Source of the DNA: Escherichia phage ECP2303
Sequence record: PP261279.1
Reading direction: 5' to 3' (one strand)
DNA length: 64,000 bases
Shown here: one piece after another, positions 1 through 64,000 of the stretch
Numbering within the stretch: position 1 is the stretch's first letter
How the letters are laid out: every line of letters starts with the position of its first letter
The notes under the pieces: model-generated
Databases searched by the model: none
What the model was told of the DNA's origin: nothing
The model's input: the letters and a program-made list of their open reading frames with translations, nothing else
Position numbers and translations under genes: made by a program

Positions 1-45
1 CACGTGCTTCTTTACGAGTTTTGAAATGTTCGTAGATGAAAATCA
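1..45 (-). CDS. 5' end of a gene running off the left edge of the window (partial)
   Basis: Minus strand reads AGGAGACCAAG-ATG-ATT-TTC... with the ATG at 45-43 and an SD-like GGAGA upstream; it lies directly downstream of the rIIA-like gene. Only about 15 codons are visible. Confidence 0.3.
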
Positions 46-56
46 TCTTGGTCTCC

Positions 57-2039
57 TTATTTGATGTTATTCTTTGTATCAATCAGTTCACGGTATTCAA
101 TCATAGCAGGAGTGTCCCAATATTTCAAGCCTACATGCTTCAAAAGTGGATATTTCTTTTCCAATCTTGCAATATAGGCCTTCCCGCACTTAACCCGGTT
201 GGCGATTAAGATTTTGGCACGATGATTTAGCTCACCGTACTTCCACGTGGTGCTACCTTCCCACTTGTGAAAATGTGGCCGATAACTTCCAAAATCCTGC
301 ATGGGGATAATTTTACCTAACTGTCTGTACAGGCTGTCATATGAAGTTTCATTTGCTGCGCGAGTTAGTAAGAATTTCCAAGCATCCTCTTTCAACAAAT
401 GTTCCACATTCTTCTCTGTAACATATTGGCAATCAGGATCAGTCCAAAGCAGACGAGATTCCGACACCAGGTACAGATCTTCCCCTTCAGGAATCTGGAG
501 TGCCGCACGCACACGGTCATAATCTTGCTGGTAGATGTTGCTCATCTGCCCTAGCCAACAACTTCCGCGTTGGATATCCCCCTCATACGGTATGCAGTGC
601 TTAATCTTCCTGAACTCTGCCTTAGTAATACGCTCACGCCGGAAGTAACCATCCTTCTCAAGTTTTTTAACCCAATAGCCTGGTTCGTAACGGGTTTTGG
701 TTTCACCTTTCTTCGTAGGTCGGCGTGGAAGCTCCGATAACAATTTGACCGTATCTGCAAAAAACGGATGGTGTGCCGCCTCTTTAAACTCTTTCACCAG
801 ATCCGTGTTACGGCAATAGAAAACGTTGCGTCCGGTAATCTCGCTTAAGTAGTTACACTTATTCCGGTTATATTTGCCGTCTCCGTCGTTAAATACTAAA
901 TAAACTCCCCGTAAGAATTCTACCTTTCCGTAGCAGGCGTAACCTATGCGGCCTTTATTTAAGCCGCCAGCGAAGATCTCGCAGTCCCCCAAATTTCCTA
1001 GCCCTGTTTCTTCCCAGCGGTCATACATAAAATTCTTACCGAAGATGTGCCCGAACACTCCACTGTTCTTCATCATCTCGCGTGCTTCTGAGGATGTTTT
1101 TGCTGTCTCCAGTTCTGCAACAACTTCTGCTCCACGAAGGCGAATGCCTTCTTTGACAAAAGCTTCCAAACGCTCTTGGAATCCACCATCGTCGTGACCT
1201 TCTATGGTCCATTCACGCCCTGGGTTAATATTGCAATCTCCGATAGGGATCTCTACACAAATTGCAGGATAATCTATTAGTGTCTCCAGGAACTTAGAAC
1301 GGTAAGGTTGGTGACCCATTACCACACGACTCTCGTCAGAGCTGGTATAACCCTTCAGGATGGTCATTTTCCAACCATCCTTCTCGTAGTGATACTGCGC
1401 CTCAACCTTGTCACCTTCCAGCATCTTACTGGTCATAGGGTCGGTAACGGTAAACGGAAACTTTGCATAGCGTAGGCATGACGCAATAGCAGTGCGATAT
1501 TTCAGGACATGCTCTTTCTTAACATGGAACTGAACTTTTACCCCGTTGTGCTCTTCAGTCTTCCGCTCGCGGATCTTGGTAACGTTTGGGATACCCTGAT
1601 CCAAGAACAATAGATATGTGCTTTCAACACCATTGTGCACACTGATAACATCGAAAGTGTCCACCATGCTGAACGGAGCCTTTGAACCAACACCTTTATT
1701 ACCTACCAGAGCGTTGCTGTTGCGCTTGGTTGACTCCCCGAGGTTCATGAAAGTGTTGCGGACCATCTCTTCTGACATGCCCAATCCAACGTCCTGCACA
1801 AAGAAGTATGGTTCAAGGTCTGTAGGGGAGTGAATGATGATCGGTACATCACCCCGTCCAGACTCAACATGAGAGTCCACAGCATTGAAGATTGGTTCAC
1901 GGCAGCTTGCCAGCACCTTATCTTCGTAAATCCCTTTAATGATTAGCCCAAAAGTCTCTTTGTTCAGAGAAATTGAGCCCCTGGTGACCTCCATATTTCC
2001 GGTTAGTACTGCTTTAGTTTCATTACTGTTTACAATCAT
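57..2039 (-). CDS. GHKL-type ATPase domain protein, rIIA-like
   Basis: 660-aa ORF. N-terminal Bergerat-fold motifs are visible: E-x3-N-x2-D (EPIFNAVD), DxGxG (QDVGLGMS) and a Gly-rich G2 box (GNKGVGSK). Its stop region overlaps the start of the next gene (ATGA). T4 rIIA is known to carry an N-terminal GHKL domain. Confidence 0.6.
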   Translation of the reverse strand: MIVNSNETKAVLTGNMEVTRGSISLNKETFGLIIKGIYEDKVLASCREPIFNAVDSHVESGRGDVPIIIHSPTDLEPYFFVQDVGLGMSEEMVRNTFMNLGESTKRNSNALVGNKGVGSKAPFSMVDTFDVISVHNGVESTYLLFLDQGIPNVTKIRERKTEEHNGVKVQFHVKKEHVLKYRTAIASCLRYAKFPFTVTDPMTSKMLEGDKVEAQYHYEKDGWKMTILKGYTSSDESRVVMGHQPYRSKFLETLIDYPAICVEIPIGDCNINPGREWTIEGHDDGGFQERLEAFVKEGIRLRGAEVVAELETAKTSSEAREMMKNSGVFGHIFGKNFMYDRWEETGLGNLGDCEIFAGGLNKGRIGYACYGKVEFLRGVYLVFNDGDGKYNRNKCNYLSEITGRNVFYCRNTDLVKEFKEAAHHPFFADTVKLLSELPRRPTKKGETKTRYEPGYWVKKLEKDGYFRRERITKAEFRKIKHCIPYEGDIQRGSCWLGQMSNIYQQDYDRVRAALQIPEGEDLYLVSESRLLWTDPDCQYVTEKNVEHLLKEDAWKFLLTRAANETSYDSLYRQLGKIIPMQDFGSYRPHFHKWEGSTTWKYGELNHRAKILIANRVKCGKAYIARLEKKYPLLKHVGLKYWDTPAMIEYRELIDTKNNIK

Positions 2040-2536
2040 TTATTGCGCTCCTTGTAGTAGATATGACTCCCGAACTGAGCTGTCCTCTGCATCTTTTTTG
2101 CCCATTTCGGTCGTACTTTGGTTGTATGGTAGTGTGTTGCTCCACCTGTTATGTCCATAGCCATGTATGCAACATGGTTGTTATTATAGACCTTTAGAAG
2201 CATCTTTGCAAGACTTTTAGCGTGATCCCATGAATCTTTTTCTGTCACCTTAAAAGTTTTGCCGTGGTTTGTCCACGAAAACTGGTTAGGTTGGTAGACA
2301 ATCTTTCTTATGGTGTCTGGGTATTTGGGGTGAGATTTCCTGTTTAGGGTGGCAAACCCAGATGCCAGCATACCCATCGTGCCATCCCCTCTAGCTTCCC
2401 TGTAGATATTGCATGCTAGAATGTTTTCCTTAGTATCTGATGGCTTGCAAGTATGGTATACTTTTTGTTTTGGTGCTGCAACAACAGGCAGCGATAAAAA
2501 TGCGCTCAAAATAATAGCAAAGATCTTAATTTTCAC
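2036..2536 (-). CDS. Secreted cell-wall hydrolase, SleB/Hydrolase_2-like, with N-terminal signal peptide
   Basis: 166 aa. N-terminus MKIKIFAIILSAFLSLPVVAAP is a typical signal peptide. The motifs NIYREARGDG...ATLNRKSHPKYPDTIRKIVYQPNQFSW match the SleB-type cell-wall hydrolase signature. Confidence 0.6.
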   Translation of the reverse strand: MKIKIFAIILSAFLSLPVVAAPKQKVYHTCKPSDTKENILACNIYREARGDGTMGMLASGFATLNRKSHPKYPDTIRKIVYQPNQFSWTNHGKTFKVTEKDSWDHAKSLAKMLLKVYNNNHVAYMAMDITGGATHYHTTKVRPKWAKKMQRTAQFGSHIYYKERNK

Positions 2537-2585
2537 AATAACTCCAAATAGAAAATCCCCGCCGAAGCGGGGGAGGTCTTAGAAA

Positions 2586-2966
2586 TTAATCGTAGTGTGC
2601 CAAAATCTCTCCATCGTTGCAAGTTCCCTCTACAAAGTTATGAAGATTCATGCACTCATCTTGATAGAAGAATTTACCGCTTTTCAGCCGTAAGCCAAAC
2701 AACTCCGCATCTCCACGATGGCAAGCCTCTACAAGTTCATAGATTTCATACGGCAACTCTCCGTCGTCATGGAAGAACCCAGCCTTATCGTTGACATAGA
2801 TGAAGAAATAATCACTGCTGTCGCAAGCGTCCAATATTTTAAACCAGATTTCATCTACATCTTTTTCTCGGATATCGATCACGCAAGTGGAGCTGCATTC
2901 GTACTCCTTCTCCGGCTCCTCGGTCAATACCACCAGGTAGTTTCCCCGCTTACCTACTTTAGCCAT
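2586..2966 (-). CDS. Hypothetical protein (126 aa)
   Basis: ORF co-oriented with its neighbours and followed on the minus strand by a UUCG-tetraloop terminator at 2557-2574. Confidence 0.55.
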   Translation of the reverse strand: MAKVGKRGNYLVVLTEEPEKEYECSSTCVIDIREKDVDEIWFKILDACDSSDYFFIYVNDKAGFFHDDGELPYEIYELVEACHRGDAELFGLRLKSGKFFYQDECMNLHNFVEGTCNDGEILAHYD

Positions 2967-2975
2967 ACAACCTCC

Positions 2976-4160
2976 TTAAGCTTTAGCCAAAATGGCGCTA
3001 AACTCTTCACCAAACTCTTTTACAATCTTCATCAGGTTTGGGTATGCTTTGATCAGCTGAGCAACGATCTTGTCACGACCTTTACCGATAAGCAAGGCAT
3101 TTCCTAAGGCATTAGGTTTCATCATCGCCATAAAGACTGAAAATACAAAATCTCGGTTCTCGTCCTTGAAGTTTTCCCAAAGGAAATCGAGAAAGTTTGC
3201 CACACAGCTAACAAGATCTTCGTCGGAGATACTTGCATTTTCCATCATATTACGAATAGCGATGCAACCTTCAGATCCAAGAATCCACAAGATGTCTGGC
3301 TGTTTAGGACCTACGTATTCTTTGCAACCTCCTGCCATAATCCGACCGATTTCCGGTAAGTTGCGTTTCTTGGTGTGGTAAGTCCAGATCTCTACCGCTG
3401 CAGTGTGACCAATAGCACCTTGCAGAAGAACACGGGCCATAGCGTCAGAAATAATACCGCTGTCAAAATCGTGCAAGATATCAGATGCAGCAACCCAAGA
3501 TCGCGGTGTGGCAAAAGATGGACAATTAATCTCAGCCATGGCCTCATAATTATCGATAGCTGATGGAACTCTTTTCAGATATCCAATTACAGAGGAGTGC
3601 ACCCCATTAAGGAATGCGTAGTCCTCAATAAACACCTCTGCATTGCTTGTAACCTCTACAATGATAAAACGGTTAGCCAGAGGGGCTTCGAGCGCCGAAA
3701 GAACCGCACCATCTGTAGAACGGTTACCAGCAGCCACAAAAACAGACCCCTTAGGGAATGCATAAGTACCGCACTTGTGGTCAAGCATAATTTGCATTGC
3801 AACCTTTTGTAGGTAGTTATCTGCATGAGTGAGCTCATCCAGAAAGATAATTCCGCTCCAGTCAGGATCCGCAGGCCAAAATTCTGGAATTGCAAACACT
3901 GTACGTGTAGTTCCATCCGCTTCTACAGGGATAGGTAGCCCAGATAAGTCGGCAGGATCTTTATCTGACAGCCGCACGTCAACAAGGTTGTCATCTCGCT
4001 CACCGAACATATTATCAGCGATCTGCTTCATCACCTGGCTTTTACCTACACCCATTGGTCCCAAAATTAGGACAGATCGGCTATGACGTTGGGCAAACTG
4101 AATAATAGCTGGCAACTCACGGACAGTGATTTGACCACTTTCGAATACGTTTCTTGACAT
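2976..4160 (-). CDS. MoxR-like AAA+ ATPase
   Basis: 394 aa. Walker A LILGPMGVGKSQ and Walker B IIFLDELTHA in a single AAA domain followed by a C-terminal extension, which is the MoxR/AAA_5 architecture. Confidence 0.8.
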   Translation of the reverse strand: MSRNVFESGQITVRELPAIIQFAQRHSRSVLILGPMGVGKSQVMKQIADNMFGERDDNLVDVRLSDKDPADLSGLPIPVEADGTTRTVFAIPEFWPADPDWSGIIFLDELTHADNYLQKVAMQIMLDHKCGTYAFPKGSVFVAAGNRSTDGAVLSALEAPLANRFIIVEVTSNAEVFIEDYAFLNGVHSSVIGYLKRVPSAIDNYEAMAEINCPSFATPRSWVAASDILHDFDSGIISDAMARVLLQGAIGHTAAVEIWTYHTKKRNLPEIGRIMAGGCKEYVGPKQPDILWILGSEGCIAIRNMMENASISDEDLVSCVANFLDFLWENFKDENRDFVFSVFMAMMKPNALGNALLIGKGRDKIVAQLIKAYPNLMKIVKEFGEEFSAILAKA

Positions 4161-4429
4161 TAGTAAAAGTCCTCTACTTGTGTGTAAGTGTTTTCAAAGT
4201 TTTCCAAAACAGATATCACATCGGATCTGTCAATATCATACGTGACTCTCCAGTTGTACGCAACCCTTTCTGCTGTTGCCTCTTCTGGCGCTAGTCGTCT
4301 GCTGGCATAAAAGAGTGTTGGAGTACACTTTCTTGCTTGCCCTCTAACTTTCCCATAATAATATCTGTGAATATCTTTGTCAAAATTTAACTCTTTTTCT
4401 GCACGAAGTTCATATTGCTGGTATAACAT
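4160..4429 (-). CDS. Hypothetical protein (89 aa)
   Basis: Tightly packed, co-oriented ORF whose stop overlaps the next start. Confidence 0.45.
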   Translation of the reverse strand: MLYQQYELRAEKELNFDKDIHRYYYGKVRGQARKCTPTLFYASRRLAPEEATAERVAYNWRVTYDIDRSDVISVLENFENTYTQVEDFY

Positions 4430-4473
4430 CTCTACTACTCCTTAAGCAGCATCCTTGCCGCCATTCCTGCCCA

Positions 4474-4854
4474 CTAAAATGCAGTCCGAATCCAGACAAG
4501 GTTCTTATCTGCCCAATCATAGAGGCAAGTCATTGCACTATTGAATTGCTCACACGGAGGATAATCTTCTTCCATCTGACGCATAGCAGAGCCTTGTGGG
4601 TAAAGCTCCCGTGCTGCAAACCACGCGTCGTAGTCATCAACGGTGTCGAAGTAGTATACAACATCCTCCAACTCAGGATCGAACTTTGAACTATCAGGAT
4701 CCAGTTGTTCAGGGAACTTGGAGCGTAACTTGCCAGCCACAATACTTGCCAACTCGCTAACATGCTTATTGTCCCACTCCATTAGCTTCCCGTCTTCAGT
4801 GATGCGTCCTAACCACTGATCATGAAGGTCAACTGTTGTCTTCCACCGGGCCAT
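4474..4854 (-). CDS. Hypothetical acidic protein (126 aa)
   Basis: Co-oriented ORF in the early operon; no motif recognised. Confidence 0.5.
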   Translation of the reverse strand: MARWKTTVDLHDQWLGRITEDGKLMEWDNKHVSELASIVAGKLRSKFPEQLDPDSSKFDPELEDVVYYFDTVDDYDAWFAARELYPQGSAMRQMEEDYPPCEQFNSAMTCLYDWADKNLVWIRTAF

Positions 4855-4856
4855 TA

Positions 4857-5114
4857 TCAGTCCACCTCTTCTTCTCGTTGTAGTTCAAGATACCCGTAGG
4901 TCTGGACATCTTCAAGGGTGTGGAACTCCCCATCTGCCGCTAATGCACGAACAACTTGGCACAAAACCTTATGAGGAACTTCATCCAGACCAAGATTCAG
5001 TGCAGGGAACACCTTATCTAAGTCAACAAAATAAATGAACTGTAGCTCACCAGCTTCAAAAGGTGTATCTTCAATAAACATCTTCTCGGCATTAGTCAAG
5101 ATCTGCACTTTCAT
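4857..5114 (-). CDS. Hypothetical protein (85 aa)
   Basis: Co-oriented ORF separated from its neighbours by 0-3 nt. Confidence 0.45.
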   Translation of the reverse strand: MKVQILTNAEKMFIEDTPFEAGELQFIYFVDLDKVFPALNLGLDEVPHKVLCQVVRALAADGEFHTLEDVQTYGYLELQREEEVD

Positions 5115-5491
5115 TATTCTACCTCCTCTTCTTTTTCTTCGGCATTAGTTTCATGGCTACCCCACTCTGGAGTTTCCACCTCGATAGTAAACTCACGCAC
5201 TACACGGTAATTGCCCATGAAGCGCTCCACTTCGTCAAGGCTTATGGAGAGGCCATTGGCAACCAGGTCTGCAGCACCCTCTTCTACCAGGTAGTCCAGA
5301 TTGGCTTCCAGAGCTTCAGGTTCAAACCCTGTCAATGCAATCAGATAACCTTTCCCTTCATCAGGGAGGACAATACATCCCAACTGATTTTCTTTAAAAA
5401 GGCAGTGACCATCATTATTGATTGGGTGTTCATTGCAGTAAATAGCTGCACGATAAGTAACTTTAGACATCGGCAAGGTCTCCTTAGGCAA
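5114..5491 (-). CDS. Hypothetical protein (125 aa) with acidic C-terminus
   Basis: Co-oriented ORF; stop/start overlap with its neighbour. Confidence 0.5.
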   Translation of the reverse strand: MPKETLPMSKVTYRAAIYCNEHPINNDGHCLFKENQLGCIVLPDEGKGYLIALTGFEPEALEANLDYLVEEGAADLVANGLSISLDEVERFMGNYRVVREFTIEVETPEWGSHETNAEEKEEEVE

Positions 5492-5762
5492 TTGTCATTT
5501 TACATTCTTGAAATTTTAACACAAGACGGTGATTGTGTCTAGTGTCTAAAAAGATTTTTTCAACCATCAGGCACACGGTATAACCGTCCATCTTGTTGAC
5601 AACAAAATCTCCAGGGTAAGGGAGAGTGTCCCCTGGGCTGGGAAAGCATAACCCGCTCAGAAAGGCATCATCGGTGGTGGACTTAATGGATTTCCACACA
5701 CTATCTGCCTGAACATTCTCACCAACATAATATACACTACCACATGACTTCATCATAGTCAA
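5484..5762 (-). CDS. Hypothetical protein (92 aa)
   Basis: Co-oriented ORF overlapping both neighbours by a few codons; the true start is uncertain. Confidence 0.4.
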   Translation of the reverse strand: MTMMKSCGSVYYVGENVQADSVWKSIKSTTDDAFLSGLCFPSPGDTLPYPGDFVVNKMDGYTVCLMVEKIFLDTRHNHRLVLKFQECKMTIA

Positions 5763-6657
5763 TCTCCGCGTAAATTAAACTGGAATCAGTATACTTCTTT
5801 AATGGGTAAATATCCTGTCCATAGATGCAATCATTAAACACCTCATCTACCCAAAGGCTACGCTTATATCCCATCATTTCTAAAACACTCATCTCTTCTT
5901 CGGTAAACTTATCACCACTCTTGCAAGATGTCAATACCTCATTTTGAACTCTTGCTACCTCGAATCGGTTATTGGCAATATCGCTATTGGCGATCAAATA
6001 CTCACCTAGAGGGTGTGCGGCATTAAAGATGCACAGTGGACGGCTGACGTAATAGTCTCCGGGTGTATAAAAATTGTTGAGGTCTTTCACTAGAACATTC
6101 TTATCAGTCACTTCATTTATAACATCATGCATATCGCACATCTTTATATGTTTGAGGATTCCATCTCCCATCACAAAATAAAAACTTGCTGAGACACTTT
6201 CGGCATAGATCTTACTAGATCCGTTGTAGTTGTATTTTACTCGGATGCTAACGGGGGTTTTTCCTGTCGCGTTAGCCATCATCCAAAGAAATGGCAGCTC
6301 ATACTTCTCCTCTGAGGAAACAAAAGGTGAGGTAGCCAGAGATCGAAAACCTCCAGAGAAGTTGAAAGTTACAGAACCGCTCCGGCGGTATGATACCGCG
6401 TATTCTACTTTTATATCGACGTACCCATTGGAATAGGTGTGTCCTTCATTATCTAAATATGTCCACTTATCAGACCCAGATACCAATCTACGCTCAATAA
6501 CCTTCATCACTACAGGAATTAGTGGGTTGGTACAAACCGCTTTTGAAGTAGCTTTATCATCTAAAGCCTCGTAAATTGCAGAAAGGATGTCCCCAGCTGA
6601 AAGATTGGTTGTTATGTCCTGTTTCCACCGCGTACTAAAACTGTTAAGATTTGCCAT
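5737..6657 (-). CDS. Hypothetical protein (306 aa); first gene of the leftward early operon
   Basis: ATG at 6657 is preceded by AGGAG on the minus strand and lies just downstream of the TTGACT-N17-TATAGT promoter. Confidence 0.65.
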   Translation of the reverse strand: MANLNSFSTRWKQDITTNLSAGDILSAIYEALDDKATSKAVCTNPLIPVVMKVIERRLVSGSDKWTYLDNEGHTYSNGYVDIKVEYAVSYRRSGSVTFNFSGGFRSLATSPFVSSEEKYELPFLWMMANATGKTPVSIRVKYNYNGSSKIYAESVSASFYFVMGDGILKHIKMCDMHDVINEVTDKNVLVKDLNNFYTPGDYYVSRPLCIFNAAHPLGEYLIANSDIANNRFEVARVQNEVLTSCKSGDKFTEEEMSVLEMMGYKRSLWVDEVFNDCIYGQDIYPLKKYTDSSLIYAEIDYDEVMW

Positions 6658-6697
6658 AAGTAAGTGCTCCTATGTTAGTTTTCTTTCGAATGGGTGC

Positions 6698-6726
6698 ACT
6701 ATATTGTGGAGTTAGAGTAAAGTCAA
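6698..6726 (-). promoter_or_regulatory. Sigma70-like promoter for the leftward early operon
   Basis: Minus strand reads TTGACT (6726-6721), a 17-nt spacer, then TATAGT (6703-6698). An AGGAG-ATG follows about 40 nt downstream. Confidence 0.6.
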
Positions 6727-6733
6727 CACGTTT

Positions 6734-7777
6734 TTGATGTTGACATCTGTTGAGACAATTGATACGATTTCTTCACTTACAGAGCACGAGAGACGACGCA
6801 TGAATCTTGAAAAATATTATACACCAGAAGAGTTAGAGCGCTTGCTCAAAAAATATAGACGCAAACAGAATAACGCACGGAAACGAGATATAGAGTTCGA
6901 CCTGTCATGGGAAGAATACCTCCTATTTGGTAAAAAACTTTTAGGAGATGGAGTATGCGACTATACCCTTATACCTTTTGACATGCACACAGATGAAAAC
7001 GGGCTGGGGAATCCTTTCTACCCATCTTTGGAGCGTATAGATGATGAAGGTCCTTACGCAATTGACAATTGTTGTGTGGTAGGGTTGAGGTGCAATGCTC
7101 TGAAAGACTGTCTGGTAGATAAAAAGACTGCAATCCTGATTAAAGACAAAACTGATCGAAAAATTGTCCAGCAGATGATGCTCCACCTGAGTGAAGAGCG
7201 TATGGAGAAGTTGAAAGGTGATTATACTTTTGAAGATTTCATCTTGCAATACGGGACAGAAGAAGATAAACTAGCACTATTTGACGAAGAGGAAGAAGAT
7301 ATGTCACCGATGCAGGATTTTAAAAATTTCATGGCTGATCGTGCAGCCAACAAACACATTTCAGACATCGTAAACGAGACTGTGACAGAAGAAATTGAAG
7401 AACAGACATCTGAAGAGGAAAAAGAGCCTCAGGTGGTTGAAGAGGAGATTGCAGAAGAGGTTCCTGCACTGCCTGATGATGTTGAGATTGCTAAGGCTTA
7501 CACTTTCTATTGTCAAACGTTCTACGATGCAGGTATGAAAGTTGACCTGTCGTTCAGCCAATTTAAGAGTTCGTATATTCGCAAATGCTGTGCTTTAACT
7601 GGTGAACGTCTCGGAGCTGGACTTAAACCACTGTTGGTGACCGACTGGAATAAAGGTTTCACTAAAGGAAACTTTATGGTAGTATCTCCAATTATGGAGA
7701 AAGCTATGACAGATCTTATGAAGACCACCCGCATGACAATGACCGAGTTGGCAGGTATTTTCAAACACGTTAAATAA
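6734..7777 (+). CDS. Hypothetical protein with acidic Glu-rich region; probable true start at 6800
   Basis: The ORF-track start at 6734 sits inside the promoter -35 box. The first ATG downstream of the predicted transcription start is at 6800 (MNLEKYYTPEEL...). A Glu-rich low-complexity stretch is present. Confidence 0.65.
   Translation: MMLTSVETIDTISSLTEHERRRMNLEKYYTPEELERLLKKYRRKQNNARKRDIEFDLSWEEYLLFGKKLLGDGVCDYTLIPFDMHTDENGLGNPFYPSLERIDDEGPYAIDNCCVVGLRCNALKDCLVDKKTAILIKDKTDRKIVQQMMLHLSEERMEKLKGDYTFEDFILQYGTEEDKLALFDEEEEDMSPMQDFKNFMADRAANKHISDIVNETVTEEIEEQTSEEEKEPQVVEEEIAEEVPALPDDVEIAKAYTFYCQTFYDAGMKVDLSFSQFKSSYIRKCCALTGERLGAGLKPLLVTDWNKGFTKGNFMVVSPIMEKAMTDLMKTTRMTMTELAGIFKHVK
6739..6767 (+). 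promoter_or_regulatory. Sigma70-like promoter for the rightward early operon
   Basis: TTGACA (6739-6744), a 17-nt spacer, then TACGAT (6762-6767). Its -35 box and that of the divergent promoter lie in the two arms of a 7-bp inverted repeat GTCAACA(6722-6728)/TGTTGAC(6738-6744). Confidence 0.55.
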
Positions 7778-7783
7778 TGACAG

Positions 7784-7798
7784 GGGCCATTGGCCCCT
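7784..7798 (+). terminator. Weak hairpin or attenuator between the acidic-protein gene and the VWA gene
   Basis: GGGGCCATTGGCCCC hairpin followed by a short interrupted T-tract. The probable VWA start (ATG 7811, GGAG 7 nt upstream) follows immediately. Confidence 0.3.
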
Positions 7799-9271
7799 TC
7801 TGGAGTTTTAATGGATAGCAGAAGTTCAGAAATCATTGCCTCACAGAAAGATGATGCCCTGAGAATGTTGCAGGCTGCACGTATGTATCTCCTTGAAAAG
7901 CTGCCGTTTTATGGCACACTGCTGTCAGGATTGCAGTTCGTAGAAAACCACACATGGTGCTCCACCATGGCAACCGACCATAAACGCATCTATTACAGCC
8001 CTGAGTTCATTATGGGATTGGCTGATGAACGCAAGGTTATTCTTAAGGCTTCTCTAACTGACGAACAGTTTGAGATGGCTGAGGTTTTCTATTCCCTCAA
8101 ATCTGTGAAAGAGGTGGCTTTTCTTCTGTCACACGAGGTGGGGCATATTATCTGTGATCACCTGGTCCGTGGTAAAAGCTTCGAGCCGGAACTGTTTAAT
8201 ATTGCTTGTGATCATGTTATCAACACAGGTCTTGTGGTTGACTTTAGCAAGCCTCCCTGTGTTTTCTTCCCGAAGGGGAAAAGCACTACGTTCGTGAAAG
8301 GTAAGCCTTTTGGTTTCTTAGCCAGCTGCTACTGCGACATGAGGTTTCATGGATGGATTGCTGAGAACGTCTATGCGGTTCTTGATAAGCAAAGAGATCA
8401 GAATAACGGTAAAAGTAAGAGCGGTAAAGGTGAGAACTCTCAAGGGGATAAGCGACAAACCGATGATCACATGAGTGGGAACGGTGGCACCAGCGATGAT
8501 CTTGGAAAGGCTATGGGGTATGATCAGCCACAACCTGTAATCAGCCAATCTGATAAAGATCAGGCCATGCAAGACTCTGGTGACATGCTGGAAGCAGCAA
8601 TGCAAGCTTCCGGAGGTCGTTGCCCCGAGGCGGTGCGTGAGTTTGTCAAGAACAGAGGTAAGCCTGTAATCAACTATATAGACATCATTAAGCAACGCAT
8701 GTTGTCTAAACGAAAGGCCGAACTGACCTACAGAAAACCTGGTCGCCGATCTGGGTCTTTGACCAGCACAATGCGAAAAGTTGGGGCTATAAACAAGAAC
8801 CAGCACGTTATTGTTCCTGGTCGTAATCCGGAAAACACCATAGATATTGTGGTAGCTTTAGACGTTTCTGGCTCGATATCTCAAAGAACTTTAAAGAAAA
8901 TGTTCAATGAAATCACCGGATTGTGCAATCTGTATAAAGAGTTTAAGGTTACAATGTTCTGTTGGTCAACTGAAGTCGGAGAGGTTAAAGTATATACTCG
9001 CGGCAACATAGACGAAATGATCAACTATGAGGTCCACTCAACATGGGGCACAACAGCTGCTTGCGTGTTCGAGTATCTGGATGCCAACATACCAAATGCA
9101 AAAGATGTCATCGTCCTGACCGACCTATACTTTGAGCATAACTTTGAACAAAAGGCTGTTGACAACAAGTGGAAAAAGTACGATACTTTATGGGTTCTCA
9201 CCGAAGGGTATAATAAAAATTATATCCCTAGCTTTGGTAAAACTGTGGAATTAATCGAGTACGCTAAGTAA
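7790..9271 (+). CDS. Metallopeptidase-motif + von Willebrand factor A domain protein (DUF2201-like architecture); probable true start at 7811
   Basis: N-terminal half contains HExxH (SHEVGHIICDH). C-terminal half contains the VWA MIDAS motif DxSxS (VALDVSGSIS). Proteins of this architecture are typically partners of MoxR ATPases. Confidence 0.8.
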   Translation: MAPSGVLMDSRSSEIIASQKDDALRMLQAARMYLLEKLPFYGTLLSGLQFVENHTWCSTMATDHKRIYYSPEFIMGLADERKVILKASLTDEQFEMAEVFYSLKSVKEVAFLLSHEVGHIICDHLVRGKSFEPELFNIACDHVINTGLVVDFSKPPCVFFPKGKSTTFVKGKPFGFLASCYCDMRFHGWIAENVYAVLDKQRDQNNGKSKSGKGENSQGDKRQTDDHMSGNGGTSDDLGKAMGYDQPQPVISQSDKDQAMQDSGDMLEAAMQASGGRCPEAVREFVKNRGKPVINYIDIIKQRMLSKRKAELTYRKPGRRSGSLTSTMRKVGAINKNQHVIVPGRNPENTIDIVVALDVSGSISQRTLKKMFNEITGLCNLYKEFKVTMFCWSTEVGEVKVYTRGNIDEMINYEVHSTWGTTAACVFEYLDANIPNAKDVIVLTDLYFEHNFEQKAVDNKWKKYDTLWVLTEGYNKNYIPSFGKTVELIEYAK

Positions 9272-9277
9272 GAGAGG

Positions 9278-9544
9278 ATGTTATTTATGGCAACAGAGGT
9301 AGTAATTAAAGCTGAACGCCCAGTTAAAAAAGCTATCAACACGTTCCCTGTGGGGACCATTGTGAGCATGATCACAGAGTCAGGTCGTGTATCTACGCTG
9401 CTGATTGTGAAATCTGCATGTTCTTCTTGTGTGTGGGCTTACGATCTGGACGAGAAAGAACTAAAAGATTTTGTTGGGGAGCTGAAAGCAACCGAGCTCG
9501 ATGCTCGTATCGAAGTATTTGGTGAAACTATGGAGGAAGAGTAA
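9278..9544 (+). CDS. Hypothetical protein (88 aa)
   Basis: GAGAGG lies directly upstream of the ATG; co-oriented early ORF. Confidence 0.5.
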   Translation: MLFMATEVVIKAERPVKKAINTFPVGTIVSMITESGRVSTLLIVKSACSSCVWAYDLDEKELKDFVGELKATELDARIEVFGETMEEE

Positions 9545-9807
9545 TGACCACGAAAATCACTATTGCAGAACCGAAAGCTAACACGCAACCTATCGAAAAG
9601 TTTAAATGCGGCGAGGTGGTAACATTCACACCAGATAATGAAGATGCTAAGATTTTCGCAATGGTCACAGCTGAGTGGATGTGTGACAACACCACACAGG
9701 TTCTGCGTTTTGACACCTATCTTACCGATGAAATCAGGAACGACAAGATTGTGACTGGTGTGGATACTGAGATTGTTTTCTACAAGAGCTTTTTAGAGGG
9801 TTTCTGA
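9544..9807 (+). CDS. Hypothetical protein (87 aa)
   Basis: Start overlaps the upstream stop; co-oriented. Confidence 0.5.
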   Translation: MTTKITIAEPKANTQPIEKFKCGEVVTFTPDNEDAKIFAMVTAEWMCDNTTQVLRFDTYLTDEIRNDKIVTGVDTEIVFYKSFLEGF

Positions 9808-9808
9808 T

Positions 9809-10042
9809 ATGGCAAAAATTCGAAAATTATCTAGCAATCAGGTTGTGAAAGACTTCGAATCTGGAGAGATTCTTTATGTTCGTGATGCAGATGACGAAGG
9901 TGAAGATCTCGTTATGTTGGTGGGGCACGCTGAGGACGGATGCATCCAAGCTGTTTTTCTTGAAACAGCTATGGTGCACTGGATAGAGCTGGACTTGAAA
10001 GCACGAAAACCTAAAGCAGAAATCCTGATTTACGAAGATTAA
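9809..10042 (+). CDS. Hypothetical protein (77 aa)
   Basis: Tightly packed, co-oriented. Confidence 0.45.
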   Translation: MAKIRKLSSNQVVKDFESGEILYVRDADDEGEDLVMLVGHAEDGCIQAVFLETAMVHWIELDLKARKPKAEILIYED

Positions 10043-10058
10043 CAAAAAGGAGATAGCC

Positions 10059-10508
10059 GTGTTGAGCAAGCGTGAATGCGACAGCATTAGCCTGAATTCT
10101 TATAAGAAACAATGGTTTGGGGTAGAAGTTTGCCGACTGCGGCTAGGCTCCTACCTGAACTTCGTTTATTATGAGAGCGATAGTCGTATCGTTTCTTATG
10201 AAGTGTTCTACACTAAGAACACCTTCGAACTGCGCCGTAAAGTGGATGGCGGGAGAACTACCGCTCAGAATAATTGGGAAACTATCCTACCTACAGATGT
10301 TATAGGAAGTCCCCTGAATGTATCTGAAGATGAAAATCTTATGGTTCATGCTATGATGGGACTTGACAGCTTAGAGCTGGCAATCTATGATATGTCCATC
10401 GAAGCAGTTAAGCTGGACTACATCGAAAACACTTTAGAGGAAGGTATCAAGAAGTTTCTCAGTGAGAAATTAAAAGACCACTTTCATAAGGAGCTATACC
10501 TGTTATGA
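10059..10508 (+). CDS. Hypothetical protein (149 aa)
   Basis: AGGAG lies upstream; co-oriented. Confidence 0.55.
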   Translation: MLSKRECDSISLNSYKKQWFGVEVCRLRLGSYLNFVYYESDSRIVSYEVFYTKNTFELRRKVDGGRTTAQNNWETILPTDVIGSPLNVSEDENLMVHAMMGLDSLELAIYDMSIEAVKLDYIENTLEEGIKKFLSEKLKDHFHKELYLL

Positions 10509-10750
10509 AGACCCGTAAAGAACGTAACAAAATTTTACCTGGAGCTCTCGAACACCTGATGAAGTGCAGATCTATTTGGCACTCTGCCAAGGAAGGGCAG
10601 AAGGTGGTTGTGGTTAGTGACAATACCAACCCGTTTGGAGATTATACCACTATGATGGCCCCGTATGTCCGTGATGGTGTTGTGGAAGTGGTCCCTTACA
10701 ACGGTCTGCATGAACGGCACTTTGAAAGCACTTTGCTAGTGGAGCTATAG
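10505..10750 (+). CDS. Hypothetical protein (81 aa)
   Basis: ATGA overlap with the upstream gene. Confidence 0.5.
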   Translation: MKTRKERNKILPGALEHLMKCRSIWHSAKEGQKVVVVSDNTNPFGDYTTMMAPYVRDGVVEVVPYNGLHERHFESTLLVEL

Positions 10751-10752
10751 TC

Positions 10753-11319
10753 ATGGCGGTCAATGTGGCTTACAACACAGGAAAGCTTGACAGAGACATT
10801 GGGTGTCTTGTCCTTTCAGATACAGAAGAGTATTGGGGTTATGGGTTGCTGTCAGACCCACACCCGAGCAACCTTGTATCAACAGTGCTATACCGCTACG
10901 ACCCTGTGCCAACGGTACACGACAAAGACATTCACGACCTTCGGATCAAGTGTCTGGAAGATCTGCTGAACAATGGTTGCAATGATCTGAGGGTAGCCAA
11001 AGAGAAGCTTACAAACATTCACAAAGAGGAAGTGATGAGCACCCTCAGTAAGAGATCAGTGCACAAAAAGATGATGCTGAACTTTGCAATGGGTATCTAC
11101 ATGGACGGGTATAAGGGAGGTGATCCGATTCTCAAGCTTCGCTGCCCAACACTGTGGGAAAGGGTGGTTGACAGTAAGGACGGCACTGCCCTGCTTGAGC
11201 TTCACACTGCAGGTTGGATATGGCGGTATGTTGATGGATACCCTCTATGGGCATGTGGGCCTGGGGAATTTGTTGACAGGCCTAGTGCGGTGGTGGACCT
11301 GCTATTGCAGTTTGAATAA
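10753..11319 (+). CDS. Hypothetical protein (188 aa)
   Basis: Co-oriented, tightly packed ORF. Confidence 0.55.
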   Translation: MAVNVAYNTGKLDRDIGCLVLSDTEEYWGYGLLSDPHPSNLVSTVLYRYDPVPTVHDKDIHDLRIKCLEDLLNNGCNDLRVAKEKLTNIHKEEVMSTLSKRSVHKKMMLNFAMGIYMDGYKGGDPILKLRCPTLWERVVDSKDGTALLELHTAGWIWRYVDGYPLWACGPGEFVDRPSAVVDLLLQFE

Positions 11320-11374
11320 AAGTGAGATATAAGGTGTTCATGCACCTACTAACAATACAACAAGAGAGACTGAG

Positions 11375-11650
11375 ATGACGAAAGAAGAAGCTGACGTATT
11401 AGACTTTGCACTGGAGGCTACGCAAGAGGCTCTGGTGTTAGCTTGGAAAATGAACCAGCGTGCTGCAGAATGCAACCGCCGAATCAATGAGATCCTGGGC
11501 ATGTCTATGTATGATTTCACCATGCATGCTGGAGAGATTCCTGAATTAACTGCTGAGATGAATGATCTTGACGATAAAATTAATATCATTCTGAAGACAG
11601 CAGAAACAACTCACCAAACCGCCCGTAAATTTATCAACGAGAAGGTGTGA
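11375..11650 (+). CDS. Hypothetical protein (91 aa)
   Basis: GAGAG lies upstream; co-oriented. Confidence 0.5.
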   Translation: MTKEEADVLDFALEATQEALVLAWKMNQRAAECNRRINEILGMSMYDFTMHAGEIPELTAEMNDLDDKINIILKTAETTHQTARKFINEKV

Positions 11651-12117
11651 ATATGGACTACAGCTACTGCGGGGAAGAGGTCCCTTTTAACTACAGCAAT
11701 CTTACCACAAGCAATCCATATGAGACACGCCACGGCACACACATCATTGCCATTGACTTTGATGGAACATTTAATGCGAGTCCTTTCATCTTCTCCCGCC
11801 TGATCAGGGACCTGAAGAAGGAGAGGTGGACAGTATACCTTGTGACTTTCCGATTCATTACTCAAGACAATGTGGACATTGAGTATTGGCGCAAGGAGCT
11901 TGATGTTGGTGTGTTTTATACTGGAGGTATTCAGAAGGCAGCCTATCTGGCGCAGTTTGATATCTACCCAGATATTTGGATTGATGATTCTCCGGCATGT
12001 ATTCCGGCTAAAAATCAGTTAGAGTTTGCAATGAAGGAGATCGAGTATAAGTCTGAGGCTAAGCGGAACGGATGGCCTTTTATTATTGAAGATTACCCAG
12101 ATCCTGAACCGGAGTAA
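11647..12117 (+). CDS. HAD-superfamily hydrolase-like protein (possible nucleotidase/phosphatase)
   Basis: HAD motif I DxDGT is present (HIIAIDFDGTF). Small size (156 aa) and an acidic tail. Confidence 0.55.
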   Translation: MNMDYSYCGEEVPFNYSNLTTSNPYETRHGTHIIAIDFDGTFNASPFIFSRLIRDLKKERWTVYLVTFRFITQDNVDIEYWRKELDVGVFYTGGIQKAAYLAQFDIYPDIWIDDSPACIPAKNQLEFAMKEIEYKSEAKRNGWPFIIEDYPDPEPE

Positions 12118-12323
12118 GAGCCATGAGGCGAAGATATCATTACCTGATGTGGAAGTTATATCATGGTGCTGCTAAAGCTTACCGCACCGTGTTTAGTAAT
12201 GACAATCACTGCATTATGTTACGCCTTGCCGCCATTGGACATCACAATGAGTGGATTCGTGCAATCGTAATAGGTGACAAAGATTTTAAGTAAAGTATTG
12301 CTTTCTAGATGGAGACTGATTAA

Positions 12324-12704
12324 ATGTGCAAGTGTAAATCCTATAATTGGAAAGTGAAAGGTGCCAAGCATCAAAATGTTATCGTTGATGTGCCTAAAAA
12401 GCTCCGTGACGGCAAAAAACGTGTGTGCCTTGATAAGTGCATGGCTAAGCCTATCATGAGTCTATGGGCGGCAGGATTGAAAACTCTAAACTGCTGCTGT
12501 GGTCATAACAAAGATGTTCCAAGTATCATTATCCCAGAAGATGCAGACCCTAAAGCTTATGCAAAAATACTGACCCGCTACCCCAGCACCTTCCTGATCG
12601 GAAAATGGTGTCACGATGAACTTCAATGGTGGGTAGCATACGGTAGTATAGGTACTGCTTTTGGCTTTCCAGCCCTGTCAGAGCGCTACGTAAAAGTGTC
12701 ATAA
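12324..12704 (+). CDS. Cys-rich hypothetical protein (126 aa)
   Basis: Multiple Cys clusters (CKCK, CLDKC, NCCCGH, WCHDE) suggest metal binding. Confidence 0.5.
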   Translation: MCKCKSYNWKVKGAKHQNVIVDVPKKLRDGKKRVCLDKCMAKPIMSLWAAGLKTLNCCCGHNKDVPSIIIPEDADPKAYAKILTRYPSTFLIGKWCHDELQWWVAYGSIGTAFGFPALSERYVKVS

Positions 12705-12758
12705 TCGATTTTAAGGCCTCAAACGAGGCCTGTGCCTTCATAAATTGTCCTACCCTAT

Positions 12759-13277
12759 GTGATTACCCACCCTGAACAAAATACCTCTCCAAAATCGTTT
12801 AAAATTAAGCTTGACCCCAACATCAGATCTATGTATGATTACCTCACCAACCAAACAGAGGAGATCGTCATGAACAATCTTGCAGATGTAAATGTCGAAA
12901 TTGTTAAACTAAAGTTCTTGGGCTTTCGAGACCCTTATTCTTTAACAGCTATACTAATGGACACTCACTTCACACCAGGTAAAGAGTACACAGCCTTCCG
13001 TTATATTTGTGGAGATCACGAATCAGCTTATAGTGTGAATACAAACCTCGGCGAGGGATATTTCATCAGAGATATCACAGATCACTTATGGGGAATGTGG
13101 GAGTTGGTGGAAGAAGAGAATAAATCCCTTCCTAAAGAGATTTGGGTGCACACCTTCCACACAGGTAAGTTTGGAGGTACGGAACATAAGTCTATCCACT
13201 ATGATGAAGAAAGTGCCATCAAACAACAAGCTGTGCTTGGTGGATCTGTAGAAAAATTTTTTAAATGCGAGGACTGA
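12759..13277 (+). CDS. Hypothetical protein (172 aa; start uncertain)
   Basis: Co-oriented ORF with several candidate internal Met starts. Confidence 0.5.
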   Translation: MITHPEQNTSPKSFKIKLDPNIRSMYDYLTNQTEEIVMNNLADVNVEIVKLKFLGFRDPYSLTAILMDTHFTPGKEYTAFRYICGDHESAYSVNTNLGEGYFIRDITDHLWGMWELVEEENKSLPKEIWVHTFHTGKFGGTEHKSIHYDEESAIKQQAVLGGSVEKFFKCED

Positions 13278-13280
13278 GAA

Positions 13281-13481
13281 ATGGCTGATTTTTGTAAAGA
13301 TTGCTCTGAAGAGTTGTTTGGCTTTGACTGCAAAGATTTGGAAGGTCTGATCACTGAGGATCAGTGGAAGGAAGGCTATGCAGCACCTGTTATTTGTGAA
13401 GGTTGTGGCTATACCTATGTTGACCATAAAGGTAAGCGCGTCAAGCCGTCTGAAGATGGGGCATGTTGGGAGTATTACTAA
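13281..13481 (+). CDS. Small zinc-ribbon-like protein (66 aa)
   Basis: CxxC...CxxC pattern (CKDC...CEGC). Last gene before the bidirectional terminator. Confidence 0.45.
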   Translation: MADFCKDCSEELFGFDCKDLEGLITEDQWKEGYAAPVICEGCGYTYVDHKGKRVKPSEDGACWEYY

Positions 13482-13485
13482 CTAT

Positions 13486-13520
13486 AAAAAGAAAGGGGCC
13501 GTTTGGCCCCTTTTTATTTA
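13486..13520. terminator. Bidirectional intrinsic terminator between the convergent early (+) and late (-) operons
   Basis: GGGGCCGTTTGGCCCC hairpin (13495-13510) flanked by an A-tract upstream and a T-tract downstream, so it is functional in both orientations. Confidence 0.7.
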
Positions 13521-13527
13521 CCCCTTG

Positions 13528-16500
13528 TTAACGAGAAAAGGTTGCGTAGGCTTCTAGACGATACTGCTGGTCACCAGGGAACATAACACCTATAGAGGCT
13601 GTCCCTAGAATCCTGCCTTCCCTTCCAGACTCCATTCTGAACCCTACCCATCCTGAACTCCTTGCAGCCTCGATGTTGTCGCTATACCCGAAAGTGGCAA
13701 GATCGTCAACACCAGCCCCAAACAGCAACTGAAGCTGACTTCTCGGAAGCCCTATAATTTCAGGAATATACGCACCAAAGTACACCATCTGCCCTACCTT
13801 AGGACCGCTGCCGTACTCCATCGGTTTGCTTGTAGAGAAAGTCTTCATACCAGAAGTACCTGCCGGATTAGGGTATGCCCCGTTTGTTGCTGTACCTATC
13901 CACATTCTCCACTGTGGTGCCATCTGTTTAACAGTAAAAGATGTTGAGGACGTTTTGCGGCCTGCATCATCTGTAACTACAAACTTTATGGTGACATTCC
14001 CAGTAGCTTTAAATGTTACCAGTCCTGTGGTAGCATCCACTGTTGCAATGTTGGTATTGCTACTTTCCCAAGTCTTTCTAATCCCAGATACGTTGGAAGG
14101 GGTAATAGAAGGTTCCTGCATCTGCAGTTTACCGCCCACAATCCCTATGCCGTTGCCAGGATTATACAGTGCACCAACCTCGTCTATAATGTTCCCTGCT
14201 TTGAGACTATACTTCCTTGAGAAATTGTAGGTTCCGTTATAAGTGTGTGTCCCTGAGAAGGTGACATCTGCCTTCCCGTAAGAGATGCAAACCAACGCAT
14301 ACTTCCTGTCAGGCAACGTTTCTCCAGTCTCTGGGTGAGTTTTACCTACCTGGAACACACTCGGGTCAGTAGAGTCGTGACTATCACTAACGGAGCTTGG
14401 ACCGCCCATCAACTGTGACAAACAATTCCTTACCCATGTCCAGTTATTATCGCTGGAGAAGTCCACAGTCAAATCAAACACAACCCACTCATTTGGCTTC
14501 CACACAGGTGTTGTAATGGACTTGCCTACACCACCTCCTTGGAGTGTTGCCGACTGTTCAGTGATCAGGGCCGCATAGGCCAGAGTTCCTAAACTCAGAG
14601 TCTGGCTTGCTGTCCTCACTACCTTAGAATCAGCATCTGTGAAGTTGTTGATGATTTGGAATGTGCCATAAGTGTTTTTACAGGTAATTCTGGCGTTCAG
14701 TGTGTCAATCTTCCTCACATCTGCCATAGCAGTGTTAGACACAGAGAAGTCAGAAGCTTTAGCTGAGTTTGCCGCAACAGCAGGATCAACGTTAAGAGTT
14801 GCGTTGAACTGACAAGCAGGAGTAACCAGTAGCTTGTTATCACCTATTTGCTTCCATGAAACACTTTGAACAGGGAGATTCCATTTAATACCTGAGAAAA
14901 CCTTAGCAACCCTTGGCCCCAAAGCTCCAGTCCTGTTGTCTTTACAGCACATAGACATGGTGATCGTTGACGGAGTGGCCTGACCAAATAATTGCTGTGC
15001 TTTTGCAGAGGACATAGTGTAGAAATTGTCCTTAACAAACTCATCAGCAGCTAAAGATCCATCAGCTCTCCACCACTGAACCTGATACCCTGTTTTGTCC
15101 CAACCACCGACCTGCTTCAAGTCCTCCCAGGAGATTTCCAGATCCCCGGTGGTAGGATTGATTGCAGCAGTTCCTGGTGTTCCAGATGACCATATTGGAA
15201 TATCGAACCACGCTGGTTTAACCGACTGCACTGCGCTGGGACCTATTGCGGCAGCAAGTTGCTGGCCCATCAATACGCGAGCATCTTTCACCAGACCCCA
15301 CTCAATCATAGACCCAGAGTAACCTTCTTTCTTGTAGGCTGAGGATCCGTTCAAATGGATGAGTCGGCTTGTGCCAAAGTTATGTGCTCCACCACCGTTG
15401 TCGTCTGCAAAATTGGTTATGATTCTGTCCCTGATATTTTTCCATGCCCTGCCTCCAATCTCGTAGTCATGGTCATAACATCTTTGCAGTGTTGTCCAGC
15501 AAATGATCGCCATCCTTCTACCATTGCTGAAGCCAAAGGCCTGATCGTTAAGCTCTCTCCACAAGTAGCAGTTGGTGGTCCACATGGCCCTATGAATGTT
15601 AAACCAGTTTATAGATTTGGCTGAGTTGTTCCACTGAGTCCCAGGTAATTCAGGCCATACTGCATTAACCAGCATGTCTTCTGTTCCTGCATCAACCAAG
15701 AACCCTCTCACCTTCTTACCCATGCCTACCCTATCTTTTGCAATCCAACTGCCAAACAATCTCAGTTTTGGACCGTAGACAACATCTTCCGGATGCTCAA
15801 AAGAAATATATTTTAGGTATATTGTAGGGTCACCATAGGTGCCATCACAAACAGCTTTGTGCATGTTCTCACCAAGGTCTAGACGAAGTCCTGTTACAAC
15901 TCTAGACGTGTCGGTGAATTTGTCTGTTAAATCAAACTCATACCACCACCAACCTGCACCCAACAATACTTTCTTACAACGCTGTGCATCTGTATCAGAT
16001 ATTCTCTTATCGCCTGCAAAAGGTGAGTCAGCAAACTGATAGTGCAGAGCAACCTCAAAAGGATGTGTGGATGTCCCGTTTTCTGCAAGAACTTGTTTAC
16101 CTATCAGGTCGCACTTAATGATCATCACAACACGTTTGTATCCGTTTGTTACCGGAATTTGCATGGACATGGATGTCCCATCCATGTTTGATCTCAGTGC
16201 AGTCATGATGATATAAGGGTCAACGGCATTGCCCAAAGTCTCAGGACCGGGGATTATCTTATACTTCTTGACCTGCCCCATGATGTAGTCACTTGCGTAA
16301 GTTGCCTCATTCAAGCAAGATCCTCCACCAGGTAACTCACCAGGTCCCCAGAAAAATGCGCCGTAACAGTTGTAGAACCACTTGTTAGGATCGTATTTAT
16401 TCTTGAAGGTCTGAACCTCGTTGGCCTGTTTTGTCAAGAAAACCTGCGTGTCTGTGAAGATTGCAGGGTTTACTCTCGCCTGTCTTGGAGGGTAACCTGT

Positions 16501-19164
16501 AGTTTGGTTAAACCACAAATTACAAGAGTAATCCCTCATATAGTCATAATCAGAGTATTTGTTTACATCTTCGTTCCAACACATGTTTAGGTTGGTACCG
16601 CCCATGCATACAATATATTCTGCGACATACTTATCACTTCTGGTAGGAATACCTATGAACCATCTGTTAACAGGCTCATCCCAAGCTGTGCGCTCATCTT
16701 TAACGCAGATAGCAATCCAGTCATGTGTTCCTGTTTTCTTGCACACATCTCGCTTCATACCATAGTAGAACTCTTTAGTATTCGGCTCAGGTGCATTTAT
16801 CAGGTAACTCCATGCCTGATTTGCATAAGTTCCATTGGTGCGTGGATCATGATCAAAGGCATACATGATGATCCTTTCCCCACCAAGATGTTCGCCAAGA
16901 GTAACTTTGACATTCACATCGCCGTAACCATTGCGAACAACATCCATATTGTCAATAGAGATGCCTCTGGGAGTGTAGGCAATCTTCAGCGAGTTATCCT
17001 CACTAGTGCCACCAAGTGTAATCCCTATGTTGTTTGTTGTCCCGTCGGCATATCTTACTGTGGCTTCCCAGCGTATTCCGAAATATCCTGCATCATGGCT
17101 AACAATTTTCAGTGTACGAGCACCAGAGTTAGGTTTTCCAGGATCAGGCCAAGGATTTGGATGTTCATGGACAGTCAACGATGTCCCGTTTTGCTCGTTG
17201 ACCTGCAACATTTTACCGCCTCTGCCGTTAGGGTTGAACTCCCACAAGGCTTGTGTTTTCACAATATTGTCATACGTGGTACGTCTCTGATCGTAGATCT
17301 CCTGAGTCACATCGTAGGTTACAGACCCGGCATCCATTCTATGGAGTCGTACTATATACGATGTATCGCCTTCTACAGCAGGTTGAGCTGCGTTAAGCCC
17401 GAAGTATACAGTATCGTTGACATGGAACTGTTTGTTTCTACCGACAGTATGCCACTTGCCGTTGGACGGGTACGCTGGGACGATAGTGTTCCAGTTCAAA
17501 GTCCTTGTTGTGTGGGTTCTGCCTGTGCCATGTTTGTCATGATAGGTTATTTTTACAGAGTACAGTCCACGTCTGTTAACATTTCTGTTATATTGGGTAA
17601 CAACAACTTCGTTGGCCCCGCCGTGGTTCCAGTTGGTGGAGAATTGGTAATTTGCATCTGTAACAACCGTGCCTGCAGCATTTACCAGTTCAATCTTGTC
17701 AATAATGAACGTAGCCCCCTCTGGCTGAGGCTTCAATTTCATCTTGACCGTGTCACCAATGTAAATATTGCTAACGCTGCTAACACCGTTAACTTCGAAA
17801 ATATCATCAACACCCCAACTGTCTACTGGGACATTTTTATACCAATTCTCAGGAACCTCTGTGAACCCCTGGCTATTAAGTCTGCCGCCAAACAGGTTGT
17901 TAGATCCTGCAAAACTTCCCCTTGGGATGCCTGACCACCAAAGTTTACCATTAACAACAGTAAAGGTTCCTAAGAAACCTTCTCTGTGGATGCCTTGGAA
18001 ATAAACACTCTCTGTCCAGCTAACTGGCAGGCGTTGCTCAACATATTTAGCTGTAGCAAGAGCTTGATAGTGGATAAAATTAGCCCTAGGGCTATTGTTT
18101 GCAGATTGTGCACCAATATCATTACACAAGTTGCGAGAGAATCCACGATACTGTTTAGTGCCATTATTGAAGAAAATGCCACTTGTGCCATATCCACGAG
18201 CCATTATCACCTCATGGGTGTAGGTGATATTTAAGGAACGCCATGTGTCATCTCCCCAGACGTCTTGCCCGTAGAATACGTTAACAAGCTGCTGGTCATT
18301 GGGTTTGTGCATCCTCTGTGTGGCAATTATTGCCCCGTTAGGGCCACACATAAACCCTTTCCACTCCTCATCTGCAGGAATGCCCCTCAAATCGTTACGA
18401 GTAATCTGCACAGGGGGCCAAACAAGGTCGTTTCTACTGTTATTTCTCAGAAAGTCGTATCCAGCAATCCAGAAACCCCTAGGACCACCGAAAATAACAG
18501 AATTGTCATGCACCTCGCAGTTGATGCTTGGGTTTTTCCAAGGTCCTGTTTCAGGATTTTCCGATGTCTCACCAATCTTCACAGGGGTTGCATGCTGATT
18601 TTTATCTACATGTAAAGATCCGTAGGTGTTGTTACCAGATCCATACAGGTTAAGTATGCCAGTACCTTCTGCCTCTGCAATAACCCAGACAGTGTTGTTA
18701 ATACCGCCCATCACCTCAATAAGGCGTTCTGGGTGGGTGTCAAGGTGCAATCCTTTAACAATCTGCTCTGGGAGTGGTGTCCACTCGTTTACGCAAACAT
18801 CATTACCGCCTGCAGCAGTGGATCCGATAAGACCTGCAGTGCAGCCGATGTAGAAAAACTGGTTATCAAAAGTCCGGATCACAAACGCGCGGTCTGCTCT
18901 CCACACATGATCAACATTCCAGGCTGTTTCGCTCGGATAGTTTATAGGGCTACGATCCCCAGTGCGGCACTCTCCGAACTTGTTATAGCCGGTAATATTA
19001 AGCTGACCATCATCAAAAAGTATAGCTAAGCTATTTACATAGGATACTGTGTTGCTTGTACCATCACTGTTGTCTATTGGGTATGACAGAACAGCAAGTT
19101 CCTTAATTCCACCCCTCTTATCGAGGAAATGACGACCAAGTTTTAGCAAAGGGATTGGAAGCAT
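13528..19164 (-). CDS. Giant virion-associated protein (1878 aa), fibre/adhesin-like, with a C-terminal Ig-like domain
   Basis: Single uninterrupted ORF at the end of the late fibre block. Gly/Asn/Thr-rich beta-type composition and a Big_2-like Ig motif near the C-terminus (NIATVDATTGLVTFKATGNVTIKFVVTDDAG). Confidence 0.75.
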   Translation of the reverse strand: MLPIPLLKLGRHFLDKRGGIKELAVLSYPIDNSDGTSNTVSYVNSLAILFDDGQLNITGYNKFGECRTGDRSPINYPSETAWNVDHVWRADRAFVIRTFDNQFFYIGCTAGLIGSTAAGGNDVCVNEWTPLPEQIVKGLHLDTHPERLIEVMGGINNTVWVIAEAEGTGILNLYGSGNNTYGSLHVDKNQHATPVKIGETSENPETGPWKNPSINCEVHDNSVIFGGPRGFWIAGYDFLRNNSRNDLVWPPVQITRNDLRGIPADEEWKGFMCGPNGAIIATQRMHKPNDQQLVNVFYGQDVWGDDTWRSLNITYTHEVIMARGYGTSGIFFNNGTKQYRGFSRNLCNDIGAQSANNSPRANFIHYQALATAKYVEQRLPVSWTESVYFQGIHREGFLGTFTVVNGKLWWSGIPRGSFAGSNNLFGGRLNSQGFTEVPENWYKNVPVDSWGVDDIFEVNGVSSVSNIYIGDTVKMKLKPQPEGATFIIDKIELVNAAGTVVTDANYQFSTNWNHGGANEVVVTQYNRNVNRRGLYSVKITYHDKHGTGRTHTTRTLNWNTIVPAYPSNGKWHTVGRNKQFHVNDTVYFGLNAAQPAVEGDTSYIVRLHRMDAGSVTYDVTQEIYDQRRTTYDNIVKTQALWEFNPNGRGGKMLQVNEQNGTSLTVHEHPNPWPDPGKPNSGARTLKIVSHDAGYFGIRWEATVRYADGTTNNIGITLGGTSEDNSLKIAYTPRGISIDNMDVVRNGYGDVNVKVTLGEHLGGERIIMYAFDHDPRTNGTYANQAWSYLINAPEPNTKEFYYGMKRDVCKKTGTHDWIAICVKDERTAWDEPVNRWFIGIPTRSDKYVAEYIVCMGGTNLNMCWNEDVNKYSDYDYMRDYSCNLWFNQTTGYPPRQARVNPAIFTDTQVFLTKQANEVQTFKNKYDPNKWFYNCYGAFFWGPGELPGGGSCLNEATYASDYIMGQVKKYKIIPGPETLGNAVDPYIIMTALRSNMDGTSMSMQIPVTNGYKRVVMIIKCDLIGKQVLAENGTSTHPFEVALHYQFADSPFAGDKRISDTDAQRCKKVLLGAGWWWYEFDLTDKFTDTSRVVTGLRLDLGENMHKAVCDGTYGDPTIYLKYISFEHPEDVVYGPKLRLFGSWIAKDRVGMGKKVRGFLVDAGTEDMLVNAVWPELPGTQWNNSAKSINWFNIHRAMWTTNCYLWRELNDQAFGFSNGRRMAIICWTTLQRCYDHDYEIGGRAWKNIRDRIITNFADDNGGGAHNFGTSRLIHLNGSSAYKKEGYSGSMIEWGLVKDARVLMGQQLAAAIGPSAVQSVKPAWFDIPIWSSGTPGTAAINPTTGDLEISWEDLKQVGGWDKTGYQVQWWRADGSLAADEFVKDNFYTMSSAKAQQLFGQATPSTITMSMCCKDNRTGALGPRVAKVFSGIKWNLPVQSVSWKQIGDNKLLVTPACQFNATLNVDPAVAANSAKASDFSVSNTAMADVRKIDTLNARITCKNTYGTFQIINNFTDADSKVVRTASQTLSLGTLAYAALITEQSATLQGGGVGKSITTPVWKPNEWVVFDLTVDFSSDNNWTWVRNCLSQLMGGPSSVSDSHDSTDPSVFQVGKTHPETGETLPDRKYALVCISYGKADVTFSGTHTYNGTYNFSRKYSLKAGNIIDEVGALYNPGNGIGIVGGKLQMQEPSITPSNVSGIRKTWESSNTNIATVDATTGLVTFKATGNVTIKFVVTDDAGRKTSSTSFTVKQMAPQWRMWIGTATNGAYPNPAGTSGMKTFSTSKPMEYGSGPKVGQMVYFGAYIPEIIGLPRSQLQLLFGAGVDDLATFGYSDNIEAARSSGWVGFRMESGREGRILGTASIGVMFPGDQQYRLEAYATFSR

Positions 19165-19212
19165 TGTGTTCTCCAGATAAGAAAACCGCCCCGTCAGGAG
19201 CGGTTAGATATA

Positions 19213-20958
19213 TTAACGTTGTGCAATTACTACGTCTACGATATCACCAACACCACAATACGTTAATTGCAGCAAGGTAACACTGTTAGCCTTGTTGTTA
19301 ATAACAGGTGTTGCCGACAGGATAGCATACTTATCGTGCAAAGTCACGTTGTGACCTACAGCATCCTGAATTACATAGATAACCGCAGTGAATGGATAAG
19401 GTTTATCTTCCGCTGATGTCCCAGGCCACTGTCCTATTGTAAAATCCCCTTTCGCGTGAACAACATACATACTGGCCTGCCCGTTAGGTGTCCATGTCCC
19501 ACTGGACGCGTCAACCTCCTCTAAATCAAAATCTACCTTTCCTGCGTGGAAAGTAGGGGCAGTAATGGTTTTACCCGCCTCAATTTCTTGAGAGGTGGTT
19601 ATCTTGCCACTGGAGTTAATGCCATTACAGACAAAGTTGACATTAGAGAAGTCAGGCAACCACCCAGTCACCGTGCCGGATATTTCAAGGTTGTGAACAG
19701 AGGTGGTGCCAGTCCCTGCTGCGTTTAAACTGACATCTCCATTTACCTGCAAGTTGCGGGTAACGTTGCAGTTTTCAGAGTTTGCAGTTGTTGCAGTTAA
19801 AGTGGTTGTTGTCAGCTCGGTAATTACACCTTTGTTGGCTGTAAGCCCTTCTCCTTCAAAAGTTGCACGCTCATTGACTCTTAAGGTATTCAGAGCTATG
19901 TTTTGGATAGAGGCCGTACCTCGAATAACTACAGACCCGCCAATCTCCAAATCGCCATTTATCAATGCATCACCAGTGCTTTCAATATAGCTAGGATAGA
20001 TCATGGTGCCATCGACAGAGTATGTTATCCCTGTAACGGTACCTGTCACCTCAAGGTTCTTAACCCTGGTGGTCCCATCGACCTGCAATGTCGGTTCGGT
20101 TGCTGCCTTCATGGCATTACCACGAATGTACACGTAGTCAAAAAAGTTATTACCCAGACCATCAAAATGCACATCGTTATTATTAGCCACTGGTTTCCCA
20201 GAAGTTATAGTGTCAGCTATAACCCTGTGGGTGGACACTTCATGAGGTTGCAGCTCTGTACTTCTCCAGTCTGCATGCTTAGGATCGCTCCACGCAAAAG
20301 TAAGTGTAGAAGTATTTGCCGTGAGGATTAGATTCCTAAAGCGTGCAGTAGAATCTGCCCCATTAACAGGTCCATGTAAGGTAAGGGTGCCACCAACTAT
20401 AGTGTTAGCGAGTTCTGTAAGACCTTTTACCACCAAAGATCCTACAGTAACTTTCATCCCCTCCATGGCTTTAAATATGCTATCAACATAGTCAACAACA
20501 AACTCTGTGTTTGCTATGGACTCTGACTTATCGTCCATTGGAGGTGTAGGTACTCGCGGGTCACCTTCGAACCTTGGGCTGTTAAGTTTTGCGTAGTATT
20601 TTGCCATTACTGCAGAGTCGGTGTATAATCTCCAGTTTGGAGATTGTGAAGGATCTGCTGGCATTCTAACCGGGTTAGATTTTGATGCTGCTGGGGCGTA
20701 CCACCACTGAGTGCCTGTATCCCCTTTAAACTCATACAACTGGTTAAAAACTGTTGTGGATGCACCATACGCCCAAGGGATTGGTGGCGTTTTAAAATAA
20801 AGGGTGTCAAGCATGGCTTTTCGTACCGTAGGGATAGTGGTCCCATCCTCTACGACAACTTCATCCACAGCGTTACCGTTGACAATCAAGTGCAAACGTT
20901 CAGAATCAACAATTACTTGATCTACCGCCTGCTCGAAGCTTGTCATGTCTTGCGCCAT
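19213..20958 (-). CDS. Tail fibre / tailspike-like protein (581 aa)
   Basis: Thr/Asn/Gly-rich repetitive beta-strand composition typical of fibres; located inside the fibre cluster. Confidence 0.6.
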   Translation of the reverse strand: MAQDMTSFEQAVDQVIVDSERLHLIVNGNAVDEVVVEDGTTIPTVRKAMLDTLYFKTPPIPWAYGASTTVFNQLYEFKGDTGTQWWYAPAASKSNPVRMPADPSQSPNWRLYTDSAVMAKYYAKLNSPRFEGDPRVPTPPMDDKSESIANTEFVVDYVDSIFKAMEGMKVTVGSLVVKGLTELANTIVGGTLTLHGPVNGADSTARFRNLILTANTSTLTFAWSDPKHADWRSTELQPHEVSTHRVIADTITSGKPVANNNDVHFDGLGNNFFDYVYIRGNAMKAATEPTLQVDGTTRVKNLEVTGTVTGITYSVDGTMIYPSYIESTGDALINGDLEIGGSVVIRGTASIQNIALNTLRVNERATFEGEGLTANKGVITELTTTTLTATTANSENCNVTRNLQVNGDVSLNAAGTGTTSVHNLEISGTVTGWLPDFSNVNFVCNGINSSGKITTSQEIEAGKTITAPTFHAGKVDFDLEEVDASSGTWTPNGQASMYVVHAKGDFTIGQWPGTSAEDKPYPFTAVIYVIQDAVGHNVTLHDKYAILSATPVINNKANSVTLLQLTYCGVGDIVDVVIAQR

Positions 20959-20967
20959 GATTTCTCC

Positions 20968-21234
20968 TTAAGCTTTTTGCTCTTCGTTTTTAACGTGGTC
21001 AGGGTGCTGGCAACCCCACCGGAGCGAGATGAATTTGCTAATAAGCTGGGGGCAGGCTACTGAAGGTGCATATATCCACGCATACCATTCAGGAAGCGTA
21101 TCATTATACCCCATATGAATAAACACCCCAGTCATCACCGCCATGCCTATGTTCGACCATAGCTTAGATTGGGATACTTTCGTAGGGTCATCAGATGCCG
21201 CAACCAGTCCCCATAAAAACTGAGTTAGTTTCAT
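20968..21234 (-). CDS. Small membrane protein, holin-like (88 aa)
   Basis: One or two predicted transmembrane segments (WSNIGMAVMTGVFIHMGY, WYAWIYAPSVA...) and a charged C-terminus (HVKNEEQKA). Confidence 0.4.
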   Translation of the reverse strand: MKLTQFLWGLVAASDDPTKVSQSKLWSNIGMAVMTGVFIHMGYNDTLPEWYAWIYAPSVACPQLISKFISLRWGCQHPDHVKNEEQKA

Positions 21235-21245
21235 TTACCCTCTTT

Positions 21246-22292
21246 TTAAGCATAAGATATAGTGATCCATTGACCGTTTACAAGTTTTTGGATAGCACCT
21301 GTCCAGTAATCACCTTGATAAGGGTGTTTATAAGCGTAGTTACCAGAGCACATCACATGTCCAGGGTAGACTCTTGACTCTCTGTAGGTGGTTTTGAAAC
21401 GGTTTGCTATCCTTACATCGTCAACCCCTCTACTGGGCATAGGGACAGTAAGGTTACCACTACCGTCTGCGCTGTTACCGTTTACCCTGCGGACCACGTT
21501 TCTTCCACCAACGGTTGCATATTGGCCTCTAACGGTTTCATCGTTACAATCAACTCTTCCACCTATTTGAGCGCTTCCGCAGGATTGTTGTCCGTTAACA
21601 GTGGCTCTTGGTATCGTGACCGCATTGGCATTTGCAGAGGAACTTTTTGCATCGTTGCATTCAAGATTTCCTTGGATAGCCAGTCTTGCACGGTTGGCAG
21701 TTATAGCATTGAGCTTCATAGCCGAAAACACAGGCTGCCCACCAGAAGGTTGAAATCTCCAACGGAACCCGTCTATTTGGTGAGAAGGATCATCAAGGTC
21801 TGTGCCGTCAGCACCACCGATGTTGTCCATAATCCAGAAATCCATCGTCGTCTTGTCTGGCGTTATGGTGGTATATATTGCCGCACTGTCTGTTGACGCA
21901 GATGCAAACTCGATTCTTTGGAGACCTAAAGTTTGAGTCTGAGTCATTATGTCTCCAGACTTGTCAACATATAGATCGTCCATTTCTTCAGGTGAGTATA
22001 CATTGAGAACTTGACGTGCAGCAGCTTTGTCTGGAACGTCTGCTAGATTATTAGTGACCCTTAAGAATCTATTATCCCATCCTGGGACAACATCTTCTGT
22101 TAAATGCTTCAACCACGCAGAAAGCATGTGAAGTTCAAAGTTAACAACTTCACATGCCATTCTTTGTGTCATATCCCAACCTTTCAATCTCTCTTCTTTT
22201 TTTGGTTGAGACTTATTCAACTCTCCCGTATTTTCAAGCACAACATCCTGATTGGCCCAAATATCAAGAGGGATAACTGGTTTAGTCATCAC
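21246..22292 (-). CDS. Tail fibre protein with P2 gpH-like C-terminal tip (paralogue B)
   Basis: C-terminus ...AIQKLVNGQWITISYA resembles the P2 gpH C-terminus (...IQKYINGTWYNVAQV, quoted from memory). N-terminus is shared with the 23304-24344 paralogue. Confidence 0.7.
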   Translation of the reverse strand: MMTKPVIPLDIWANQDVVLENTGELNKSQPKKEERLKGWDMTQRMACEVVNFELHMLSAWLKHLTEDVVPGWDNRFLRVTNNLADVPDKAAARQVLNVYSPEEMDDLYVDKSGDIMTQTQTLGLQRIEFASASTDSAAIYTTITPDKTTMDFWIMDNIGGADGTDLDDPSHQIDGFRWRFQPSGGQPVFSAMKLNAITANRARLAIQGNLECNDAKSSSANANAVTIPRATVNGQQSCGSAQIGGRVDCNDETVRGQYATVGGRNVVRRVNGNSADGSGNLTVPMPSRGVDDVRIANRFKTTYRESRVYPGHVMCSGNYAYKHPYQGDYWTGAIQKLVNGQWITISYA

Positions 22293-22378
22293 GTTCTCCT
22301 GAGAAAATTCCTTAGGACTATTTTAACACTTTAGAGAACAAAATGCAAGAACGGAGTCCTTTCCGTTCTGACCTTTGT

Positions 22379-22693
22379 TTACCTTTTACTATGCTCTACG
22401 AGCATGTGCAAAATCTTTTGTACATCAGCTCGGATGCCGGAGACATCTGTCCTGACATCCTGCTTAAGGTCGTTAATATCGGCCTCTAGCTTGCTTAACC
22501 GGGTCTCGATAACGGAATCAAGTCTATCTTTTGTAACCATACTGTTTTTCACTAAGATGAGGTCTTTCTCCAGTTCATCCAACCTCTGGGAAATGCCTTT
22601 CCATTTGGTGTGCCACTGGTTGAAAGCCCATACACAGATCGGGACAACGGTACCCATACAGATACCGTACAATGCCGCCAAATCCAACTCCAC
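22379..22693 (-). CDS. Membrane-anchored coiled-coil protein (104 aa)
   Basis: N-terminal transmembrane segment (LAALYGICMGTVVPICVWAF) followed by a heptad-like charged helix; lies between Tfa and fibre B. Confidence 0.45.
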   Translation of the reverse strand: MELDLAALYGICMGTVVPICVWAFNQWHTKWKGISQRLDELEKDLILVKNSMVTKDRLDSVIETRLSKLEADINDLKQDVRTDVSGIRADVQKILHMLVEHSKR

Positions 22694-22704
22694 AACACCT
22701 CCTC

Positions 22705-23289
22705 TTAGAGGGTAGGTCGCTCCGGGAAGAAAATGTCAGGGGCTTTAGATGTATCTATTTCAAGAAGTTTTACCCTGTACATTTTCAAATCTCTGATGTT
22801 ACGTTTCTGGTCATCAGTAAGATCATATTCAAGGTCAATCATGTCTTGATAGGCACCAATTCTAGCAGTAGCCCAAGCAAGTTCTGTCTCTATGACACCC
22901 TCTGCCTGTTGAACAAAGAATTCATTGTCTGTGACAAATTCATCACCAACTAAACGCAAAGCGTCGTGGTGAAGCATAATGTTTTCTGGTACCTCTTCTT
23001 TTTTGGCGATAACCACACGAAGACCTGGAGCAGGCCATAAGGCATCAGGTTCTTCTGTAGATGTCTTAAGAATTCCCTTCTCGTCAACAAGTAGGAAGAT
23101 ACAACCTGGATTTTCTTGTCGCAATGTTCGTGACTGCACATACCAATCGCCATCATCATTACGTAAAAAATACCCAGTGTATGCGGTGTAATCCTCAACC
23201 TCTTGAGGGGTCAGCTCCTTGGTTTCCTTGTTGGCGTGGTATTCGCCAGATCCCGGTTGGTAAAGTTTAAACTCTTGAAGTATTTTCAT
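22705..23289 (-). CDS. Tail fibre assembly chaperone (Tfa-like)
   Basis: C-terminus KMYRVKLLEIDTSKAPDIFFPERP closely matches the lambda Tfa C-terminus (...[21 protein letters not shown]..., quoted from memory). Sits immediately downstream of fibre A. Confidence 0.7.
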   Translation of the reverse strand: MKILQEFKLYQPGSGEYHANKETKELTPQEVEDYTAYTGYFLRNDDGDWYVQSRTLRQENPGCIFLLVDEKGILKTSTEEPDALWPAPGLRVVIAKKEEVPENIMLHHDALRLVGDEFVTDNEFFVQQAEGVIETELAWATARIGAYQDMIDLEYDLTDDQKRNIRDLKMYRVKLLEIDTSKAPDIFFPERPTL

Positions 23290-23303
23290 GCTAGTCCTCC
23301 GAT

Positions 23304-24344
23304 CTATGCATAATTAACAGTGATCCATTGACCGTTTACAAGTTTTTGTAAAGGTCCTGCCCAGTAAGTTGAACCACGCATCTCTTTTTTGTCACCGAAA
23401 TGCCAGCCTGTGACAACGTAGCCGTTGCGGATTGGAGATTCAGAAACGCCGTCCACAAGTCTTGCACCGATTCTGATGTCTTGCACACCTGTCTGCGGGA
23501 TAGTGATCGTTACATCACCGTTACCGTTAGCCGTCACTCCGTTCACAGAGCGAACCACATTTCTGTTACCGACAACACAGTGCTGGCTTCTTACAACCAT
23601 ACTGTCACAACTTGCACCACCATTAACATATACTGACCCAGCCGTCAATTGACTAGCCACATTGCAGTTGGTGAATGTTGCTGTATTACTGATAGTAAGG
23701 TTATTACACCTCATGTTATCGACAACTTCAACATTGCCTACCACTTTCAACAGCGCACGGTTAGCCGTGATCGCGTTAAGGTACATCAAAGTGAACTCTG
23801 GATTAATATCCGGCTGAGTTGGCTGGAATCTCCAACGAAACGCATCTACTGTAGATGTACCGCCATCATCAAACGACCCGGTATTATCACTTAACCCAAA
23901 GTCGAGAGTTGTCTTATCTGGGCCAATAGTCGTCTCTATCCAAGCCTTATCTGTCTCGGCAGCTTTAAAGTTGATACGTTGCAAACCCAAGGGGCCTGTC
24001 ATTGTATCACCTGTAACTTTTACATACCTGGCGTCTGCCTCTTCCTTGGTAATAATCCCAAGGTTTCTACGGGCAACAGGGATGTTCAAAAGATCACTCA
24101 AGTTATTATCACGTACCAGATAACGGCCTTCTTGAGCGGGGATCTGCTCGTCAGCAATATATTTTGCCCAAGTTCCGAGCATATTGAAAATATAGTTAAG
24201 TTCTTCACATGAGGGCTTTTGACCAAGATCCCAACCTTTTCTCCACAAATCATCAATCGGGCGTAGCCTGTTCTGTCTGTGGGTGTTAGGCAGAACCTGA
24301 TCCTCCTCTGCCCAAATCTCTAATGGAAAACTAGGTTTTGACAT
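23304..24344 (-). CDS. Tail fibre protein with P2 gpH-like C-terminal tip (paralogue A)
   Basis: C-terminus ...PLQKLVNGQWITVNYA. Conserved N-terminus (P.EIWA..D.VLPNT...KGWD) and a divergent central region relative to paralogue B. Confidence 0.7.
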   Translation of the reverse strand: MSKPSFPLEIWAEEDQVLPNTHRQNRLRPIDDLWRKGWDLGQKPSCEELNYIFNMLGTWAKYIADEQIPAQEGRYLVRDNNLSDLLNIPVARRNLGIITKEEADARYVKVTGDTMTGPLGLQRINFKAAETDKAWIETTIGPDKTTLDFGLSDNTGSFDDGGTSTVDAFRWRFQPTQPDINPEFTLMYLNAITANRALLKVVGNVEVVDNMRCNNLTISNTATFTNCNVASQLTAGSVYVNGGASCDSMVVRSQHCVVGNRNVVRSVNGVTANGNGDVTITIPQTGVQDIRIGARLVDGVSESPIRNGYVVTGWHFGDKKEMRGSTYWAGPLQKLVNGQWITVNYA

Positions 24345-24356
24345 TTTATCTCCTGA

Positions 24357-26429
24357 TTATGAGAAGTCTGGCGGGACAACATCTTCTACATACCCTTTCA
24401 GAGCAACCTGCCCCATATGAAGCACGGTAGAATCTCTAGCGGTAACAGTGATGCTGTCAGACATTACTTGCGGGTATGCCCACACATACTGTTTTACCTC
24501 AGGGTATCTATACTCTATAGTTGCCATGTTTCCGCAAATACATCTCCATAAAAATTCTTGGTAATTCCTAGTTGGGTCATAGCCATATACCGGAGCAAGC
24601 TCTTTACTAGGAACGAACCCTGCAAGGTATTGTATTTCAGACGGTTGCCAACCTAACCTAACGATAGGTATGTTTACAGACTCTTTTGCCTTTTCAATAC
24701 CTCCCTGCATCACCCAATCGTAGCACTCGGTGCAGAAGAAATCAAGAGCACCTGCTTCCTTTTTATATTGGTCAGCAAGGTTCAGCTTTTGTGTAAGCTC
24801 GGTTTCCATAATGGTTGGGAAAAACAGCAAAGCTGTCATCTGAGCTGATGCAGCGTGTGCCTTTACTGCCTTTGAAATAGCCGCAATACGAGCGCCAAGC
24901 TTACCACGACAAAATGCCACATACTTGTCGTAAACACCGCCAGTTTTAGGATCGTCAATAGTCCCAATATCTAATGCATACTCACCTGTCTCATCATAAA
25001 ACGCCTGCTTTGTAGGGTAATCATAAATACAAGGCCTACGAGTATCGGTATTGTACCACCACCACGGTTCACCAACCTGCATAATCACTGGCAGGTTGTT
25101 TCTCATAGCGGCTGATGCAAAATTCTTAAATACTGCAGTAAGGAAATTCATACCCTCTTCAATGGTTGGAGATAGGAGGTAGCTACAAGGTGTATACCCT
25201 GTTTTAGCGTAGTTATCGTTCCAGTCTCTTTGGGTCCATTCCAACGGGCAGGCATCGCTGAAAAGCTCAAAACTTACAGATTGCATAACGTCGAAGTTAT
25301 GTCGTTTGGCATTGTACATAAAATCATCATGCCATTTATAAGCTGCAGCGTTTAGCGCTCCTGTTCTGTTTATAGACCATTGGGTTCCGGACCATGTGTA
25401 GTCATAATAATGACTCATACCAACATAATGGTTTATGGTTCCGGTATATCCCAGACGCTTGATATTGTTCAACACCCTTAAAGGAGAGACGTTCCACATA
25501 TCGTCATATGCGGTGCAGATCCCAACGTCGTGCTCTCTCACCTGAATATTATTAAGTTGCATCATTTTCCAGCCTGTGTCTGGCTGAAGCAAATCTAGGC
25601 GCAACTCACACTCTACATTTTCCGTTCTCGGGTCTGTGCTATTACTTACCCAGTCTTTAGGCATGAGTGGTATTAAAATCCTTCTCACCTGCCGAGGATC
25701 AACACCCATCATGTTGTTGTTCTGGTCCATCCCGACGCAGTCCTCGAAATCAATATGAATTTCTGCAACATTCTTATCCTCTGAGATGCTGACAGCATAT
25801 TGAGCTAAAGGAACATAGATGATTGTGCCATCAACAAGGTCTACAGTCATAATCATCTTTTCAGGAGTGGAGAAGTTGCTGGCGTTGGTTATTGACATTC
25901 TGAACCAAAGTTTGGTGTTTCTCATCTCATAGTGATCATCAAACCCAATACCGAAATGGTCATACTTGTCAACTGTTTCCCAAATGCATCCAGCCATACC
26001 CCCATATGTTCTTGACACTAAACGGTTAATACAACAGTTGTTATCTGCAACAATACAGGTACTTTCAGTCTGCTGAGTAGTTGTAACCCAATATCTTGGG
26101 TGGAACATTCTCTCCTCGACAGTATCCCAAGATATCCTGTCAAGATTCTCATCTGAAACTATTGTACATTTCGCCCTTTGTGTCCCGATCATCACCCCTT
26201 GAGATTTTGATGAAAACTCCATAAAGAAGCTTCTTGGCAACCTGTTGGGTAATTTGTCAACAATTTCCACCGGAATCTCAATACTGGTTGCCCCGACTGG
26301 GATAGTTACATCGCCCTCAACATGATCATAATCCCTACCAGGAACGGCAGTATCCTGAACTGTGCGGTAATGAAACTGCGCAGCCATTGTAGAGTAATCA
26401 CGGTAAGGTTTAAAAACAGCTGTTGCCAT
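24357..26429 (-). CDS. Structural protein with N-terminal Calx-beta-like motif; possible fibre proximal part or carbohydrate-active domain
   Basis: Calx-beta-like motif near the N-terminus (VPGRDYDHVEGDVTIPVGATSIEIPVEIVD). Trp/Tyr-rich C-terminal domain. Position is equivalent to the proximal part of an H-like fibre. Confidence 0.55.
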   Translation of the reverse strand: MATAVFKPYRDYSTMAAQFHYRTVQDTAVPGRDYDHVEGDVTIPVGATSIEIPVEIVDKLPNRLPRSFFMEFSSKSQGVMIGTQRAKCTIVSDENLDRISWDTVEERMFHPRYWVTTTQQTESTCIVADNNCCINRLVSRTYGGMAGCIWETVDKYDHFGIGFDDHYEMRNTKLWFRMSITNASNFSTPEKMIMTVDLVDGTIIYVPLAQYAVSISEDKNVAEIHIDFEDCVGMDQNNNMMGVDPRQVRRILIPLMPKDWVSNSTDPRTENVECELRLDLLQPDTGWKMMQLNNIQVREHDVGICTAYDDMWNVSPLRVLNNIKRLGYTGTINHYVGMSHYYDYTWSGTQWSINRTGALNAAAYKWHDDFMYNAKRHNFDVMQSVSFELFSDACPLEWTQRDWNDNYAKTGYTPCSYLLSPTIEEGMNFLTAVFKNFASAAMRNNLPVIMQVGEPWWWYNTDTRRPCIYDYPTKQAFYDETGEYALDIGTIDDPKTGGVYDKYVAFCRGKLGARIAAISKAVKAHAASAQMTALLFFPTIMETELTQKLNLADQYKKEAGALDFFCTECYDWVMQGGIEKAKESVNIPIVRLGWQPSEIQYLAGFVPSKELAPVYGYDPTRNYQEFLWRCICGNMATIEYRYPEVKQYVWAYPQVMSDSITVTARDSTVLHMGQVALKGYVEDVVPPDFS

Positions 26430-27115
26430 TAACCCTCCTGTCTAGTTGCGTTTACTGTAATACTTTCACAATAAATGGTTGTGGTGTCCCAATCAGGTCT
26501 TACGTCAGGAACATACAGCAAAGTAGCCAGCCCACCAACTCCGAATTGGTTTTCTTCCCACACTGATCCGAAGCCAAGAGCTGTATGGTCCCCTTCAAAA
26601 CCAAAAGCTTGCCCTTGCGATTCTGTAAGACGCAAATGACAAGGCAATGGTAGCATGTCTAAGATCTGATCGATAGACTGCAATATGTCAAAGCAAGTTT
26701 TTCTAATATTTATGTCAAATCTGAAGTTGTCTCCTTTCCACGTATCGAAATTGTCCCTTCCGAACAATTGTCGCAAGGTGGAGATGACATCTTCGCGAGT
26801 CCCACCCCTTGATGCTGCGGCCTGCTGAATAATCAGCGTGGCACGAAAATCAGCATCTGAAAGTCCATTCCTAAGAATACCAAGTTGATTACCAACTTCG
26901 TCAAGGTATCTTCCGCTAGCATTGTTAAGCAATCTTCCTTCAGCCAAACCTACCAGCATCTTATCAACATCCTCCAACCTTTTAAGGTACACGGTTAAGA
27001 ATGTGACCAAATTAACCTTCTCAGCCAGAAAATCTCCAGGCAGGTAGTCAAGACCTCCCTGAACAAAATCTGGCAGAGTGTGGATGTGGTTAACATCCGA
27101 CTTAATCTCTGCCAT
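26429..27115 (-). CDS. Baseplate-associated protein (P2 gpI-position equivalent)
   Basis: Immediately downstream of the baseplate J-like gene with a stop/start overlap; function assigned from gene order only. Confidence 0.45.
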   Translation of the reverse strand: MAEIKSDVNHIHTLPDFVQGGLDYLPGDFLAEKVNLVTFLTVYLKRLEDVDKMLVGLAEGRLLNNASGRYLDEVGNQLGILRNGLSDADFRATLIIQQAAASRGGTREDVISTLRQLFGRDNFDTWKGDNFRFDINIRKTCFDILQSIDQILDMLPLPCHLRLTESQGQAFGFEGDHTALGFGSVWEENQFGVGGLATLLYVPDVRPDWDTTTIYCESITVNATRQEG

Positions 27116-27126
27116 ATCTCGCCGCC

Positions 27127-28617
27127 TTAAATAGTTTGTTGGAAAGTTATATTACTTTCGTCGAGGTCAAACACCTCGGTCATGTTCGCAACAATATCGT
27201 TTGTAGTGTAAGCTTCATCAGAAGCTCCTACTGGTTTAACTTGAATTACCAGTCTATTAAATCTGCCTATTGACACAGCAGCAGATGCAGCACCGACCAA
27301 TTGGATATTATACAACGTATCTGCAACATCCAGTCCGTTAACAACCTGTAAAAGAGCCTCTACAATGGCATCTTTTTCGGTTGTGGAAAGCGCAGCACCA
27401 GAGTAGGTAATTCTTACATCCAGGCGGTAGGTATTTGCCTTGGAGTAATAAATTCTTTCAGTTTGACCGTCAGATGTAGTGACATCGTAGAAAATATTAC
27501 CATAAGTCCTGTTCGTACAGGCTATAGTTTGGTAAAGTGCTTGGCAAATGTCCTCCGTTGCACCACCAAACACAACCACTTGGAACTTGTAAGGAGGTAT
27601 ACCTTTAGCATCAGTTTTATCGGTGTTGTTGGAGAACACTCTCACTTTCTCAACACCTTTCACCTCGCTTACAGCGCTAAGGATTGCAGGACGGGTAGCC
27701 TTAGATGTTAACTGTTTTGTGCTGGAAGCTCTTAAGCGATACTCTGAGTCTTTCTCAACATCTCTGCCCTCATTGAATCTTTCTCGGTTGGTAAGTTTGA
27801 TAAATCCACTAGGGGTAGGTGACATTGTTGTCACGGTTTCTGCCTCTCTTGACAGCTCACCAGCCTCGTTAGCGATAACATCCAGGGTGATAGTTCTTTC
27901 TCCTACAATCGGGGATACTCTGAAATCTACCCTGCTATTAAGTCCAACTTGATCAAGATTCGAATTGTACCCTATCCACAACGTTCCTGTCAACATATCG
28001 ATCTGAATCAAATCGTCGTTCAACAGGGTTGTATTATCGACAATGAACTGCTTAATCTCTCCGTAAAAGCTTGGCAGATCAGAGGAGTCCAGAGCCTTAT
28101 CTGTTAAAACCAGACTTTTTGTTTTGATACTTCCGTCTGTCTGGTTGGTAATTTGAAAGTTGTATTTCCCAATTCTTAGGTCTGGAGCGTTTATTCTGTG
28201 AGCAATAAGATTTCCAGCCACCTGCACATCGTTGCTAAGAACAAAGTTGCCACTGTCCAGCGTATAAGTTTTGGAATCATAAATCATATTGTACGGCACA
28301 GTTGTGTTGATTGTCAACTGGCAGGTACCTGATGATTTAGAACGGCCTCTTCGGTAAATACCCTGCCTTCCAAGAAGCTCATCCAGGTAAATACCTTCTG
28401 CCCCATACAGCGTCTGTGATGCGTATACAGATGCTGCCATAAGAATAAGTTGATATTCTCGCTCGTTGAAAATAGTGGTCAGCTTATCTGCAACTGAGTT
28501 ACTCTGTACGTTGAAGTTTTCGCCAAAAGCACGGATCAGGCTTTGCTTAGTTTCAACGATTAGGTCATTTAGGGTTGGTATAACGAAACCAGCCTCTGTC
28601 AATCCATACTTAGCCAC
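27127..28617 (-). CDS. Baseplate J-like wedge protein
   Basis: 496 aa. N-terminal pattern (LTEAGFVIPTLNDLIVE...AFGENF) and size fit the baseplate J/gp6 family. Sits in a V-(W)-J-I-H-G-like order. Confidence 0.55.
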   Translation of the reverse strand: MAKYGLTEAGFVIPTLNDLIVETKQSLIRAFGENFNVQSNSVADKLTTIFNEREYQLILMAASVYASQTLYGAEGIYLDELLGRQGIYRRGRSKSSGTCQLTINTTVPYNMIYDSKTYTLDSGNFVLSNDVQVAGNLIAHRINAPDLRIGKYNFQITNQTDGSIKTKSLVLTDKALDSSDLPSFYGEIKQFIVDNTTLLNDDLIQIDMLTGTLWIGYNSNLDQVGLNSRVDFRVSPIVGERTITLDVIANEAGELSREAETVTTMSPTPSGFIKLTNRERFNEGRDVEKDSEYRLRASSTKQLTSKATRPAILSAVSEVKGVEKVRVFSNNTDKTDAKGIPPYKFQVVVFGGATEDICQALYQTIACTNRTYGNIFYDVTTSDGQTERIYYSKANTYRLDVRITYSGAALSTTEKDAIVEALLQVVNGLDVADTLYNIQLVGAASAAVSIGRFNRLVIQVKPVGASDEAYTTNDIVANMTEVFDLDESNITFQQTI

Positions 28618-28697
28618 GTCACTCCTCCGGTATGAAAATCTCTACAAGGTATTTTACCAAATTTTGTAACAATAGTCAATCTGAGCATAAAAATAAA

Positions 28698-28713
28698 CCC
28701 CGCCGAAGCGGGG
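28698..28713 (-). terminator. Intrinsic terminator (UUCG tetraloop hairpin + U-tract) downstream of the J-like gene
   Basis: Minus strand reads AGCCCCGC-UUCG-GCGGGGUU followed by UAUUUUUAU. Confidence 0.7.
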
Positions 28714-28722
28714 CTTTAAAGG

Positions 28723-31700
28723 TTAGTCGTGAGACTCGTTCCAAGGTCCTTGGAAACTAGAGTTAGAACGGCTTACCACAACAGTAGGACAGGATATTGC
28801 GACCCCTGTTACAGAAGACGTTGACCATGGTGTGTAGATTTCAACAACAATATCTATGGTTTGTTCACCAAGACCCGTTATCCCTACTGCACACATACCG
28901 TTGTTGTCGTTTCCGTACTTCTTACCTGCAAGGATTTGATGTCCGGCTATCCAAACGTTAAGCTGGGAGCCAGACAAGGTTCCGTTTAGTTTAAAGAAGA
29001 ATGTTACGTTCTTACCTTGTCCTGAAACGTTGTCCACATATCTCCACCTCCAACGGCAAACCCTCTGCTGTGAGTTATATACTGGAGGACAGTCACCGTA
29101 GGTTCTGTGTGCAACTATTGCACCTTCGAACTGGTTAGCACGGATAACAGAAGCTTCTACACGCCCACGAAAGGTACCTCCGGTTGCATCTATGGTGCCC
29201 CTAAAGCTACCATTATTGGCATAAACATCCCCACGGAAGGTACCACTAGTGGCGTTAACTGCCCCTGTGAAGTTACCAGAACTGGCGTTGATGTTGCCTT
29301 TCACCCACACATCCATAAATTGGGCGTGCCCGTTCTTGTTAATATACCAACCGTATTTATGGTACCCGTTGCCATCGTAGTTGTTTGACGAAATTTCTTG
29401 TGCGATCTTGGCAGATGAAATCGTCCCGTTCTCTATAAAAGCATCTTTCAAGAACGCTTGGTTGTTCTTGATTGCGAAAGCAAGGGTTGCTGTTCCATTT
29501 CCAGGGTTGTATACCGCAAAATTGTTTGCACTAACCATGAAGTAGGATTGAACTTGGCCTCCAGACCCTTCCATCCCCAACTGGATACCTGCAACATATT
29601 TATTCCCTGCGGAGTCTACCTGTATTTTTGTGCCCCATTGAGCATTTACTTTACCCTCTAAGTCGGTTACAGCCTTAGATGTTGTAGCTACTGCAGCCCT
29701 GATCTCGGACACATCCCCAACATCATCAATGATCTCCTGCTTAGCAACAGCAAGTTCTTGACGAATAGCTGACGCTGTGCCGTTGATAAGGTCCACAGTA
29801 GCTTTGTTGGTATCGGAAATTGTAGCATCCAGCGCTGTTTTTGTGGAAGTCAGTTTTCCATCCAAAGCATCAATCGCCTGCTTGTTGGTAGAAATCTCCC
29901 CACGTGCAGAAGTTATCTGCTCTGACAGTGCAGATGTTTTCTGATTCAACAAGTCAGTGGTGGCCTTGTTGGTATTGGCAATCAAGGTGTTGAGGTCAGT
30001 TTTTGCGGTGGTTATCTTGCCATCCAGGGTGGTATAGTTTTTAGATACCGTCGCGTTTGTCTGACTGATCTTTTGATCCAGAGTTTCAGATGTCCTGTTC
30101 AAAAGATCCACAGTTGCCTGGTTAGTGCTCAAGATGCTTGCGTCAAGTTCTGTTCTCTGAGTATTGATCTTACCATCCAGAGTTTTATCTCCGGCTAAAT
30201 ACCCGCTCTCAACTCCCTCTATCTGCTCTACCAGCTCACCTTTGGCGGCAACCAATTTCTCATCTAAAGCCTCTGTCTTTTTGTTCAGAAGATCAGTAGT
30301 TGCTTTATTGGTTGTCTCGATCAGAGATGCCAGTCTGCCACTTTCAGTGTTCAGATCGTTGGTGAATTTGTTCTGTGCAGCAACAAGTTTCCTATCCAGC
30401 GCTGTAATGTTACCATTGACATCTTCAAACTTCTGAGTTGTTTCTGTAACTACCGCACCTATTCTGTCCCCAAGTTGTTGGAACGCTTCATCTACCCTAC
30501 CATCCATGTACCTGTTAAGTTCTGTGACACGATTTTCAACCTCTTCAATAGAGGAATCCAAAGTGCTCATCAACTCTTTATAAGTTTCTGTCTTTTTGAA
30601 TTCAGCATCTATCTGAGGCATCAAATCCTCAATAGAGGTATAGCAGCGTGCAGCGCATTCTACAAACTGAGAGCTACCAAAAGCGTTTGTGGTTCGAATA
30701 TACCAATAATAAACCTTATCGTTCTGCAGACCTTCAGATGTCCAAGTCGAACCAACACCCATACGGGTGGCTTCTGAAGTAACGGTTGCATCACTAGTGT
30801 CTGGCAACCTTGTCATACCAGATGTCCAAAAGTCATACTGGGTGCTTACACTTGCTAAATCCCTGCTGTGTGGAATCAAGGTGATAGCAAAGTATCCTTG
30901 CTTAACCTCTACAGAAACAGGAGCTTCAGGTGCCTGAATGTTAAACTCGCAGTACGCTTCTGGAGATACACCACCTTTATAAGATGTTGCAACCACGGTT
31001 GCTGTGTATGACCCTTTGGTCAAGCCTTCTACTCTGACAAACTGCTCAACTGTCTGTGCTGTCCAAACAATCTCTCCGTTCTTTCTTACCTGCACAATAT
31101 TTTGAGCGTAAGTTCCAACGTTGTCCCAAGCCAAAACACCGTGAGTTACTTCCCCAGCTTGGAGAACGGAGTATCTGAAGTTTTGCGGTTGAGCTACACC
31201 GGATGGGGATATCGGAATATCTACATCGCCGGAATCCGGAAGTTGCCCTGTGGCATCATTCCACTCTTTAGCATCTTGACGAAGTTTTACCTTGACACCG
31301 CCCTTTTTGGTGAACTCCCATTCAAGAACCCTCATTTCTTGGCCCACTATACCAATACTTGGGAGATTCATTGTAACGTAACGGCCAGGTTTAAATTTAA
31401 AACCTCGCATATTGCAGGTGACTTCAATAATCCTGCCAGCTCTAGCACGTCTTAAAAATATTGCAGAAACACGCTGAGCTTGATAAGGGCTGGTAACAAA
31501 GCGGTAGTCTATATCGATTATCTTTCTTTCTCCATCCTTCTCTATCCACTCTGGGACAAACACTGATGGAAAATCTGTTTCAGAATACCCTTTGGTCGGA
31601 CTGGTGAATCTGCCAGTTATTGTGTTGGATCTTTTGTCAAACGAGGCTTCCGGATAGATCTTAACCTCACCACAGACACAGTCCTCACTCAGTGTCATTG

Positions 31701-32562
31701 TTGCCGGACCATAATATGCACCTACCAGCAGTCCATACTTACCAGCTACATAGCTGAGATCTGCACCACAAGCTTTCAGCATTTCTGCCATAATACTTGC
31801 TGGGGCCTCATCCATATCGAACTCGCCATTAATGGTGTAACGGCGCTCACTAGTTCCGTCCGCGTTTCTTACCGCCTCATCGCATATGTTAGCAGCCTCC
31901 TTGAAGGACTCCCAGTTGATGGTTTCGTCAGGACATTTAAGGTACGTTCTTAAATAGTCTAGAATCACCAAGGCCGCGTTATTGGTATACACCTCTTTAC
32001 TGATACGAGGATCATAGCATTTTTTACCAACCTTGACGAGTGTAACGTTTGGCAACCCAAAAGGGAACTTGTTAGGGTCAAACCTGAAGCTGGCACGTAG
32101 CCAACTGATCCCTCTACCTATCATGTCTGGTGACCACGACGGGCAGTGTGTACCCATGAAAGGATCAGATGTTTTTCTGTCGTTATGTAGCTCCCACGAT
32201 ATCAAATCTCCATACGAGGAAATAGGATTACCGTCGATGAGTATATCTTCTATACCTTCCAGGGGATGATTGGCAAGAACAATAGCACAATGGAGGGTCC
32301 TGTCCCTGTCCTGCTCCAAAAACGCAAGTAATCCAGATGTGCGTGTCTTCCCATACACTACAGAGCAAGGTGCAGCAGAAGATCTGAGAAGCTTTTGTCT
32401 ATCTTGCTGACTTCTGTAAGATTTGTTGCCCTCAAAAATCTTATCCAGAGTTCTGGTGGTAACAGTGTTCAGGCTGTCAGCCAGAGCTGCCTTGGATGCG
32501 TTCCAGTCATAACTTGAAGATCTTGCAGAAGCAACGATGTTATCAATCATTGCAATTGGCAT
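28723..32562 (-). CDS. Lambda gpJ-like host-specificity / central tail fibre protein with internal coiled-coil repeats
   Basis: 1279 aa. Segments align with lambda J as recalled from memory: EFNIQAPEAPVSVEVKQGYFAITLIPHS, YYWYIRTTNAFGSSQFVECAARC, and a C-terminal NASSGNFTGAVNATSGTFRGDV region. An insert of four approximately 50-aa repeats (TNKATTDLLN...) lies between them. Confidence 0.75.
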   Translation of the reverse strand: MPIAMIDNIVASARSSSYDWNASKAALADSLNTVTTRTLDKIFEGNKSYRSQQDRQKLLRSSAAPCSVVYGKTRTSGLLAFLEQDRDRTLHCAIVLANHPLEGIEDILIDGNPISSYGDLISWELHNDRKTSDPFMGTHCPSWSPDMIGRGISWLRASFRFDPNKFPFGLPNVTLVKVGKKCYDPRISKEVYTNNAALVILDYLRTYLKCPDETINWESFKEAANICDEAVRNADGTSERRYTINGEFDMDEAPASIMAEMLKACGADLSYVAGKYGLLVGAYYGPATMTLSEDCVCGEVKIYPEASFDKRSNTITGRFTSPTKGYSETDFPSVFVPEWIEKDGERKIIDIDYRFVTSPYQAQRVSAIFLRRARAGRIIEVTCNMRGFKFKPGRYVTMNLPSIGIVGQEMRVLEWEFTKKGGVKVKLRQDAKEWNDATGQLPDSGDVDIPISPSGVAQPQNFRYSVLQAGEVTHGVLAWDNVGTYAQNIVQVRKNGEIVWTAQTVEQFVRVEGLTKGSYTATVVATSYKGGVSPEAYCEFNIQAPEAPVSVEVKQGYFAITLIPHSRDLASVSTQYDFWTSGMTRLPDTSDATVTSEATRMGVGSTWTSEGLQNDKVYYWYIRTTNAFGSSQFVECAARCYTSIEDLMPQIDAEFKKTETYKELMSTLDSSIEEVENRVTELNRYMDGRVDEAFQQLGDRIGAVVTETTQKFEDVNGNITALDRKLVAAQNKFTNDLNTESGRLASLIETTNKATTDLLNKKTEALDEKLVAAKGELVEQIEGVESGYLAGDKTLDGKINTQRTELDASILSTNQATVDLLNRTSETLDQKISQTNATVSKNYTTLDGKITTAKTDLNTLIANTNKATTDLLNQKTSALSEQITSARGEISTNKQAIDALDGKLTSTKTALDATISDTNKATVDLINGTASAIRQELAVAKQEIIDDVGDVSEIRAAVATTSKAVTDLEGKVNAQWGTKIQVDSAGNKYVAGIQLGMEGSGGQVQSYFMVSANNFAVYNPGNGTATLAFAIKNNQAFLKDAFIENGTISSAKIAQEISSNNYDGNGYHKYGWYINKNGHAQFMDVWVKGNINASSGNFTGAVNATSGTFRGDVYANNGSFRGTIDATGGTFRGRVEASVIRANQFEGAIVAHRTYGDCPPVYNSQQRVCRWRWRYVDNVSGQGKNVTFFFKLNGTLSGSQLNVWIAGHQILAGKKYGNDNNGMCAVGITGLGEQTIDIVVEIYTPWSTSSVTGVAISCPTVVVSRSNSSFQGPWNESHD

Positions 32563-32999
32563 TAATACCTCCAGACATCAACAACAATAGAATCTTTCAT
32601 GTCGAACATAAAGACCCCTTTATCACCTTTCGCCCAAATCTGGTTGTTCCAGAACACACCCGCGGTGAGTCCGTTCAGTCCTTCGAAAATAACAATATCC
32701 CCACGCTGAACCTGTTTAGGAGTGTCCAGTCGAGTCATAAAGAAATCAAAAATAGTAGGCAGGTGTGTGGTTTTGAAATGAAGCATGCACCATCTCTTGC
32801 TTTCCAACTCTGTTTTATACGTTCCTTCGAAGTTAGAAAGAAAATCTGTTCCGTATTGGGCATCAACACACTTAGCCGCAAAGGTGCAACAATCGTGGAA
32901 TCCCCATTCAAAAGGTATGGTGGCCTCTTCGTCAAACACTTTCCACAACCTTTCTTGCCAGTCCACTAGACGAGGATGTGTGCTCATTAAACCTCCCAA
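32562..32999 (-). CDS. Hypothetical tail protein (145 aa) with HDCC motif
   Basis: Directly upstream of the J-like gene with a stop/start overlap. HDCCTF motif may indicate a Cys-peptidase-like fold (speculative). Confidence 0.45.
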   Translation of the reverse strand: MGGLMSTHPRLVDWQERLWKVFDEEATIPFEWGFHDCCTFAAKCVDAQYGTDFLSNFEGTYKTELESKRWCMLHFKTTHLPTIFDFFMTRLDTPKQVQRGDIVIFEGLNGLTAGVFWNNQIWAKGDKGVFMFDMKDSIVVDVWRY

Positions 33000-33553
33000 A
33001 TGATCGGGCGGCTCGCCACCTGATCCACATATTTAAAAAATCTGTCGTTATCGTTTCTTGAGCTGTGGCTTTCCTCCGTGTACCGATAAGGAAAACCTCT
33101 TAACCAGCTGTTGAAGATGGAAGAGATGGATATGGACAAAGCACTATTCTCTCCTGTCTGGATAGCCATATCTGTTATAAGGCCGTCAAACAAGCCATTA
33201 GTTGTGACAGGCAGACCATTCTCCATAGCGGTAATGTACAACGTGGCACGACAACCAGAATACTCCGTCTTCAGCAGATCACCCACATACTTAGGATCAA
33301 ACCCGTTCAATGTTGCTACCACAGATCCGAAGTTGGTGGCATCTTTCTCAGACACAGCGGTCAATGTTGCTGATCCGCCTATCCCTATAAAATGTTGACC
33401 CTCAATTACTACAACACCAGTGCCTGAGCACACCCTGACAGTGCCTGTCGGTAGCTCCAGCTTTGCAGCAATTAAGATCTCAACACCATCAAGCTCTAGC
33501 TTTTCAAGAAATAAATTATCTAATGGCGCTCTGATCATCTTAGAAATCCTCAA
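32987..33553 (-). CDS. Hypothetical tail protein (188 aa)
   Basis: Co-oriented, overlapping-start ORF in the tail-tip module. Confidence 0.45.
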   Translation of the reverse strand: MRISKMIRAPLDNLFLEKLELDGVEILIAAKLELPTGTVRVCSGTGVVVIEGQHFIGIGGSATLTAVSEKDATNFGSVVATLNGFDPKYVGDLLKTEYSGCRATLYITAMENGLPVTTNGLFDGLITDMAIQTGENSALSISISSIFNSWLRGFPYRYTEESHSSRNDNDRFFKYVDQVASRPIIWEV

Positions 33554-34130
33554 AGAAGTTGATAACTATATTATCACCTTTTTGCATAGCATCGACTTTT
33601 TGCTTAATTTTATAAATATCTCTGATATGGAACCTACCCTTCGGGGATTGAGTTATTATCTTCATAGTGTCCCCTGCGGCAATAGGTTTTCTAAGTCTTG
33701 GAGATATGCTTATAACAGCAGACCCAACACCATCACTACGCACTGGAGCTGTTACCACTTTCAATTCATCATTGACAGATATTTTATCCCCAGCTCTGGC
33801 TATGTCTCTGTTTGGCTCCCATCCGACCGTATTCAAAAAATCGTCGTTGCCAGTAGGCCCAAGGGCGATTGGCTCATTAGCTGTTACTGAGTGACCGTAA
33901 GTTTTAATGAGAAAGATGTTCCCATCTTTATACACCTGATCAACAAAGCTTTTAAGCTCTAGCAACTGTGACTCGCTGATATTGGAGACCGTCAAAGTGC
34001 CTTTCCAGTTAGGTGTGGCATAGGTTACTTTTTGCGTCTTACCTGTAAACGGACTTTTAAACGTAACAATATCTGCCAGCAGCTCCAATCTAATATCTGG
34101 AAGGTATCTAGGCCTTTCCCATAAAAACAT
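33540..34130 (-). CDS. Hypothetical tail protein (196 aa)
   Basis: Co-oriented ORF in the tail-tip module. Confidence 0.45.
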   Translation of the reverse strand: MFLWERPRYLPDIRLELLADIVTFKSPFTGKTQKVTYATPNWKGTLTVSNISESQLLELKSFVDQVYKDGNIFLIKTYGHSVTANEPIALGPTGNDDFLNTVGWEPNRDIARAGDKISVNDELKVVTAPVRSDGVGSAVISISPRLRKPIAAGDTMKIITQSPKGRFHIRDIYKIKQKVDAMQKGDNIVINFFEDF

Positions 34131-34202
34131 TGTGCCTCCAGGTTAAACAATCATGATAGTTATTTTACCAGATTTTGAGTTAATACGCAATACAAACAAA
34201 AA

Positions 34203-34222
34203 GCCCCCGCCGAAGCGAGGGC
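34203..34222 (-). terminator. Intrinsic terminator (UUCG tetraloop) downstream of the 1266-aa fibre gene
   Basis: Minus strand reads GCCCUCGC-UUCG-GCGGGGGC followed by UUUUUGUUUG. Confidence 0.65.
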
Positions 34223-34229
34223 AAAACAG

Positions 34230-37200
34230 TTACTTCAATTTCTCTTGCAATCCAGTAACAACCTCTGTCAATTTTTTAACCTGCTCCTCAAGGGCGGTTA
34301 TTTTATCGTCCTGTTCCCTGCAAACCTGGACAAGCAAGCCTGTTACAGCTGCGTAGTCAACGTTATAGAACCTTTCCTCAGTCATTAAAGGAATGCCGTC
34401 TTGAGTAGGACCTTCTATTTCCTTCCTTTTCACGAAAGATCCTACTGCCTCTGGCAATGCTTCCATAACCTCTTGAGCAATCACGCCTGCATAAGGCATA
34501 CCATTCTCTTTCAAGGTGTAGGTATAGCCTTTCATCTTTCTAATTGCTTCCAGAGCGTTAGGTATGACCTCTATGTTATCCTTCAGGTCCCTATCGGAAC
34601 TTTGACTAACAGTAGTACATTCTACCGTGCCGTTGACAGCAAAATATCTTGATTTAGCCTCATCTGCCTTAGCACCACAGTGGAATACCCAGCTGGCGAC
34701 TGTTGAGTTATCACTTATCTGAAACTCCAGCACATTCTTCCTATCTGCGCCATTACCCCAATAGTACAACCTACCTGTATTAGAAGGCATGTTGGAAGTG
34801 TTGGTAACATCCGCACCACCACCTGTGTGTATTGTGAACTCCGGTTCAAGATTGGATCCTTGAGTTTTTAAAGTGATACCTTTACCACCAAGCTGCTGCC
34901 AATGGCCCCATGTGAAAACACCACCTATCGTTGTTCCATAACGCAGGAATTTTTCTCCAAGATATGTCGTATATTCCTGTACGCAACTCTCTGGAACGTT
35001 GGCATAGTTTCTGTAGACAACGAGAGTACCTGCCTGGGAGCATGGGTAGTTTTTATCAAGTGCGGCCTGAGCATTAGCCTCCTGATGATAAAAACCCTCT
35101 CTATCCCCTTTGTAGTCGTTAAGGTCATTAGTCCCCAGCCCTTGACCACGGTGCTGAATAACTTTGTTCCATGCCCTATGGTTACCACCCTCGATAGATC
35201 TGGTGTATAGCTGATCAAGGCGACCAGCCATTTGGAAGGCATAGTTTCCAGAAAACGCCACAGACAGCCCACCAACAACCATCGAACCTTCAGGTCCGTT
35301 GACATTGCCTGCCATTATTTTAGAAGGGTTGTTAGGACCAAACTGGTTGTTCCAGTCTGCACCAGTATGGCATACAAAACCACCTGGAGCTGAGAAAGTA
35401 CCATCCTTGTTGAAGTTGTAGAATCTATGAGCTGTGCCTACAACATCGCGAACAATAACTTGACCAGCTTCCGGAGTAGATCTGAACTCTGCCTGGCCTT
35501 TGAGACCAGCACCATTACCGCATTTAGAGGTAAACGTACCGTTAGTCAGATCCTCTGTCCCATCAGATGCACACTGGAATCCTGCATTAGAGAATAACGC
35601 CTTTCTAGGACTGCCGTAGCACAAATAGTCAAGACCGTCTGCCCATAGCTCGACTTTTGGCATATTCATTTTGCTCATCACAGCATAGCGTTCAGCAGTG
35701 CCTATATAGTGCCACTGTGTGCCGCCGCCAGTGTAGAACCCTGAAGTACCTTTAAAATCAACAATAGGTCTGGTATTGGTGTTGTTATCTCCAAGAATGG
35801 CAAGATTCAAATCTGCTGACTGAAGAGGTGCAACGAACTTAACCCCATCCTGATTGTCTGTTACAGAGCCAACCTGGTAATCTTGCTCTCTGGTAAACAC
35901 TTCGACAACATTTCTACTTGCGTATATGCTGACAGGGAAAGCACGAGCCTCTACATAGAAAGCAACATACTCTTGTTTACCCCTTGTTGGAGCAACCATC
36001 CCAAGAAGTGCTTTTTCATTCTGGTAGAAATTTACTACCCCGTAGAAAGCGTCCCCTCTGTCTGTCCAACCACCAGTTCTATAGTGACACTGTAAGGTAG
36101 CACAGTTCATAGGGTCACCGCCGGATGACGATCTGGTAACTATGGTAATATCAGTGCCAGTTGCTGGAGCATAGTACGGATCTGTTCTAACGATAATTGG
36201 GTAGTATTTCCCATCTTCCATCCCTGCGGTTCTTGGCAGTGTTAAGAAGTCTTTTACACCTGCTGCTATAGGAACTTTGAACAGATTCTGAGCATCTGCT
36301 AAAGTTGTGGCTCCAGTACCACCTGCGGCGTGAGGTAAAGGTTCCCACTTGGCCTTCCGGTTGTTATAAACACCCCATTCCAAACTGCCGTTACCGGATT
36401 CGTCCATCCCGCCATCCCAGATAACCATCTTGGCGGCTTTCTTGGACCCCCAAAAGCCTCTTTCTGCTCCTGAACTACGGATCCACTCCCCAAGTCCCCA
36501 GTTTGTCAGCTGACCAGTAAGATCCCCAACCTGCATATATTTAGGACAGTCTAATACACCGTCCTCGCGGAAACCTAAATATCTATGAGTTTCAGATCCT
36601 TTTGCACCTTTGTGGAGGTGGATTGTCAACCAAGCCTTATTGTCGTTTCTTACCTCAGAATAGATCCTATAACCATGCTCAAGAATACCATCAGTATTAT
36701 ATTTATCTCCATGGAGAATACCTGAGGCCGATTTAACATCTCCAGAGTATTGAGCTAAGTAAAGGTGCCCGAAGGCTGGCGAGTTGTTTTTACCAAGGCC
36801 GATATGAGATCTGAAAGTATCATCGTTACGAGGTCTGACCATCGGCTGCCATGCAGTCCACTGGTTTGTGTTGGCCTGATAGGTTCTCAAATACCAAACA
36901 TCTACGTTAGAAAATGGATAGTATTCCTGACGACAACCTGTACCGCCGTTAGCATTGTTCTGCCAAACAATCAAGTGACCAGCACCAGAACCTGCAGGGT
37001 AACCATTTGCCTCAGTTGCATAAGCAGTCATCGGCTGGTAGTATACGCCATCCTGATTACCAGTCAAGTTATTGATATTGAAATTTGGCTCAAGGGCTGC
37101 ACGTTGCTTATAGAAAGCACCGATATTGATACGGACTCCAGCGGCATCTCTAGCCCCTGTGCCGCCTTGCTCTATAGCAAGAGGTTGCCACGAAGCTGTT

Positions 37201-38030
37201 TGTTGGTTCCACATACCCCAACGGCCTGTTGCATCAAGCTGCAAGTACCCTGCCGTATTTAAATCATCTCCAGCACGGATAACTGTTCTTGTTGGGTTGT
37301 TTGCCTCTAGGCGTTTAAATTCATCACGAAGTGCTATTCTTTTCGTTGTTGCTACACCGTTGGTTACTGCAATGGTGTACATGGCTCCGGTGGTAGCGCC
37401 ACGGAAAATACCATCAACAGTTGTAGTATCACGACGAGATACCACACCGTTCAGAAATTTTTCACCAGCTGCTACAGAAGGGTAGTTGGTAGTTCTTCCC
37501 TCTTCAATAACTGCAGGGCCAACAAAGTTATCGAGGTGAATAACATCGCCTACAGTGTGCACTGTACCAAAATCTACACGCTGTGCAAGTGCTTTGGCAT
37601 CGTTAGCTGTCTGAACAGTAACATCCATTACATCCTGGACAGACTGCCCTTCGGCTGTCATGATCATAGATGCGCCAATGGTAGATTCCAGCTCCTCCCT
37701 TAATGACGGATCTGTATATACCATCCATGCAGCGTCAGTAATCCCACCATCGGAGTACGGTGAAGACAGTGCAGGAACAGTGTGTGGAAATTCGCCTTTC
37801 CAACGTAGGTAGAGGTCTTCCTCTTCGAAGTAGGCAAAATCCATTGGGCCGTTTAACTTACCACCTTCCTTAAAGGAGATTACATGAGAAACAGTCCCAT
37901 CAACATGGACAACATCGCCAATTTTTACACGACGGGTCAGGTCTGGTTGTTGAACAACCAGGTAATCATCCTCTGTCACTGCGGTAGTGGCAGGAAGAGA
38001 TTCAATTCTGACAACTTTAATATCAGCCAT
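34230..38030 (-). CDS. Tail fibre / tailspike with C-terminal intramolecular chaperone (peptidase S74) domain
   Basis: 1266 aa. C-terminus (SDRDLKDNIEVIPNALEAIRKMKGYTYTLKE...GVIAQEVMEALPEAV...YNVDYAAVTGLLVQ...ALEEQVKKL) matches the self-cleaving chaperone domain of endosialidase-type fibres. N-terminal domain is shared with the 222-aa ORF at 40665. Confidence 0.8.
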   Translation of the reverse strand: MADIKVVRIESLPATTAVTEDDYLVVQQPDLTRRVKIGDVVHVDGTVSHVISFKEGGKLNGPMDFAYFEEEDLYLRWKGEFPHTVPALSSPYSDGGITDAAWMVYTDPSLREELESTIGASMIMTAEGQSVQDVMDVTVQTANDAKALAQRVDFGTVHTVGDVIHLDNFVGPAVIEEGRTTNYPSVAAGEKFLNGVVSRRDTTTVDGIFRGATTGAMYTIAVTNGVATTKRIALRDEFKRLEANNPTRTVIRAGDDLNTAGYLQLDATGRWGMWNQQTASWQPLAIEQGGTGARDAAGVRINIGAFYKQRAALEPNFNINNLTGNQDGVYYQPMTAYATEANGYPAGSGAGHLIVWQNNANGGTGCRQEYYPFSNVDVWYLRTYQANTNQWTAWQPMVRPRNDDTFRSHIGLGKNNSPAFGHLYLAQYSGDVKSASGILHGDKYNTDGILEHGYRIYSEVRNDNKAWLTIHLHKGAKGSETHRYLGFREDGVLDCPKYMQVGDLTGQLTNWGLGEWIRSSGAERGFWGSKKAAKMVIWDGGMDESGNGSLEWGVYNNRKAKWEPLPHAAGGTGATTLADAQNLFKVPIAAGVKDFLTLPRTAGMEDGKYYPIIVRTDPYYAPATGTDITIVTRSSSGGDPMNCATLQCHYRTGGWTDRGDAFYGVVNFYQNEKALLGMVAPTRGKQEYVAFYVEARAFPVSIYASRNVVEVFTREQDYQVGSVTDNQDGVKFVAPLQSADLNLAILGDNNTNTRPIVDFKGTSGFYTGGGTQWHYIGTAERYAVMSKMNMPKVELWADGLDYLCYGSPRKALFSNAGFQCASDGTEDLTNGTFTSKCGNGAGLKGQAEFRSTPEAGQVIVRDVVGTAHRFYNFNKDGTFSAPGGFVCHTGADWNNQFGPNNPSKIMAGNVNGPEGSMVVGGLSVAFSGNYAFQMAGRLDQLYTRSIEGGNHRAWNKVIQHRGQGLGTNDLNDYKGDREGFYHQEANAQAALDKNYPCSQAGTLVVYRNYANVPESCVQEYTTYLGEKFLRYGTTIGGVFTWGHWQQLGGKGITLKTQGSNLEPEFTIHTGGGADVTNTSNMPSNTGRLYYWGNGADRKNVLEFQISDNSTVASWVFHCGAKADEAKSRYFAVNGTVECTTVSQSSDRDLKDNIEVIPNALEAIRKMKGYTYTLKENGMPYAGVIAQEVMEALPEAVGSFVKRKEIEGPTQDGIPLMTEERFYNVDYAAVTGLLVQVCREQDDKITALEEQVKKLTEVVTGLQEKLK

Positions 38031-38065
38031 TCTTTCTCCTGAAAGGGGGCAAACAGCCCCCTATG

Positions 38066-40663
38066 TTAAAGGTACAATCCACGGTATTGAGCATAGAGGC
38101 CCAGACCGCGAAGGATTTCGCCAGAGTGATAGCCTACCGGATCAGAAACTGCCCAGCAGCCGTTTAAAACATTATCCCCATTAATGAAGTGGTGCTTTTG
38201 CAGTAGCTTCACACAGGCTTCTACAACAATGTCTATTTGAGGTATTGTCTCTGAATACCCACACAGACCTAGCCAGCAGCAACCTGCAAGCCATTCACCT
38301 ACCACCCACATCCTGTCTCCTCTGTCTTGATAAGAATATCCCCCAGAGGTGTTAAAGTCTGTAGGCAGATTTCCTGAATGAGATGACTGGAATCTGTTGA
38401 GGAACCATGCCCATTTCTGGCAGAACAGGAATAGTCTTTCATCAACAGGTTCTTTATGTTTCTTGAGCTCATATATTGTGCGGCACGCAGCAACAAAAGA
38501 TCTTGACTGGAGCTTAGAGTTATCTACCATCTCCCACCAACCAGTCAACCCTTCATTACCTCTTTGCCATACATAACGTGAGGCAACTGGACCCTCTGTC
38601 TTAAATGTATTATTATACCAGACTTGAGCGTCATACAGAAAGCCTATTGTATTTGACAATCTATGGCGATCTATGTTTTCTGCACCCATACAGTAGACTG
38701 CTGGGTATTGCATGCCAGGGTAGGGCCAATTTGGCCTTTCCTCTAAGAGATAGTTTTCCTTATCTATCACCTTTCCGGCAGGGAACACCCCTGGCGTGTG
38801 CCTGTATGCACCTTGCTTGTAGTTTCTGACATAGCAATCGCCAACCTTAGCGGTTGATTCTGTCTTGCTTGCCATCCATACGCTAAACCAGATTAGATAA
38901 GCATCCCTGTCTGCAATATAGAATTGCGGCAGCGTGTTGACGCAGTACAGATCAAACAAGCCATTACCTATCTGCCTGTCGCTTAGGCTGAAATCTACAG
39001 AGGTGAGCCCCTTAGGATTAGCAAAGAAAGGTTTAATCTCTTCTTCGGTGTGATGAGGTTGTGTCGGATCTAGTTTGAAATCTCCTAGAGTAAGAGTTTC
39101 TGTTATCCATTGTCCATTAGTGGCATATAGATCAGCATACCATAACCACCTGTCTTTGTCAAGAAATTTGACCCTTACCATCTCATCATCTGATCGATAA
39201 GTTACTGAGTTTAAAGAAATCTCTCTTCCAAAATTGAAAGTTACTTTACCTCTTGCTATATTACAACGGGTGAAGTTGTCAGAGTGGTTGTAAATGTCGG
39301 TATCATACTGCATACCAACACCAGCACCACCGCTTACGGCAATGTTTTCCTCTTTAGGTAAGAGATACGGATTACCGTCTTTACCAACCACCTCTACGAA
39401 ATCAGTAACCTTGGCAACTATTTCTGTTACCTCTGCACCTCCAAAAGGGACACCTATCCTGTACTGTTTTTTGTTATTGTTACCATCATTAAGGATGAAA
39501 TGCGGCTGGAACAGAACACCTTCTCCTCCGAAATTCATAACAATTTCAGCATCTCTACCTATTTTGTATGTAGTCCCTTTTTGAATTATTTCGCAAGGCT
39601 GGCGTGCGTTCATTCTAAAATTGATATACCCGTCACTGTCCCTGCTCATGACAGGAACTGTTCCTGCAACAAGACAAGCACCATCTGTGAACGGTGCCTT
39701 AATCAACGTGGTCTTTCTAAACAGCTTGTCGTAGGCGTTTATATCACTGAAATTAAGCAACTTGTTGTAAGACTGTTTAAACGCGGTGTAATACTTTTCC
39801 TCACCTGTCAAGGTGTAGAGTTGATAACAAGCGTCACACCACATTTCTTCCCCGTCCAACTCCGGGGCCTGATTATCTGCAACCACGTTTATAGGATTTA
39901 CAATTACAGGGGATCCTGCAGGTATCACCGATCCACCCTGCTCTTGAGGTAATCTTACACAATAGGTCACCTTGTGGCTGCCTGTAACACCCTTATCTTG
40001 TAATTGGATTGTGCCGAACTCTACAGATGTATGACCACTGTCGGCTATGCTACCGTTAGCCCAATAGCGGTTACCATCCCATGCTATATACCACTCAACC
40101 CACCAACTTAATCCGGATGTTGTCCAATCCGGGTTAGCATCTGTGCCGCCGTAAACATCAGAGTCTACAGTGTTTCTTCCTAACACACCGTTATACGCTT
40201 GGAATGCCTTGTCCAGGTATTCCCCCCATGTCGGAGATCCAGCTGGGATTTTTCCTCTACCATTGGTAAAAGACACCACCACATCTTTAAACCCACCATG
40301 TGATGGAACCCCGTCTGTGGATAGAGGGTAGTGGGACAATCTTTGCATTTTACTTTCTACAGCATATGCACCCAGAAGATGACTATTGTAAGCTTCCCAA
40401 GCATCTTTTGCCCTATCCAGATAGAAATCGCTTTTCGATGCCCTATATGCTTCAATGTATCCCAGAATCAACACAGCTTGGGACTCATGCATTGCCCAAT
40501 CATTATTTATCTTATTACCTGCCCACCCTGCAGCTATAAGACCATCAGGGTTTACTAGCTTATTTTGTGTAGGGGTGTTGGTAATACCTGTGTTGTTATC
40601 GAGGCACTTCCTGTGCCCCTCAATCATCTGAAATACGTTATCAATGTTGTGTTGAATACGCAT
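38066..40663 (-). CDS. Tailspike enzymatic module (putative glycosidase/depolymerase-like, 865 aa)
   Basis: Trp/Tyr/Asp-rich composition. Starts 1 nt after the stop of the 222-aa anchor ORF (TAAGATG) with AGGAG upstream. No fibre N-terminal domain of its own. Confidence 0.55.
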   Translation of the reverse strand: MRIQHNIDNVFQMIEGHRKCLDNNTGITNTPTQNKLVNPDGLIAAGWAGNKINNDWAMHESQAVLILGYIEAYRASKSDFYLDRAKDAWEAYNSHLLGAYAVESKMQRLSHYPLSTDGVPSHGGFKDVVVSFTNGRGKIPAGSPTWGEYLDKAFQAYNGVLGRNTVDSDVYGGTDANPDWTTSGLSWWVEWYIAWDGNRYWANGSIADSGHTSVEFGTIQLQDKGVTGSHKVTYCVRLPQEQGGSVIPAGSPVIVNPINVVADNQAPELDGEEMWCDACYQLYTLTGEEKYYTAFKQSYNKLLNFSDINAYDKLFRKTTLIKAPFTDGACLVAGTVPVMSRDSDGYINFRMNARQPCEIIQKGTTYKIGRDAEIVMNFGGEGVLFQPHFILNDGNNNKKQYRIGVPFGGAEVTEIVAKVTDFVEVVGKDGNPYLLPKEENIAVSGGAGVGMQYDTDIYNHSDNFTRCNIARGKVTFNFGREISLNSVTYRSDDEMVRVKFLDKDRWLWYADLYATNGQWITETLTLGDFKLDPTQPHHTEEEIKPFFANPKGLTSVDFSLSDRQIGNGLFDLYCVNTLPQFYIADRDAYLIWFSVWMASKTESTAKVGDCYVRNYKQGAYRHTPGVFPAGKVIDKENYLLEERPNWPYPGMQYPAVYCMGAENIDRHRLSNTIGFLYDAQVWYNNTFKTEGPVASRYVWQRGNEGLTGWWEMVDNSKLQSRSFVAACRTIYELKKHKEPVDERLFLFCQKWAWFLNRFQSSHSGNLPTDFNTSGGYSYQDRGDRMWVVGEWLAGCCWLGLCGYSETIPQIDIVVEACVKLLQKHHFINGDNVLNGCWAVSDPVGYHSGEILRGLGLYAQYRGLYL

Positions 40664-40664
40664 C

Positions 40665-41333
40665 TTAGATAGCTCCTGCGATAATCAGTGCCCCGTACCA
40701 AGTTAACCCGTTGTCGTAGGTTTCCAACTTGAAAATATCTGTTGCACCAGCTGTAAATGTTAGGATAGGATCTCTTCCGTAGGACCATTTAACATTGTCA
40801 GGCCAATAGACTTTGTTGCCGCCAGAGGTCTGAGTAATGCATACGGTTATAGTTCTCGCCACCCCTTCAAGACCTTCTGTTTGATTTTCAAAAGAGATTG
40901 TGGTATTTGAAGTTAGTCGAACTTTAAAGGTATCCGCAACTTCAAGATCCATATCAAGCTGACCACCGATAGATCCGTAATCAACTATTCTGCCATAAGA
41001 AGTTGCAGCAAGCTCACCAAAAACAGACCATGCATTTGCAGACACACCCCCAGCACCCTCTACAGTGGAGTCTGGGAGGATTATTTTAGGATAATCCCCG
41101 TTCCACGTGTAGTAGCGCTTAGTCTCTGGGTCATAAGCAAAGTCCTTCTTGCTCTTAAGATAGCCACCCTCTGTGAAATAGACTATCTTAGTAATGCTAA
41201 GATCGTTGACAACATCGTCAATCTTAGCCTTTCTTGTCCCATCAGTCTGGTTGACAACCAAGAAGTCATCACTCAGGACTGTTTCTGCATCTTCAAGATC
41301 TGGAATTGGTATTGTAGGATAAGCTACAGCCAT
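40665..41333 (-). CDS. Tail fibre N-terminal anchor/adaptor domain protein (222 aa)
   Basis: N-terminus is homologous to the N-terminus of the 1266-aa fibre (DD.LVV.Q.D.TR.KI.DVV...F.EGG.L...DFAY). Confidence 0.6.
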   Translation of the reverse strand: MAVAYPTIPIPDLEDAETVLSDDFLVVNQTDGTRKAKIDDVVNDLSITKIVYFTEGGYLKSKKDFAYDPETKRYYTWNGDYPKIILPDSTVEGAGGVSANAWSVFGELAATSYGRIVDYGSIGGQLDMDLEVADTFKVRLTSNTTISFENQTEGLEGVARTITVCITQTSGGNKVYWPDNVKWSYGRDPILTFTAGATDIFKLETYDNGLTWYGALIIAGAI

Positions 41334-41342
41334 GATTTCTCC

Positions 41343-42059
41343 TTAGTTAACATCAATAGCACGACCAGACTGGTTGGCAATGGCCTCATCATTGGAGGTA
41401 GCAATAACACCAGAGTATTCGCGCTCATCTGGAGCAAGCGTCCAGGTATTGCGGTTAATGGTTTGTTCTGCCTCAGTCATCAGCAGATCTTTATCCTGAG
41501 TCAACAGAGAGCCTACAGGGATCGGGTTTTCCATCTCAGGACCAGCATACTGGTTCCACCATGTGGCATCTCCGGTTCTAGGCAATCTGAAGTTGATCAG
41601 ATAGTACAGTTTATTAGCCCACTTAATCCAACCCTCATCATCACAGAGAGAGGTTGTCCCAGAATCAGGCTGTGGGTAGGTGAACTGATCAAGACCTACG
41701 AAAGCCAGCCTTACAATCTCGTTCTCTTTGGTAACAACCTCAAAGAACGCTTGGTATGTTCTCGATCTTCGATCCATGGTAGACTGGAAGTTTATGATGT
41801 TTAGCACATCCGGCTCTTGTCTTGCCACTTCCATAATCTTGTTATCAAGAACAGTCTTCATGACCTTCTTACTGAGAAAGTCCATATAAGGGAAGCCAAA
41901 CAACTCGTCAAAGTACCAGCTCCCCTTCCACGTATTAAACCTCATCCACAAGCGCTGGCGCAGACTTACTTGGTTTGAATCTATCAACTCAAGACCTTTG
42001 TCTATCGCCAAATCGCCTGTCTGTGGGTCCATCAATATATCACTATAAAGCGTAGCCAT
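41343..42059 (-). CDS. Baseplate protein (238 aa)
   Basis: Lies between the spike gene and the fibre genes; function from position only. Confidence 0.45.
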   Translation of the reverse strand: MATLYSDILMDPQTGDLAIDKGLELIDSNQVSLRQRLWMRFNTWKGSWYFDELFGFPYMDFLSKKVMKTVLDNKIMEVARQEPDVLNIINFQSTMDRRSRTYQAFFEVVTKENEIVRLAFVGLDQFTYPQPDSGTTSLCDDEGWIKWANKLYYLINFRLPRTGDATWWNQYAGPEMENPIPVGSLLTQDKDLLMTEAEQTINRNTWTLAPDEREYSGVIATSNDEAIANQSGRAIDVN

Positions 42060-42071
42060 GAAAGCCCTCTA

Positions 42072-42749
42072 TTAGTGCGGTCCACTTGTCTCGCCATCAG
42101 GGCAAGAGTGGGTATGACCTTTATATTCTGCATAGAATGAATCCAAATCCACACCAGCAGCAGTTATAATTCTACCAGATGGGTCTATTGTGGCACCATT
42201 CATTCTGATATTTCCATCCACAGCAGCTCGCAAATTGGCAGCCCCGTTAGTGAAAGAAAACTCCCCGCTACTGTCGCACCGTAATGTCCCACCAGGTGTT
42301 TGAAGCTCAAAATCGCCAGAAGGTGTCAGTTTAAAATAAACCATATCATTCCATAACTCTACGTTATCAGGATCGATCTGTAAAGCGTTTGAGTCTGAAT
42401 GAACAGAGGTGATTGCCCACCCTGGAAACAGGCCGTGAGTTTGTTGATCGTCGTTATTGTTTTCATTTCTCTCTGAAAACTGCAATCCTACAACATCCCC
42501 AGCCTTAATAGGAAGTGTTAACCTTGCCTTTCCGCTGTTTGCAGACATCACCTGAATTGGAACGTCATAGATAAGAGGGTATCTCTCCACATCCCCGTCA
42601 TCAAACGTGGTTTCAGCTATTGGCTGCACGGCTGCAGAAGGTATACTGTAGTCAACACTGACAACTCTGGCCCTGATACTGGTGTGATAGTCCCTCATTA
42701 TTTTTTCTATAAAGGATCTTACAGCAGCATCTTTCCTATTTATTGCCAT
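42072..42749 (-). CDS. Baseplate central spike (P2 gpV-like)
   Basis: 225 aa. C-terminal apex motif GHTHSCPDGETSGPH (His-x-His) as in gpV-type spikes; located in the hub region downstream of the tape measure. Confidence 0.6.
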   Translation of the reverse strand: MAINRKDAAVRSFIEKIMRDYHTSIRARVVSVDYSIPSAAVQPIAETTFDDGDVERYPLIYDVPIQVMSANSGKARLTLPIKAGDVVGLQFSERNENNNDDQQTHGLFPGWAITSVHSDSNALQIDPDNVELWNDMVYFKLTPSGDFELQTPGGTLRCDSSGEFSFTNGAANLRAAVDGNIRMNGATIDPSGRIITAAGVDLDSFYAEYKGHTHSCPDGETSGPH

Positions 42750-43747
42750 TATACCTCCTCAGTTTTGTCAACAACTCCACCCACTGTTTCCCCAAGGCCA
42801 AGCTCTGTAGTGTAATCACCGCCTTCTATGGTGCCCTTATGATGCACCGTGATCACCTTATAGAAGCCTGTATATTGCCTGCTTTTAAGATAAATAGTGG
42901 ACTCTGGGAGGATAGCTCCGTTAAGGCATGTGGTTACAGTAAGGCCAACATCCTCTCTCGGGTTTTTCTTTTTCTTACGTGTGCCACCTTTCGCAGCAGC
43001 TTTAGCTTTTCGCTTTTTAGCAGGTTCTGGGTTTTTAGGGGTAGGTGATCCGTGCATCCCAGACTCTGCACTTATTTCAAACACAGAGTCTTTAAACCTT
43101 TTTCCAACCTTAGTCCAATACAAAGCCCCATCCTGAACGCTAAATGTGGAGTTGGTCAGCCTTGCAAACCTGCGGAGGTTCTCTGCAGTGTTTCCAGAGA
43201 AAGCCATAGAGTATTGCAAAGTCTGGTTTCCAAAACCAACAACCCTACCTTTTGGCAAGTTCATATCCTTCAGCAGGTCATTAAGCACAGAGTTCAGAGG
43301 TGTACCTTTCTGATAAGATCTTGTGCTTTGGCACTTAATGATGTTCTCAGTGCCATCCCCAAAGATGAACTTAGTTTTTCTGGTCGGGCCTTCCCATCTG
43401 TCCTCAACAAACTCTACAGTTCCAGAGAATATCAACTGGTTCTCATTGTCATAGCCAGCCTCAAACATAACTGCAAGAGCATCAGCTTGATGCATATCCA
43501 GATAGTTAACTGTATCGTCAGACAGGTTGTAAACTGTCACATAGCCTTTGTTTGGCTCTTTGGTATTGTCCTTTTGTATGTCAAACTCTATATTGGCAGC
43601 ACCAGTGTCCGAGCTAATCTCATAAACTCCGGAATCACTCTCTCCTTTCTTTTCAACAGATTTTGGGATATTGGTTTTTGATTTACCGCCATGCTCTACA
43701 GGACGACCAAATAATAATCGCCATGTTCTACGTCTGTACTCTGCCAT
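42749..43747 (-). CDS. Baseplate hub-associated protein (332 aa) with Lys-rich segment
   Basis: Co-oriented in the baseplate module; contains KKRKAKAAAKGGTRKKKK. Confidence 0.45.
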   Translation of the reverse strand: MAEYRRRTWRLLFGRPVEHGGKSKTNIPKSVEKKGESDSGVYEISSDTGAANIEFDIQKDNTKEPNKGYVTVYNLSDDTVNYLDMHQADALAVMFEAGYDNENQLIFSGTVEFVEDRWEGPTRKTKFIFGDGTENIIKCQSTRSYQKGTPLNSVLNDLLKDMNLPKGRVVGFGNQTLQYSMAFSGNTAENLRRFARLTNSTFSVQDGALYWTKVGKRFKDSVFEISAESGMHGSPTPKNPEPAKKRKAKAAAKGGTRKKKKNPREDVGLTVTTCLNGAILPESTIYLKSRQYTGFYKVITVHHKGTIEGGDYTTELGLGETVGGVVDKTEEV

Positions 43748-44127
43748 TATTCTAACCCTTGCTGTTCCTTGTAAAGATCAACTGGGGTGCCGTATACAAG
43801 CTGTAGCTCGGATCTTGCTCCAAGGTTGTATCTTCCAACCCTGCCCCAATATTGATCATCTTTAAACGACAGCGCCATCAATCTACCTTTCGGTAAATCG
43901 TCTCTGTAATGCAGTCCGTCTAAGATATCTTGACAAGCTGTTACTTTTCTGGTTACTAAAGGGCTGTCACCTACCGGACCAAGGGATAACCACCAAGACT
44001 CATCCCTCTCATTCCATTGCATACGCATTTCATATGTTTCATTGTCTAAAACAACACGCATGGTTTGATCAGGAAAGCCGTCAATGTCCCACACAAAGGT
44101 GATTATGCACCAATCTTTAAGCTCCAT
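43747..44127 (-). CDS. Baseplate/tail protein (126 aa)
   Basis: Co-oriented with stop/start overlap. Confidence 0.45.
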   Translation of the reverse strand: MELKDWCIITFVWDIDGFPDQTMRVVLDNETYEMRMQWNERDESWWLSLGPVGDSPLVTRKVTACQDILDGLHYRDDLPKGRLMALSFKDDQYWGRVGRYNLGARSELQLVYGTPVDLYKEQQGLE

Positions 44128-44139
44128 TACACGCTCCCC

Positions 44140-45051
44140 TTATTTTCCGTTAACTTTGTTGTAGTTTCCCTGCTCAGATGGGACTATGGTAGAAGGTCTT
44201 CCATATTCCTGGTAATACCAATCCGCAGCAGATTGGGTAACACCGTTTTCATCTGTCCACATCATAGATTTGTATGGCTGCCACTCTTCTGCAGCATTTG
44301 TGGATGCAGTGTCTGCAAATGCCCCTGTGTCCCTCTTGTTACCTACGTTACTGCCATTCTTACAATCGTTGACAGCACCTTTTTGCTGGGTCTTGCCTAC
44401 TTTCTTAGGGTTGCTGTATACAGTTGCATTAACAACCTTGTTCAAGTAGAATGTGCGGAACTCTGTAAGTTCTACATCAAACACCATCGCAGCACCTTCA
44501 CCAACAGACTTGTTGGCAGAAAGACTGGTTATGATGTAGTTCTCAAGGAGCCTCTCCTCGGTAACCAAAGAAACCAACTGGCGCTTATTAATGATCTCAG
44601 TCAAAGCCTCCAGTGCAGCGCCTGGTCGCATAGATGCTGCAGGGTTTTTAGAGTCAGTATTCCTGTCAATGTAGTTTTGCTCATAGATTATGTGTGGTGA
44701 TGTATTTACCCTACCAGTAAAAGAAAATACACCATCTTTAATTACAGCGTGGTCTGACAGGGTAGATTTATCTTCCACCGCAAAATCAGTCTTATCAACA
44801 GAATGTTTGAAAGAGTAATTCTCAATCTGATCGAAGATGATGGCAAGATCGTTAGTAAAGTTTTTGCCCTTCATCTCCGTATTGCGACCACCATAGTTAA
44901 GACCGCTGACAAACATAGTGTACTTTACATCGCTTTCAGTTTGTTGCTCTGCCTTTTCAGCCTTTGGAGATTTAACCTCTTGAGGCTTGTACAGGTCTTT
45001 TTCATCAACTATATTGCTTGGCATAACCTCTCCAGGACACTCCGATACCAT
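44140..45051 (-). CDS. Tail protein downstream of tape measure (303 aa)
   Basis: First gene after the tape-measure terminator; function from position only. Confidence 0.5.
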   Translation of the reverse strand: MVSECPGEVMPSNIVDEKDLYKPQEVKSPKAEKAEQQTESDVKYTMFVSGLNYGGRNTEMKGKNFTNDLAIIFDQIENYSFKHSVDKTDFAVEDKSTLSDHAVIKDGVFSFTGRVNTSPHIIYEQNYIDRNTDSKNPAASMRPGAALEALTEIINKRQLVSLVTEERLLENYIITSLSANKSVGEGAAMVFDVELTEFRTFYLNKVVNATVYSNPKKVGKTQQKGAVNDCKNGSNVGNKRDTGAFADTASTNAAEEWQPYKSMMWTDENGVTQSAADWYYQEYGRPSTIVPSEQGNYNKVNGK

Positions 45052-45090
45052 CTAAATATTGTATCATAAAATAGCCGTTTTTACAACACC

Positions 45091-45117
45091 GATAAAATAA
45101 AGGGGGCCGGAGCCCCC
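45091..45117 (-). terminator. Intrinsic terminator downstream of the tape-measure gene
   Basis: Minus strand reads GGGGGCUCCGGCCCCC hairpin followed by UUUAUUUUAU. Confidence 0.6.
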
Positions 45118-45130
45118 TGTGTGCTGTTTA

Positions 45131-47470
45131 TTACCAAAGATCTGTTGACATAAAGTTAATATCCTTGTTGTTCTCCCACTCAAGTTTTGCATCAAGTATT
45201 TTGCTAAACTCCCCCTCATCTATTGAAATCGTGATTTTACCATCACTAATCTCTAAAGGGAGCATTTCCATAGTTCTTAATTGAGAAGCAAAACCAGGGC
45301 CACCGGGCAACGGAAGAGTCCCTCCCGGTAAGGTGTCCAAAGGATCAACAAACCCGTTACCTCCAGATATGATATCTTTGCGAATCATATCGCTGATAGT
45401 ATCCAGTTGCTGATTTCTCTCACTCAGTGGGTTGAAACGGTCATTAAATAACTCCCCGGCGCTTAATATTGTACCGATAATACCAAGCTTACCAAGCAGG
45501 CCAACTTTACCACCAGGTGTCTTGAGGCCACCTCCCCCTTTTCCTGCCGCACCACCACCAGATCCTTCTGTGGTAGCTGCACCTGCACCTGCTGCTCCAG
45601 CTGCACCTCTTATAGAACTAAGGAATTTGAAGGTTTTTACAAGCATAGATGCCATGACAAAACCTTTTGTCAGGGCGTTCACTACCAGCATAATGGCAGC
45701 AGCAAACCCTGCCCATTTAGCATAGCTAAAGGTGTCATTAAGCTCTTCAGAATATTCCTTCGTCTTAGCTGTTATGAGTCCCCATTTAATCCCCCATTCA
45801 AGGAAAAACATGCGGATCTTGACTATGGTATTGTTTAGTTCACCAACTACCCAGTTGAGACCTCTCACAAAACCACTAACAAAATCACCAGAGGCATCCC
45901 ACACAAATTGCAAAGTCTCACCAGTGCGAATCAGTGTATAATAGAACTCTGTTAGTTCATCAGCCCAACGGGTGAATAGTTTCTGACGAGACAGTTCAAT
46001 GAAGGTTTTCAGTCTGTTTTCTGCCAGTACGTTAGACTTCTGCATTCTTTCATAACCAGCTGCAGATGCCTCGTTCATGTACTTAGCCACATACTTCATG
46101 ATCTTGGCTGTCTTAACCTCACCTTTCTTCATCATGTCCATGAACTGATCCATGGATAGTTCAGAAAGACCAAAAGCCTCTTTGGTGGCTTTGATAAAAG
46201 GTTCGTATGCACCAGGCAATGCTTCAGCAAGTTGTTGCTTCAGTTCTTCGGACATTACCTGTCCTTTACCGAGCATTTGCTGGATTGCCATGATGCCACG
46301 CTGGTATTTTACCTCATCTGCACCGTAAGCAGCAGCATACTGTGAGTATGCAGAGAATAGCTCATGCACCTCTTGATTTGTCATCTGGTTTTTGGCGTTT
46401 ACCGCCATCTGGGCGTAACCTTGAAGACCAGATTTGAGATCAAAACCAAGACGCATAGCCTCTTGCTGGACAAACGCAACCTCACTGTTGGCTTTGTTTG
46501 GATCTCCAGTAACAGCAGTAAGAGCAGCACTTGCCCCCTCCATCATGTGACCAGATCTGTTCACAGCAGTAAATCCAGAGAAAGCCGTATACGCAGCTGT
46601 TGCATTAATAACAGACCTACGTAAGTCTCTCATGGCATCACCAAGTGTAAGCGTTTGGCTGGTGGCGCTTTTAAATCCAGACTGCAGAGCTGACAGGTGG
46701 GCGTTAAAGGTTGACTTTTTCATCTCTCCGCGAGCAAACCTGGACTCTAACTCTGAGTATCCTGGCAAGCTTCCACGGAATCCGGCCCCATACTTGGCAG
46801 AAAGTCTTATCGCAGAGTTGTAGAGGTGGGTTCTCCTTGCCTCACGATCCGACATAAGCTTATTATCCATACCAGCTTTACTGTCTCTTCTTAGCTGCCT
46901 ATGATAACGATTCATAGCGGCTGTCTGAGCTTTCACAAGGTTAGGGTCGGAAGCCACACCACCCATATTAGGGTTACCTGGGATATACTTGAAAGATTTG
47001 GCATTAGCCAAAACTCTTGCCTTAGGTGCCTTATAACCGCCGTAAGACACTGGTGCAGATTTGGTAGCCTTTTTGGCCTCTTTAGCTTGCTGCTGGTAGA
47101 ACTTACGCATCCTAGCCATTTCTGGATTTTTAGCGGTAAGATTACCCACAGCTTGTTTACGTCTCGCGTTCTCCCTACGTTCTATTGCAGCCCTTACTGC
47201 AGCCTCTTTCTTGGCCTGTGCTACGCTCTCCCTGTGCAGTTTAGCATTTGCCTGATATTGCTGTCTGGCAACCCGCTGCATTGTTTGCTGGGTTTTAACA
47301 GCCACTGCCTGCCATCTACTCATTGGGTTGGCTGAGTTAAAATCCTCGCCCAGTTTCCTGAACTCCCTCCCAATACTGCGAATTTTCTCTACAGCTTTTT
47401 TGTAGGAGGAGTTCTCTATCTCAAAGCCAATCTTGTTGACTGTTGTGGCAACTATTTTGTTTGTAGCCAT
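45131..47470 (-). CDS. Tail tape measure protein
   Basis: 779 aa. Ala/Gln/Lys-rich helical N-terminal part, internal hydrophobic segment, Gly-rich segment (GAAGAAGAGAATTEGSGGGAAGKGGGG). Downstream of the chaperone pair. Confidence 0.8.
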   Translation of the reverse strand: MATNKIVATTVNKIGFEIENSSYKKAVEKIRSIGREFRKLGEDFNSANPMSRWQAVAVKTQQTMQRVARQQYQANAKLHRESVAQAKKEAAVRAAIERRENARRKQAVGNLTAKNPEMARMRKFYQQQAKEAKKATKSAPVSYGGYKAPKARVLANAKSFKYIPGNPNMGGVASDPNLVKAQTAAMNRYHRQLRRDSKAGMDNKLMSDREARRTHLYNSAIRLSAKYGAGFRGSLPGYSELESRFARGEMKKSTFNAHLSALQSGFKSATSQTLTLGDAMRDLRRSVINATAAYTAFSGFTAVNRSGHMMEGASAALTAVTGDPNKANSEVAFVQQEAMRLGFDLKSGLQGYAQMAVNAKNQMTNQEVHELFSAYSQYAAAYGADEVKYQRGIMAIQQMLGKGQVMSEELKQQLAEALPGAYEPFIKATKEAFGLSELSMDQFMDMMKKGEVKTAKIMKYVAKYMNEASAAGYERMQKSNVLAENRLKTFIELSRQKLFTRWADELTEFYYTLIRTGETLQFVWDASGDFVSGFVRGLNWVVGELNNTIVKIRMFFLEWGIKWGLITAKTKEYSEELNDTFSYAKWAGFAAAIMLVVNALTKGFVMASMLVKTFKFLSSIRGAAGAAGAGAATTEGSGGGAAGKGGGGLKTPGGKVGLLGKLGIIGTILSAGELFNDRFNPLSERNQQLDTISDMIRKDIISGGNGFVDPLDTLPGGTLPLPGGPGFASQLRTMEMLPLEISDGKITISIDEGEFSKILDAKLEWENNKDINFMSTDLW

Positions 47471-47488
47471 GCTTTCCTCATAATAAAA

Positions 47489-47520
47489 AGGGCCAGATCC
47501 CAGAAAAGGAATCCGGCCCT
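47489..47520 (-). terminator. Hairpin + U-tract (possible attenuator) between the chaperone ORFs and the tape-measure gene
   Basis: Imperfect 9-bp stem (GGGCCGGAU / AUCUGGCCC) followed by UUUUUAUUAUG on the minus strand. Confidence 0.4.
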
Positions 47521-47524
47521 TAGA

Positions 47525-47773
47525 TTATCCTCTCCTGCGCTTAGCTTTCGCAGCAGCTGCGGCAGCCTTCTGCTCCCGCTCCATTTCCCTGTTTTGGACG
47601 GTATCTAGGAATTCTTCGATATCAAGATACTCACAGAGCTTCAGGAAATACGCCATATCTGCAAGATTTAGCGATTCAAAATTTTCCCCTTTGAAATTCT
47701 TGAGCACCCTGCACCAAAGAAAGTCGAACCAGTTAAGTGAACTGTTCTTAGCTGCCCACTCACTGGCCCTCAC
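47525..47773 (-). CDS. Second tail-chaperone ORF (possible -1 frameshift extension of upstream chaperone)
   Basis: 82-aa ORF in the -1 frame relative to 47785-48258, starting (GTG) 12 nt after its stop. Its frame stays open well upstream of the chaperone stop. Confidence 0.4.
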   Translation of the reverse strand: MRASEWAAKNSSLNWFDFLWCRVLKNFKGENFESLNLADMAYFLKLCEYLDIEEFLDTVQNREMEREQKAAAAAAKAKRRRG

Positions 47774-47784
47774 AACAACCTTGC

Positions 47785-48258
47785 TTATTCCTGCTCTTCC
47801 GGAGTCTGATCCAGATTGTTCACCTGCTGGATCATACCCATCTGCTGTAACATCTCCAGAAGGCTTCCTAAACCGTCTTGTGTGAAAAAACAGCCGTAGT
47901 TAACCTCCAGAACCTTACCTGCCAGCTTAATCATCTCCAGCAGATGCCCTGCAAACACAACATCAGGGTTAAGCTTATCCACACCATCCACGGTAATATC
48001 TTCGAACAAGATTTTAAATAACTCTTCAATAGAGTTATCATCAAGTTCTTGGAACAGGTAAGCTAGGGCTGTAGGAAGGACCTCTGCCATATTCTGACCG
48101 CCTGAGAGAATAGATCCACCGATAGCACCTAGCGGGACAGCCACAATCTTACCGATTTTAGGCATGTTTTTCATTGCTTTCATCGGTCCCCAGTGGGTGA
48201 TCACAAAGTTGTGCCCTGCTAAATCAATCTCTGTTGTAGGTCTAAAGTTTATAGCCAT
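47785..48258 (-). CDS. Tail assembly chaperone (gpG-like position)
   Basis: 157-aa acidic protein between the tube and tape-measure genes. Confidence 0.5.
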   Translation of the reverse strand: MAINFRPTTEIDLAGHNFVITHWGPMKAMKNMPKIGKIVAVPLGAIGGSILSGGQNMAEVLPTALAYLFQELDDNSIEELFKILFEDITVDGVDKLNPDVVFAGHLLEMIKLAGKVLEVNYGCFFTQDGLGSLLEMLQQMGMIQQVNNLDQTPEEQE

Positions 48259-48382
48259 TTTATAGCATCCTTATTAGTCATGTTGTGCACCATATTTGTG
48301 TATTTTACCATGATTACGGTGCATTGTCAATTTAACCTTTCAAGCAACTCAAGAACGTGTGTCAAAACCATAAAAGCAAAAA

Positions 48383-48403
48383 GCCCCACCCGAAGGTGAG
48401 GCC
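48383..48403 (-). terminator. Intrinsic terminator (UUCG tetraloop) downstream of the tube gene
   Basis: Minus strand reads GGCCUCACC-UUCG-GGUGGGGCU followed by UUUUGCUUUUAU. Confidence 0.6.
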
Positions 48404-48420
48404 TATGCTAAAGTGTGCCC

Positions 48421-48894
48421 TTAGATAATACCTGCAAGACCTGCGAGGCCAGTGAGAGCACCAGTGATGTTGTCACGGTTGAGCCATGCATCCAGAATAC
48501 CGATATCCCAGTCCAGCTGACCTACTTCGGTTCCGTAAGTTAGGTCAGGCTGTTTCTGGATCCAACCGATTGTAGCAATGCCAGGGCCCTGGCTACCTTC
48601 CAGCAGAACCGGGAAGAATACCAGACCAGTAATAGATGCCTGTTTCTGCCAGTCAGAAAGGTAAGCGTTCCATACAGAAGTGTTCTGCAAGGATACAGTC
48701 ATAACACCAGATTGGTTACGAGACAGAGCTGCAGACATTTCACCATCCACACCAACGTGAGGGTAGATGTTGTCTTCGTTTCTTGAAACAACGATCTTGG
48801 TGTCAGCAGCGAAGCCAGTGACACGCTGCTGCATCAGATACAGTTTGACCTTTTTAGGGTCATACGCATAAGGAGTTAAAATTTGAGTTTCCAT
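48421..48894 (-). CDS. Tail tube protein (putative)
   Basis: 157 aa, directly downstream of the sheath-sized gene and followed by a terminator. Confidence 0.55.
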   Translation of the reverse strand: METQILTPYAYDPKKVKLYLMQQRVTGFAADTKIVVSRNEDNIYPHVGVDGEMSAALSRNQSGVMTVSLQNTSVWNAYLSDWQKQASITGLVFFPVLLEGSQGPGIATIGWIQKQPDLTYGTEVGQLDWDIGILDAWLNRDNITGALTGLAGLAGII

Positions 48895-48904
48895 CTAGTC
48901 TTCC

Positions 48905-50281
48905 TTATTCAGTCATTGCAACAGCATTGGTGGATTTAGAACCAACTTTGTCCAGAAGGACGTTGATCCGGATACGAACGAAGTGCAGGGCGTTGTTATA
49001 CACCAGTTCTACTTTCACACCTTCCAGAACACGAGCAGCCAACTGATTGGTTGGGATTTCTGCACGTTTAGGAACTGTGATGATCGGGTCGTAGAATACA
49101 TTATTGTCTTCGTCAAAACCTGTCAGGATCGCACCATTTTTAATGCCAGTATTGATCGGGTTGTTCATCAGAACAGACTTGATAACCGGAAGATCATCAT
49201 CAGACATCTTCATGCTTAAGCCCATATTGGAGCGGCGATGCATGTACCCAAACATGGACTCTTCAGATCTGAACTTGATCCAGTGTGCAAAACGGATAGC
49301 GTCTGCATACTGACCTGAAGCACACTTACCTTCCCAGAAAGCGCCAACACCGTTAATCATTCTATAGAAGTTAACGTGGTTTTCCCAAATCGCCATACGC
49401 TGAGTTAAAGTCAGGGATGGTGCAATAACGCCCGGCATCTGTTTTAAATGCAAGCTGTCGCCGTAAGACGGATCGTTGGATGCCATAGCGCCTACGATAC
49501 CACCCTCTGGAAAATCTTTATCCGCACGAGGATCGTACATGCCGACACTATCATATTGTGCAGCCATCAGTTTGGTGGCGATGTTATTTTCTTTGCCAGT
49601 CACATCTTCTGCAGTAGAATAGACATGGAGCTTGTAGTTAGCCTGAGCCCACTTAGCACATGCTTCAATGTCGGTGTGGTCTTCATGGCACAGGAAGTAC
49701 CAATTATCACGCTCAGCATTGATCTTATCAACTACTGTAGAAGGTTTTTCAGAATTGGCGATATTTTTGATTGTATAGTTACCAGTATGATAACCAACAG
49801 TGCAGTCACCAGTGATGGTAATAACACCTTCAGAAGCCTCTACAGTGATATCGTTCAAGTTATCATCTGCTTCGATTTTAGTCTTCATTGATTCTGCAAT
49901 CTGAGTTGCACCTGTTCCACCAGAGATAGGTACTATCAGAGAAGTATTGTAGCCACCTTTTGCAATGGTCATTACGACATCGGTATCAGCTGCGGCAGCA
50001 ATACCTTTAAAATCTACAGTGGTTTTTTCTTTAGCCTGTCTGCCGATCATAACGTATTGTGGAGGGAATACACCGCCGAAAGCTTTTGCTGCAAACTCAT
50101 ACGCTGCAGAGCCTTGTGCGAAACCGTCTTCCACCATCTGGTCCAGCTCCGCATACACGCGAGCTCGCTCAGTAAAGTTGTTGTGGATAGCGATGAACAG
50201 CGGGGTTTCGAAACCTACAGTGTCAATAGGCTGGGTTCCGAGGTTAACTGTAACATCTACCACTTTATCTAAATATGGCAT
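48905..50281 (-). CDS. Tail sheath protein (putative)
   Basis: 458 aa, immediately upstream of the tube-sized gene, in the canonical sheath-tube-chaperone-tape-measure order. Confidence 0.55.
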   Translation of the reverse strand: MPYLDKVVDVTVNLGTQPIDTVGFETPLFIAIHNNFTERARVYAELDQMVEDGFAQGSAAYEFAAKAFGGVFPPQYVMIGRQAKEKTTVDFKGIAAAADTDVVMTIAKGGYNTSLIVPISGGTGATQIAESMKTKIEADDNLNDITVEASEGVITITGDCTVGYHTGNYTIKNIANSEKPSTVVDKINAERDNWYFLCHEDHTDIEACAKWAQANYKLHVYSTAEDVTGKENNIATKLMAAQYDSVGMYDPRADKDFPEGGIVGAMASNDPSYGDSLHLKQMPGVIAPSLTLTQRMAIWENHVNFYRMINGVGAFWEGKCASGQYADAIRFAHWIKFRSEESMFGYMHRRSNMGLSMKMSDDDLPVIKSVLMNNPINTGIKNGAILTGFDEDNNVFYDPIITVPKRAEIPTNQLAARVLEGVKVELVYNNALHFVRIRINVLLDKVGSKSTNAVAMTE

Positions 50282-50353
50282 TTGTTTCCTCTTAATATCT
50301 GTGCACGGATATCAAACACGCAGTGTAATCATTACACTACACAATTATAACGA

Positions 50354-50905
50354 TTACTGACCACTGTCTGTAACCGATTTATCAGAATTGGGTGAAGGGA
50401 AGTGCGTGGTTATTTCAGCCTTAATTCCCTGAAGATCCTCAAAAGCCCCAATGTCTGTCTCAACAAACCTTACGTTAAATGTCAGCATTACCGTGGCTCT
50501 ATTTTCATACGTCTGCTTATTCAACGGCACCCTTTGAGGGGAGATTGTTGAATTGTTAGAGTAAGCAAAGCACGACCCCAGAGGGAAATACTTGTCATAA
50601 AACATTGGAAGATTTATTGCTTGCAATACTCTGCTAAGTGCAGCATGTGCCCTGCCACGATAAGCTGTTAACAGATAGGTAACAGTGTAACTGTGTGTTA
50701 CGTAAGCATTACCCTCCGCATCTTGAAACTCATTATCTTCCCAAGTGGTTGGATTGATCGCCAAGGTTTGTAAAAGTACAAACTCACCTTCCGGCTTCGG
50801 TATGGTAGAGCTTTCTGCCAGAACTACAGTTCTTCCTGTGGCAACCTTGACAAGCTTAGCAATGGTTGTTTCAAGATCAGAAAAAACTTTTTCGAAAGCT
50901 TCCAT
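50354..50905 (-). CDS. Neck/tail completion protein (hypothetical)
   Basis: Position between the head and tail modules. Confidence 0.45.
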   Translation of the reverse strand: MEAFEKVFSDLETTIAKLVKVATGRTVVLAESSTIPKPEGEFVLLQTLAINPTTWEDNEFQDAEGNAYVTHSYTVTYLLTAYRGRAHAALSRVLQAINLPMFYDKYFPLGSCFAYSNNSTISPQRVPLNKQTYENRATVMLTFNVRFVETDIGAFEDLQGIKAEITTHFPSPNSDKSVTDSGQ

Positions 50906-51330
50906 CAGTCTTCTCCTTCAGGCTCTTCTACCACAAAAAATCTATATCTTCCACCACCAGACGTGACATATGCATCGCATTTTAAAACGGTAAACCATTT
51001 CAAGTCACCACGGATGTCAGGCAGCTGAATTTGATCAGCCATTGCATATGTTCCTTCATCTGGACTATACAACTTGGTTGAGGAGTAAACTGTAAAAGCC
51101 TCGTACTGTCTGTCACCTTCGGGATTTATTTGAGAGGAGTAATCTTTAGCTGCCCTTCCTGTCAACGGCTGCACAACACACTCTAAGACATCAAACTCTT
51201 CATACTCAAGTTCTAACCCCTCGTTAGCAAAAGGACCACCAACTGTTTTGTTATACACTCTGTGGCGACCTTTGAATGTTTTGCGGGGTATTAGCCTGTT
51301 CTTTCCTATCAGCTTATAACCTGCTGCCAC
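50905..51330 (-). CDS. Neck/head-tail joining protein (hypothetical)
   Basis: Position; ATGA overlap with its neighbour. Confidence 0.45.
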   Translation of the reverse strand: MAAGYKLIGKNRLIPRKTFKGRHRVYNKTVGGPFANEGLELEYEEFDVLECVVQPLTGRAAKDYSSQINPEGDRQYEAFTVYSSTKLYSPDEGTYAMADQIQLPDIRGDLKWFTVLKCDAYVTSGGGRYRFFVVEEPEGED

Positions 51331-51339
51331 TCAACCCCC

Positions 51340-51816
51340 TTATTTTTGCTGTCCAATTTTAAAGGTTGCAGATTCCAGCAGCACATCGTAATGCCGCATA
51401 GCCTCGTTGAAGCCCTTCTCTTGTGCCCACTGCTCACTAACAGTAGGGTTACTAAACTGCCCAGCCTCAATAACAAACTGGATAGCTTTGGCTCCTGTGT
51501 CCCCCATCTGCTTAAGAACAGCCTCTGCACTTGATCCTCTAGCCATAGCTCTCAACAATTTTTCTGTCAAGGTCTGCAGTTGCGTGCTGTGAAATGCAAA
51601 GGCCGTCTCCATGAAATTGCGAACAGGCAGCCCGTTCCAACCGAAGTTGTGAATAGCTGCCAATGTTGCCATATTTAAGCCTGACGGGTGAGGTTCATCA
51701 TAAAAGCCGTAGGTTATTGTTTTGCTTTCAAGTTTCACAAGGTCTTTATAAAAGCGATCTAAACGCTTTAAGTTGAACCTTGTTTGACATTTAACCTTTA
51801 GCATTATATTCCTCAC
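51340..51816 (-). CDS. Head-tail connector / virion morphogenesis protein (hypothetical)
   Basis: Position between the head and tail modules. Confidence 0.45.
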   Translation of the reverse strand: MRNIMLKVKCQTRFNLKRLDRFYKDLVKLESKTITYGFYDEPHPSGLNMATLAAIHNFGWNGLPVRNFMETAFAFHSTQLQTLTEKLLRAMARGSSAEAVLKQMGDTGAKAIQFVIEAGQFSNPTVSEQWAQEKGFNEAMRHYDVLLESATFKIGQQK

Positions 51817-51857
51817 TAATGTATTTTACCACAAAGATACATCAAAAGCAACAATTT

Positions 51858-52535
51858 TTAAAAACTGCGTTTGCGTCTTGGGTGGCGAGGAGGTTGATTA
51901 TTTAGACCACTGATAGGTGTAATCCCTTGGACATCGAAAGGGCCGTTACTGTTTTCATTAAATTTAACCCGAATTCCTTCGTCTACACGAACACCCCCAA
52001 TGATAATCATTCTGCTATAAGCATCTAACTCAGAGTCTACATAGTCAGGGTGTGCCAGCAGCCAATCAAGGAAATCTTTCCACTGGGCGTAGGAAGATCC
52101 ACCACGGATCTCTATGGTCTCATCACCTATCTTTTCCAGACGAGAAGTTATACTTGCATTACCGCTGGACACTTCCTGCATCATCAGCCACCGCACAAGC
52201 TGCACAAGCACATTGTACTTAAGCAGTGGTAGCTTATCAGGGTCTGCCGGATAATTTAGTTTCAGCTTCTCCATGTCAAGGAATGTTTTAATTACTCCGT
52301 CAGGGAGTGTTTCCTCATCAATATTGCCAAGCAATAACCTCATAATATCAATAAGAGGTTGGTCTGGATCAGGTTCCGGAGGTACAGGATCTTCTTTTGG
52401 TGGTTCTTCTGGGGTATCGACTACACCATCATGGTTAGGCGGGGACGGGATAATCTCTTCATCTTCATACCATGCCATTTGAAAATACCTCGTAAAAATA
52501 AAGCCCCATTCCTGATTTGGAAGGGGCCTTAACAA
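51858..52535 (-). CDS. Head-tail adaptor (hypothetical; start uncertain)
   Basis: Position; Pro/Glu/Asp-rich N-terminal segment. Confidence 0.45.
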   Translation of the reverse strand: MLRPLPNQEWGFIFTRYFQMAWYEDEEIIPSPPNHDGVVDTPEEPPKEDPVPPEPDPDQPLIDIMRLLLGNIDEETLPDGVIKTFLDMEKLKLNYPADPDKLPLLKYNVLVQLVRWLMMQEVSSGNASITSRLEKIGDETIEIRGGSSYAQWKDFLDWLLAHPDYVDSELDAYSRMIIIGGVRVDEGIRVKFNENSNGPFDVQGITPISGLNNQPPRHPRRKRSF

Positions 52536-52537
52536 AA

Positions 52538-53392
52538 TTATGCCAGTGCAGCCTCAAAATCTTTCATCATATTTTGGAAAGTTTTTGCCTTACTTAAGGT
52601 AACACCGTACTCTTTAGCAAAGGTTTGGAGTGCATCTTTTGAACCACTTTTGTCATCTTCGTTGTTAAGAGCTGCGGCTTGCTGCAGTATGGCATCAGTA
52701 TCACTGTGAGAAGATCTTGATTCTTGTGCCTGTTCAGGATCCTGCTCAGTACCTTCCGTACCTTCCGGTGCAGTCGGGCCTGGTGATTCCTCGCCGCCAC
52801 CACCAGGTTCAGTAGGGCCTACAGGTGGCTCCGGCTCAGGTTCAGGCTCTGGAGCCACTGTAGAAGTTAGCCCAAGATTTACAACCTGAGAACGTTTCTT
52901 AGGCCACTCAATAGTGAAAGTTTGGGTATCTTCTTCATAAACAATGCTGCATTGCTCATCGTTTATGGTCACTTTTTTAGGCATCCCTACAGGGTCCCAC
53001 AGATGTCCCTCTGCCACGGAAACTTTGAAAGCGGCATCTACCTCTTTAAACACTGACGGAGTGAGTGTGATATTGACATCTCCGCTTTGCAGTGTTAAAG
53101 TGCTTTCATCAAGGTTCTCTGTGAAGAACAGAAGAATAACACCCATACGGATAGTTGAAATACCGGTATCAATTGGCAGGCCTGTATGTTTTGCAATCTT
53201 CTCGAAGAAGTCTACAATAGTTCTGCATGGATAGTGAACACTGCCAATAACGAATTCTGTTGGTGGCAGCAAGGCTGATAAACCAACATTGATTTCTGGG
53301 TTATATTGTGCTAAAAATTGATAGAAACTTAACTGATTGTTGAAAACTCTTAATAGAGGATCATACTCAACTGGATATACGGCTCTCTTCAC
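52538..53392 (-). CDS. Head-associated structural protein with PEPEPEPEP linker (284 aa)
   Basis: First gene after the major-capsid terminator; contains a (PE)n repeat and a Gly/Glu/Thr-rich linker. Confidence 0.5.
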   Translation of the reverse strand: MKRAVYPVEYDPLLRVFNNQLSFYQFLAQYNPEINVGLSALLPPTEFVIGSVHYPCRTIVDFFEKIAKHTGLPIDTGISTIRMGVILLFFTENLDESTLTLQSGDVNITLTPSVFKEVDAAFKVSVAEGHLWDPVGMPKKVTINDEQCSIVYEEDTQTFTIEWPKKRSQVVNLGLTSTVAPEPEPEPEPPVGPTEPGGGGEESPGPTAPEGTEGTEQDPEQAQESRSSHSDTDAILQQAAALNNEDDKSGSKDALQTFAKEYGVTLSKAKTFQNMMKDFEAALA

Positions 53393-53413
53393 GGGACACT
53401 CCTGTTAAACCCT

Positions 53414-53448
53414 AATAAATAAAAAGGGGAGGGGAGAACCCCCTCCCC
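53414..53448 (-). terminator. Strong intrinsic terminator downstream of the major capsid gene
   Basis: Minus strand reads GGGGAGGGGGUUCUCCCCUCCCC hairpin followed by UUUUUAUUUAUU. Confidence 0.7.
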
Positions 53449-53472
53449 ATATGGGATGAATCACCTTAGTGA

Positions 53473-54483
53473 TTAGCCACCGTTTTTCAGAGTTACTTTA
53501 ACAACCAACTCTGGACGGGTGTTAACTGCCAGCATGGAAGTTTCAGATTCAATCTTCTCTTCACGCAGGTATGCAGAGTGTTTGTACCACATATACAGTT
53601 CCTGTGCTGGAGTGTTTGCTTCGTTAACATCATCTGCCGGAGCAAAGTGCAGCTGGAACATCTGATCAATACCCATCGGCAGAATGCGAGCTTCTTTCTT
53701 AGGAATATTGCCAGAGATATCTTCGATAAAGGTGATACCTTTATGTTCAAACACACGGTATACGCTGTCTTGACCGCCAGCACCAAGACGGCGACGCAGA
53801 GGTTCCTGAGCAGAGCCGTAATAGGTGTATGCCAGTTCTACCAGCGGGTGATGGGTAATAGCACTGAAGAACTCTGGTGAGCACAGAGCTACAATACGAT
53901 AGCCAGCTGCGTTATCACCAGCTTGCAGTGCGATGTGCAGACGAGCTTCTTCCAGAACCTCCATAGGATCCTGATCTGCTTTTGCAGGGTCAATCTCAAC
54001 AGATTTCTGTTCAACACCCCACAGAGTGTAGTAGTCATACTGACAGGTGGTGTCACCAGGTGCATAGGATTTACCCAGAATAGCCTGGAACAGCGCTTTC
54101 TCACGCAGTGCTTCATGAGAAACACGGATACGGCGAACAACGCGGGTTACTACGTCCTGAACAGTTTTCGGAGCATCAGGGGTGAAGTAACGACGGAAGT
54201 TCTGAACATCTGCGGCAGTGATGCCTTTGTCCAGAGGGAAGAACGGGATGTTCAGGTTTTTAACCTGGGCACGTTCACTACCAACGTAGTTACGCTCACC
54301 ACCACGACGGCGTGCCGGAATGTCGGTTACAACTTCATCAACACGCTCGATCTGAGCAATCGTTGAGGTGCCGAGACGGGTTTCGAACAGATCCATACCA
54401 GTAATCAGTCGGAATTGGCGCGGAACAAGTTCCAGAGTAGCACCTAAATCAACAATGCCAAATTCATCTTTACGAGTAATCAT
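53473..54483 (-). CDS. Major capsid protein
   Basis: 336 aa, downstream of the scaffold and a small head protein, followed by a strong terminator as is typical of highly expressed capsid genes. Assigned from size and synteny. Confidence 0.7.
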   Translation of the reverse strand: MITRKDEFGIVDLGATLELVPRQFRLITGMDLFETRLGTSTIAQIERVDEVVTDIPARRRGGERNYVGSERAQVKNLNIPFFPLDKGITAADVQNFRRYFTPDAPKTVQDVVTRVVRRIRVSHEALREKALFQAILGKSYAPGDTTCQYDYYTLWGVEQKSVEIDPAKADQDPMEVLEEARLHIALQAGDNAAGYRIVALCSPEFFSAITHHPLVELAYTYYGSAQEPLRRRLGAGGQDSVYRVFEHKGITFIEDISGNIPKKEARILPMGIDQMFQLHFAPADDVNEANTPAQELYMWYKHSAYLREEKIESETSMLAVNTRPELVVKVTLKNGG

Positions 54484-54530
54484 TTATTTCTCCAAAGTAA
54501 AACTTAAATATTTCCCGAACAATTTAGGGC

Positions 54531-54920
54531 TTACTCATCACCAAGGGTCTGGACTTGAACCTTGTTACCAAGGGCCTCAAGCTTGTCTAACACAGCCTGT
54601 GCTGCTTTAGCGCCACCAGTTGCCAGCAATTTATCCTTGGCAAAAGTAACACCACGTACAGCAACAACCAGTTTATATTTCTTTGTGCCAAGAGGTTCAG
54701 CGATATGCACTTTACCAGCAGAGTCTGGAATTAAAGCACGATCCACCAGAACGCCGTAAGCGTCTGAACCGTCCTGATTGGCAATGCTACCATCTTTGGT
54801 CACAACCGTGCCAGCGTGGTGATGCTCTGTCAGTGTAATTTCCATCTCTTTAAAATTGTAGCCAGCATCGCTAGAATCAACTTTGCCGAGCACGATATCA
54901 GAATATTGAGCGGTAATCAT
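54531..54920 (-). CDS. Small head protein (possible decoration/cement protein)
   Basis: 129 aa between the scaffold and major capsid genes. Confidence 0.4.
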   Translation of the reverse strand: MITAQYSDIVLGKVDSSDAGYNFKEMEITLTEHHHAGTVVTKDGSIANQDGSDAYGVLVDRALIPDSAGKVHIAEPLGTKKYKLVVAVRGVTFAKDKLLATGGAKAAQAVLDKLEALGNKVQVQTLGDE

Positions 54921-54940
54921 TTATTTCCCCCGTTAATGTC

Positions 54941-55918
54941 TTATTTGGTAGATTCTGCACGTGCACGAGCAAGTGCTTTTGCAACGTTTTCAGCAAGAAT
55001 TTCTTCTGCGGATTTTGCAATATCATCCACAACAGGTTCGCCATCATTACCATGTTCAGTGGTGGCAAACTCTTCTTTGGTTTTATGCACCTCTGCTTCC
55101 AGCTCTTTAATTTTGGCTTGAGCTTTCTCCAGCATAGCTACGATAGGTTCGTTAGCTTTTTCCAGCATGAAGTCAACCAGGGTTGCATGATCTTCTTCAC
55201 CAACAAAGCTTAAAGCTTGAGCTTTAGCCAGCATTTTAGCTTTTTCAACTTCAACCTGGGCCTTGATGATTTCTTCAGCTTTACTCTGGGTTGCTTTCAG
55301 CTCTTCTACTTGCTTCAGCAGATCCAGATACTCTTTAGTTTTGGTTACGTCCACCGGATTCTCCTCGGTATTTGCGGATTTTGCAACATCATCCACCTCG
55401 GTAGTTTTATCCACCTCAGTAGGTTCCTGTACCGCCTTGATCAGGTTCCCTTCTTTATCGAAGAGATCAGCGGTTACTTGTTCAAAAATCTGTTGTGTTT
55501 TTAACAGGCTGTACTGATCTACCACACTAAGCTGCTTGCCTTCTTTTGCAGCTTTATGAATGGTCACGTTATCACAACGCTCTTCCAGCCATGCAATGCA
55601 AGACTCTGCGTCAGCTTGCGCCCATTCCCAATCAGGATGCTCTTTAGCCCAAGCTTCCTCTTCAATCTCAAAACCAAGCATGTGTGCGAGTGCTTTGGCA
55701 TCGTCATACCACATATCGAAGAAACGACGCAGGTATTCTTCAAAACTCAGCTCCACAGTAACTTGGCGAAGTGCCTTAACAATATCGTCTGTTAACTGCT
55801 CAGGCTGAAGATCACTCTTCATCAAAAGAGATACAGGTCTGTTGTTAGCGCTATAGCCTTGAGCCTTATGGCACAGGGCAATCCCCTTCTCTTTAATAGT
55901 GATTGTTTTTTCAGACAT
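54941..55918 (-). CDS. Scaffold protein (putative)
   Basis: 325 aa, acidic, Ala/Glu/Lys-rich coiled-coil (KAQAKIKELEAEVHKTKEE), located between the protease-like and capsid genes. Confidence 0.6.
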   Translation of the reverse strand: MSEKTITIKEKGIALCHKAQGYSANNRPVSLLMKSDLQPEQLTDDIVKALRQVTVELSFEEYLRRFFDMWYDDAKALAHMLGFEIEEEAWAKEHPDWEWAQADAESCIAWLEERCDNVTIHKAAKEGKQLSVVDQYSLLKTQQIFEQVTADLFDKEGNLIKAVQEPTEVDKTTEVDDVAKSANTEENPVDVTKTKEYLDLLKQVEELKATQSKAEEIIKAQVEVEKAKMLAKAQALSFVGEEDHATLVDFMLEKANEPIVAMLEKAQAKIKELEAEVHKTKEEFATTEHGNDGEPVVDDIAKSAEEILAENVAKALARARAESTK

Positions 55919-56493
55919 TATTCATTGCCCTCTTCTACAACACTGATCCCGAAATTTACGTTGGTAATTTCGCCCGTCTCTTCATCAACATTGCCTGTTG
56001 CCTGAATGCTTAGGCCACCAACAATGCCAGCCTTCTTAGCTTCCCATAATTCAGGATTATTGTATTTAACTTTAGCAACCCAAGAGCCAGCCTTGATGAC
56101 CTGCTCAGTACCAATTACTACAACATCAAACTCTTCTTGAATCCACGTCTTTTCAATAGTGAAAGCATCTGTAGAGGTCAAGTGGAAAAGGTTTTCAGAA
56201 ACTAGGCCTGCGGCGTATGCTGCGTCCCAATTATCTTTAGCCTTTTTGATGGTGTCTTTACTCATCCACTCACCGTGAGCGTCTTTAGTGTCCGGTTCGT
56301 AGATGATTTCGTAGGAAATCATTTCTTCCTGTGGCATCTTATTCCCCATGTGGATTATTTTATCACGCCAAAGGAGGTTTTGCAACCCCCTGTGTTGATA
56401 ATTTTTAATTTTCCATGTTGGATATGGAATTATCTCTGGTTGATGACATCTTAGAAGTGCCGTTGCCAGTGGATCCTGCAGCCATACCATCAC
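55918..56493 (-). CDS. Prohead protease-like / head morphogenesis protein (true start probably internal, near 56337)
   Basis: Sits between portal and scaffold. The ORF-track N-terminus overlaps the portal by about 88 nt; the first Met after the portal stop with an SD-like GGGGA is at 56337. Confidence 0.45.
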   Translation of the reverse strand: MMVWLQDPLATALLRCHQPEIIPYPTWKIKNYQHRGLQNLLWRDKIIHMGNKMPQEEMISYEIIYEPDTKDAHGEWMSKDTIKKAKDNWDAAYAAGLVSENLFHLTSTDAFTIEKTWIQEEFDVVVIGTEQVIKAGSWVAKVKYNNPELWEAKKAGIVGGLSIQATGNVDEETGEITNVNFGISVVEEGNE

Positions 56494-57961
56494 CAGCCCT
56501 GCTGATATCCTGGCCCAAAAGCTTCATCAGCTCTTCTTGATCCATGTCTTCGTCAAATCTTTCATCAAACCCGCCTACTTCAAGAATCTTATTAATTACT
56601 GTAGGAGTTTTTGGCAAGTAACCTACAGCACCGATCCTCTGGACAAACTTGGAGAAGCTCTCCATGTCCACTTCTTCAATCAGACCAGGTTTCAGTTTAG
56701 GCATATCATCATCTTCAAGGATGATACCATTCAATGCCAGAAGCTGTGGAATAAGATCTTTATTGAAGGCCTCAGTGATAATATCTATATCACGCTGAAC
56801 AAAATGCCCATGGATGGATTGTTTTGACTCAGACAGAGAGAAGGACCCAACGTTATCGTTACCAAGGTTAATAAAGCCAGCACCGAAACGGTCAAGAATC
56901 GCCTTCTTACGGGCATCAATCAAATCTTTAGTGGAATACTGCTTACCCATACCATCAACCCCCTTCAGGGTCATGGAGTAAAGCTCTTTACCAGACTTAT
57001 CTCTATCAGACGGAAGTATAAAGAAACTTTGCTCCCCACTATGGGCGTTTGCTGCGTCCAACATAAGATCTGCAACCATTCTCCCTTCCATCGAATTCGG
57101 GTCAATGCTGGCCTTGTTCAAAATATTGGAAGGAATTTTCAGCTCAAGCACACCACCAAGGTCTTTGGAGCAGCCAACAACCTCAAGGTTTTCAATCAAA
57201 ACTTTCTCACGGAAAGATCTGTAGCAACCTATCATCGGTGACACACCTGCAGGATTAGATTCTGTTCCTGACAGAGTCATGAGCATAAGCTTTTTAGCAG
57301 GGATGAAAATTTCAGGCTCATTAAAGCCTTTTGAAGGCATTGCAGCAAGAGGACCAGCCCAGCGTGCATTCTGCGTGTTTAGAAATGCATTAGGTGATTG
57401 ATAAATACCTGTCAGTGTTCTACTATTCTTGTCAAAGACAAACGGCTCTGATCTGGACAAACTGGCCTGTGGTCGGAACGCAATCTTATCAATAAGAAGC
57501 ATCCCGGCGTATTTACCTTCTTTCTCTCTGCGGTATACTTTCTCAAACAGTGAAAAACCATACTCGTTAAAGGTAGCTGCGCTTCTTGCAATATCTCGAA
57601 GAGTTTGTTGGTTTGCCAAATTACGCAAAGAATACTCTACAAGCTCGGCAGCTTTCTTAGAGTCTTCACTTTTAACATTATAAAGTATCTTAAAATCATT
57701 AAATGCTTTCGTGATGAAAACATATTTTGTATCTAAGGCAGTAGCAACTGTGGAATCACATTTCATAGTTTCCACTGTAGCAATCAGCTGAGGCCAACGC
57801 AATTCCTCAACCATCATAGATTGTGATTCTGCCATAATTTGGGAAAGTGCGCCAGAACCGATCTCACTCATACGAACATTATGAGTTGGTGCGCCTGCGT
57901 TCCCAGATTTATTCACAGTTTTGGCTGTGGCGTTGTGTTTCCTGCGGTTCTTTTTGGACAC
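56405..57961 (-). CDS. Portal protein
   Basis: 518 aa, immediately downstream of the large terminase; acidic C-terminal tail; size and synteny. Confidence 0.7.
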   Translation of the reverse strand: MSKKNRRKHNATAKTVNKSGNAGAPTHNVRMSEIGSGALSQIMAESQSMMVEELRWPQLIATVETMKCDSTVATALDTKYVFITKAFNDFKILYNVKSEDSKKAAELVEYSLRNLANQQTLRDIARSAATFNEYGFSLFEKVYRREKEGKYAGMLLIDKIAFRPQASLSRSEPFVFDKNSRTLTGIYQSPNAFLNTQNARWAGPLAAMPSKGFNEPEIFIPAKKLMLMTLSGTESNPAGVSPMIGCYRSFREKVLIENLEVVGCSKDLGGVLELKIPSNILNKASIDPNSMEGRMVADLMLDAANAHSGEQSFFILPSDRDKSGKELYSMTLKGVDGMGKQYSTKDLIDARKKAILDRFGAGFINLGNDNVGSFSLSESKQSIHGHFVQRDIDIITEAFNKDLIPQLLALNGIILEDDDMPKLKPGLIEEVDMESFSKFVQRIGAVGYLPKTPTVINKILEVGGFDERFDEDMDQEELMKLLGQDISRAGDGMAAGSTGNGTSKMSSTRDNSISNMEN

Positions 57962-57993
57962 AAGCTTTACCCCTCAAAACAGTATAACAAAAT

Positions 57994-58013
57994 AGCCCTC
58001 GTGTCAGAGGGCT
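57994..58013 (-). terminator. Hairpin with weak U-tract between the terminase and portal genes (possible attenuator)
   Basis: Minus strand reads AGCCCUCUGACACGAGGGCU followed by AUUUUGUUAUACUGUUUU. Confidence 0.4.
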
Positions 58014-58063
58014 AGTATCTCCGATTACTCTATTCTACCACATCTAATTAAGATTGGCAACAC

Positions 58064-59611
58064 TTAGATAAAACGCTTGAACATAGAAGGTGATGAGATT
58101 GATGGAATCACACAAGGCAGCGCTACCTCCTCTTTCTCTAGGAAATTAATCGCAGAAGCTACACAGTCGGCCCAGTCGTCTTTTCTGTTAAATGTTGATC
58201 TTTCCCCGTTGAACTTTTCAAGTTCAGTCAGAAATGCTTCCAGAGTGTCAGGATGGAAACTGGATTTTACAATCCTCACCATTCCTTGTTGGGCAAGATT
58301 GGCAAAAGGTGAGAACCTTGTCAGTTTAGATTTGTTGGAAGGCATTGGATCTTCTTCAACCCTGAACCCTTCGGCGAGCAAGGATCTGGATGAGGTTAAG
58401 AACTCACTCTTACCTGCCTGGCCGGGGTCCACAGAAAATACGATTATGCAATCATCTCCATCAAACTGTGCCTGTTTCCTGATGATCACATCTCGTTCCC
58501 CAGCCTTTTTACAGAACTTGCCTTCCAGACCTGTGGAATACCTACCGTCATCCACGTTCTCAGGACAATAATCTCCGGACAGGTAATAAAAGCCGTCGCT
58601 ATCTTTACTTACCTTAACACTGGCGGTAAAGTCAGGAAATTTATTACCGGAAGTTCTCTCGGTCCCTGCCTTATCCCATGCCCTGCAAGATACTGATCCA
58701 AGAGGTACTCTATCGGCATCCCGAAGGAAAGATCTTTGGAAATAGTTTGCACCCTCAGGTTTGGCAAACCAGTTGCCATGAAGAAGCTGGGCTTTTTCAA
58801 GCTCTGGCAGACCTTCAAGGAAAGCAAGGTATTCTGGGTTGTCTCTCAAGCAGACAGGATTATCGAAAATTGTTGCGCCTATAAACGAGAATGACAACGG
58901 TCTTGGCTTGATCTCCACACCCAGTCCGTTAACCGTGGTGTATTTCTCTATTAACTCTTCTTTAGAGTCTCCCCAAATAAATTCACCGTCGCGTCGGATA
59001 AAATATCTTTTCTTACCACATTTCTCCGGATCTGGATACCCTTCATCGTCCAACCACCACCTAACCAGTTTGGCAAGCATGTGTTCTGAGTCGGGGTTAC
59101 AGCTGATAACCATTCTTGATGGATACTTTGACTGAGATCGCAGACGAGACATCAAATAGTCTATCTGCTCCCATTCGAATTGCGTGCCTTCATCGAAGCA
59201 AACCATGGTGTACTCAAGGCCTTGATGGTTAAGCTTATCTTGGACATACTCCATGTGGCAGTATTTTACAACGGCCCCCTTTTTGCTCCTATCCCACTTG
59301 CCAGTGCTCGGATCAAACCGTGGAAAAATAAACTTATGATCCTTCTCTCTGAACTTTGGTTTAATGTTTTCAGGCAGATCACTGTAAATAGCTACTGCTT
59401 TAGGCCATAGCCCACCCTCACCTTCCAACTGGGGAGTTGTTCTTCGGAACATAACCACAGAGCTGTGCGGGTCATCAATAATTTTAAGCGGCATTAGCTG
59501 CAAGAGGAACGACTTGCCAGACCCAGCTGCACCTCCGATCACCAAAATATCTGCATCGTTCTCTAGGATCATCTTCTGCTTTTCAGAACACGGTCCGTAA
59601 ATCTTAGACAT
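58064..59611 (-). CDS. Terminase large subunit
   Basis: 515 aa. Walker A GGAAGSGKS, Walker B MVCFDE, and a C-terminal nuclease-type acidic region (VFSVDPGQAGKSEF). Start overlaps the o-spanin stop. Confidence 0.9.
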   Translation of the reverse strand: MSKIYGPCSEKQKMILENDADILVIGGAAGSGKSFLLQLMPLKIIDDPHSSVVMFRRTTPQLEGEGGLWPKAVAIYSDLPENIKPKFREKDHKFIFPRFDPSTGKWDRSKKGAVVKYCHMEYVQDKLNHQGLEYTMVCFDEGTQFEWEQIDYLMSRLRSQSKYPSRMVISCNPDSEHMLAKLVRWWLDDEGYPDPEKCGKKRYFIRRDGEFIWGDSKEELIEKYTTVNGLGVEIKPRPLSFSFIGATIFDNPVCLRDNPEYLAFLEGLPELEKAQLLHGNWFAKPEGANYFQRSFLRDADRVPLGSVSCRAWDKAGTERTSGNKFPDFTASVKVSKDSDGFYYLSGDYCPENVDDGRYSTGLEGKFCKKAGERDVIIRKQAQFDGDDCIIVFSVDPGQAGKSEFLTSSRSLLAEGFRVEEDPMPSNKSKLTRFSPFANLAQQGMVRIVKSSFHPDTLEAFLTELEKFNGERSTFNRKDDWADCVASAINFLEKEEVALPCVIPSISSPSMFKRFI

Positions 59612-59898
59612 TAACCTCTCTCCTTTGGAAACAGTGTTCTTATATAGTCTTGCAAAATGATCAATTTAGCTCTATCATTACTACAAGACAGGTTATTATC
59701 CCTCATAATGCCAGAATTCACCGCATCTGGCGCACCTTTCTTCAAAGGGATAGCTTTAGCAGGTGGTTTCATAGCACCCTCGGGAGGTTTAACAATCAAC
59801 CTTCCTACATTCGGAGGGTCAATCTTGTATTCTCTCTCAACGCTGGTTGCACACCCACACAATAACAAGCACAAAACAACCAGTGCAGTAACTCTCAT
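59611..59898 (-). CDS. o-spanin (outer-membrane lipoprotein, Rz1-like)
   Basis: Signal peptide with lipobox (LLLCGC); Pro-rich mature part (PPNVGRLIVKPPEGAMKPPAKAIP); 95 aa; immediately downstream of the i-spanin. Confidence 0.65.
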   Translation of the reverse strand: MRVTALVVLCLLLCGCATSVEREYKIDPPNVGRLIVKPPEGAMKPPAKAIPLKKGAPDAVNSGIMRDNNLSCSNDRAKLIILQDYIRTLFPKERG

Positions 59899-60293
59899 CG
59901 AACCTCCTGATTGATACTCTCATTATAAATATCTATTAGCTGATCAGGAAGTGTTGACTTCTTACCTTCAGGAGATTGGAGGTAGATAATCTGCTTTTCT
60001 TTACCTGCCTTCTCAGCCATATTTAATTTATCCTGTAGATCAGAAAGAGATTTTTCAAGGTTTTTAACCTCCTCTGCGTGGCCCATTTTAATTTTGTCGG
60101 CCTGCTTTTGTTGTTGGTCAAGGATCCGTTCCCACTTTAACTCTGTTGCTGACACACCTTCTTGATAAGCATCATTGAGCTTAGAGTTAAACCAATACAC
60201 GGCCCCAAGATAAGCCATGCCTATAGCCGCTGCAAAAACTAAACCTTTTATGATCCCTCTGTGTTTACTCATCAATGTTAAAACTGAAATCAT
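59895..60293 (-). CDS. i-spanin (Rz-like)
   Basis: N-terminal transmembrane segment (GLVFAAAIGMAYLGAVYWF) followed by a long charged coiled-coil; ATGA overlap with the o-spanin gene. Confidence 0.6.
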   Translation of the reverse strand: MISVLTLMSKHRGIIKGLVFAAAIGMAYLGAVYWFNSKLNDAYQEGVSATELKWERILDQQQKQADKIKMGHAEEVKNLEKSLSDLQDKLNMAEKAGKEKQIIYLQSPEGKKSTLPDQLIDIYNESINQEVR

Positions 60294-60312
60294 TTTTAAG
60301 GCTCCAGAAACG

Positions 60313-60347
60313 AAAAAACCCCGCAGCTATACAGCTAACGGGGCGGG
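60313..60347 (-). terminator. Intrinsic terminator upstream of the spanin genes
   Basis: Minus strand reads CCCCG...CGGGG hairpin (with a nested AGCUGUAUAGCU palindrome) followed by UUUUUUCG. Confidence 0.5.
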
Positions 60348-60399
60348 TTAAAATTGAGTAACCTAAATAGATCGAAACTAACTAAAAGGAGACTAATAC

Positions 60400-60669
60400 T
60401 TATCGAGGCACTCGGTGGATGATTCTGACAGTAACCGCATTCTCATTCATCAAGTAAGCATCCACATCTCTGTAAATATAAAACTTCTGCTCGCTATCAA
60501 CAACACAAGCTACTGCCCCTTCAGAGTTGTCTTCAAAGAAGACCACAACTGCATCGCAGCTTAGTTCATGATACGACTCTCGAAGATTTACAGCAAGAGG
60601 GTTGAAATCGTCACGAAGATCTAAAGTATGGGTTGGATTTACACGTTCTACAATTTTAAGTGTATACAT
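60400..60669 (-). CDS. Hypothetical protein (89 aa)
   Basis: ORF between the tRNA cluster and the spanin genes; co-oriented. Confidence 0.5.
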   Translation of the reverse strand: MYTLKIVERVNPTHTLDLRDDFNPLAVNLRESYHELSCDAVVVFFEDNSEGAVACVVDSEQKFYIYRDVDAYLMNENAVTVRIIHRVPR

Positions 60670-60715
60670 TTTAAAGGTTCCTTTTGTGTGTATATATTTA
60701 AAGTATAACTAAAGG

Positions 60716-60792
60716 TGGTCTCCACGGAGTGATTCGAACACTCGACCTCCTGATCCCAAATCAGGCGCTCTACCAAGCTGAGCTACGCGGAG
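60716..60792 (-). tRNA. tRNA-Pro (anticodon UGG)
   Basis: 77-nt cloverleaf folded by hand: 7-bp acceptor stem (one G-U), D-arm GCTC/GAGC, anticodon loop UUUGGGA, T-loop TTCGAAT, encoded CCA. Confidence 0.8.
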
Positions 60793-60803
60793 TATTTATT
60801 ATT

Positions 60804-60878
60804 TGGTGGCCCTGGGTGGAATTGAACCACCGTCTGGCGATTATGAGTCGCTTGCTTGAACCTTCCAGCTACAGGGCC
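60804..60878 (-). tRNA. tRNA-Met or Ile2 (anticodon CAU)
   Basis: 75 nt. Perfect acceptor stem GGCCCTG/CAGGGCC, T-arm GGTGG-TTCAATT-CCACC, anticodon loop CUCAUAA, CCA encoded. D-arm and the 27-43 pair are imperfect. Confidence 0.6.
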
Positions 60879-60879
60879 A

Positions 60880-60955
60880 TGGTGCTGATGGCAGGACTTG
60901 AACCTGCAACCTATTGATTACAAATCAATTGCACTGACAATTGTGCTACATCAGC
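60880..60955 (-). tRNA. tRNA-Thr (anticodon UGU)
   Basis: 76 nt. Acceptor GCTGATG/CATCAGC, D-arm GCAC/GTGC, anticodon loop UUUGUAA, T-arm GCAGG-TTCAAGT-CCTGC, CCA encoded. Confidence 0.8.
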
Positions 60956-60959
60956 AAAA

Positions 60960-61058
60960 GGTGCTAGGTGATGGAATCGAACCACCTATGTATTCAACGA
61001 CTACCTCGTCTATTTTCAGGATTAAAAATCCTCGCCCTTGCCAAAGGGCTTACCTAGC
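60960..61058 (-). tRNA. Atypical tRNA-like element (possible tRNA-Lys UUU with oversized variable region, or pseudo-tRNA)
   Basis: About 99 nt. Perfect 7-bp acceptor stem GCTAGGT/ACCTAGC, D-arm GCCC/GGGC and T-arm GGTGG-TTCGATT-CCATC. The central 46 nt holds a perfect hairpin AGGATT-TTT-AATCCT (readable as a loop UUUUUAA) plus a further 28 nt. Confidence 0.4.
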
Positions 61059-61156
61059 GCAATATGTTGACCATGTGGCTAGTCGGCGATGACGACTGTA
61101 ACATTTGATAATCCGGTTCTGCTTCCGGCTTTCGCTTAATTACAAGGTCAACAATG

Positions 61157-61247
61157 TGGCGGAGAGTAATGGAATCGAACCATCATCGAGTTATCCTCAA
61201 CGGGACGGTTTTCAAGACCGCTTGAGCACCATTGCTCCCTACCCTCC
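61157..61247 (-). tRNA. tRNA-Ser (anticodon UGA), class II
   Basis: About 91 nt. Acceptor GGAGGGT/ACTCTCC (one G-U), anticodon loop CUUGAAA, long variable arm, T-loop TTCGATT, CCA encoded. Confidence 0.65.
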
Positions 61248-61361
61248 TTTATAAATTACACTGATAATGACACTGATTTTCGAGCAGTTAGTGACTAGTA
61301 TAAACGACGATAAATATCAATGTCATTATCTGTATGATTTATGCATTTAAAAATATAAATT

Positions 61362-61448
61362 TGGTGGGGAGTGGTGGAGTCGAACCACCCGAGTCGCAAT
61401 GACAATAGATTTACAGTCTACACCGCTACCTCTACGGGATAACTCCCC
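61362..61448 (-). tRNA. tRNA-Tyr (anticodon GUA), class II
   Basis: About 87 nt. Acceptor GGGGAGT/ACTCCCC, anticodon loop CUGUAAA, long variable arm, T-arm GGTGG-TTCGACT-CCACC, CCA encoded. Confidence 0.65.
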
Positions 61449-61452
61449 AATT

Positions 61453-61527
61453 TGGCACCCCGTACTGGACTCGAACCAGTGTCAACGGCTTAGAAGGCCG
61501 CTGCTTTATCCACTAAGCTAACAGGGC
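61453..61527 (-). tRNA. tRNA-Arg (anticodon UCU)
   Basis: 75 nt. Acceptor GCCCTGT/ACGGGGT (two G-U), D-arm GCTT/AAGC, anticodon loop CUUCUAA, T-arm ACTGG-TTCGAGT-CCAGT, CCA encoded. Confidence 0.8.
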
Positions 61528-61623
61528 ACTGGGTGGCTTTCTTTTACACCTGAGCCGCCAGAAAAGGTGGGAGACCATGTTTATAATATTACACTGTTAG
61601 GCAAAGTTTGTCAAGAAAATATT

Positions 61624-62082
61624 TTAACTATTGCCAACAGGCTGTATTTCTGTGGTAAATGGCATAAAAGGTGCTGGTTTTTCAGCCTCTTCTACTACCA
61701 CCTCTTCCTCTTCACCAAACATCTCATCATATTCTTCCTGCATTCGGTCTGCCTTATCAAGAACATACTCTGCAATGCTTTGACGAATATTTTGTTTGGT
61801 TTTCGGGTCCAACATCAGCTCTCTTAAAACTTTGTGAGCTTCTGGAACCATCGCTATAAAAGATTCCTTCATATCAAGGATGTTCTTCTCTAGCTGAATG
61901 GCGTTGGACTCCTCTTTCAGAGGTCTGCCTCTACGGCGACGCTTTTTAGTTGTATCCGCCATGTTTCCTCCATTATCACGTGATAGGTGGATTTTATCAC
62001 GGCAAATACTGATTGTCAAGTTCGCCGCAGGGTGGTATTCCCTGCGACTTGCCCAGCGTCCTGGACCAGCAAGACCCAACAA
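61624..62082 (-). CDS. Small basic/acidic protein, possible DNA-binding (candidate small terminase or regulator); probable true start at 61962
   Basis: Internal ATG at 61962 is preceded by GGAGG and by a consensus promoter. The product starts MADTTKKRRRRGRP (basic, AT-hook-like) and ends in an acidic tail. Confidence 0.5.
   Translation of the reverse strand: MLGLAGPGRWASRREYHPAANLTISICRDKIHLSRDNGGNMADTTKKRRRRGRPLKEESNAIQLEKNILDMKESFIAMVPEAHKVLRELMLDPKTKQNIRQSIAEYVLDKADRMQEEYDEMFGEEEEVVVEEAEKPAPFMPFTTEIQPVGNS
61991..62019 (-). promoter_or_regulatory. Strong sigma70-like promoter with adjacent palindromic operator-like site
   Basis: Minus strand reads TTGACA (62019-62014), 17-nt spacer, TAAAAT (61996-61991). 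A perfect 10-bp palindrome ATCACGTGAT (61974-61983) overlaps the predicted transcription start, with GGAGG-ATG downstream. Confidence 0.6.
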
Positions 62083-62307
62083 GTGGGTTACCAGATACCC
62101 ATTACCGCGCTCTGGCTCGACCTTATTACAGGTTGGCTGGGGTCACATCGTCATGTGCTGGCTGCCCCTACCATTTTAAGTGTGGTGCACTATCAAGCCC
62201 TCTAAGGGGAACTCAGACTTCTCCGAACCCTGTTTCAAAGCATCCGGAGATAAAGCCATCAAACTCATCTTTAAATTGGATATTCATCATGATACACGAA
62301 AACAACC

Positions 62308-62550
62308 TCATTGTAAAGCACAAATAAATAAAACATACTTAATTTGTTTGTTATCGGGCTCAGGGTAGAAGTAGAAGATCTTGCTATCACCAATCTGCAC
62401 ACCACCATCCCAACAACATAAACCATAACCCGTATTCATACAAGCTAAGTCGTTTGCAAAATCTATTGCATCATCTAGTGCACGAAATTCACCTTCATCT
62501 TCTAAATAATCCTCATTCATGGAACGGAAAACGAGCTTAACCTTAAACAT
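62308..62550 (-). CDS. Hypothetical protein (80 aa)
   Basis: Co-oriented small ORF. Confidence 0.4.
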   Translation of the reverse strand: MFKVKLVFRSMNEDYLEDEGEFRALDDAIDFANDLACMNTGYGLCCWDGGVQIGDSKIFYFYPEPDNKQIKYVLFICALQ

Positions 62551-62626
62551 AGCATTACCTGTAGACCTCGTAAGTTAAAATTGTATCACATCATATTGCA
62601 GATCTTATCAGGTAACATTATTTTTG

Positions 62627-62815
62627 TCAACAGATTCCGGCCTTATCCCTCCTGTCTGCGTATTCTTTAATCGCAACCTCACCTGCATTGGTAACCAGAT
62701 CTTCAAAGTAATTCTCAAGCTCCTCGTCAATGTCCGGTGACCAGCTCTTTTTCCTGTCAGTGTGAATTGCAGACTTGTTGAACTTATTACAATTCTTTGC
62801 TACCGGATTGTTCAT
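62627..62815 (-). CDS. Hypothetical protein (62 aa)
   Basis: Co-oriented small ORF; stop abuts the next gene's start. Confidence 0.35.
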   Translation of the reverse strand: MNNPVAKNCNKFNKSAIHTDRKKSWSPDIDEELENYFEDLVTNAGEVAIKEYADRRDKAGIC

Positions 62816-62825
62816 TAAGCTCTCC

Positions 62826-63404
62826 TCAACGTTCGTAGTAAATCTTATTCAACATTACCTCATCGTTTGCAGAAAGGATATCAAGATATGCATCACCAAA
62901 TCTGCCTGCAACAACCTCTGCATGATACATCACTTCGTTAACATCGTCAAGAGTGATAACCGGATGACCATATCTTTCTGAATATTGTCTCAGTGTGCGA
63001 TGTAACGAGTCGTCATCATATGCAGACTTTTTAATATCACAAACACGACGAATGGCCTTGATGTCGAAAAAACCTGTGCGATACCACCCAAGAAAAAAGT
63101 TCCGTGTAGTGTCAACATCTACATCAATACCATTAAGAACCTTATCTACAAGATAGCTGTCATCCTTTGGACTAGCGTCCTTAGTGCGAATGTAGTTGCC
63201 ATCTTTTCCAGGTGATAGCTCCTTCTCATCACCAACTTGCATGCCATCATTTGGCGGTGTTAGCCACTTATCAGGATGCTTACGATCACGAGCGTTAGAA
63301 TGATTACGCTGGAAACCTGGCTTCCACTTGAAAGTTTTCTCCATCTGTTCTTCATTCTGATAACGTTTTGCAATCTTTTCACTGGCATCTTTGCGTGAAC
63401 TCAT
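62826..63404 (-). CDS. Hypothetical protein (192 aa)
   Basis: GAGGAG lies 6-8 nt upstream of the ATG at 63404; co-oriented. Confidence 0.55.
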   Translation of the reverse strand: MSSRKDASEKIAKRYQNEEQMEKTFKWKPGFQRNHSNARDRKHPDKWLTPPNDGMQVGDEKELSPGKDGNYIRTKDASPKDDSYLVDKVLNGIDVDVDTTRNFFLGWYRTGFFDIKAIRRVCDIKKSAYDDDSLHRTLRQYSERYGHPVITLDDVNEVMYHAEVVAGRFGDAYLDILSANDEVMLNKIYYER

Positions 63405-63780
63405 AGCAGACTCCTCTTCAAGTTATAGAAAAACTCACTGTATCGCTTTGTAACGAGCTTTTCTATCAAACTGGTGCGATTGCCTTACTTGGTATAGTTT
63501 ATATAGCTGTGGAGCGATTTAGGGGCCTTCTTGTCAGTTTCCACACATAAACTTTATCCGAACTCGCGCGGGAGGCTCTCAACCGACTCCTTCCGGCGCT
63601 GGCAAGCTTTCGTCGGTGGTACACATTAGTGCTCGGCCTTTGGCCTGCGCTATCGCTTCGCTCCCACACATGTTAACAGTCCTGCATGTATGCACTTCTG
63701 TTATTGTGTGCACTATGGAGGCCCGGCATCTCGCCCCTCGTAGGCGAGTGCCAATGAAGGGCCGACACTACCCATAATAA

Positions 63781-63900
63781 GTAATAAATTTAAAACATGG
63801 TACTTAGGATCTAGTATATTCTACATAAGTTAAGTATATGTACTTTAGTACCATAAGTACTAGATCTTTTATTTTTATTATTTAGTTATTTTAGTTATAT
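63781..63900. repeat. AT-rich region with multiple short inverted repeats
   Basis: GGATCTAGTA (63807-63816) pairs with TACTAGATCT (63858-63867); palindrome GTACTTTAGTAC; direct TTATTTTAG-like repeats. No ORF. Confidence 0.6.
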
Positions 63901-63907
63901 TCTTTAT

Positions 63908-63990
63908 GTGTCCGTATCACGGACAGTTAGTGTCCGTATTACGGGCAGATGTGTCCGCGTGACGGACAGTAGTGTCCGTATCACGGACAG
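63908..63990. repeat. Array of four tandem palindromic 19-bp repeats (GTGTCCGTATCACGGACAG) at 21-22 bp spacing
   Basis: Units at 63908-63926, 63931-63948 (degenerate), 63951-63969 and 63972-63990. Each is an inverted repeat TGTCCGT-N3-ACGGACA. The array runs to the window edge and may continue. Confidence 0.8.
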
Positions 63991-64000
63991 TTACTAACCT

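What the first reader, a model, noticed from the sequence alone, without database searches (positions are those of the whole stretch)
47525..48258. Possible programmed -1 frameshift joining the two tail-chaperone ORFs
The 82-aa ORF is in the -1 frame relative to the 157-aa chaperone ORF, and its frame stays open for at least 25 codons upstream of the chaperone stop. This is the arrangement that produces gpG and gpGT in many tailed phages. I could not identify a canonical XXXYYYZ slippery heptamer with confidence; GGTTTAG near the 3' end of the first ORF is only semi-slippery.
Basis: inference. Interest (0 to 1): 0.4.

Follow-up and report, generated by a model that had tools for sequence, protein, structure and literature searches.

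The report
Tail chaperone G/GT −1 frameshift site
This rV5-like coliphage very probably makes a short and a long tail-assembly chaperone from one mRNA by ribosomes slipping back one base at a conserved TTTTTTC; this is the textbook phage gpG/gpGT trick, real here but not annotated in any of the roughly 20 related GenBank records I inspected.

Summary
The window is a Vequintavirus (rV5-like) coliphage. On the minus strand the gene order is sheath, tube, 157-aa chaperone (Pfam Phage_TAC_15), 82-aa ORF, tape measure.

- **Frame.** The small ORF is in the −1 frame, which stays open for 115 nt (38 codons) inside the chaperone gene.
- **Slip site.** It sits exactly in X_XXY_YYZ register. GGTTTAG is out of register and not conserved.
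- **Conservation.** The heptamer is invariant in 27/27 distinct sequence contexts from about 50 related loci (chaperone identity down to 28%). The codon supplying its first T changes amino acid (Cys/Pro/Ser) but always ends in T.
- **Other motifs.** More distant relatives carry G_GGA_AAG or A_AAT_TTT at about the same place.
- **Dual coding.** Synonymous variation drops from about 0.5 to 0.13–0.20 at and just after the site.
- **No independent start.** Several relatives have no start codon ahead of the conserved downstream domain.

The predicted products are G (157 aa, 17.3 kDa) and GT (244 aa, 27.1 kDa). I found no conserved 3′ RNA structure. An SD-like GGAGG lies 13 nt upstream and is only partly conserved.

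The verdict is a new, unannotated member of a well-known kind. Nothing is experimentally shown here.

The parts
47785..48258 (-). Gene G: 157-aa (17.3 kDa) tail assembly chaperone, the zero-frame product. Stop TAA at 47787..47785.
   Evidence: ORF list. Pfam PF21822 Phage_TAC_15 at E=1.1e-23, 84.5 bits against a cut-off of 22. PHROG 3840 'tail assembly chaperone' at 6e-69. Mass.
47884..47890 (-). Slippery heptamer T_TTT_TTC in X_XXY_YYZ register of G (codons TGT TTT TTC = Cys123-Phe124-Phe125). This is the proposed −1 slip site.
   Evidence: Invariant in 27/27 unique contexts from about 50 related loci. The preceding codon is TGT, CCT or AGT (always NNT), while flanking codons vary synonymously.
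47525..47884 (-). T segment: 119 codons read in the −1 frame after the slip (HTRRFRKPSG…KAKRRRG), then stop TAA at 47527..47525. It has a conserved RFR(K/R)P motif, a Gly/Ser-rich variable linker, a conserved helical domain of about 80 aa and a basic tail.
   Evidence: alignment A3. PHROG 10409, unknown function. No Pfam family at E≤1.
47525..48258 (-). Predicted fusion CDS GT = complement(join(47884..48258, 47525..47884)), with base 47884 read twice. 244 aa, 27.1 kDa. Junction tryptic peptide VLEVNYGCFFHTR.
   Evidence: This is an inference; the product has not been observed.
47785..47899 (-). 115-nt stretch where both the zero frame (G C-terminus) and the −1 frame are open. The part downstream of the heptamer is dual-coding.
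   Evidence: G-frame synonymous difference rate is 0.13–0.20 around and after the slip against about 0.5 upstream. T-frame rate is 0.1–0.3 inside the overlap against about 0.55 beyond it.
47900..47902 (-). −1-frame stop codon TAA, 3 codons upstream of the heptamer. It marks the 5′ limit of any possible shift.
   Evidence: Judged from the aligned codons, TAA or TGA falls at the same place in many relatives.
47903..47908 (-). Internal Shine-Dalgarno-like GGAGGT. The GGAGG core ends 13 nt 5′ of the heptamer. It is a candidate 5′ stimulator of the −1 shift.
   Evidence: Predicted duplex with the 16S 3′ end is −10.0 kcal/mol. An SD-like element with an 11–13 nt spacer occurs in most lineages but not all. 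The stimulatory role is inferred.
47771..47773 (-). GTG start that gene callers use for the 82-aa ORF. It has a weak AAGG 5 nt upstream (47782..47779).
   Evidence: This start is not conserved outside the genus. In Klebsiella, Erwinia and Certrevirus relatives the first start codon lies 63–83 codons after the slip site.
48302..48330 (-). Sigma-70-like promoter (TTGACA-17-TAAAAT with an upstream TG) just ahead of G.
   Evidence: 11/12 match. The rV5 RefSeq record annotates a promoter P51 at the same place.
47488..47521 (-). Intrinsic-terminator-like hairpin plus T-run between the T-segment stop and the tape-measure gene.
   Evidence: Annotated as a Rho-independent terminator in rV5.
48381..48404 (-). 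Terminator-like hairpin between the tube gene and the G promoter.
45131..47470 (-). Tape measure protein gene (779 aa), the presumed client of G and GT.
   Evidence: Pfam TMP_3 at 4e-18. PHROG 5255.
48421..48894 (-). Tail tube protein gene (157 aa), the presumed partner of the T domain.
   Evidence: Pfam KPP10_Orf10 at 4e-9. Identified as the tail tube protein gp52 in the rV5 paper.

Best explanation
The G–T pair is a gpG/gpGT-type tail assembly chaperone gene expressed by programmed −1 ribosomal frameshifting.

**Proposed mechanism (inferred).** Most ribosomes translate G to its stop and make a 157-aa chaperone. A small fraction slip when tRNA-Phe occupies both the P site (UUU) and the A site (UUC) on U_UUU_UUC (47890..47884). 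Both tRNAs re-pair one base back on UUU UUU. Translation then continues in the −1 frame for 119 more codons and yields a 244-aa GT fusion. The likely fraction is between 0.1% and a few percent.

**Proposed function (by analogy with lambda G/GT and P2 E/E+E′).** The shared G part binds the tape measure protein, and the T domain recruits the tube protein. Neither product ends up in the virion. The fixed low ratio is set by the slip frequency.

**The signal.** It appears to be essentially the bare heptamer, possibly helped by an SD-like GGAGG 13 nt upstream. There is no conserved 3′ structure.

**Shown here:** the sequence anatomy, its conservation and the dual coding. **Inferred:** the slip itself, its efficiency and the protein partners.
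For: 1. **Synteny.** The order is sheath, tube, TAC, small ORF, TMP. G is Pfam Phage_TAC_15. The order is the same in all 19 annotated relatives inspected.
2. **In-register heptamer.** T_TTT_TTC sits in X_XXY_YYZ register with the −1 frame open through it to the end of the small ORF.
3. **Invariance across divergence.** The heptamer is unchanged in 27/27 distinct contexts spanning Vequintavirus, Seunavirus, Henunavirus, Avunavirus, Certrevirus, Phapecoctavirus, Justusliebigvirus, Plateaulakevirus and IMG/VR contigs. G identity in these runs from 28% to 57%. The X-supplying codon is Cys TGT, Pro CCT or Ser AGT, so three amino acids all end in T. Phe1 is always TTT and Phe2 always TTC. Neighbouring codons vary synonymously (TAC 20 / TAT 7, GGC/GGA/GGT, GAG/GAA). 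An Ounavirinae phage also has it in register.
4. **Different slippery heptamers nearby.** Rheinheimera Barbavirus has G_GGA_AAG three codons downstream. Vibrio qdvp001 has A_AAT_TTT. This points to selection for slipperiness rather than for Phe-Phe.
5. **Dual-coding signature in two clades**.
6. **Conservation starts at the slip site.** T-frame conservation begins immediately after it (RFR(K/R)P). Several relatives have no ATG/GTG/TTG until 63–83 codons later, inside the conserved domain. An exhaustive HMMER search finds T homologues called only as ragged ORFs of 43–102 aa.
7. **The motif is a known shifter.** U_UU.U_UU.C is frameshift-prone in E. coli (>0.1% without stimulators), under-represented in E. 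coli genes and used by IS elements (PMC4066793).
8. **Sister families.** A conserved −1 PRF at a GTTTTT motif has been proposed for the TAC locus of Vandenendeviridae and Andersonviridae, described as relatives of Vequintavirinae (PMC12846349).
9. **Uniqueness.** This is the only such configuration in the 64-kb window, and the codon-shuffle estimate is about 0.006.
Against: - No experimental evidence for the fusion exists for this phage group in the literature I could search. The rV5 paper does not mention it.
- None of the roughly 20 GenBank records inspected annotates a joined CDS.
- No significant or conserved downstream stimulatory RNA structure was found (z-scores −1.45 to +1.5, RNAalifold gave 0 pairs). 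Efficiency may therefore be very low.
- In this genus a GTG with a weak AAGG lies just past the G stop, so some independent initiation cannot be excluded.
- 36 of the comparison loci were retrieved with a peptide pattern that contains FF. The amino-acid conservation there is partly by selection, although the codon choice is not.
- No natural single-ORF G–T fusion was found.
Confidence: 0.85

Rival explanations
1. The same GT fusion is made, but by transcriptional slippage. RNA polymerase adds one extra U on the T6 run, so a subset of mRNAs encodes GT in a single frame. The protein would be identical (…CFFHTRR…).
For: The site is a homopolymer (T6). More distant relatives keep a T5–T6 run in a different codon register: Pseudomonas Kremar reads GTT TTT CAG and Acinetobacter Ab15 reads GAT GTT TTT TCC. 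That looks register-independent. No 3′ RNA stimulator was found.
Against: Bacterial transcriptional slippage is described for runs of about 9 A or T (PMC5009743), and T6 is short. Homologous loci with G_GGA_AAG (Barbavirus) and A_AAT_TTT (Vibrio) fit the tandem-tRNA rule but are not slippage-prone runs. The Kremar and Ab15 sites still place a U_UUU tetramer in register, and U_UU.Y is the second most shift-prone tetramer class in E. coli (PMC4066793).
Confidence: 0.05
2. There are two separate proteins. The 82-aa ORF is translated independently from GTG 47773 (weak AAGG RBS, possibly by re-initiation after the G stop 12 nt upstream), and no fusion is made. The long open −1 frame is incidental.
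For: A GTG with AAGG 5 nt upstream lies 11 nt after the G stop. All GenBank and IMG gene calls treat it as a separate ORF.
Against: The start is not conserved. Klebsiella K54_rec2 has no start codon until codon 83 of 126, Erwinia until codon 67, and POP15 and PBES02 until codon 63, all inside the conserved domain. The −1 frame upstream of the GTG is conserved at protein level (RFR(K/R)P, ISKVV) and suppresses synonymous change in G. The heptamer's codon-level invariance would be left unexplained.
Confidence: 0.05
3. It is an artefact or pseudogene. G and T would be a single ORF broken by a homopolymer sequencing error (T6 instead of T7) or by a recent frameshift mutation.
For: Homopolymer runs are classic indel-error sites.
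Against: The same T6 and the same two-frame layout occur in more than 100 independently sequenced Vequintavirus genomes and in distant genera. The zero-frame C-terminus of G after the heptamer is itself conserved (alignment A2), and both frames show constraint.
Confidence: 0.01

Closest known systems
Phage lambda gpG/gpGT (Levin, Hendrix & Casjens 1993; Xu, Hendrix & Duda 2004, 2013, 2014; summarised in PMC5009743)
   Same: Two overlapping ORFs sit between the major tail/tube gene and the tape-measure gene. [quoted passage not shown] The products are an abundant short chaperone and a rare long fusion that shares its N-terminus. The rV5 virion proteome as searched does not list either product.
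   Different: The heptamer is U_UUU_UUC rather than G_GGA_AAG. The slip site lies 103 nt before the G stop, against a mean of about 36 nt quoted for the Xu et al. phage set. This is a contractile-tailed phage. G belongs to Pfam Phage_TAC_15, and the T segment matches no Pfam family, including lambda-type T. The efficiency is unmeasured.
Phage P2 gpE / gpE+E′ (Christie et al. 2002; from my own knowledge, the paper was not held)
   Same: It is the myovirus version of the G/GT system. The overlapping chaperone ORFs lie between the tube and tape-measure genes and a −1 shift occurs on a T-rich heptamer.
   Different: I detected no sequence similarity. P2-type efficiency is reported to be 2–3-fold higher than lambda's (PMC5009743). 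I could not verify the exact P2 heptamer here.
Proposed −1 PRF at the TAC locus of Vandenendeviridae (Pakpunavirus Adele) and Andersonviridae (Felix O1-like, Moogle) (PMC12846349, Dec 2025)
   Same: The tail module is related, the layout is the same (TAC-N plus a downstream 'hypothetical' ORF in the −1 frame), and a conserved poly-T motif (GTTTTT) lies near the 3′ end of TAC-N. The argument is also comparative only. I confirmed T_TTT_TTC in register in an Ounavirinae phage.
   Different: That paper's locus analysis covers Vandenendeviridae and Andersonviridae, not Vequintavirinae or Stephanstirmvirinae. In Vequintavirinae the site is a full canonical heptamer in register. In the Pseudomonas phage Kremar and Acinetobacter Ab15 relatives that I checked, only a U_UUU tetramer is in register.
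E. coli dnaX −1 frameshift signal (heptamer plus 5′ SD plus 3′ hairpin; PMC5009743)
   Same: A tandem-slippage heptamer with an SD-like sequence upstream. Here that is GGAGG with a 13-nt spacer and a predicted −10 kcal/mol duplex.
   Different: There is no 3′ hairpin. The heptamer is less shift-prone than A_AAA_AAG. The expected efficiency is a few percent or less rather than about 50%. The SD-like element is not universally conserved.

Membership tests
gpG/gpGT-type frameshifted tail assembly chaperones (Xu, Hendrix & Duda 2004) | The gene pair lies between the major tail/tube gene and the tape-measure gene. | tested here: met
   Order tube (48894..48421), G, T, TMP (47470..45131). The order is the same in all relatives inspected.
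gpG/gpGT-type frameshifted tail assembly chaperones (Xu, Hendrix & Duda 2004) | The downstream ORF overlaps the 3′ end of the upstream ORF in the −1 frame and lacks a credible conserved start of its own. | tested here: met
   115-nt overlap in the −1 frame. Start codons are absent or ragged in relatives. A weak GTG/AAGG exists in this genus only.
gpG/gpGT-type frameshifted tail assembly chaperones (Xu, Hendrix & Duda 2004) | A slippery sequence (X_XXY_YYZ) lies in zero-frame register inside the overlap. | tested here: met
   T_TTT_TTC at 47890..47884, with its first T at codon position 3.
gpG/gpGT-type frameshifted tail assembly chaperones (Xu, Hendrix & Duda 2004) | The arrangement is conserved among relatives despite sequence divergence. 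| tested here: met
   27/27 unique contexts keep the heptamer. Alternative heptamers appear in Barbavirus and a Vibrio phage. Dual-coding signature is present.
gpG/gpGT-type frameshifted tail assembly chaperones (Xu, Hendrix & Duda 2004) | A fusion protein is actually produced at a low fixed ratio and is required for tail assembly. | not testable with these tools
   This needs Western blot or mass spectrometry and genetics. No such data turned up in the literature searches.
gpG/gpGT-type frameshifted tail assembly chaperones (Xu, Hendrix & Duda 2004) | Neither product is present in mature virions. | tested here: inconclusive
   The rV5 virion proteome text lists gp49, gp52 and gp53 but not gp50 or gp51. 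The held supplements contain no gp50 or gp51 entry. Absence of a mention is weak evidence.
Pfam PF21822 Phage_TAC_15 | The score is above the family's gathering threshold. | tested here: met
   84.5 bits against a cut-off of 22, E=1.1e-23, residues 15–129.
Lambda-type T domain (Pfam family for minor tail protein T) | The −1 segment is similar in sequence to the family profile. | tested here: not met
   No Pfam family at E≤1 for the 119-aa T segment. The only match is PHROG 10409, 'unknown function'. The segment is therefore analogous, not demonstrably homologous.
dnaX/IS-type stimulated −1 PRF signals | A stimulatory 3′ hairpin or pseudoknot lies 5–9 nt downstream of the heptamer. | tested here: not met
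   The MFE z-score is −1.45 (94 nt) and −0.71 (80 nt) in the window. Nine relatives give −1.0 to +1.5. RNAalifold predicts 0 pairs. Rfam gives nothing.
dnaX/IS-type stimulated −1 PRF signals | An SD-like sequence lies about 10–14 nt upstream of the heptamer (this spacing range is from my own knowledge). | tested here: inconclusive
   GGAGG is present 13 nt upstream in the window (−10 kcal/mol). It is present with an 11–13 nt spacer in most lineages, displaced to 17–20 nt in the Klebsiella and Certrevirus lineages, and absent in the Aeromonas and Hafnia phages. The sequence is confounded by the Leu-Glu-Val coding.
Programmed transcriptional slippage sites | A long homopolymeric A or T run (about 9 in the bacterial examples). 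| tested here: not met
   The run is only T6. The criterion comes from PMC5009743.

The most novel reading that the evidence does not exclude
The slip signal of this whole tail-module supergroup (Vequintavirinae, Stephanstirmvirinae-like, Ounavirinae and Pseudomonas, Acinetobacter and Vibrio relatives) may be a minimal, structure-free poly-U site. Its activity would depend on something other than a 3′ RNA element. Candidates are a relocatable 5′ SD-like stimulator, the conserved upstream Asn-Tyr-Gly nascent peptide or codons, or a contribution from RNA-polymerase slippage on the T run. In the last case G:GT stoichiometry would be set partly at the level of transcription.
Probability: 0.1. Interest if true: 0.4.

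Novelty: new member of a known kind. Interest (0 to 1): 0.25.

Why it matters
Vequintaviruses (rV5, FV3, phi92 relatives, PVP-SE1) are widely used as therapy and biocontrol phages, and well over a hundred of their genomes are public. None of the records I inspected annotates the GT fusion. The −1 segment appears as a 'hypothetical protein' with arbitrary starts. In RefSeq rV5 it begins at a CTG codon placed just before TTT TTT.

Recognising the T_TTT_TTC site gives three practical things:
- a correct joined CDS for the whole subfamily;
- a defined, testable frameshift cassette that works without a 3′ structure in E. coli;
- a handle for engineering tail assembly.

Biologically it extends the Xu–Hendrix–Duda rule to one more large myovirus lineage. 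It does not reveal anything new in kind.

Tried and rejected
- **GGTTTAG as the slip site.** Rejected. It is out of register and not conserved.
- **Downstream hairpin or pseudoknot.** Single-sequence folds in 10 lineages and RNAalifold found nothing significant or conserved. Rfam gave only a sub-threshold GcvB chance hit.
- **Natural single-ORF G–T fusions ('Rosetta stone').** The word-indexed search gave 3 short hits. The exhaustive HMMER search gave 17 hits. The clear homologues are ORFs of 43–102 aa. A few long proteins (737–1311 aa) match weakly in several stretches and look unrelated. No fusion was found.
- **Solved structures.** No PDB sequence relative of GT at E≤1.
- **AlphaFold2 single-sequence model of GT.** Unusable, with mean pLDDT 38.7 and pTM 0.23. 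No fold search was attempted.
- **Deeper alignment for modelling.** I ran no further search on this, because the fold would not bear on the frameshift question.
- **Literature.** No paper on a frameshift in rV5, Vequintavirus, PVP-SE1, phi92 or phAPEC8 was found. The P2 frameshift paper was not held.
- **Sequencing-error explanation.** Rejected on comparative grounds.
- **Phage-encoded tRNA-Phe that might tune the shift.** None is present in the window.
Full report
**Identity of the window.** Bases 45000–51000 are 100% identical to Escherichia phage ECP2309 and 96–99% identical to more than 100 Vequintavirus (rV5-like) coliphages. All relevant genes are on the minus strand:
- tail sheath, 50281..48905;
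- tail tube, 48894..48421;
- a 157-aa ORF, 48258..47785;
- an 82-aa ORF, 47773..47525;
- a 779-aa tape measure protein, 47470..45131.

Pfam assigns the 157-aa protein to Phage_TAC_15 (E=1e-23). It assigns the flanking genes to DUF3383 (sheath), KPP10_Orf10 (tube) and TMP_3, and PHROGs agrees. The small ORF matches only PHROG 10409, 'unknown function'.

**The observation.** The small ORF is in the −1 frame relative to the chaperone (G).

T_TTT_TTC lies at 47890..47884, with its first T at the third position of a G codon (TGT TTT TTC, Cys-Phe-Phe). That is exactly the X_XXY_YYZ register.

Slipping at T_TTT_TTC predicts a 244-aa, 27.1-kDa fusion. It consists of G residues 1–125 followed by HTRRFRKPSG…KAKRRRG. 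The unshifted product is 157 aa and 17.3 kDa.

**Is it more than chance?** ORFs of at least 120 aa in the window hold 21,913 codons and 38 in-register heptamers with Y = A/T. Only this one leads into a −1 extension of at least 30 aa that passes the zero-frame stop. In codon shuffles of G, the combination of an open −1 frame and an in-register heptamer arises in 0.6% of trials. The comparative evidence is much stronger than this single-sequence estimate.

**Comparative evidence: layout and heptamer.** I fetched the homologous locus from 13 annotated phages of other genera, with G identity of 28–55%. They are PVP-SE1, Erwinia pEa_SNUABM_55, Klebsiella K54_rec2, 18-1-2, POP15, PBES 02, A5-4, phAPEC8, Eryne, FKP3, Aeromonas 4L372XY and Rheinheimera Barba5A, plus rV5 and HeinrichReichert. 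I also fetched 36 IMG/VR contigs.

Every locus has the same layout, with the −1 frame open from just before the slip site to the end of the small ORF. Across 27 distinct 69-nt contexts the heptamer is invariant:
- Phe1 is TTT in 27/27 and Phe2 is TTC in 27/27.
- The preceding codon is Cys TGT (16), Pro CCT (10) or Ser AGT (1). The amino acid changes but the third base is always T.
- Adjacent codons vary synonymously (TAC 20 / TAT 7; GGC/GGA/GGT; GAG 19 / GAA 5; four Val codons).

One caveat applies. The IMG/VR loci were retrieved with a peptide pattern that includes FF. Conservation of Phe-Phe there is therefore partly by construction, but the codon choice is not.

**Comparative evidence: other slippery motifs.**
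- Rheinheimera Barbavirus lacks the T run and has lambda's own G_GGA_AAG, in register, three codons downstream in the alignment.
- Vibrio qdvp001 has A_AAT_TTT.
- A Hafnia Ounavirinae phage has T_TTT_TTC in register.
- Stephanstirmvirinae-like phages have two overlapping in-register heptamers, C_CCT_TTT and T_TTT_TTC.

Replacement of one slippery heptamer by a different one at about the same place argues for selection on slipperiness itself.

**Dual coding.** In codon alignments of 17 Vequintavirinae-like G genes, I measured how often identical amino acids are encoded by different codons. The fraction is about 0.5 along the gene. It falls to 0.13–0.20 in the 10-codon windows that contain and follow the heptamer (0.31 over the whole overlap against 0.51 upstream). 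In the T frame it is 0.1–0.3 inside the overlap and rises to about 0.55 once the G stop is passed. A second clade of 9 Stephanstirmvirinae-like sequences behaves the same way.

Protein alignment of the −1 segment shows conservation starting directly after the slip site. The order is an RFR(K/R)P motif, a variable Gly/Ser-rich linker, and a conserved domain (A..YA.KNSSL.W.DYL…LNEYLD).

**Independent initiation.** In this genus a GTG (47773) with a weak AAGG 5 nt upstream follows the G stop. In Klebsiella K54_rec2 the first ATG/GTG/TTG in the −1 frame is at codon 83 of 126. In the Erwinia phage it is at codon 67, and in POP15 and PBES 02 at codon 63. All of these lie well inside the conserved domain.

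Gene callers therefore give this ORF ragged N-termini. An exhaustive HMMER search of 1.84 billion representatives returns homologues of only 43–102 aa that begin anywhere between query residues 23 and 79. RefSeq rV5 annotates gp050 from a CTG codon placed immediately before TTT TTT. The conserved T domain cannot be made by independent initiation in those phages.

**Stimulatory elements.**
- No downstream structure stands out. The window's MFE z-score is −1.45 (94 nt) and −0.71 (80 nt), and nine other lineages give −1.0 to +1.5. RNAalifold predicts no conserved pairs, and Rfam finds nothing.
- Upstream, GGAGGT (47908..47903) can pair with the 16S 3′ end at a predicted −10 kcal/mol. The GGAGG core ends 13 nt before the heptamer.
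- An SD-like element with an 11–13 nt spacer is present in most lineages. It sits 17–20 nt away in the Klebsiella and Certrevirus lineages and is absent in the Aeromonas and Hafnia phages.
- This element is confounded with the Leu-Glu-Val coding, so I list it only as a candidate stimulator.

Published data show that U_UU.U_UU.C shifts at more than 0.1% in E. coli without any stimulator, is under-represented in E. coli genes and is used by IS elements. U_UU.Y is the second most shift-prone A-site tetramer class (PMC4066793). A low-level shift suits a G:GT system. In lambda the ratio is about 30:1 (PMC5009743).

**Transcription context.** The G–T pair has its own sigma-70-like promoter (48330..48302, 11/12 match with an extended −10 TG). 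It is flanked by terminator-like hairpins at 48404..48381 and 47521..47488. The rV5 record annotates the same promoter and the terminator downstream of the pair.

**Mechanism and rivals.** The best explanation is programmed −1 ribosomal frameshifting by tandem tRNA-Phe slippage on U_UUU_UUC (confidence 0.85). It would give G and GT, which act as in lambda and P2. G would bind the tape measure and the T domain would recruit tube protein. These functions are inferred by analogy.
- **Transcriptional slippage on the T6 run.** It would give an identical protein. In its favour, more distant relatives keep a T5–T6 run in a different codon register (Pseudomonas Kremar, Acinetobacter Ab15). Against it, T6 is well below the runs of about 9 documented for bacteria. 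The Barbavirus and Vibrio motifs are not homopolymers. The Kremar and Ab15 sites still offer an in-register U_UUU tetramer. Confidence 0.05.
- **Independent translation of the small ORF.** Confidence 0.05.
- **Sequencing error.** Confidence 0.01.

Both of the last two are contradicted by the comparative data above.

**Comparison with what is known.** This is the arrangement described by Xu, Hendrix and Duda (2004) for long-tailed phages. Its closest published relative is the comparative argument of December 2025 for a −1 PRF at a GTTTTT motif in the TAC locus of Vandenendeviridae and Andersonviridae, which that paper describes as relatives of Vequintavirinae (PMC12846349).

I found no paper that reports it for Vequintavirinae. 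None of the roughly 20 records inspected has a joined CDS. The T segment is not a member of any Pfam family, so it is analogous to lambda gpT rather than demonstrably homologous. The rV5 virion proteome as reported lists the tape measure, tube and sheath proteins but not gp50 or gp51. That is compatible with chaperones that leave the particle, but it is weak evidence.

**What failed.** A single-sequence AlphaFold2 model of GT was unusable (pLDDT 38.7). No PDB relative was found, and no natural G–T fusion was found.

**Verdict.** The slip site is now pinned to T_TTT_TTC at 47890..47884. It is an ordinary but unannotated example of a well-known recoding device, so I class it as a new member of a known kind with low to moderate interest (0.25). 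Its value lies mainly in annotation and as a clean, structure-free −1 frameshift cassette for E. coli.

Noticed in passing
Public records MG065666.1, MG065674.1 and MG065639.1 (hits H28, H35, H74, H92): Unannotated records named 'Campylobacter phage A12a/A140/A150' (host C. jejuni) are 98–99% identical in the chaperone and tube proteins to E. coli Vequintavirus or phi92-like phages. They are probably mislabelled or contaminant genomes.
   Followed up: no
window 60960..61058 (−), within the tRNA cluster 60716..61527: ARAGORN reports seven tRNA genes (Pro, Met, Thr, Ser, Tyr, Arg). One is a 99-nt 'tRNA-???' with a four-base anticodon (atcc). The rV5 paper counts six tRNAs. This could be a pseudo-tRNA, an intron-containing tRNA or a caller artefact.
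   Followed up: no
L001 3608..3976 (rV5 RefSeq NC_011041.1, rv5_gp050): RefSeq rV5 annotates the −1 ORF as a 122-aa protein that starts at a CTG codon immediately before TTT TTT and overlaps gp051 by 109 nt. This looks like an annotation workaround for the long open −1 frame.
   Followed up: yes
L012 1818..1824; L054 3193..3199; L053 about 3575; L055 about 4338; L056 2908..3156: Distant relatives with the same synteny use other recoding layouts. Barbavirus has G_GGA_AAG and Vibrio qdvp001 has A_AAT_TTT. Pseudomonas Kremar (T5) and Acinetobacter Ab15 (T6) carry the T run in a different codon register, so only a U_UUU tetramer is in register. In Bacillus phage Sam112 the downstream chaperone ORF is in the +1 frame with a 32-nt overlap and no heptamer.
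   Followed up: partly
L010 1872..1881, L013, L014 and IMG/VR loci L034, L037–L051: Stephanstirmvirinae-like phages (phAPEC8, phi92-like) carry two overlapping in-register heptamers, C_CCT_TTT and T_TTT_TTC (CCCTTTTTTC). This is a possible double slip site.
   Followed up: no
window 47488..47521, 48302..48330 and 48381..48404 (−): The chaperone pair is bracketed by terminator-like hairpins and has its own strong sigma-70-like promoter. It therefore looks like a separate transcription unit between the tube and tape-measure genes (also annotated in rV5).
   Followed up: partly
window 47891..47911 (−), codons −7 to −1 before the heptamer: Synonymous variation is already reduced a few codons upstream of the slip site (Asn AAC 25/26, Gly GGC 22/25), where the −1 frame is not translated. 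From the aligned codons, a −1-frame TAA or TGA sits 3 codons before the heptamer in many lineages. This may be part of the signal (SD-like element, E-site context or nascent peptide).
   Followed up: partly
window 47884..48020 (−): There is a sub-threshold Rfam match to GcvB (18.6 bits against a gathering score of 42, E=0.15). I regard it as chance.
   Followed up: no

Follow-up and report, generated by a model that had tools for sequence, protein, structure and literature searches.

Spanins of rV5-like phages

In the curated spanin database, the rv5 families, which hold the spanins of phages rV5, FV3 and JES2013, are entered as 'sep' with a distance of -4 and lengths of 132 and 95 aa (Kongari 2018, PMC6139136). 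The spanin genes of rV5, PVP-SE1 and CB7 (CB7_252/253, Certrevirus) adjoin the large terminase gene outside any lysis cassette, as do those of the podoviruses SP6 and VP4 (Buttimer 2020, PMC7344957). The pair, its architecture and its position beside the gene for the large terminase subunit (TerL) are already known for rV5-like phages (PMC7344957, PMC6139136, PMC6658697), and the main import of the present analysis is correct annotation.

The sequence analysed here, called the window, is a stretch of 64,000 nucleotides from Escherichia phage ECP2303 (PP261279.1). It covers 47% of the 136.9-kb genome of an rV5-like phage (Vequintavirus). The sole difference between the window and Escherichia phage ECP2309 is one 1-nt indel near window position 5763, and positions 58000-62200 are 100% identical. 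The spanin genes already carry the labels I-spanin and O-spanin in the GenBank record of ECP2309. Coordinates marked 'record' are those of the ECP2309 record, whose numbering is distinct from window positions.

A spanin pair upstream of the large terminase gene

Three overlapping genes make up the locus:

59895-60293, minus strand, i-spanin gene, 132 aa (ORF, hydropathy, PHROG match; annotated as I-spanin in PP464953.1)
59611-59898, minus strand, o-spanin gene, 95 aa (ORF, lipobox scan, PHROG match; annotated as O-spanin)
58064-59611, minus strand, TerL gene, 515 aa, uninterrupted (ORF, sequence reading)

A first, sequence-only reading had described i-spanin and o-spanin as separate genes with a 4-nt overlap, directly upstream of TerL and overlapping it, and both junctions can be read in the DNA. 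The i-spanin stop and o-spanin start share four nucleotides (plus-strand 'tcat' at 59895-59898, ATGA on the minus strand), which gives the adjacent, 'separated' architecture of a spanin pair. The o-spanin TAA and the TerL ATG share one nucleotide (plus-strand 'catta' at 59609-59613, TAATG). A separate Shine-Dalgarno sequence precedes each of the three genes (GGAG, AGGAGG and GGAGAGAGG), the GGAG before i-spanin lying at 60302-60305. The rV5 spanins, encoded at 61155-61554 and 60871-61159 of that phage, are the same proteins with the same lengths, 4-nt overlap, lipobox region and position upstream of TerL, and differ from those of ECP2303 by few substitutions (90.9% identity for i-spanin). The TerL gene contains introns in rV5 and LL12 but is uninterrupted here.

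The 132-aa protein has a single hydrophobic helix at residues ~13-35 in the hydropathy scan (Kyte-Doolittle 1.81-1.94), with basic residues K10/H11/R12 just before it and no second transmembrane domain (TMD). This profile predicts a type II protein (N-in/C-out) with one N-terminal TMD. A single-sequence AlphaFold2 model places helices at residues 3-99 and 115-131 and a disordered linker at 100-114, which points to a mostly helical periplasmic domain of two segments; confidence in the model is moderate because its mean pLDDT is 72.7. A coiled coil at 53-104 has been tabulated for the rV5 homologue (PMC6139136).

For the 95-aa protein, a lipobox scan required the pattern [ILMFTV][^REKD][GAS]C and, for outer-membrane sorting, a residue other than Asp at +2. 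It returned a lipoprotein signal, MRVTALVVLCLLLCG followed by Cys16, with the lipobox LCGC and Ala at +2. Lack of a functional lipobox, which would have told against the earlier assignment, can thus be set aside. The mature protein would have 80 aa, including 9 Pro and one Cys (C72), and hydropathy past the signal revealed no hydrophobic segment or TMD. Such a short, proline-rich, TMD-free mature domain is characteristic of o-spanins, and the o-spanin of the rv5 family shows the same features (Kongari 2018 supplement, PMC6139136). Spanins are further expected to contain at least one periplasmic Cys permitting a homotypic intermolecular disulfide (Kongari 2018, PMC6139136). Cys72 could supply this potential bond; as i-spanin contains no Cys in its 132 aa, any covalent dimer would have to use this single residue.

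Both proteins match 'Rz-like spanin' profiles, i-spanin in phrog_4297 (E 1.4e-48) and o-spanin in phrog_1267 (E 4.3e-22). These values, together with the occurrence of i-spanin homologues in 196 phage records, argue against a chance match, and the TMD and lipobox signals agree with the identity first proposed for the pair. Seunavirus SSE121, Henunavirus Hena1 and Mydovirus KNP2 share the gene order, i-spanin, o-spanin (4-nt overlap), TerL, portal. These three genera carry an extra ORF of 269-485 aa chained upstream of i-spanin that is absent here; as a possible small terminase or lysis protein it had no Pfam match, and in PHROGs it matched only families without assigned function and, weakly, a nucleotidyltransferase. 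From the signals, the architecture and the family membership, we consider that the product of this locus is very probably the two-component spanin of an rV5-like myovirus.

The surroundings of the locus contain the following elements:

60313-60344, minus strand, intrinsic-terminator-like hairpin, 11 bp with one bulge, then U6 (RNA fold)
57993-58014, minus strand, terminator-like hairpin and T-run right after TerL (sequence and fold)
58031-58040, late-motif-like TGGTAGAATA, before the portal gene
60716-61527, minus strand, cluster of seven tRNAs upstream of the spanins (context only, outside the lysis system)

The first hairpin ends 19 nt from the i-spanin ATG, and the 76-nt stretch that holds it folds with -21.5 kcal/mol (z -2.2). 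No sigma-70-like or rV5 late-motif promoter was found in the interval between this hairpin and i-spanin. Upstream of the spanins lie this terminator, a gene for an 89-aa soluble protein and the seven tRNAs; downstream lie TerL and portal. The spanins and TerL form a packed three-gene unit with terminator-like hairpins on both sides, and may be co-transcribed. The unit heads the block of packaging and head genes, so the spanin would be made together with the virion proteins.

Lysis enzymes at distant loci

The spanin locus contains no holin or muralytic gene, as the sequence-only reading had stated. No other protein with a hydrophobic helix is encoded within 3 kb on either side, and none of the spanin-neighbourhood proteins scanned against Pfam and PHROGs has a muralytic domain. 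A contiguous holin-endolysin-spanin cassette is absent from this site, and it is this absence of a nearby holin or muralytic gene that upholds the reading of the lysis genes as dispersed. The part of that reading that does not stand is its list of partners, which named a SleB-like hydrolase and the membrane proteins of the fibre module as the only candidates. That list is an artefact of a window confined to less than half of the genome: the endolysin and one holin candidate, the homologue of rV5 gp129, lie outside it. The window's large virion proteins (tape measure, hub, fibres, baseplate) were scanned for muralytic domains and none was found; in the record's 'baseplate central spike and tail lysozyme' we found only a short N-terminal PF18352 domain and no lysozyme domain. 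The two enzymes concerned are:

Record 102813-103283 (outside the window), strand opposite to the spanins, lambda-R-type lysozyme/endolysin (1AM7 match)
2036-2536, minus strand, SleB-like cell-wall hydrolase, 166 aa (Pfam, PHROG and PDB matches, hydropathy)

The lambda-R-type enzyme is encoded 10.06 kb from the spanin locus among replication genes. It is similar to lambda lysozyme over its full length (1AM7, E 3.2e-56, residues 4-154) and retains 'ysEGtdng', with the catalytic Glu of the SEGT motif. Its maximum hydropathy is 0.48, and it thus lacks an export signal, whether signal peptide or SAR. Homologues are LysECP26, rV5 gp89 and LL12 gp90.

The SleB-like gene, correctly located by the sequence-only reading, lies 57 kb from the spanin locus, in front of rIIA and rIIB:

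57-2039, minus strand, rIIA homologue (phrog_612 RIIA, E 2e-123), directly downstream of the SleB-like gene

The rIIB gene follows outside the window (phrog_609 RIIB, E 1e-61). Hydropathy predicts an N-terminal Sec-type signal peptide in the SleB-like protein (hydrophobic residues 5-21, cleavage at VVA/AP). The protein matches Pfam Hydrolase_2 (PF07486, E 2.1e-19; 70.4 bits, gathering cut-off 27), the endolysin family phrog_938 (E 1.7e-27) and Bacillus cereus SleB (4F55, E 2.5e-6), and retains the Glu of the YxE(S/A)RG motif.

With its catalytic motif intact and a clear signal peptide, the SleB-like protein could itself be the working endolysin, exported by Sec without a holin, perhaps under the control of the adjacent rIIA/rIIB, to which its gene is chained by 4-nt overlaps (its stop with the rIIA start); the lambda-R-like enzyme would then be accessory. 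Homologues of the SleB-like protein occur in all Vequintavirinae genera, that of CR3 has been implicated in lysis and that of CB7 is toxic in E. coli (PMC7344957). The cytoplasmic endolysin varies in type by genus, being a GH19 enzyme in KPP-1 and a peptidase in CB7 (for CB7, PMC7344957). However, the operon that includes the SleB-like gene appears to consist of early or middle genes (replication, rII), and an active muramidase exported without control would cause premature lysis. Nor is the association with rII universal, since CB7 lacks rIIA/B (PMC7344957). It is moreover the lambda-R-type enzyme whose counterpart in the close relative ECP26 was purified and proved lytic (LysECP26, PMC9728275), and that the annotators of rV5 and LL12 picked as the endolysin. 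On balance we regard the SleB-like protein as an improbable main endolysin.

In the preferred reading, with the lambda-R-type enzyme as endolysin, the N-terminal helix would anchor the 132-aa protein in the inner membrane, with the protein's helical domain extending into the periplasm, and the 95-aa protein would be exported, receive its lipid at Cys16 and be sorted to the outer membrane. Joined by their C-termini, the two would form a complex that spans the periplasm and is restrained by the peptidoglycan network. A holin would let the cytoplasmic endolysin degrade the wall, and with the wall gone the spanin complex would fuse inner and outer membranes, so that the cell bursts.

Holin candidates

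A holin is typically a small membrane protein with at least one TMD and a charged C-terminus, its gene as a rule adjoining that of the endolysin. No membrane protein was found beside any of the three lysis loci (spanins, lambda-R-like endolysin and SleB-like hydrolase), and all holin candidates sit at sites distant from the spanins and the endolysin:

20968-21234, minus strand, 88-aa small membrane protein of the tail-fibre module, candidate holin (phrog_1322 'membrane protein', E 2.7e-32)
22379-22693, minus strand, 104-aa protein of the tail-fibre module, N-terminal TMD and coiled-coil tail (hydropathy, phrog_5345)
Record 125502-125729 (outside the window), homologue of rV5 gp129, 75-78 aa, two TMDs, genus-restricted

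The published holin candidate is rV5 gp129 (PMC3606486). The 88-aa protein has weakly hydrophobic segments at ~26-43 and ~50-67, and homologues in 368 phage records, phAPEC8-like phages included; its homologue in phage BME3 is labelled 'membrane protein-holin'. Homologues of the 104-aa protein were found in 223 records across Vequintavirinae, and phrog_5345 is without assigned function. Pfam and PHROGs gave no holin-family match for any of these three proteins. A 123-aa protein with two TMDs, record 7166-7537, is a further candidate.

A wider proposal, which we put forward as tentative and rather unlikely as a whole, is that the Vequintavirinae holin is a small membrane protein of the fibre module and not gp129. 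The 88-aa protein would be the main candidate and the 104-aa protein might be its partner. Lysis would follow two parallel routes, one using the rIIA/rIIB-linked, Sec-exported SleB-like enzyme and the other a swappable cytoplasmic endolysin, and read-through of the hairpin at 60313-60344 would activate the spanin/TerL unit. The membrane proteins of the fibre module might just as well mask receptors or assist in fibre assembly. The identity of the holin is of practical interest, since biocontrol and therapy cocktails draw on rV5-like phages, a widespread group.

Other readings of the locus

The two ORFs assigned to the spanin could instead encode another envelope pair, such as a superinfection-exclusion lipoprotein and its membrane anchor. 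Exclusion is the role of the phage lipoproteins T5 Llp and Cor, and the position outside any lysis cassette would fit such a pair. Against this, all defining spanin signals are present in both partners in the typical adjacent architecture, the two genes are kept together at the same place in four genera, and a whole-genome TMD scan found no other i-spanin/o-spanin-like pair. A tailed phage of Gram-negative hosts is normally expected to encode a spanin (Kongari 2018, PMC6139136), and we consider an exclusion pair very improbable.

That the dispersion is only apparent, a conventional holin-endolysin cassette having been overlooked, is hardly credible: small genes are often missed, and ORFs of 68 and 72 aa do follow the lambda-R-like lysozyme, but neither of these two has a hydrophobic segment, both belong to PHROG families without assigned function and are followed by an HNH endonuclease gene, the annotated plus-strand ORFs up to 3 kb from the lysozyme reach a 17-residue Kyte-Doolittle maximum of at most 1.37, and three independent annotation teams found no holin adjoining the lysozyme. 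The lysozyme thus has no membrane-protein neighbour, and the 136.9-kb genome shows no canonical lysis cassette elsewhere, a finding that would have told against dispersed lysis genes.

Comparison with T4, T7 and lambda

Large virulent myoviruses, as a rule, have scattered lysis genes. In T4, the spanins are likewise unlinked to holin and endolysin, and PseT.3/PseT.2 are likewise 'separated' with a stop/start overlap. As here, the T4 o-spanin is rather long (~80 aa mature) and has a C-terminal helix-prone segment. The T4 spanins nevertheless belong to a different sequence family from the rV5-type pair, and they are not known to adjoin the terminase genes. In T7, the spanin genes 18.5/18.7 are flanked by terminase genes 18 and 19.

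In its two-component logic the pair resembles lambda Rz/Rz1: an inner-membrane protein of type II that has two helical segments in the periplasm, and an outer-membrane lipoprotein. There is no detectable sequence similarity between the two systems, neither protein of the pair having a Pfam match above the curated threshold. The lambda Rz1 gene lies within Rz in a different reading frame, and the two end the S-R-Rz cassette, whereas here the spanin is encoded by separate genes far from the endolysin.

Spanin genes adjoining the large terminase gene

The gene pair beside the large terminase gene (terL, encoding TerL) is a genuine spanin pair; the core of the sequence-only reading is correct, and the pair is already known.

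Genes of the spanin locus, from the ORF list and the sequence (window positions)
59895..60293, minus strand, i-spanin gene, 132 aa
59611..59898, minus strand, o-spanin gene, 95 aa
58064..59611, minus strand, TerL gene, 515 aa

As that reading held, the spanins are separate genes with a 4-nt overlap, at ATGA (59895-59898), and they abut terL, with which the o-spanin gene has one base in common, in TAATG (59609-59613). Each of the three starts has its own Shine-Dalgarno sequence. The lipobox of the 95-aa protein is intact: its N-terminus (MRVTALVVLCLLLCG/C) contains LCGC with Cys16, and the Ala at +2 fits outer-membrane sorting as predicted from sequence. The mature product has 80 residues, including 9 prolines and one cysteine (C72), while the 132-aa protein has a single hydrophobic helix (~13-35) and no cysteine. 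Both are assigned to 'Rz-like spanin' families in PHROGs (132-aa protein, phrog_4297, E 1.4e-48; 95-aa protein, phrog_1267, E 4.3e-22); Pfam gave a family for neither. In a single-sequence AlphaFold2 model of moderate confidence, the 132-aa protein comprises a long helix (3-99) joined through a disordered linker (100-114) to another at 115-131, a predicted arrangement that corresponds to the Rz-type layout. The signals, PHROG families and Rz-type model therefore confirm that the ORF pair is not a chance occurrence. Direct observation covers the targeting signals and gene architecture, the assignment to families, and synteny.

The locus is best explained as a standard two-component spanin. Following the lambda and T4 paradigms (PMC6139136, PMC5295617), the inner-membrane protein would pair with the outer-membrane lipoprotein in a periplasm-spanning complex, probably disulfide-linked through Cys72, which peptidoglycan would hold back until the wall is removed by an endolysin that a holin releases. 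The complex would then fuse the inner and outer membranes. Expression would be late, and the genes would be co-transcribed with terL.

Surroundings and transcription

Features around the spanin and terminase genes (window positions)
60716-61527, seven tRNA genes, upstream of the spanins
upstream, beyond the 60313-60344 hairpin, gene for an 89-aa soluble protein (phrog_8729)
60313-60344, minus strand, terminator-like hairpin with a U6 tract, ending 19 nt before the i-spanin ATG (60293)
58031-58040, sequence resembling the rV5 late motif (TGGTAGAATA), after the second hairpin and before the portal gene
57993-58014, second terminator-like hairpin, downstream of terL

With a hairpin on either side, the spanin genes and terL together resemble a compact unit of three genes. 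No sigma-70-like or late-motif promoter was found between the 60313-60344 hairpin and the i-spanin gene. Because this strong hairpin stands so close ahead with no recognisable promoter between, the unit may need transcripts from the tRNA region to read through the terminator.

Window-wide, the rV5 late-promoter-like motif TGGTAAAATA (at most one mismatch) was observed 18 times against 5.9 expected, with no copy directly upstream of the spanins. Fifteen of the 18 are on the minus strand, all inside or beside structural genes (e.g., 28650, 34161, 48301, 51822 and 58031, minus strand). Within the tRNA cluster, a 99-nt tRNA-like gene (60960-61058, minus strand) has no clean anticodon; ARAGORN reports 'tRNA-???' with a 4-base anticodon, and its Rfam tRNA score reaches only 35.5 bits. 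The gene may encode a degenerate or unusual tRNA.

Lysis genes across the genome

The genome outside the window was examined through the complete annotated record of Escherichia phage ECP2309 (PP464953.1, 136,863 bp; Vequintavirinae; Vequintavirus), which is 100% identical to window positions 58000-62200 by megablast. More than 100 further rV5-like phages match this interval at 96-99% (megablast). The window corresponds to positions 32460-96460 of PP464953.1, or 47% of the genome. Over the 64 kb, the sole difference is a 1-nt indel at window ~5763, the window being one A shorter in an A-run. It falls where ORFs 5484-5762 and 5737-6657 meet, between a small ORF and a gene annotated as a putative fucosyltransferase, and alters the C-terminal end of the latter. 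About 18 'Campylobacter phage' records (MG0656xx, host Campylobacter jejuni) are at least 96% identical to the present E. coli rV5-like phage, and their host label looks doubtful.

Lysis genes and candidates away from the spanin locus
record 102813-103283, plus strand, lambda-R-type lytic transglycosylase, 156 aa, outside the window
2036-2536, minus strand, SleB-like hydrolase (Pfam Hydrolase_2, E 2e-19; SleB 4F55, E 2.5e-6)
20968-21234, minus strand, 88-aa membrane protein of the tail-fibre module (phrog_1322 'membrane protein')
22379-22693, minus strand, 104-aa TMD-plus-coiled-coil protein of the tail-fibre module

We surveyed lysis genes by a whole-genome ORF and hydropathy scan, plus family and structure-database searches. 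Lysis functions thus lie at four or more sites, with no canonical cassette anywhere in the genome; at least three loci had been proposed. The claim that the spanin locus has no holin or muralytic gene also stands: no other protein encoded within 3 kb has a hydrophobic helix, and the lambda-R-type gene is 10.06 kb away, flanked by DNA ligase on one side and small soluble ORFs and an HNH endonuclease on the other.

The lambda-R-type enzyme matches lambda lysozyme (1AM7, E 3e-56) with its catalytic Glu conserved, and lacks an export signal. It is the counterpart of rV5 gp89, LL12 gp90 and LysECP26, the last of which, from the close relative ECP26, was purified and is lytically active (PMC9728275). 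The SleB-like hydrolase and fibre-module proteins, previously named as the only partner candidates, stay on a list that was incomplete because the window covers under half of the genome: the lambda-R-type enzyme and a gp129 homologue lie outside it.

The main alternative is that the SleB-like hydrolase, whose Sec signal peptide is typical (hydrophobic 5-21, VVA/AP), contributes to lysis or even dominates it. Its CB7 homologue is toxic in E. coli and its CR3 homologue has been implicated in lysis (PMC7344957). We nevertheless consider this unlikely, since it is the lambda-R-type enzyme that has been validated biochemically and that three annotation teams picked. Scans of large virion proteins encoded in the window found no muralytic domain. 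The SleB-like gene is followed by rIIA and rIIB with 4-nt overlaps (57-2536, minus strand, running on beyond the window), a linkage that is not general across the subfamily, as CB7 has no rII.

None of the proteins scanned matched a holin family. Among small proteins in the whole-genome scan, just one, a 75-aa product (record 125502-125729), combines two TMDs with a basic C-terminus; it is homologous to rV5 gp129, put forward as holin by Kropinski et al. (PMC3606486). It is restricted to the genus Vequintavirus and is 'hypothetical' in every annotation. We found the 88-aa protein in 368 phage records, among them phAPEC8-like and Aeromonas phages, always next to fibre or spike genes; the annotation of phage BME3 calls it 'membrane protein-holin'. 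The 104-aa protein occurs in 223 phage records across the subfamily. Conservation of both extends well outside the genus. Neither matched a holin family in Pfam or PHROGs, and possible roles for both are holin, receptor masking or fibre assembly. A 123-aa protein outside the window (record 7166-7537, minus strand, in piece L001; phrog_13090) has two strongly hydrophobic TMDs.

Comparison with related phages and known systems

The i-spanin is present in 196 phage records. Salmonella phage SSE121 (Seunavirus), Erwinia phage Hena1 (Henunavirus) and Klebsiella phage KNP2 (Mydovirus) share the gene order, with i-spanin and o-spanin overlapping by 4 nt and followed by TerL and portal. Unlike the present phage, which has just the hairpin and the 89-aa ORF at this position, these genera have an extra upstream ORF of 269-485 aa that shares 4 nt with the i-spanin start.

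Extra upstream ORF in sequences from relatives (phrog_16176; weak nucleotidyltransferase match)
L004 (Seunavirus) 2677-3486
L005 (Henunavirus) 2065-3489
L006 (Mydovirus) 2026-3483

The cytoplasmic endolysin type varies by genus, being GH19 in KPP-1 and a T5-like peptidase in CB7 (PMC7344957). The spanin-TerL linkage and SleB-like enzyme are kept (PMC7344957).

The pair is already annotated as spanins in GenBank (ECP2309, Murica, FFH2, LL12, BASEL phages). The remaining interest for this phage group is modest, namely which protein is the holin and how the two wall hydrolases divide the work. The LL12 announcement named endolysin, i-spanin and o-spanin, with a holin not identifiable. Kongari et al. 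(2018; PMC6139136) placed rv5, FV3 and JES2013 in one i-spanin family and within the seven-member rv5 o-spanin family, and their rv5 entries ('sep', distance -4, 132 and 95 aa, lipobox LLCG, one periplasmic Cys) agree with the present pair. Buttimer et al. placed the spanins of rV5, PVP-SE1 and CB7 beside the large terminase and away from a lysis cassette, pointed to a comparable layout in podoviruses VP4 and SP6, and likened the stop/start overlap to that of T4 (PMC7344957). The separated lysin and putative holin of rV5 had already been likened to T4 (PMC3606486).

Follow-up and report, generated by a model that had tools for sequence, protein, structure and literature searches.

Besides supplementing codons, phage tRNA clusters are now regarded as counter-defence arsenals. 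The species 1 and 2 RNAs of phage T4 (rnaC and rnaD, 139 and 119 nt) are unexplained small RNAs within such a cluster; both are stable and processed, and rnaC carries a tRNA-type T arm. Phage T5 encodes a tRNA-Lys(UUU) variant that neutralises PARIS (PMC11464382, PMC12409363), and T5 is reported to escape PARIS through its own tRNA-Lys (PMC11464382). The site of the PARIS nuclease AriB in tRNA-Lys is U36AAUC|A41, and an A41C change lowers cleavage (PMC12409363). A further point of comparison is the group formed by tRNA-Sec and its look-alikes, the selC* tRNA-Cys and the allo-tRNAs (PMC7609411), with acceptor/T domains of 8/5, 8/4 or 9/3. Described below is a conserved and horizontally mobile element of an rV5-like coliphage, belonging to an apparently new, well supported and undescribed family of five-armed tRNA-like RNAs, in which the tRNA elbow and acceptor end are retained and the decoding half is rebuilt.

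The element within the Vequintavirus tRNA cluster

The window analysed, a stretch of 64,000 nucleotides of Escherichia phage ECP2303 (PP261279.1), stems from an rV5-like coliphage of the genus Vequintavirus. The 1.1-kb cluster region, in which the element is located, is 100% identical to that of Escherichia phage ECP2309 and 97–99.5% identical to dozens of Vequintavirus genomes. All tRNA genes called by ARAGORN in the cluster lie on the minus strand (Table 1), as does the element, whose RNA runs from its 5' end at 61058 to its 3' end at 60960 and comprises 99 nt including the discriminator A and CC. Judged by sequence, the sigma-70-like site ahead of tRNA-Arg is likely to be the start of a cluster transcript containing the element, and a scan of the cluster found no terminator-like sites interrupting it. 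Public labels for the element are inconsistent, ranging from tRNA-Lys (AAA), tRNA-OTHER, tRNA-TERM and tRNA-???(atcc) to a small hypothetical protein or nothing, an inconsistency that the element explains. It is missing from the six tRNAs given in the genome paper on rV5 (PMC3606486), and five tRNAs are counted in other papers on phages of this kind (PMC10698182). No description of an rV5 or Vequintavirinae tRNA-like RNA was found in the literature searched (including full text) or in Rfam.

Table 1. Positions of the element, its parts and the neighbouring genes in the window.
Feature	Position	Strand	Evidence or remark
Sigma-70-like promoter TTGACA-17-TAATAT	61586..61614	-	consensus scan, pattern match only; ~60 nt upstream of tRNA-Arg
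tRNA-Arg(UCU)	61453-61527	-	ARAGORN
tRNA-Tyr(GUA)	61362-61448	-	ARAGORN
tRNA-Ser(UGA)	61157-61247	-	ARAGORN
Five-armed tRNA-like element, whole gene	60960..61058	-	between Ser(UGA) and Thr(UGU); family model R1, 109.1 bits; ARAGORN; Rfam tRNA; minimum free energy (MFE) cloverleaf
Acceptor stem, 5' strand GCUAGGU	61052..61058	-	pairs with 60963-60969; 7/7 pairs kept in 34/34 sequences, 5 change on both sides
A8 A9 and D arm GCCC-UUUGGCAA-GGGC	61034..61051	-	3/4 D-stem pairs covary
G26 and hairpin 1 AGGA-UUUUUAA-UCCU (alternatively 6 bp with UUU loop)	61018..61033	-	anticodon-arm analogue, 15 nt instead of 17
Invariant G and A-rich linker, G AAAAUA	61011..61017	-	3' of hairpin 1 in 34/34
Hairpin 2 (extra arm) GACGA-GGUAG-UCGUU	60996..61010	-	predicted here in 34/34 homologues
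Linker GAAUACAUA	60987..60995	-	AUACAUA invariant in 34/34
T arm GGUGG-UUCGAUU-CCAUC	60970..60986	-	canonical T loop
Acceptor stem, 3' strand ACCUAGC, discriminator A73 and CC	60960..60969	-	sequence
tRNA-Thr(UGU)	60880-60955	-	ARAGORN
tRNA-Met/Ile(CAU)	60804-60878	-	ARAGORN
tRNA-Pro(UGG)	60716-60792	-	ARAGORN

The 5' half of the RNA reads GCUAGGU AA GCCC UUUGGCAA GGGC G AGGAUUUUUAAUCCU G AAAAUA, and the 3' half GACGAGGUAGUCGUU GAAUACAUA GGUGG UUCGAUU CCAUC ACCUAGC A CC. A first-pass annotation, made from the letters of the window, had proposed an atypical tRNA-like element of 99 nt at this place, and its existence is confirmed by identical ARAGORN boundaries, by the Rfam tRNA model RF00005 (35.5 bits) and by a family of homologues. 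The acceptor, D and T arms are perfect, as had been stated, with 7, 4 (extendable to 6) and 5 bp, respectively, and the 6-bp hairpin with a 3-nt loop (AGGAUU-UUU-AAUCCU) is present and can also be read as AGGA-UUUUUAA-UCCU, in agreement with the anticodon-loop reading UUUUUAA offered at the time. Equally, only CC of the CCA is encoded: the acceptor stem is followed by ACC and then U, whereas the adjoining Pro, Met and Thr genes do encode CCA. The claim that the central region is too long for a normal tRNA holds, but its size had been overstated, the excess over a class I tRNA being about 25–26 nt and not 30.

The tRNA predictors proposed as checks left this outline intact. ARAGORN kept the boundaries and reported 'tRNA-??? 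anticodon (atcc)' with no amino acid named, so that no standard tRNA with other boundaries emerged; the alternative arm on which this call is based (AUUUU/AAAAU, anticodon AUCC) is supported in no relative. The RF00005 score exceeds the gathering score of 29, although the neighbouring class I tRNAs reach 60–77 bits, and the alignment to this model contains a 26-nt insertion in the variable region and a deletion of one anticodon-stem position. Neither ARAGORN nor Rfam called a tmRNA at the element, and membership in that class was rejected. The MFE fold is a five-arm cloverleaf of −34.2 kcal/mol (z = −3.66), and none of 200 shuffled sequences folds equally well. The anticodon-like arm is separated from the T stem by 31 nt, of which the extra hairpin takes up 15, the linker before it 7 and the linker after it 9. 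Such a variable region is neither one of 4–5 nt nor a class II arm with short flanks, and the last five bases of the linker GAAUACAUA could represent variable-loop positions 44–48. The stem of hairpin 1, with 4 bp and a G–G apposition, is one layer short of an anticodon stem and can be closed to 6 bp with a triloop.

Homologues, covariation and selection

By BLAST and pattern scans, 34 distinct homologues were found in five Vequintavirinae genera, uncultured relatives and one N4-like podovirus. The genera are Vequintavirus as the source genus, Avunavirus (Av-05), Seunavirus (PVP-SE1, SSE121, GAP31, 4MG and others), Mydovirus (Klebsiella phage DP and Proteus phage Mydo) and Henunavirus (Hena1 and pEp_SNUABM_01); several uncultured contigs of ~140–150 kb also carry a homologue, and the podovirus is represented by Ithacavirus UTK0002 only. 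Scored with a covariance model built from nine sequences (R1), the 34 homologues reached 79–119 bits versus at most 33 bits for every ordinary tRNA in the same loci. No similar sequence was found in 5,426 E. coli genomes, and a lone Sporosarcina match among 185,579 representative genomes was discarded after model R1 gave no confirmation. The gapped pattern GAAAATA..GAATACATA and the pattern CTTTGGCAAG..CG.GG..CC.G retrieved only chance matches from viral contigs. ARAGORN detected the homologues in none of the lineages other than Vequintavirus, and outside this genus the RNA is overlooked by tRNA finders.

In the alignment of 34 sequences fitted to the covariance model, all 714 pair cells of the 21 modelled pairs contain standard pairs (100%), and 12 of these pairs change on both sides; sliding the 3' partners by 1–3 columns as a control reduced pairing to 28–47%. 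The acceptor stem, D arm, hairpin 1 and T arm were recovered independently, with 10 covarying pairs, when 21 sequences were aligned by MAFFT and folded by RNAalifold. A 7/5 acceptor/T domain, the T loop and D/T elbow pairing are found in the element, with all pairs present in the 34 sequences. The D loop UUUGGCAA is accompanied by the T loop UUCGAUU in most sequences, and UUUGUCAA by UUAGAUU in the group of GAP31, 4MG, DP and Mydo; the elbow pair G19–C56 is exchanged for U19–A56 in 8 of 34 sequences. This exchange may be a single event, the group being one clade, but the covariation of the elbow pair nevertheless argues that the L-shaped elbow forms. A8 and U14 are (near-)invariant in the family in place of the canonical U8 and A14. 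Likewise (near-)invariant are U14 U15 and two A residues, through which the D stem can reach 6 bp around a loop of 4 nt, UGGC; the longer stem is predicted by RNAfold and by RNAalifold on the MAFFT alignment, yet U14–A21 and U15–A20 never vary. Hairpin 1 is bordered by a (near-)invariant G on either side and has an invariant core (G28–C41 and G29–C40), its covariation being found in the outer and loop-proximal stem pairs. Both linkers are retained throughout, the first as GAAAA (GUAAAA in two sequences) and the second as AUACAUA.

The stem sequences of hairpin 2 are unrelated between members, with one compensated change from A–U to G–C in Av-05. The hairpin behaves as a module, as differing hairpins occur on otherwise identical bodies (DP versus Mydo; L196 versus L201) and the loop motif GAACUAACAGUA is common to distant bodies. 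CUA and UUA in hairpin-2 loops were considered as stop anticodons and rejected, being explained by a C–G to U–G wobble change in an inner 3-bp stem. The 3' end consists of U73 and an encoded CCA in 26 of 34 homologues, of A73 followed by CC or CA in Vequintavirus, and of U or C followed by ACA in Avunavirus.

Within Vequintavirus, 6.1% of the columns of the element vary, compared with 1.3% in the Arg and Met, 9% in the Thr and Pro and 13–16% in the Ser and Tyr tRNA genes, and with 20–25% in the two flanking spacers. All helix substitutions observed within the genus keep pairing. Low column variation together with pairing-preserving substitutions indicates that the element is not a decaying pseudogene, and strong purifying selection and covariation also argue against the pseudo-tRNA that had been considered in the first-pass annotation. 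The least probable reading is that of a decaying tRNA pseudogene or of mere processing punctuation, retained because its RNase P sites would aid the release of adjacent tRNAs. It would agree with the loss of the encoded CCA and the variable 3' tail in Vequintavirus and Avunavirus, with the deletion of the element in two natural phages, and with the many annotators who ignore it or label it tRNA-OTHER. However, the share of variable columns in the element exceeds that of Arg and Met but lies below that of Thr, Pro, Ser and Tyr and far below that of the spacers, no helix substitution disrupts a pair, and the linkers and hairpin-1 core are invariant across genera, which would be needless for punctuation alone. 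At the level of aligned sequences, these data show that the family exists, that its helices covary and that purifying selection acts on it, and that the element is a conserved, structured, tRNA-shaped RNA gene within a tRNA operon.

In Ithacavirus UTK0002 a block of Ser(UGA) and the element is located between tRNA-Ile and tRNA-Asn, and the sister phage UTK0001 has neither of them there. From this difference the element can be concluded to move with tRNA cassettes between unrelated phage families, and such mobility suggests that the machinery it works with is that of the host and not a phage-specific protein. Linkage was found for one gene only, phrog_9325 (a 202-aa coiled-coil protein), ~85 nt downstream of the element in some loci (L033, 5600-6208; L204, 8139-8744; L194, 3698-4306), and no partner protein was identified. 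As a partner phrog_9325 was rejected, since rV5-likes do not have it and many N4-likes have it without the RNA, pointing to synteny and not to an obligate relationship. No intact copy is found in V18 or in O157 typing phage 4, both of which possess Tyr/element chimeric deletions, and the element is therefore judged to be dispensable in culture. In both phages (L006, V18, 960-1045; L007, O157 typing phage 4, 940-1030) the 5' part of tRNA-Tyr is fused to the 3' part of the element, tRNA-Ser being removed as well; the deletions appear to have arisen via recombination between similar arms of the Tyr and element genes.

Decoding, aminoacylation and mimicry

With canonical tRNAs (RF00005) the element shares the 7-bp acceptor stem, the 5-bp T stem with its UUCGAUU loop, a D arm with a GG doublet, the G19–C56 elbow pair, the location among the genes of a tRNA operon and an Rfam score that exceeds the gathering score. 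It differs from them by A8/U14 instead of U8/A14, by an anticodon arm of 15–16 instead of 17 nt, by the hairpin and the two long invariant single-stranded linkers ahead of the T stem, and by its unconserved triplet. A 5-bp anticodon stem and 7-nt loop with U33 and a purine at position 37, conserved among orthologues, was not found. Across the family hairpin 1 has 4–5 bp and a loop of 5–8 nt. Vequintavirus has the loop UUUUUAA and Av-05 the loop UUUAUAA; Henunavirus, UTK0002 and uncultured clades have CAUCAAA or UAUCAAA, L033 has AAUCAAG, Seunavirus and Mydovirus have CCAUCCAG or, in one contig, CCUUCCAG, 4MG has CCAGCCAG, NINP13076 has CCCUCAAG, and one contig has GUGAUA. The triplet is UUU in Vequintavirus only, UAU in Av-05, and UCA, UCC or GCC in other genera. 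Since the loop differs by lineage and U33 is absent in most, neither U33 nor loop length nor triplet is conserved, and since the short hairpin breaks the anticodon-arm rules in most lineages, the RNA is most likely non-decoding. A normal tRNA of the same triplet coexists with the element in PVP-SE1 (tRNA-Gly(UCC)) and in L033 (tRNA-Lys(UUU)).

Counting against a non-decoding RNA, the Vequintavirus loop is a textbook 7-nt anticodon loop (U33, UUU, A37) and is accompanied by A73, the discriminator of LysRS. These features match the E. coli LysRS identity set and would be explained by a true, decoding tRNA-Lys(UUU) enlarged by a giant variable region, which would supplement lysine decoding or replace host tRNA-Lys destroyed by a nuclease. 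BASEL records do label the element tRNA-Lys with codon AAA, ARAGORN found no other tRNA-Lys in Vequintavirus, the Rfam tRNA score lies above the gathering score, and a precedent exists in the reported use by T5 of its own tRNA-Lys against PARIS (PMC11464382). This explanation is nonetheless unlikely: the anticodon stem is one layer short with its 4 bp and G–G apposition, and the loop can be closed to a triloop; A8 replaces U8; CCA is unencoded and the 3' tail drifts within the clade; and the combination of UUU and A73 is not kept in orthologues, Av-05 having UAU and U73 and the other genera unrelated triplets and loops of 6–8 nt, mostly without U33. The notion of a tRNA-Lys into which an insertion had been introduced, one of three put forward in the first-pass annotation, is opposed by the comparative data, as both the additional hairpin and the shortened anticodon-like arm date back to the ancestor of the whole family and UUU is confined to Vequintavirus.

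For relatives with a UCA loop the best Rfam match was tRNA-Sec (RF01852), with 31–39 bits at a gathering threshold of 47. Resemblances to the tRNA-Sec group comprise a D stem that may extend to 6 bp around a 4-nt loop, a U14–A21 pair combined with a purine at position 8, the long extra arm, and the UCA loop with U73 in many relatives of the element. In contrast to this group, the acceptor/T domain of the element is 7/5, its anticodon stem is shorter and not longer, G73 is missing, and its triplet is UUU instead of UCA. Membership in tRNA-Sec was therefore rejected on the grounds of the 7/5 domain, A73 or U73, and relatives scoring below the gathering threshold, and membership in the allo-tRNAs or the selC* tRNA-Cys on the grounds of the 7/5 domain and the short stem. 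Homology to T4 rnaC and rnaD was likewise rejected, as rnaC scored 11.6 bits with model R1 and rnaD was not matched by it; unlike the element, the T4 RNAs are longer and have no full cloverleaf core.

The conserved U73-CCA end of the other genera would also suit an aminoacylated RNA. A tRNA-like RNA that is charged but non-ribosomal, serving as amino-acid donor or sequestering a synthetase or EF-Tu, is a very doubtful explanation. In its favour, U73-CCA is strict in 26 of 34 sequences, G1–C72 occurs in 31 and C2–G71 in 33 of them, UCC, GCC or UCA loops with U73 recall Gly or Cys identity by textbook rules, and A73 appears in the sole lineage with a UUU loop. Yet the loop registers differ among clades, no linkage to a transferase or another partner gene was seen, and CCA conservation could merely reflect RNase P recognition.

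A trans-acting regulatory RNA on a tRNA scaffold, whose invariant linkers or loops would pair with host or phage RNA, must be considered highly improbable. Such a function would give a meaning to the single-stranded GAAAA and AUACAUA and to the clade-conserved hairpin-2 loop motifs GAACUAACAGUA, UUUUAGG and ..UGGAG., for all of which there is as yet no structural explanation. It is opposed by the exchange of hairpin 2 on otherwise identical bodies (L196 versus L201) and by the failure of loop-loop pairing in Mydovirus-type members; for the latter reason a kissing interaction between hairpins 1 and 2 (UCCA/UGGA; GCCA/UGGC in 4MG) was also rejected.

Of the tRNA-like regulatory or decoy RNA that the first-pass annotation had named as its last option, the functional tRNA-like RNA stands as the best fit to the ancestral hairpins, the selection and the covariation. 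The preferred reading, with a probability of roughly 0.45 and derived from sequence comparison, is that of a functional non-canonical tRNA-shaped RNA, a member of the five-armed family that would act as a non-decoding mimic occupying a host tRNA-binding factor. According to this reading the element would be transcribed together with the neighbouring tRNAs of the cluster, released by RNase P cleavage and 3' exonuclease trimming, and completed at its 3' end by the host CCA-adding enzyme. The predicted L-shaped fold would present an elbow (G19–C56) and an acceptor/T domain as in tRNA, combined with a D arm resembling that of tRNA-Sec, a shortened hairpin replacing the anticodon arm, and an extra hairpin hanging between the two invariant single-stranded linkers. 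As a tRNA mimic it would probably occupy a host tRNA-binding factor, and it represents a concrete candidate, open to simple tests, for a tRNA mimic whose role lies outside translation.

For Vequintavirus one may guess, more specifically, that the RNA stands in for tRNA-Lys as bait or surrogate in conflicts with anticodon nucleases such as PARIS AriB or PrrC, because hairpin loop and discriminator resemble those of tRNA-Lys(UUU). The loop and adjoining stem UUUUUAAUCC are equal to positions 33–40 of E. coli tRNA-Lys, which likewise has the discriminator A73. The element carries U36AAUC|C41 versus U36AAUC|A41 in the AriB site, a short match in which UAAUC could occur by chance. It resembles the T5 tRNA-Lys in being phage-encoded and having a UUU loop, and T5 Mut2 in the change from A to C relative to host tRNA-Lys at position 41, by the AriB site; it also adjoins a phage tRNA-Thr(UGU), tRNA-Thr being another AriB target class. 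In contrast, the T5 tRNA-Lys is a normal decoding tRNA of 76 nt, whereas the element has a truncated stem and an extra arm. A role against nucleases of tRNA-Lys, either as bait or blocker or as a crude nuclease-resistant surrogate, is possible on these resemblances. The specific scenario in which the rV5-like copy of an old mobile mimic family (loop UUUUUAAUCC, A73) was remodelled to bait or block AriB or PrrC is quite improbable; if true, the element would counter defence as an RNA alone, by a strategy other than the 'spare tRNA' one of T5.

Further features of the tRNA clusters

Several features of the neighbouring genes and spacers, all on the minus strand, were recorded in addition. The CAU tRNA is assigned to Met by ARAGORN and to a tRNA-Ile reading AUA in BASEL records; if the latter label is right, it is a lysidine-type tRNA-Ile2. 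The tRNA-Thr(UGU) has an odd D loop, AAUUGUCA, without a GG doublet and retains UAAUC|A, the sequence at which PARIS AriB cuts the host tRNAs for Thr and Lys; this gene could encode an escape variant. The Tyr–Ser spacer (61248-61361, 114 nt), 20% of whose columns vary among Vequintaviruses, contains a long imperfect hairpin (AUAAUGACAUUGAUAUUUAU...AUCAGUGUCAUUAU, −26.7 kcal/mol, z = −4.6) and a sigma-70-like site at 61326-61297, and could function in processing, as a cleavage site, or as part of an internal promoter. The spacer between tRNA-Ser and the element (61059-61156, 98 nt), in which 24.5% of columns vary, more than anywhere else in the cluster, can form a closing stem of 8–9 bp (UGUUGACC/GGUCAACA) that encloses two small hairpins (z = −2.2).

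In some Vequintavirus genomes (L207, L214, L218 and the records H10 and H14) an extra 130–380 bp is present at the Arg–Tyr junction by the 5' end of tRNA-Tyr (~61447), annotated in two records as an additional small hypothetical gene. Irregular ARAGORN calls were obtained in related clusters (L011, 5994-6079; L196, 524-598; L201, 451-525; L213, 7862-7934), namely tRNA-???(ggca), tRNA-???(ga) and, at a contig end, tRNA-Pyl(cta), and these clusters may hold further non-canonical tRNAs.
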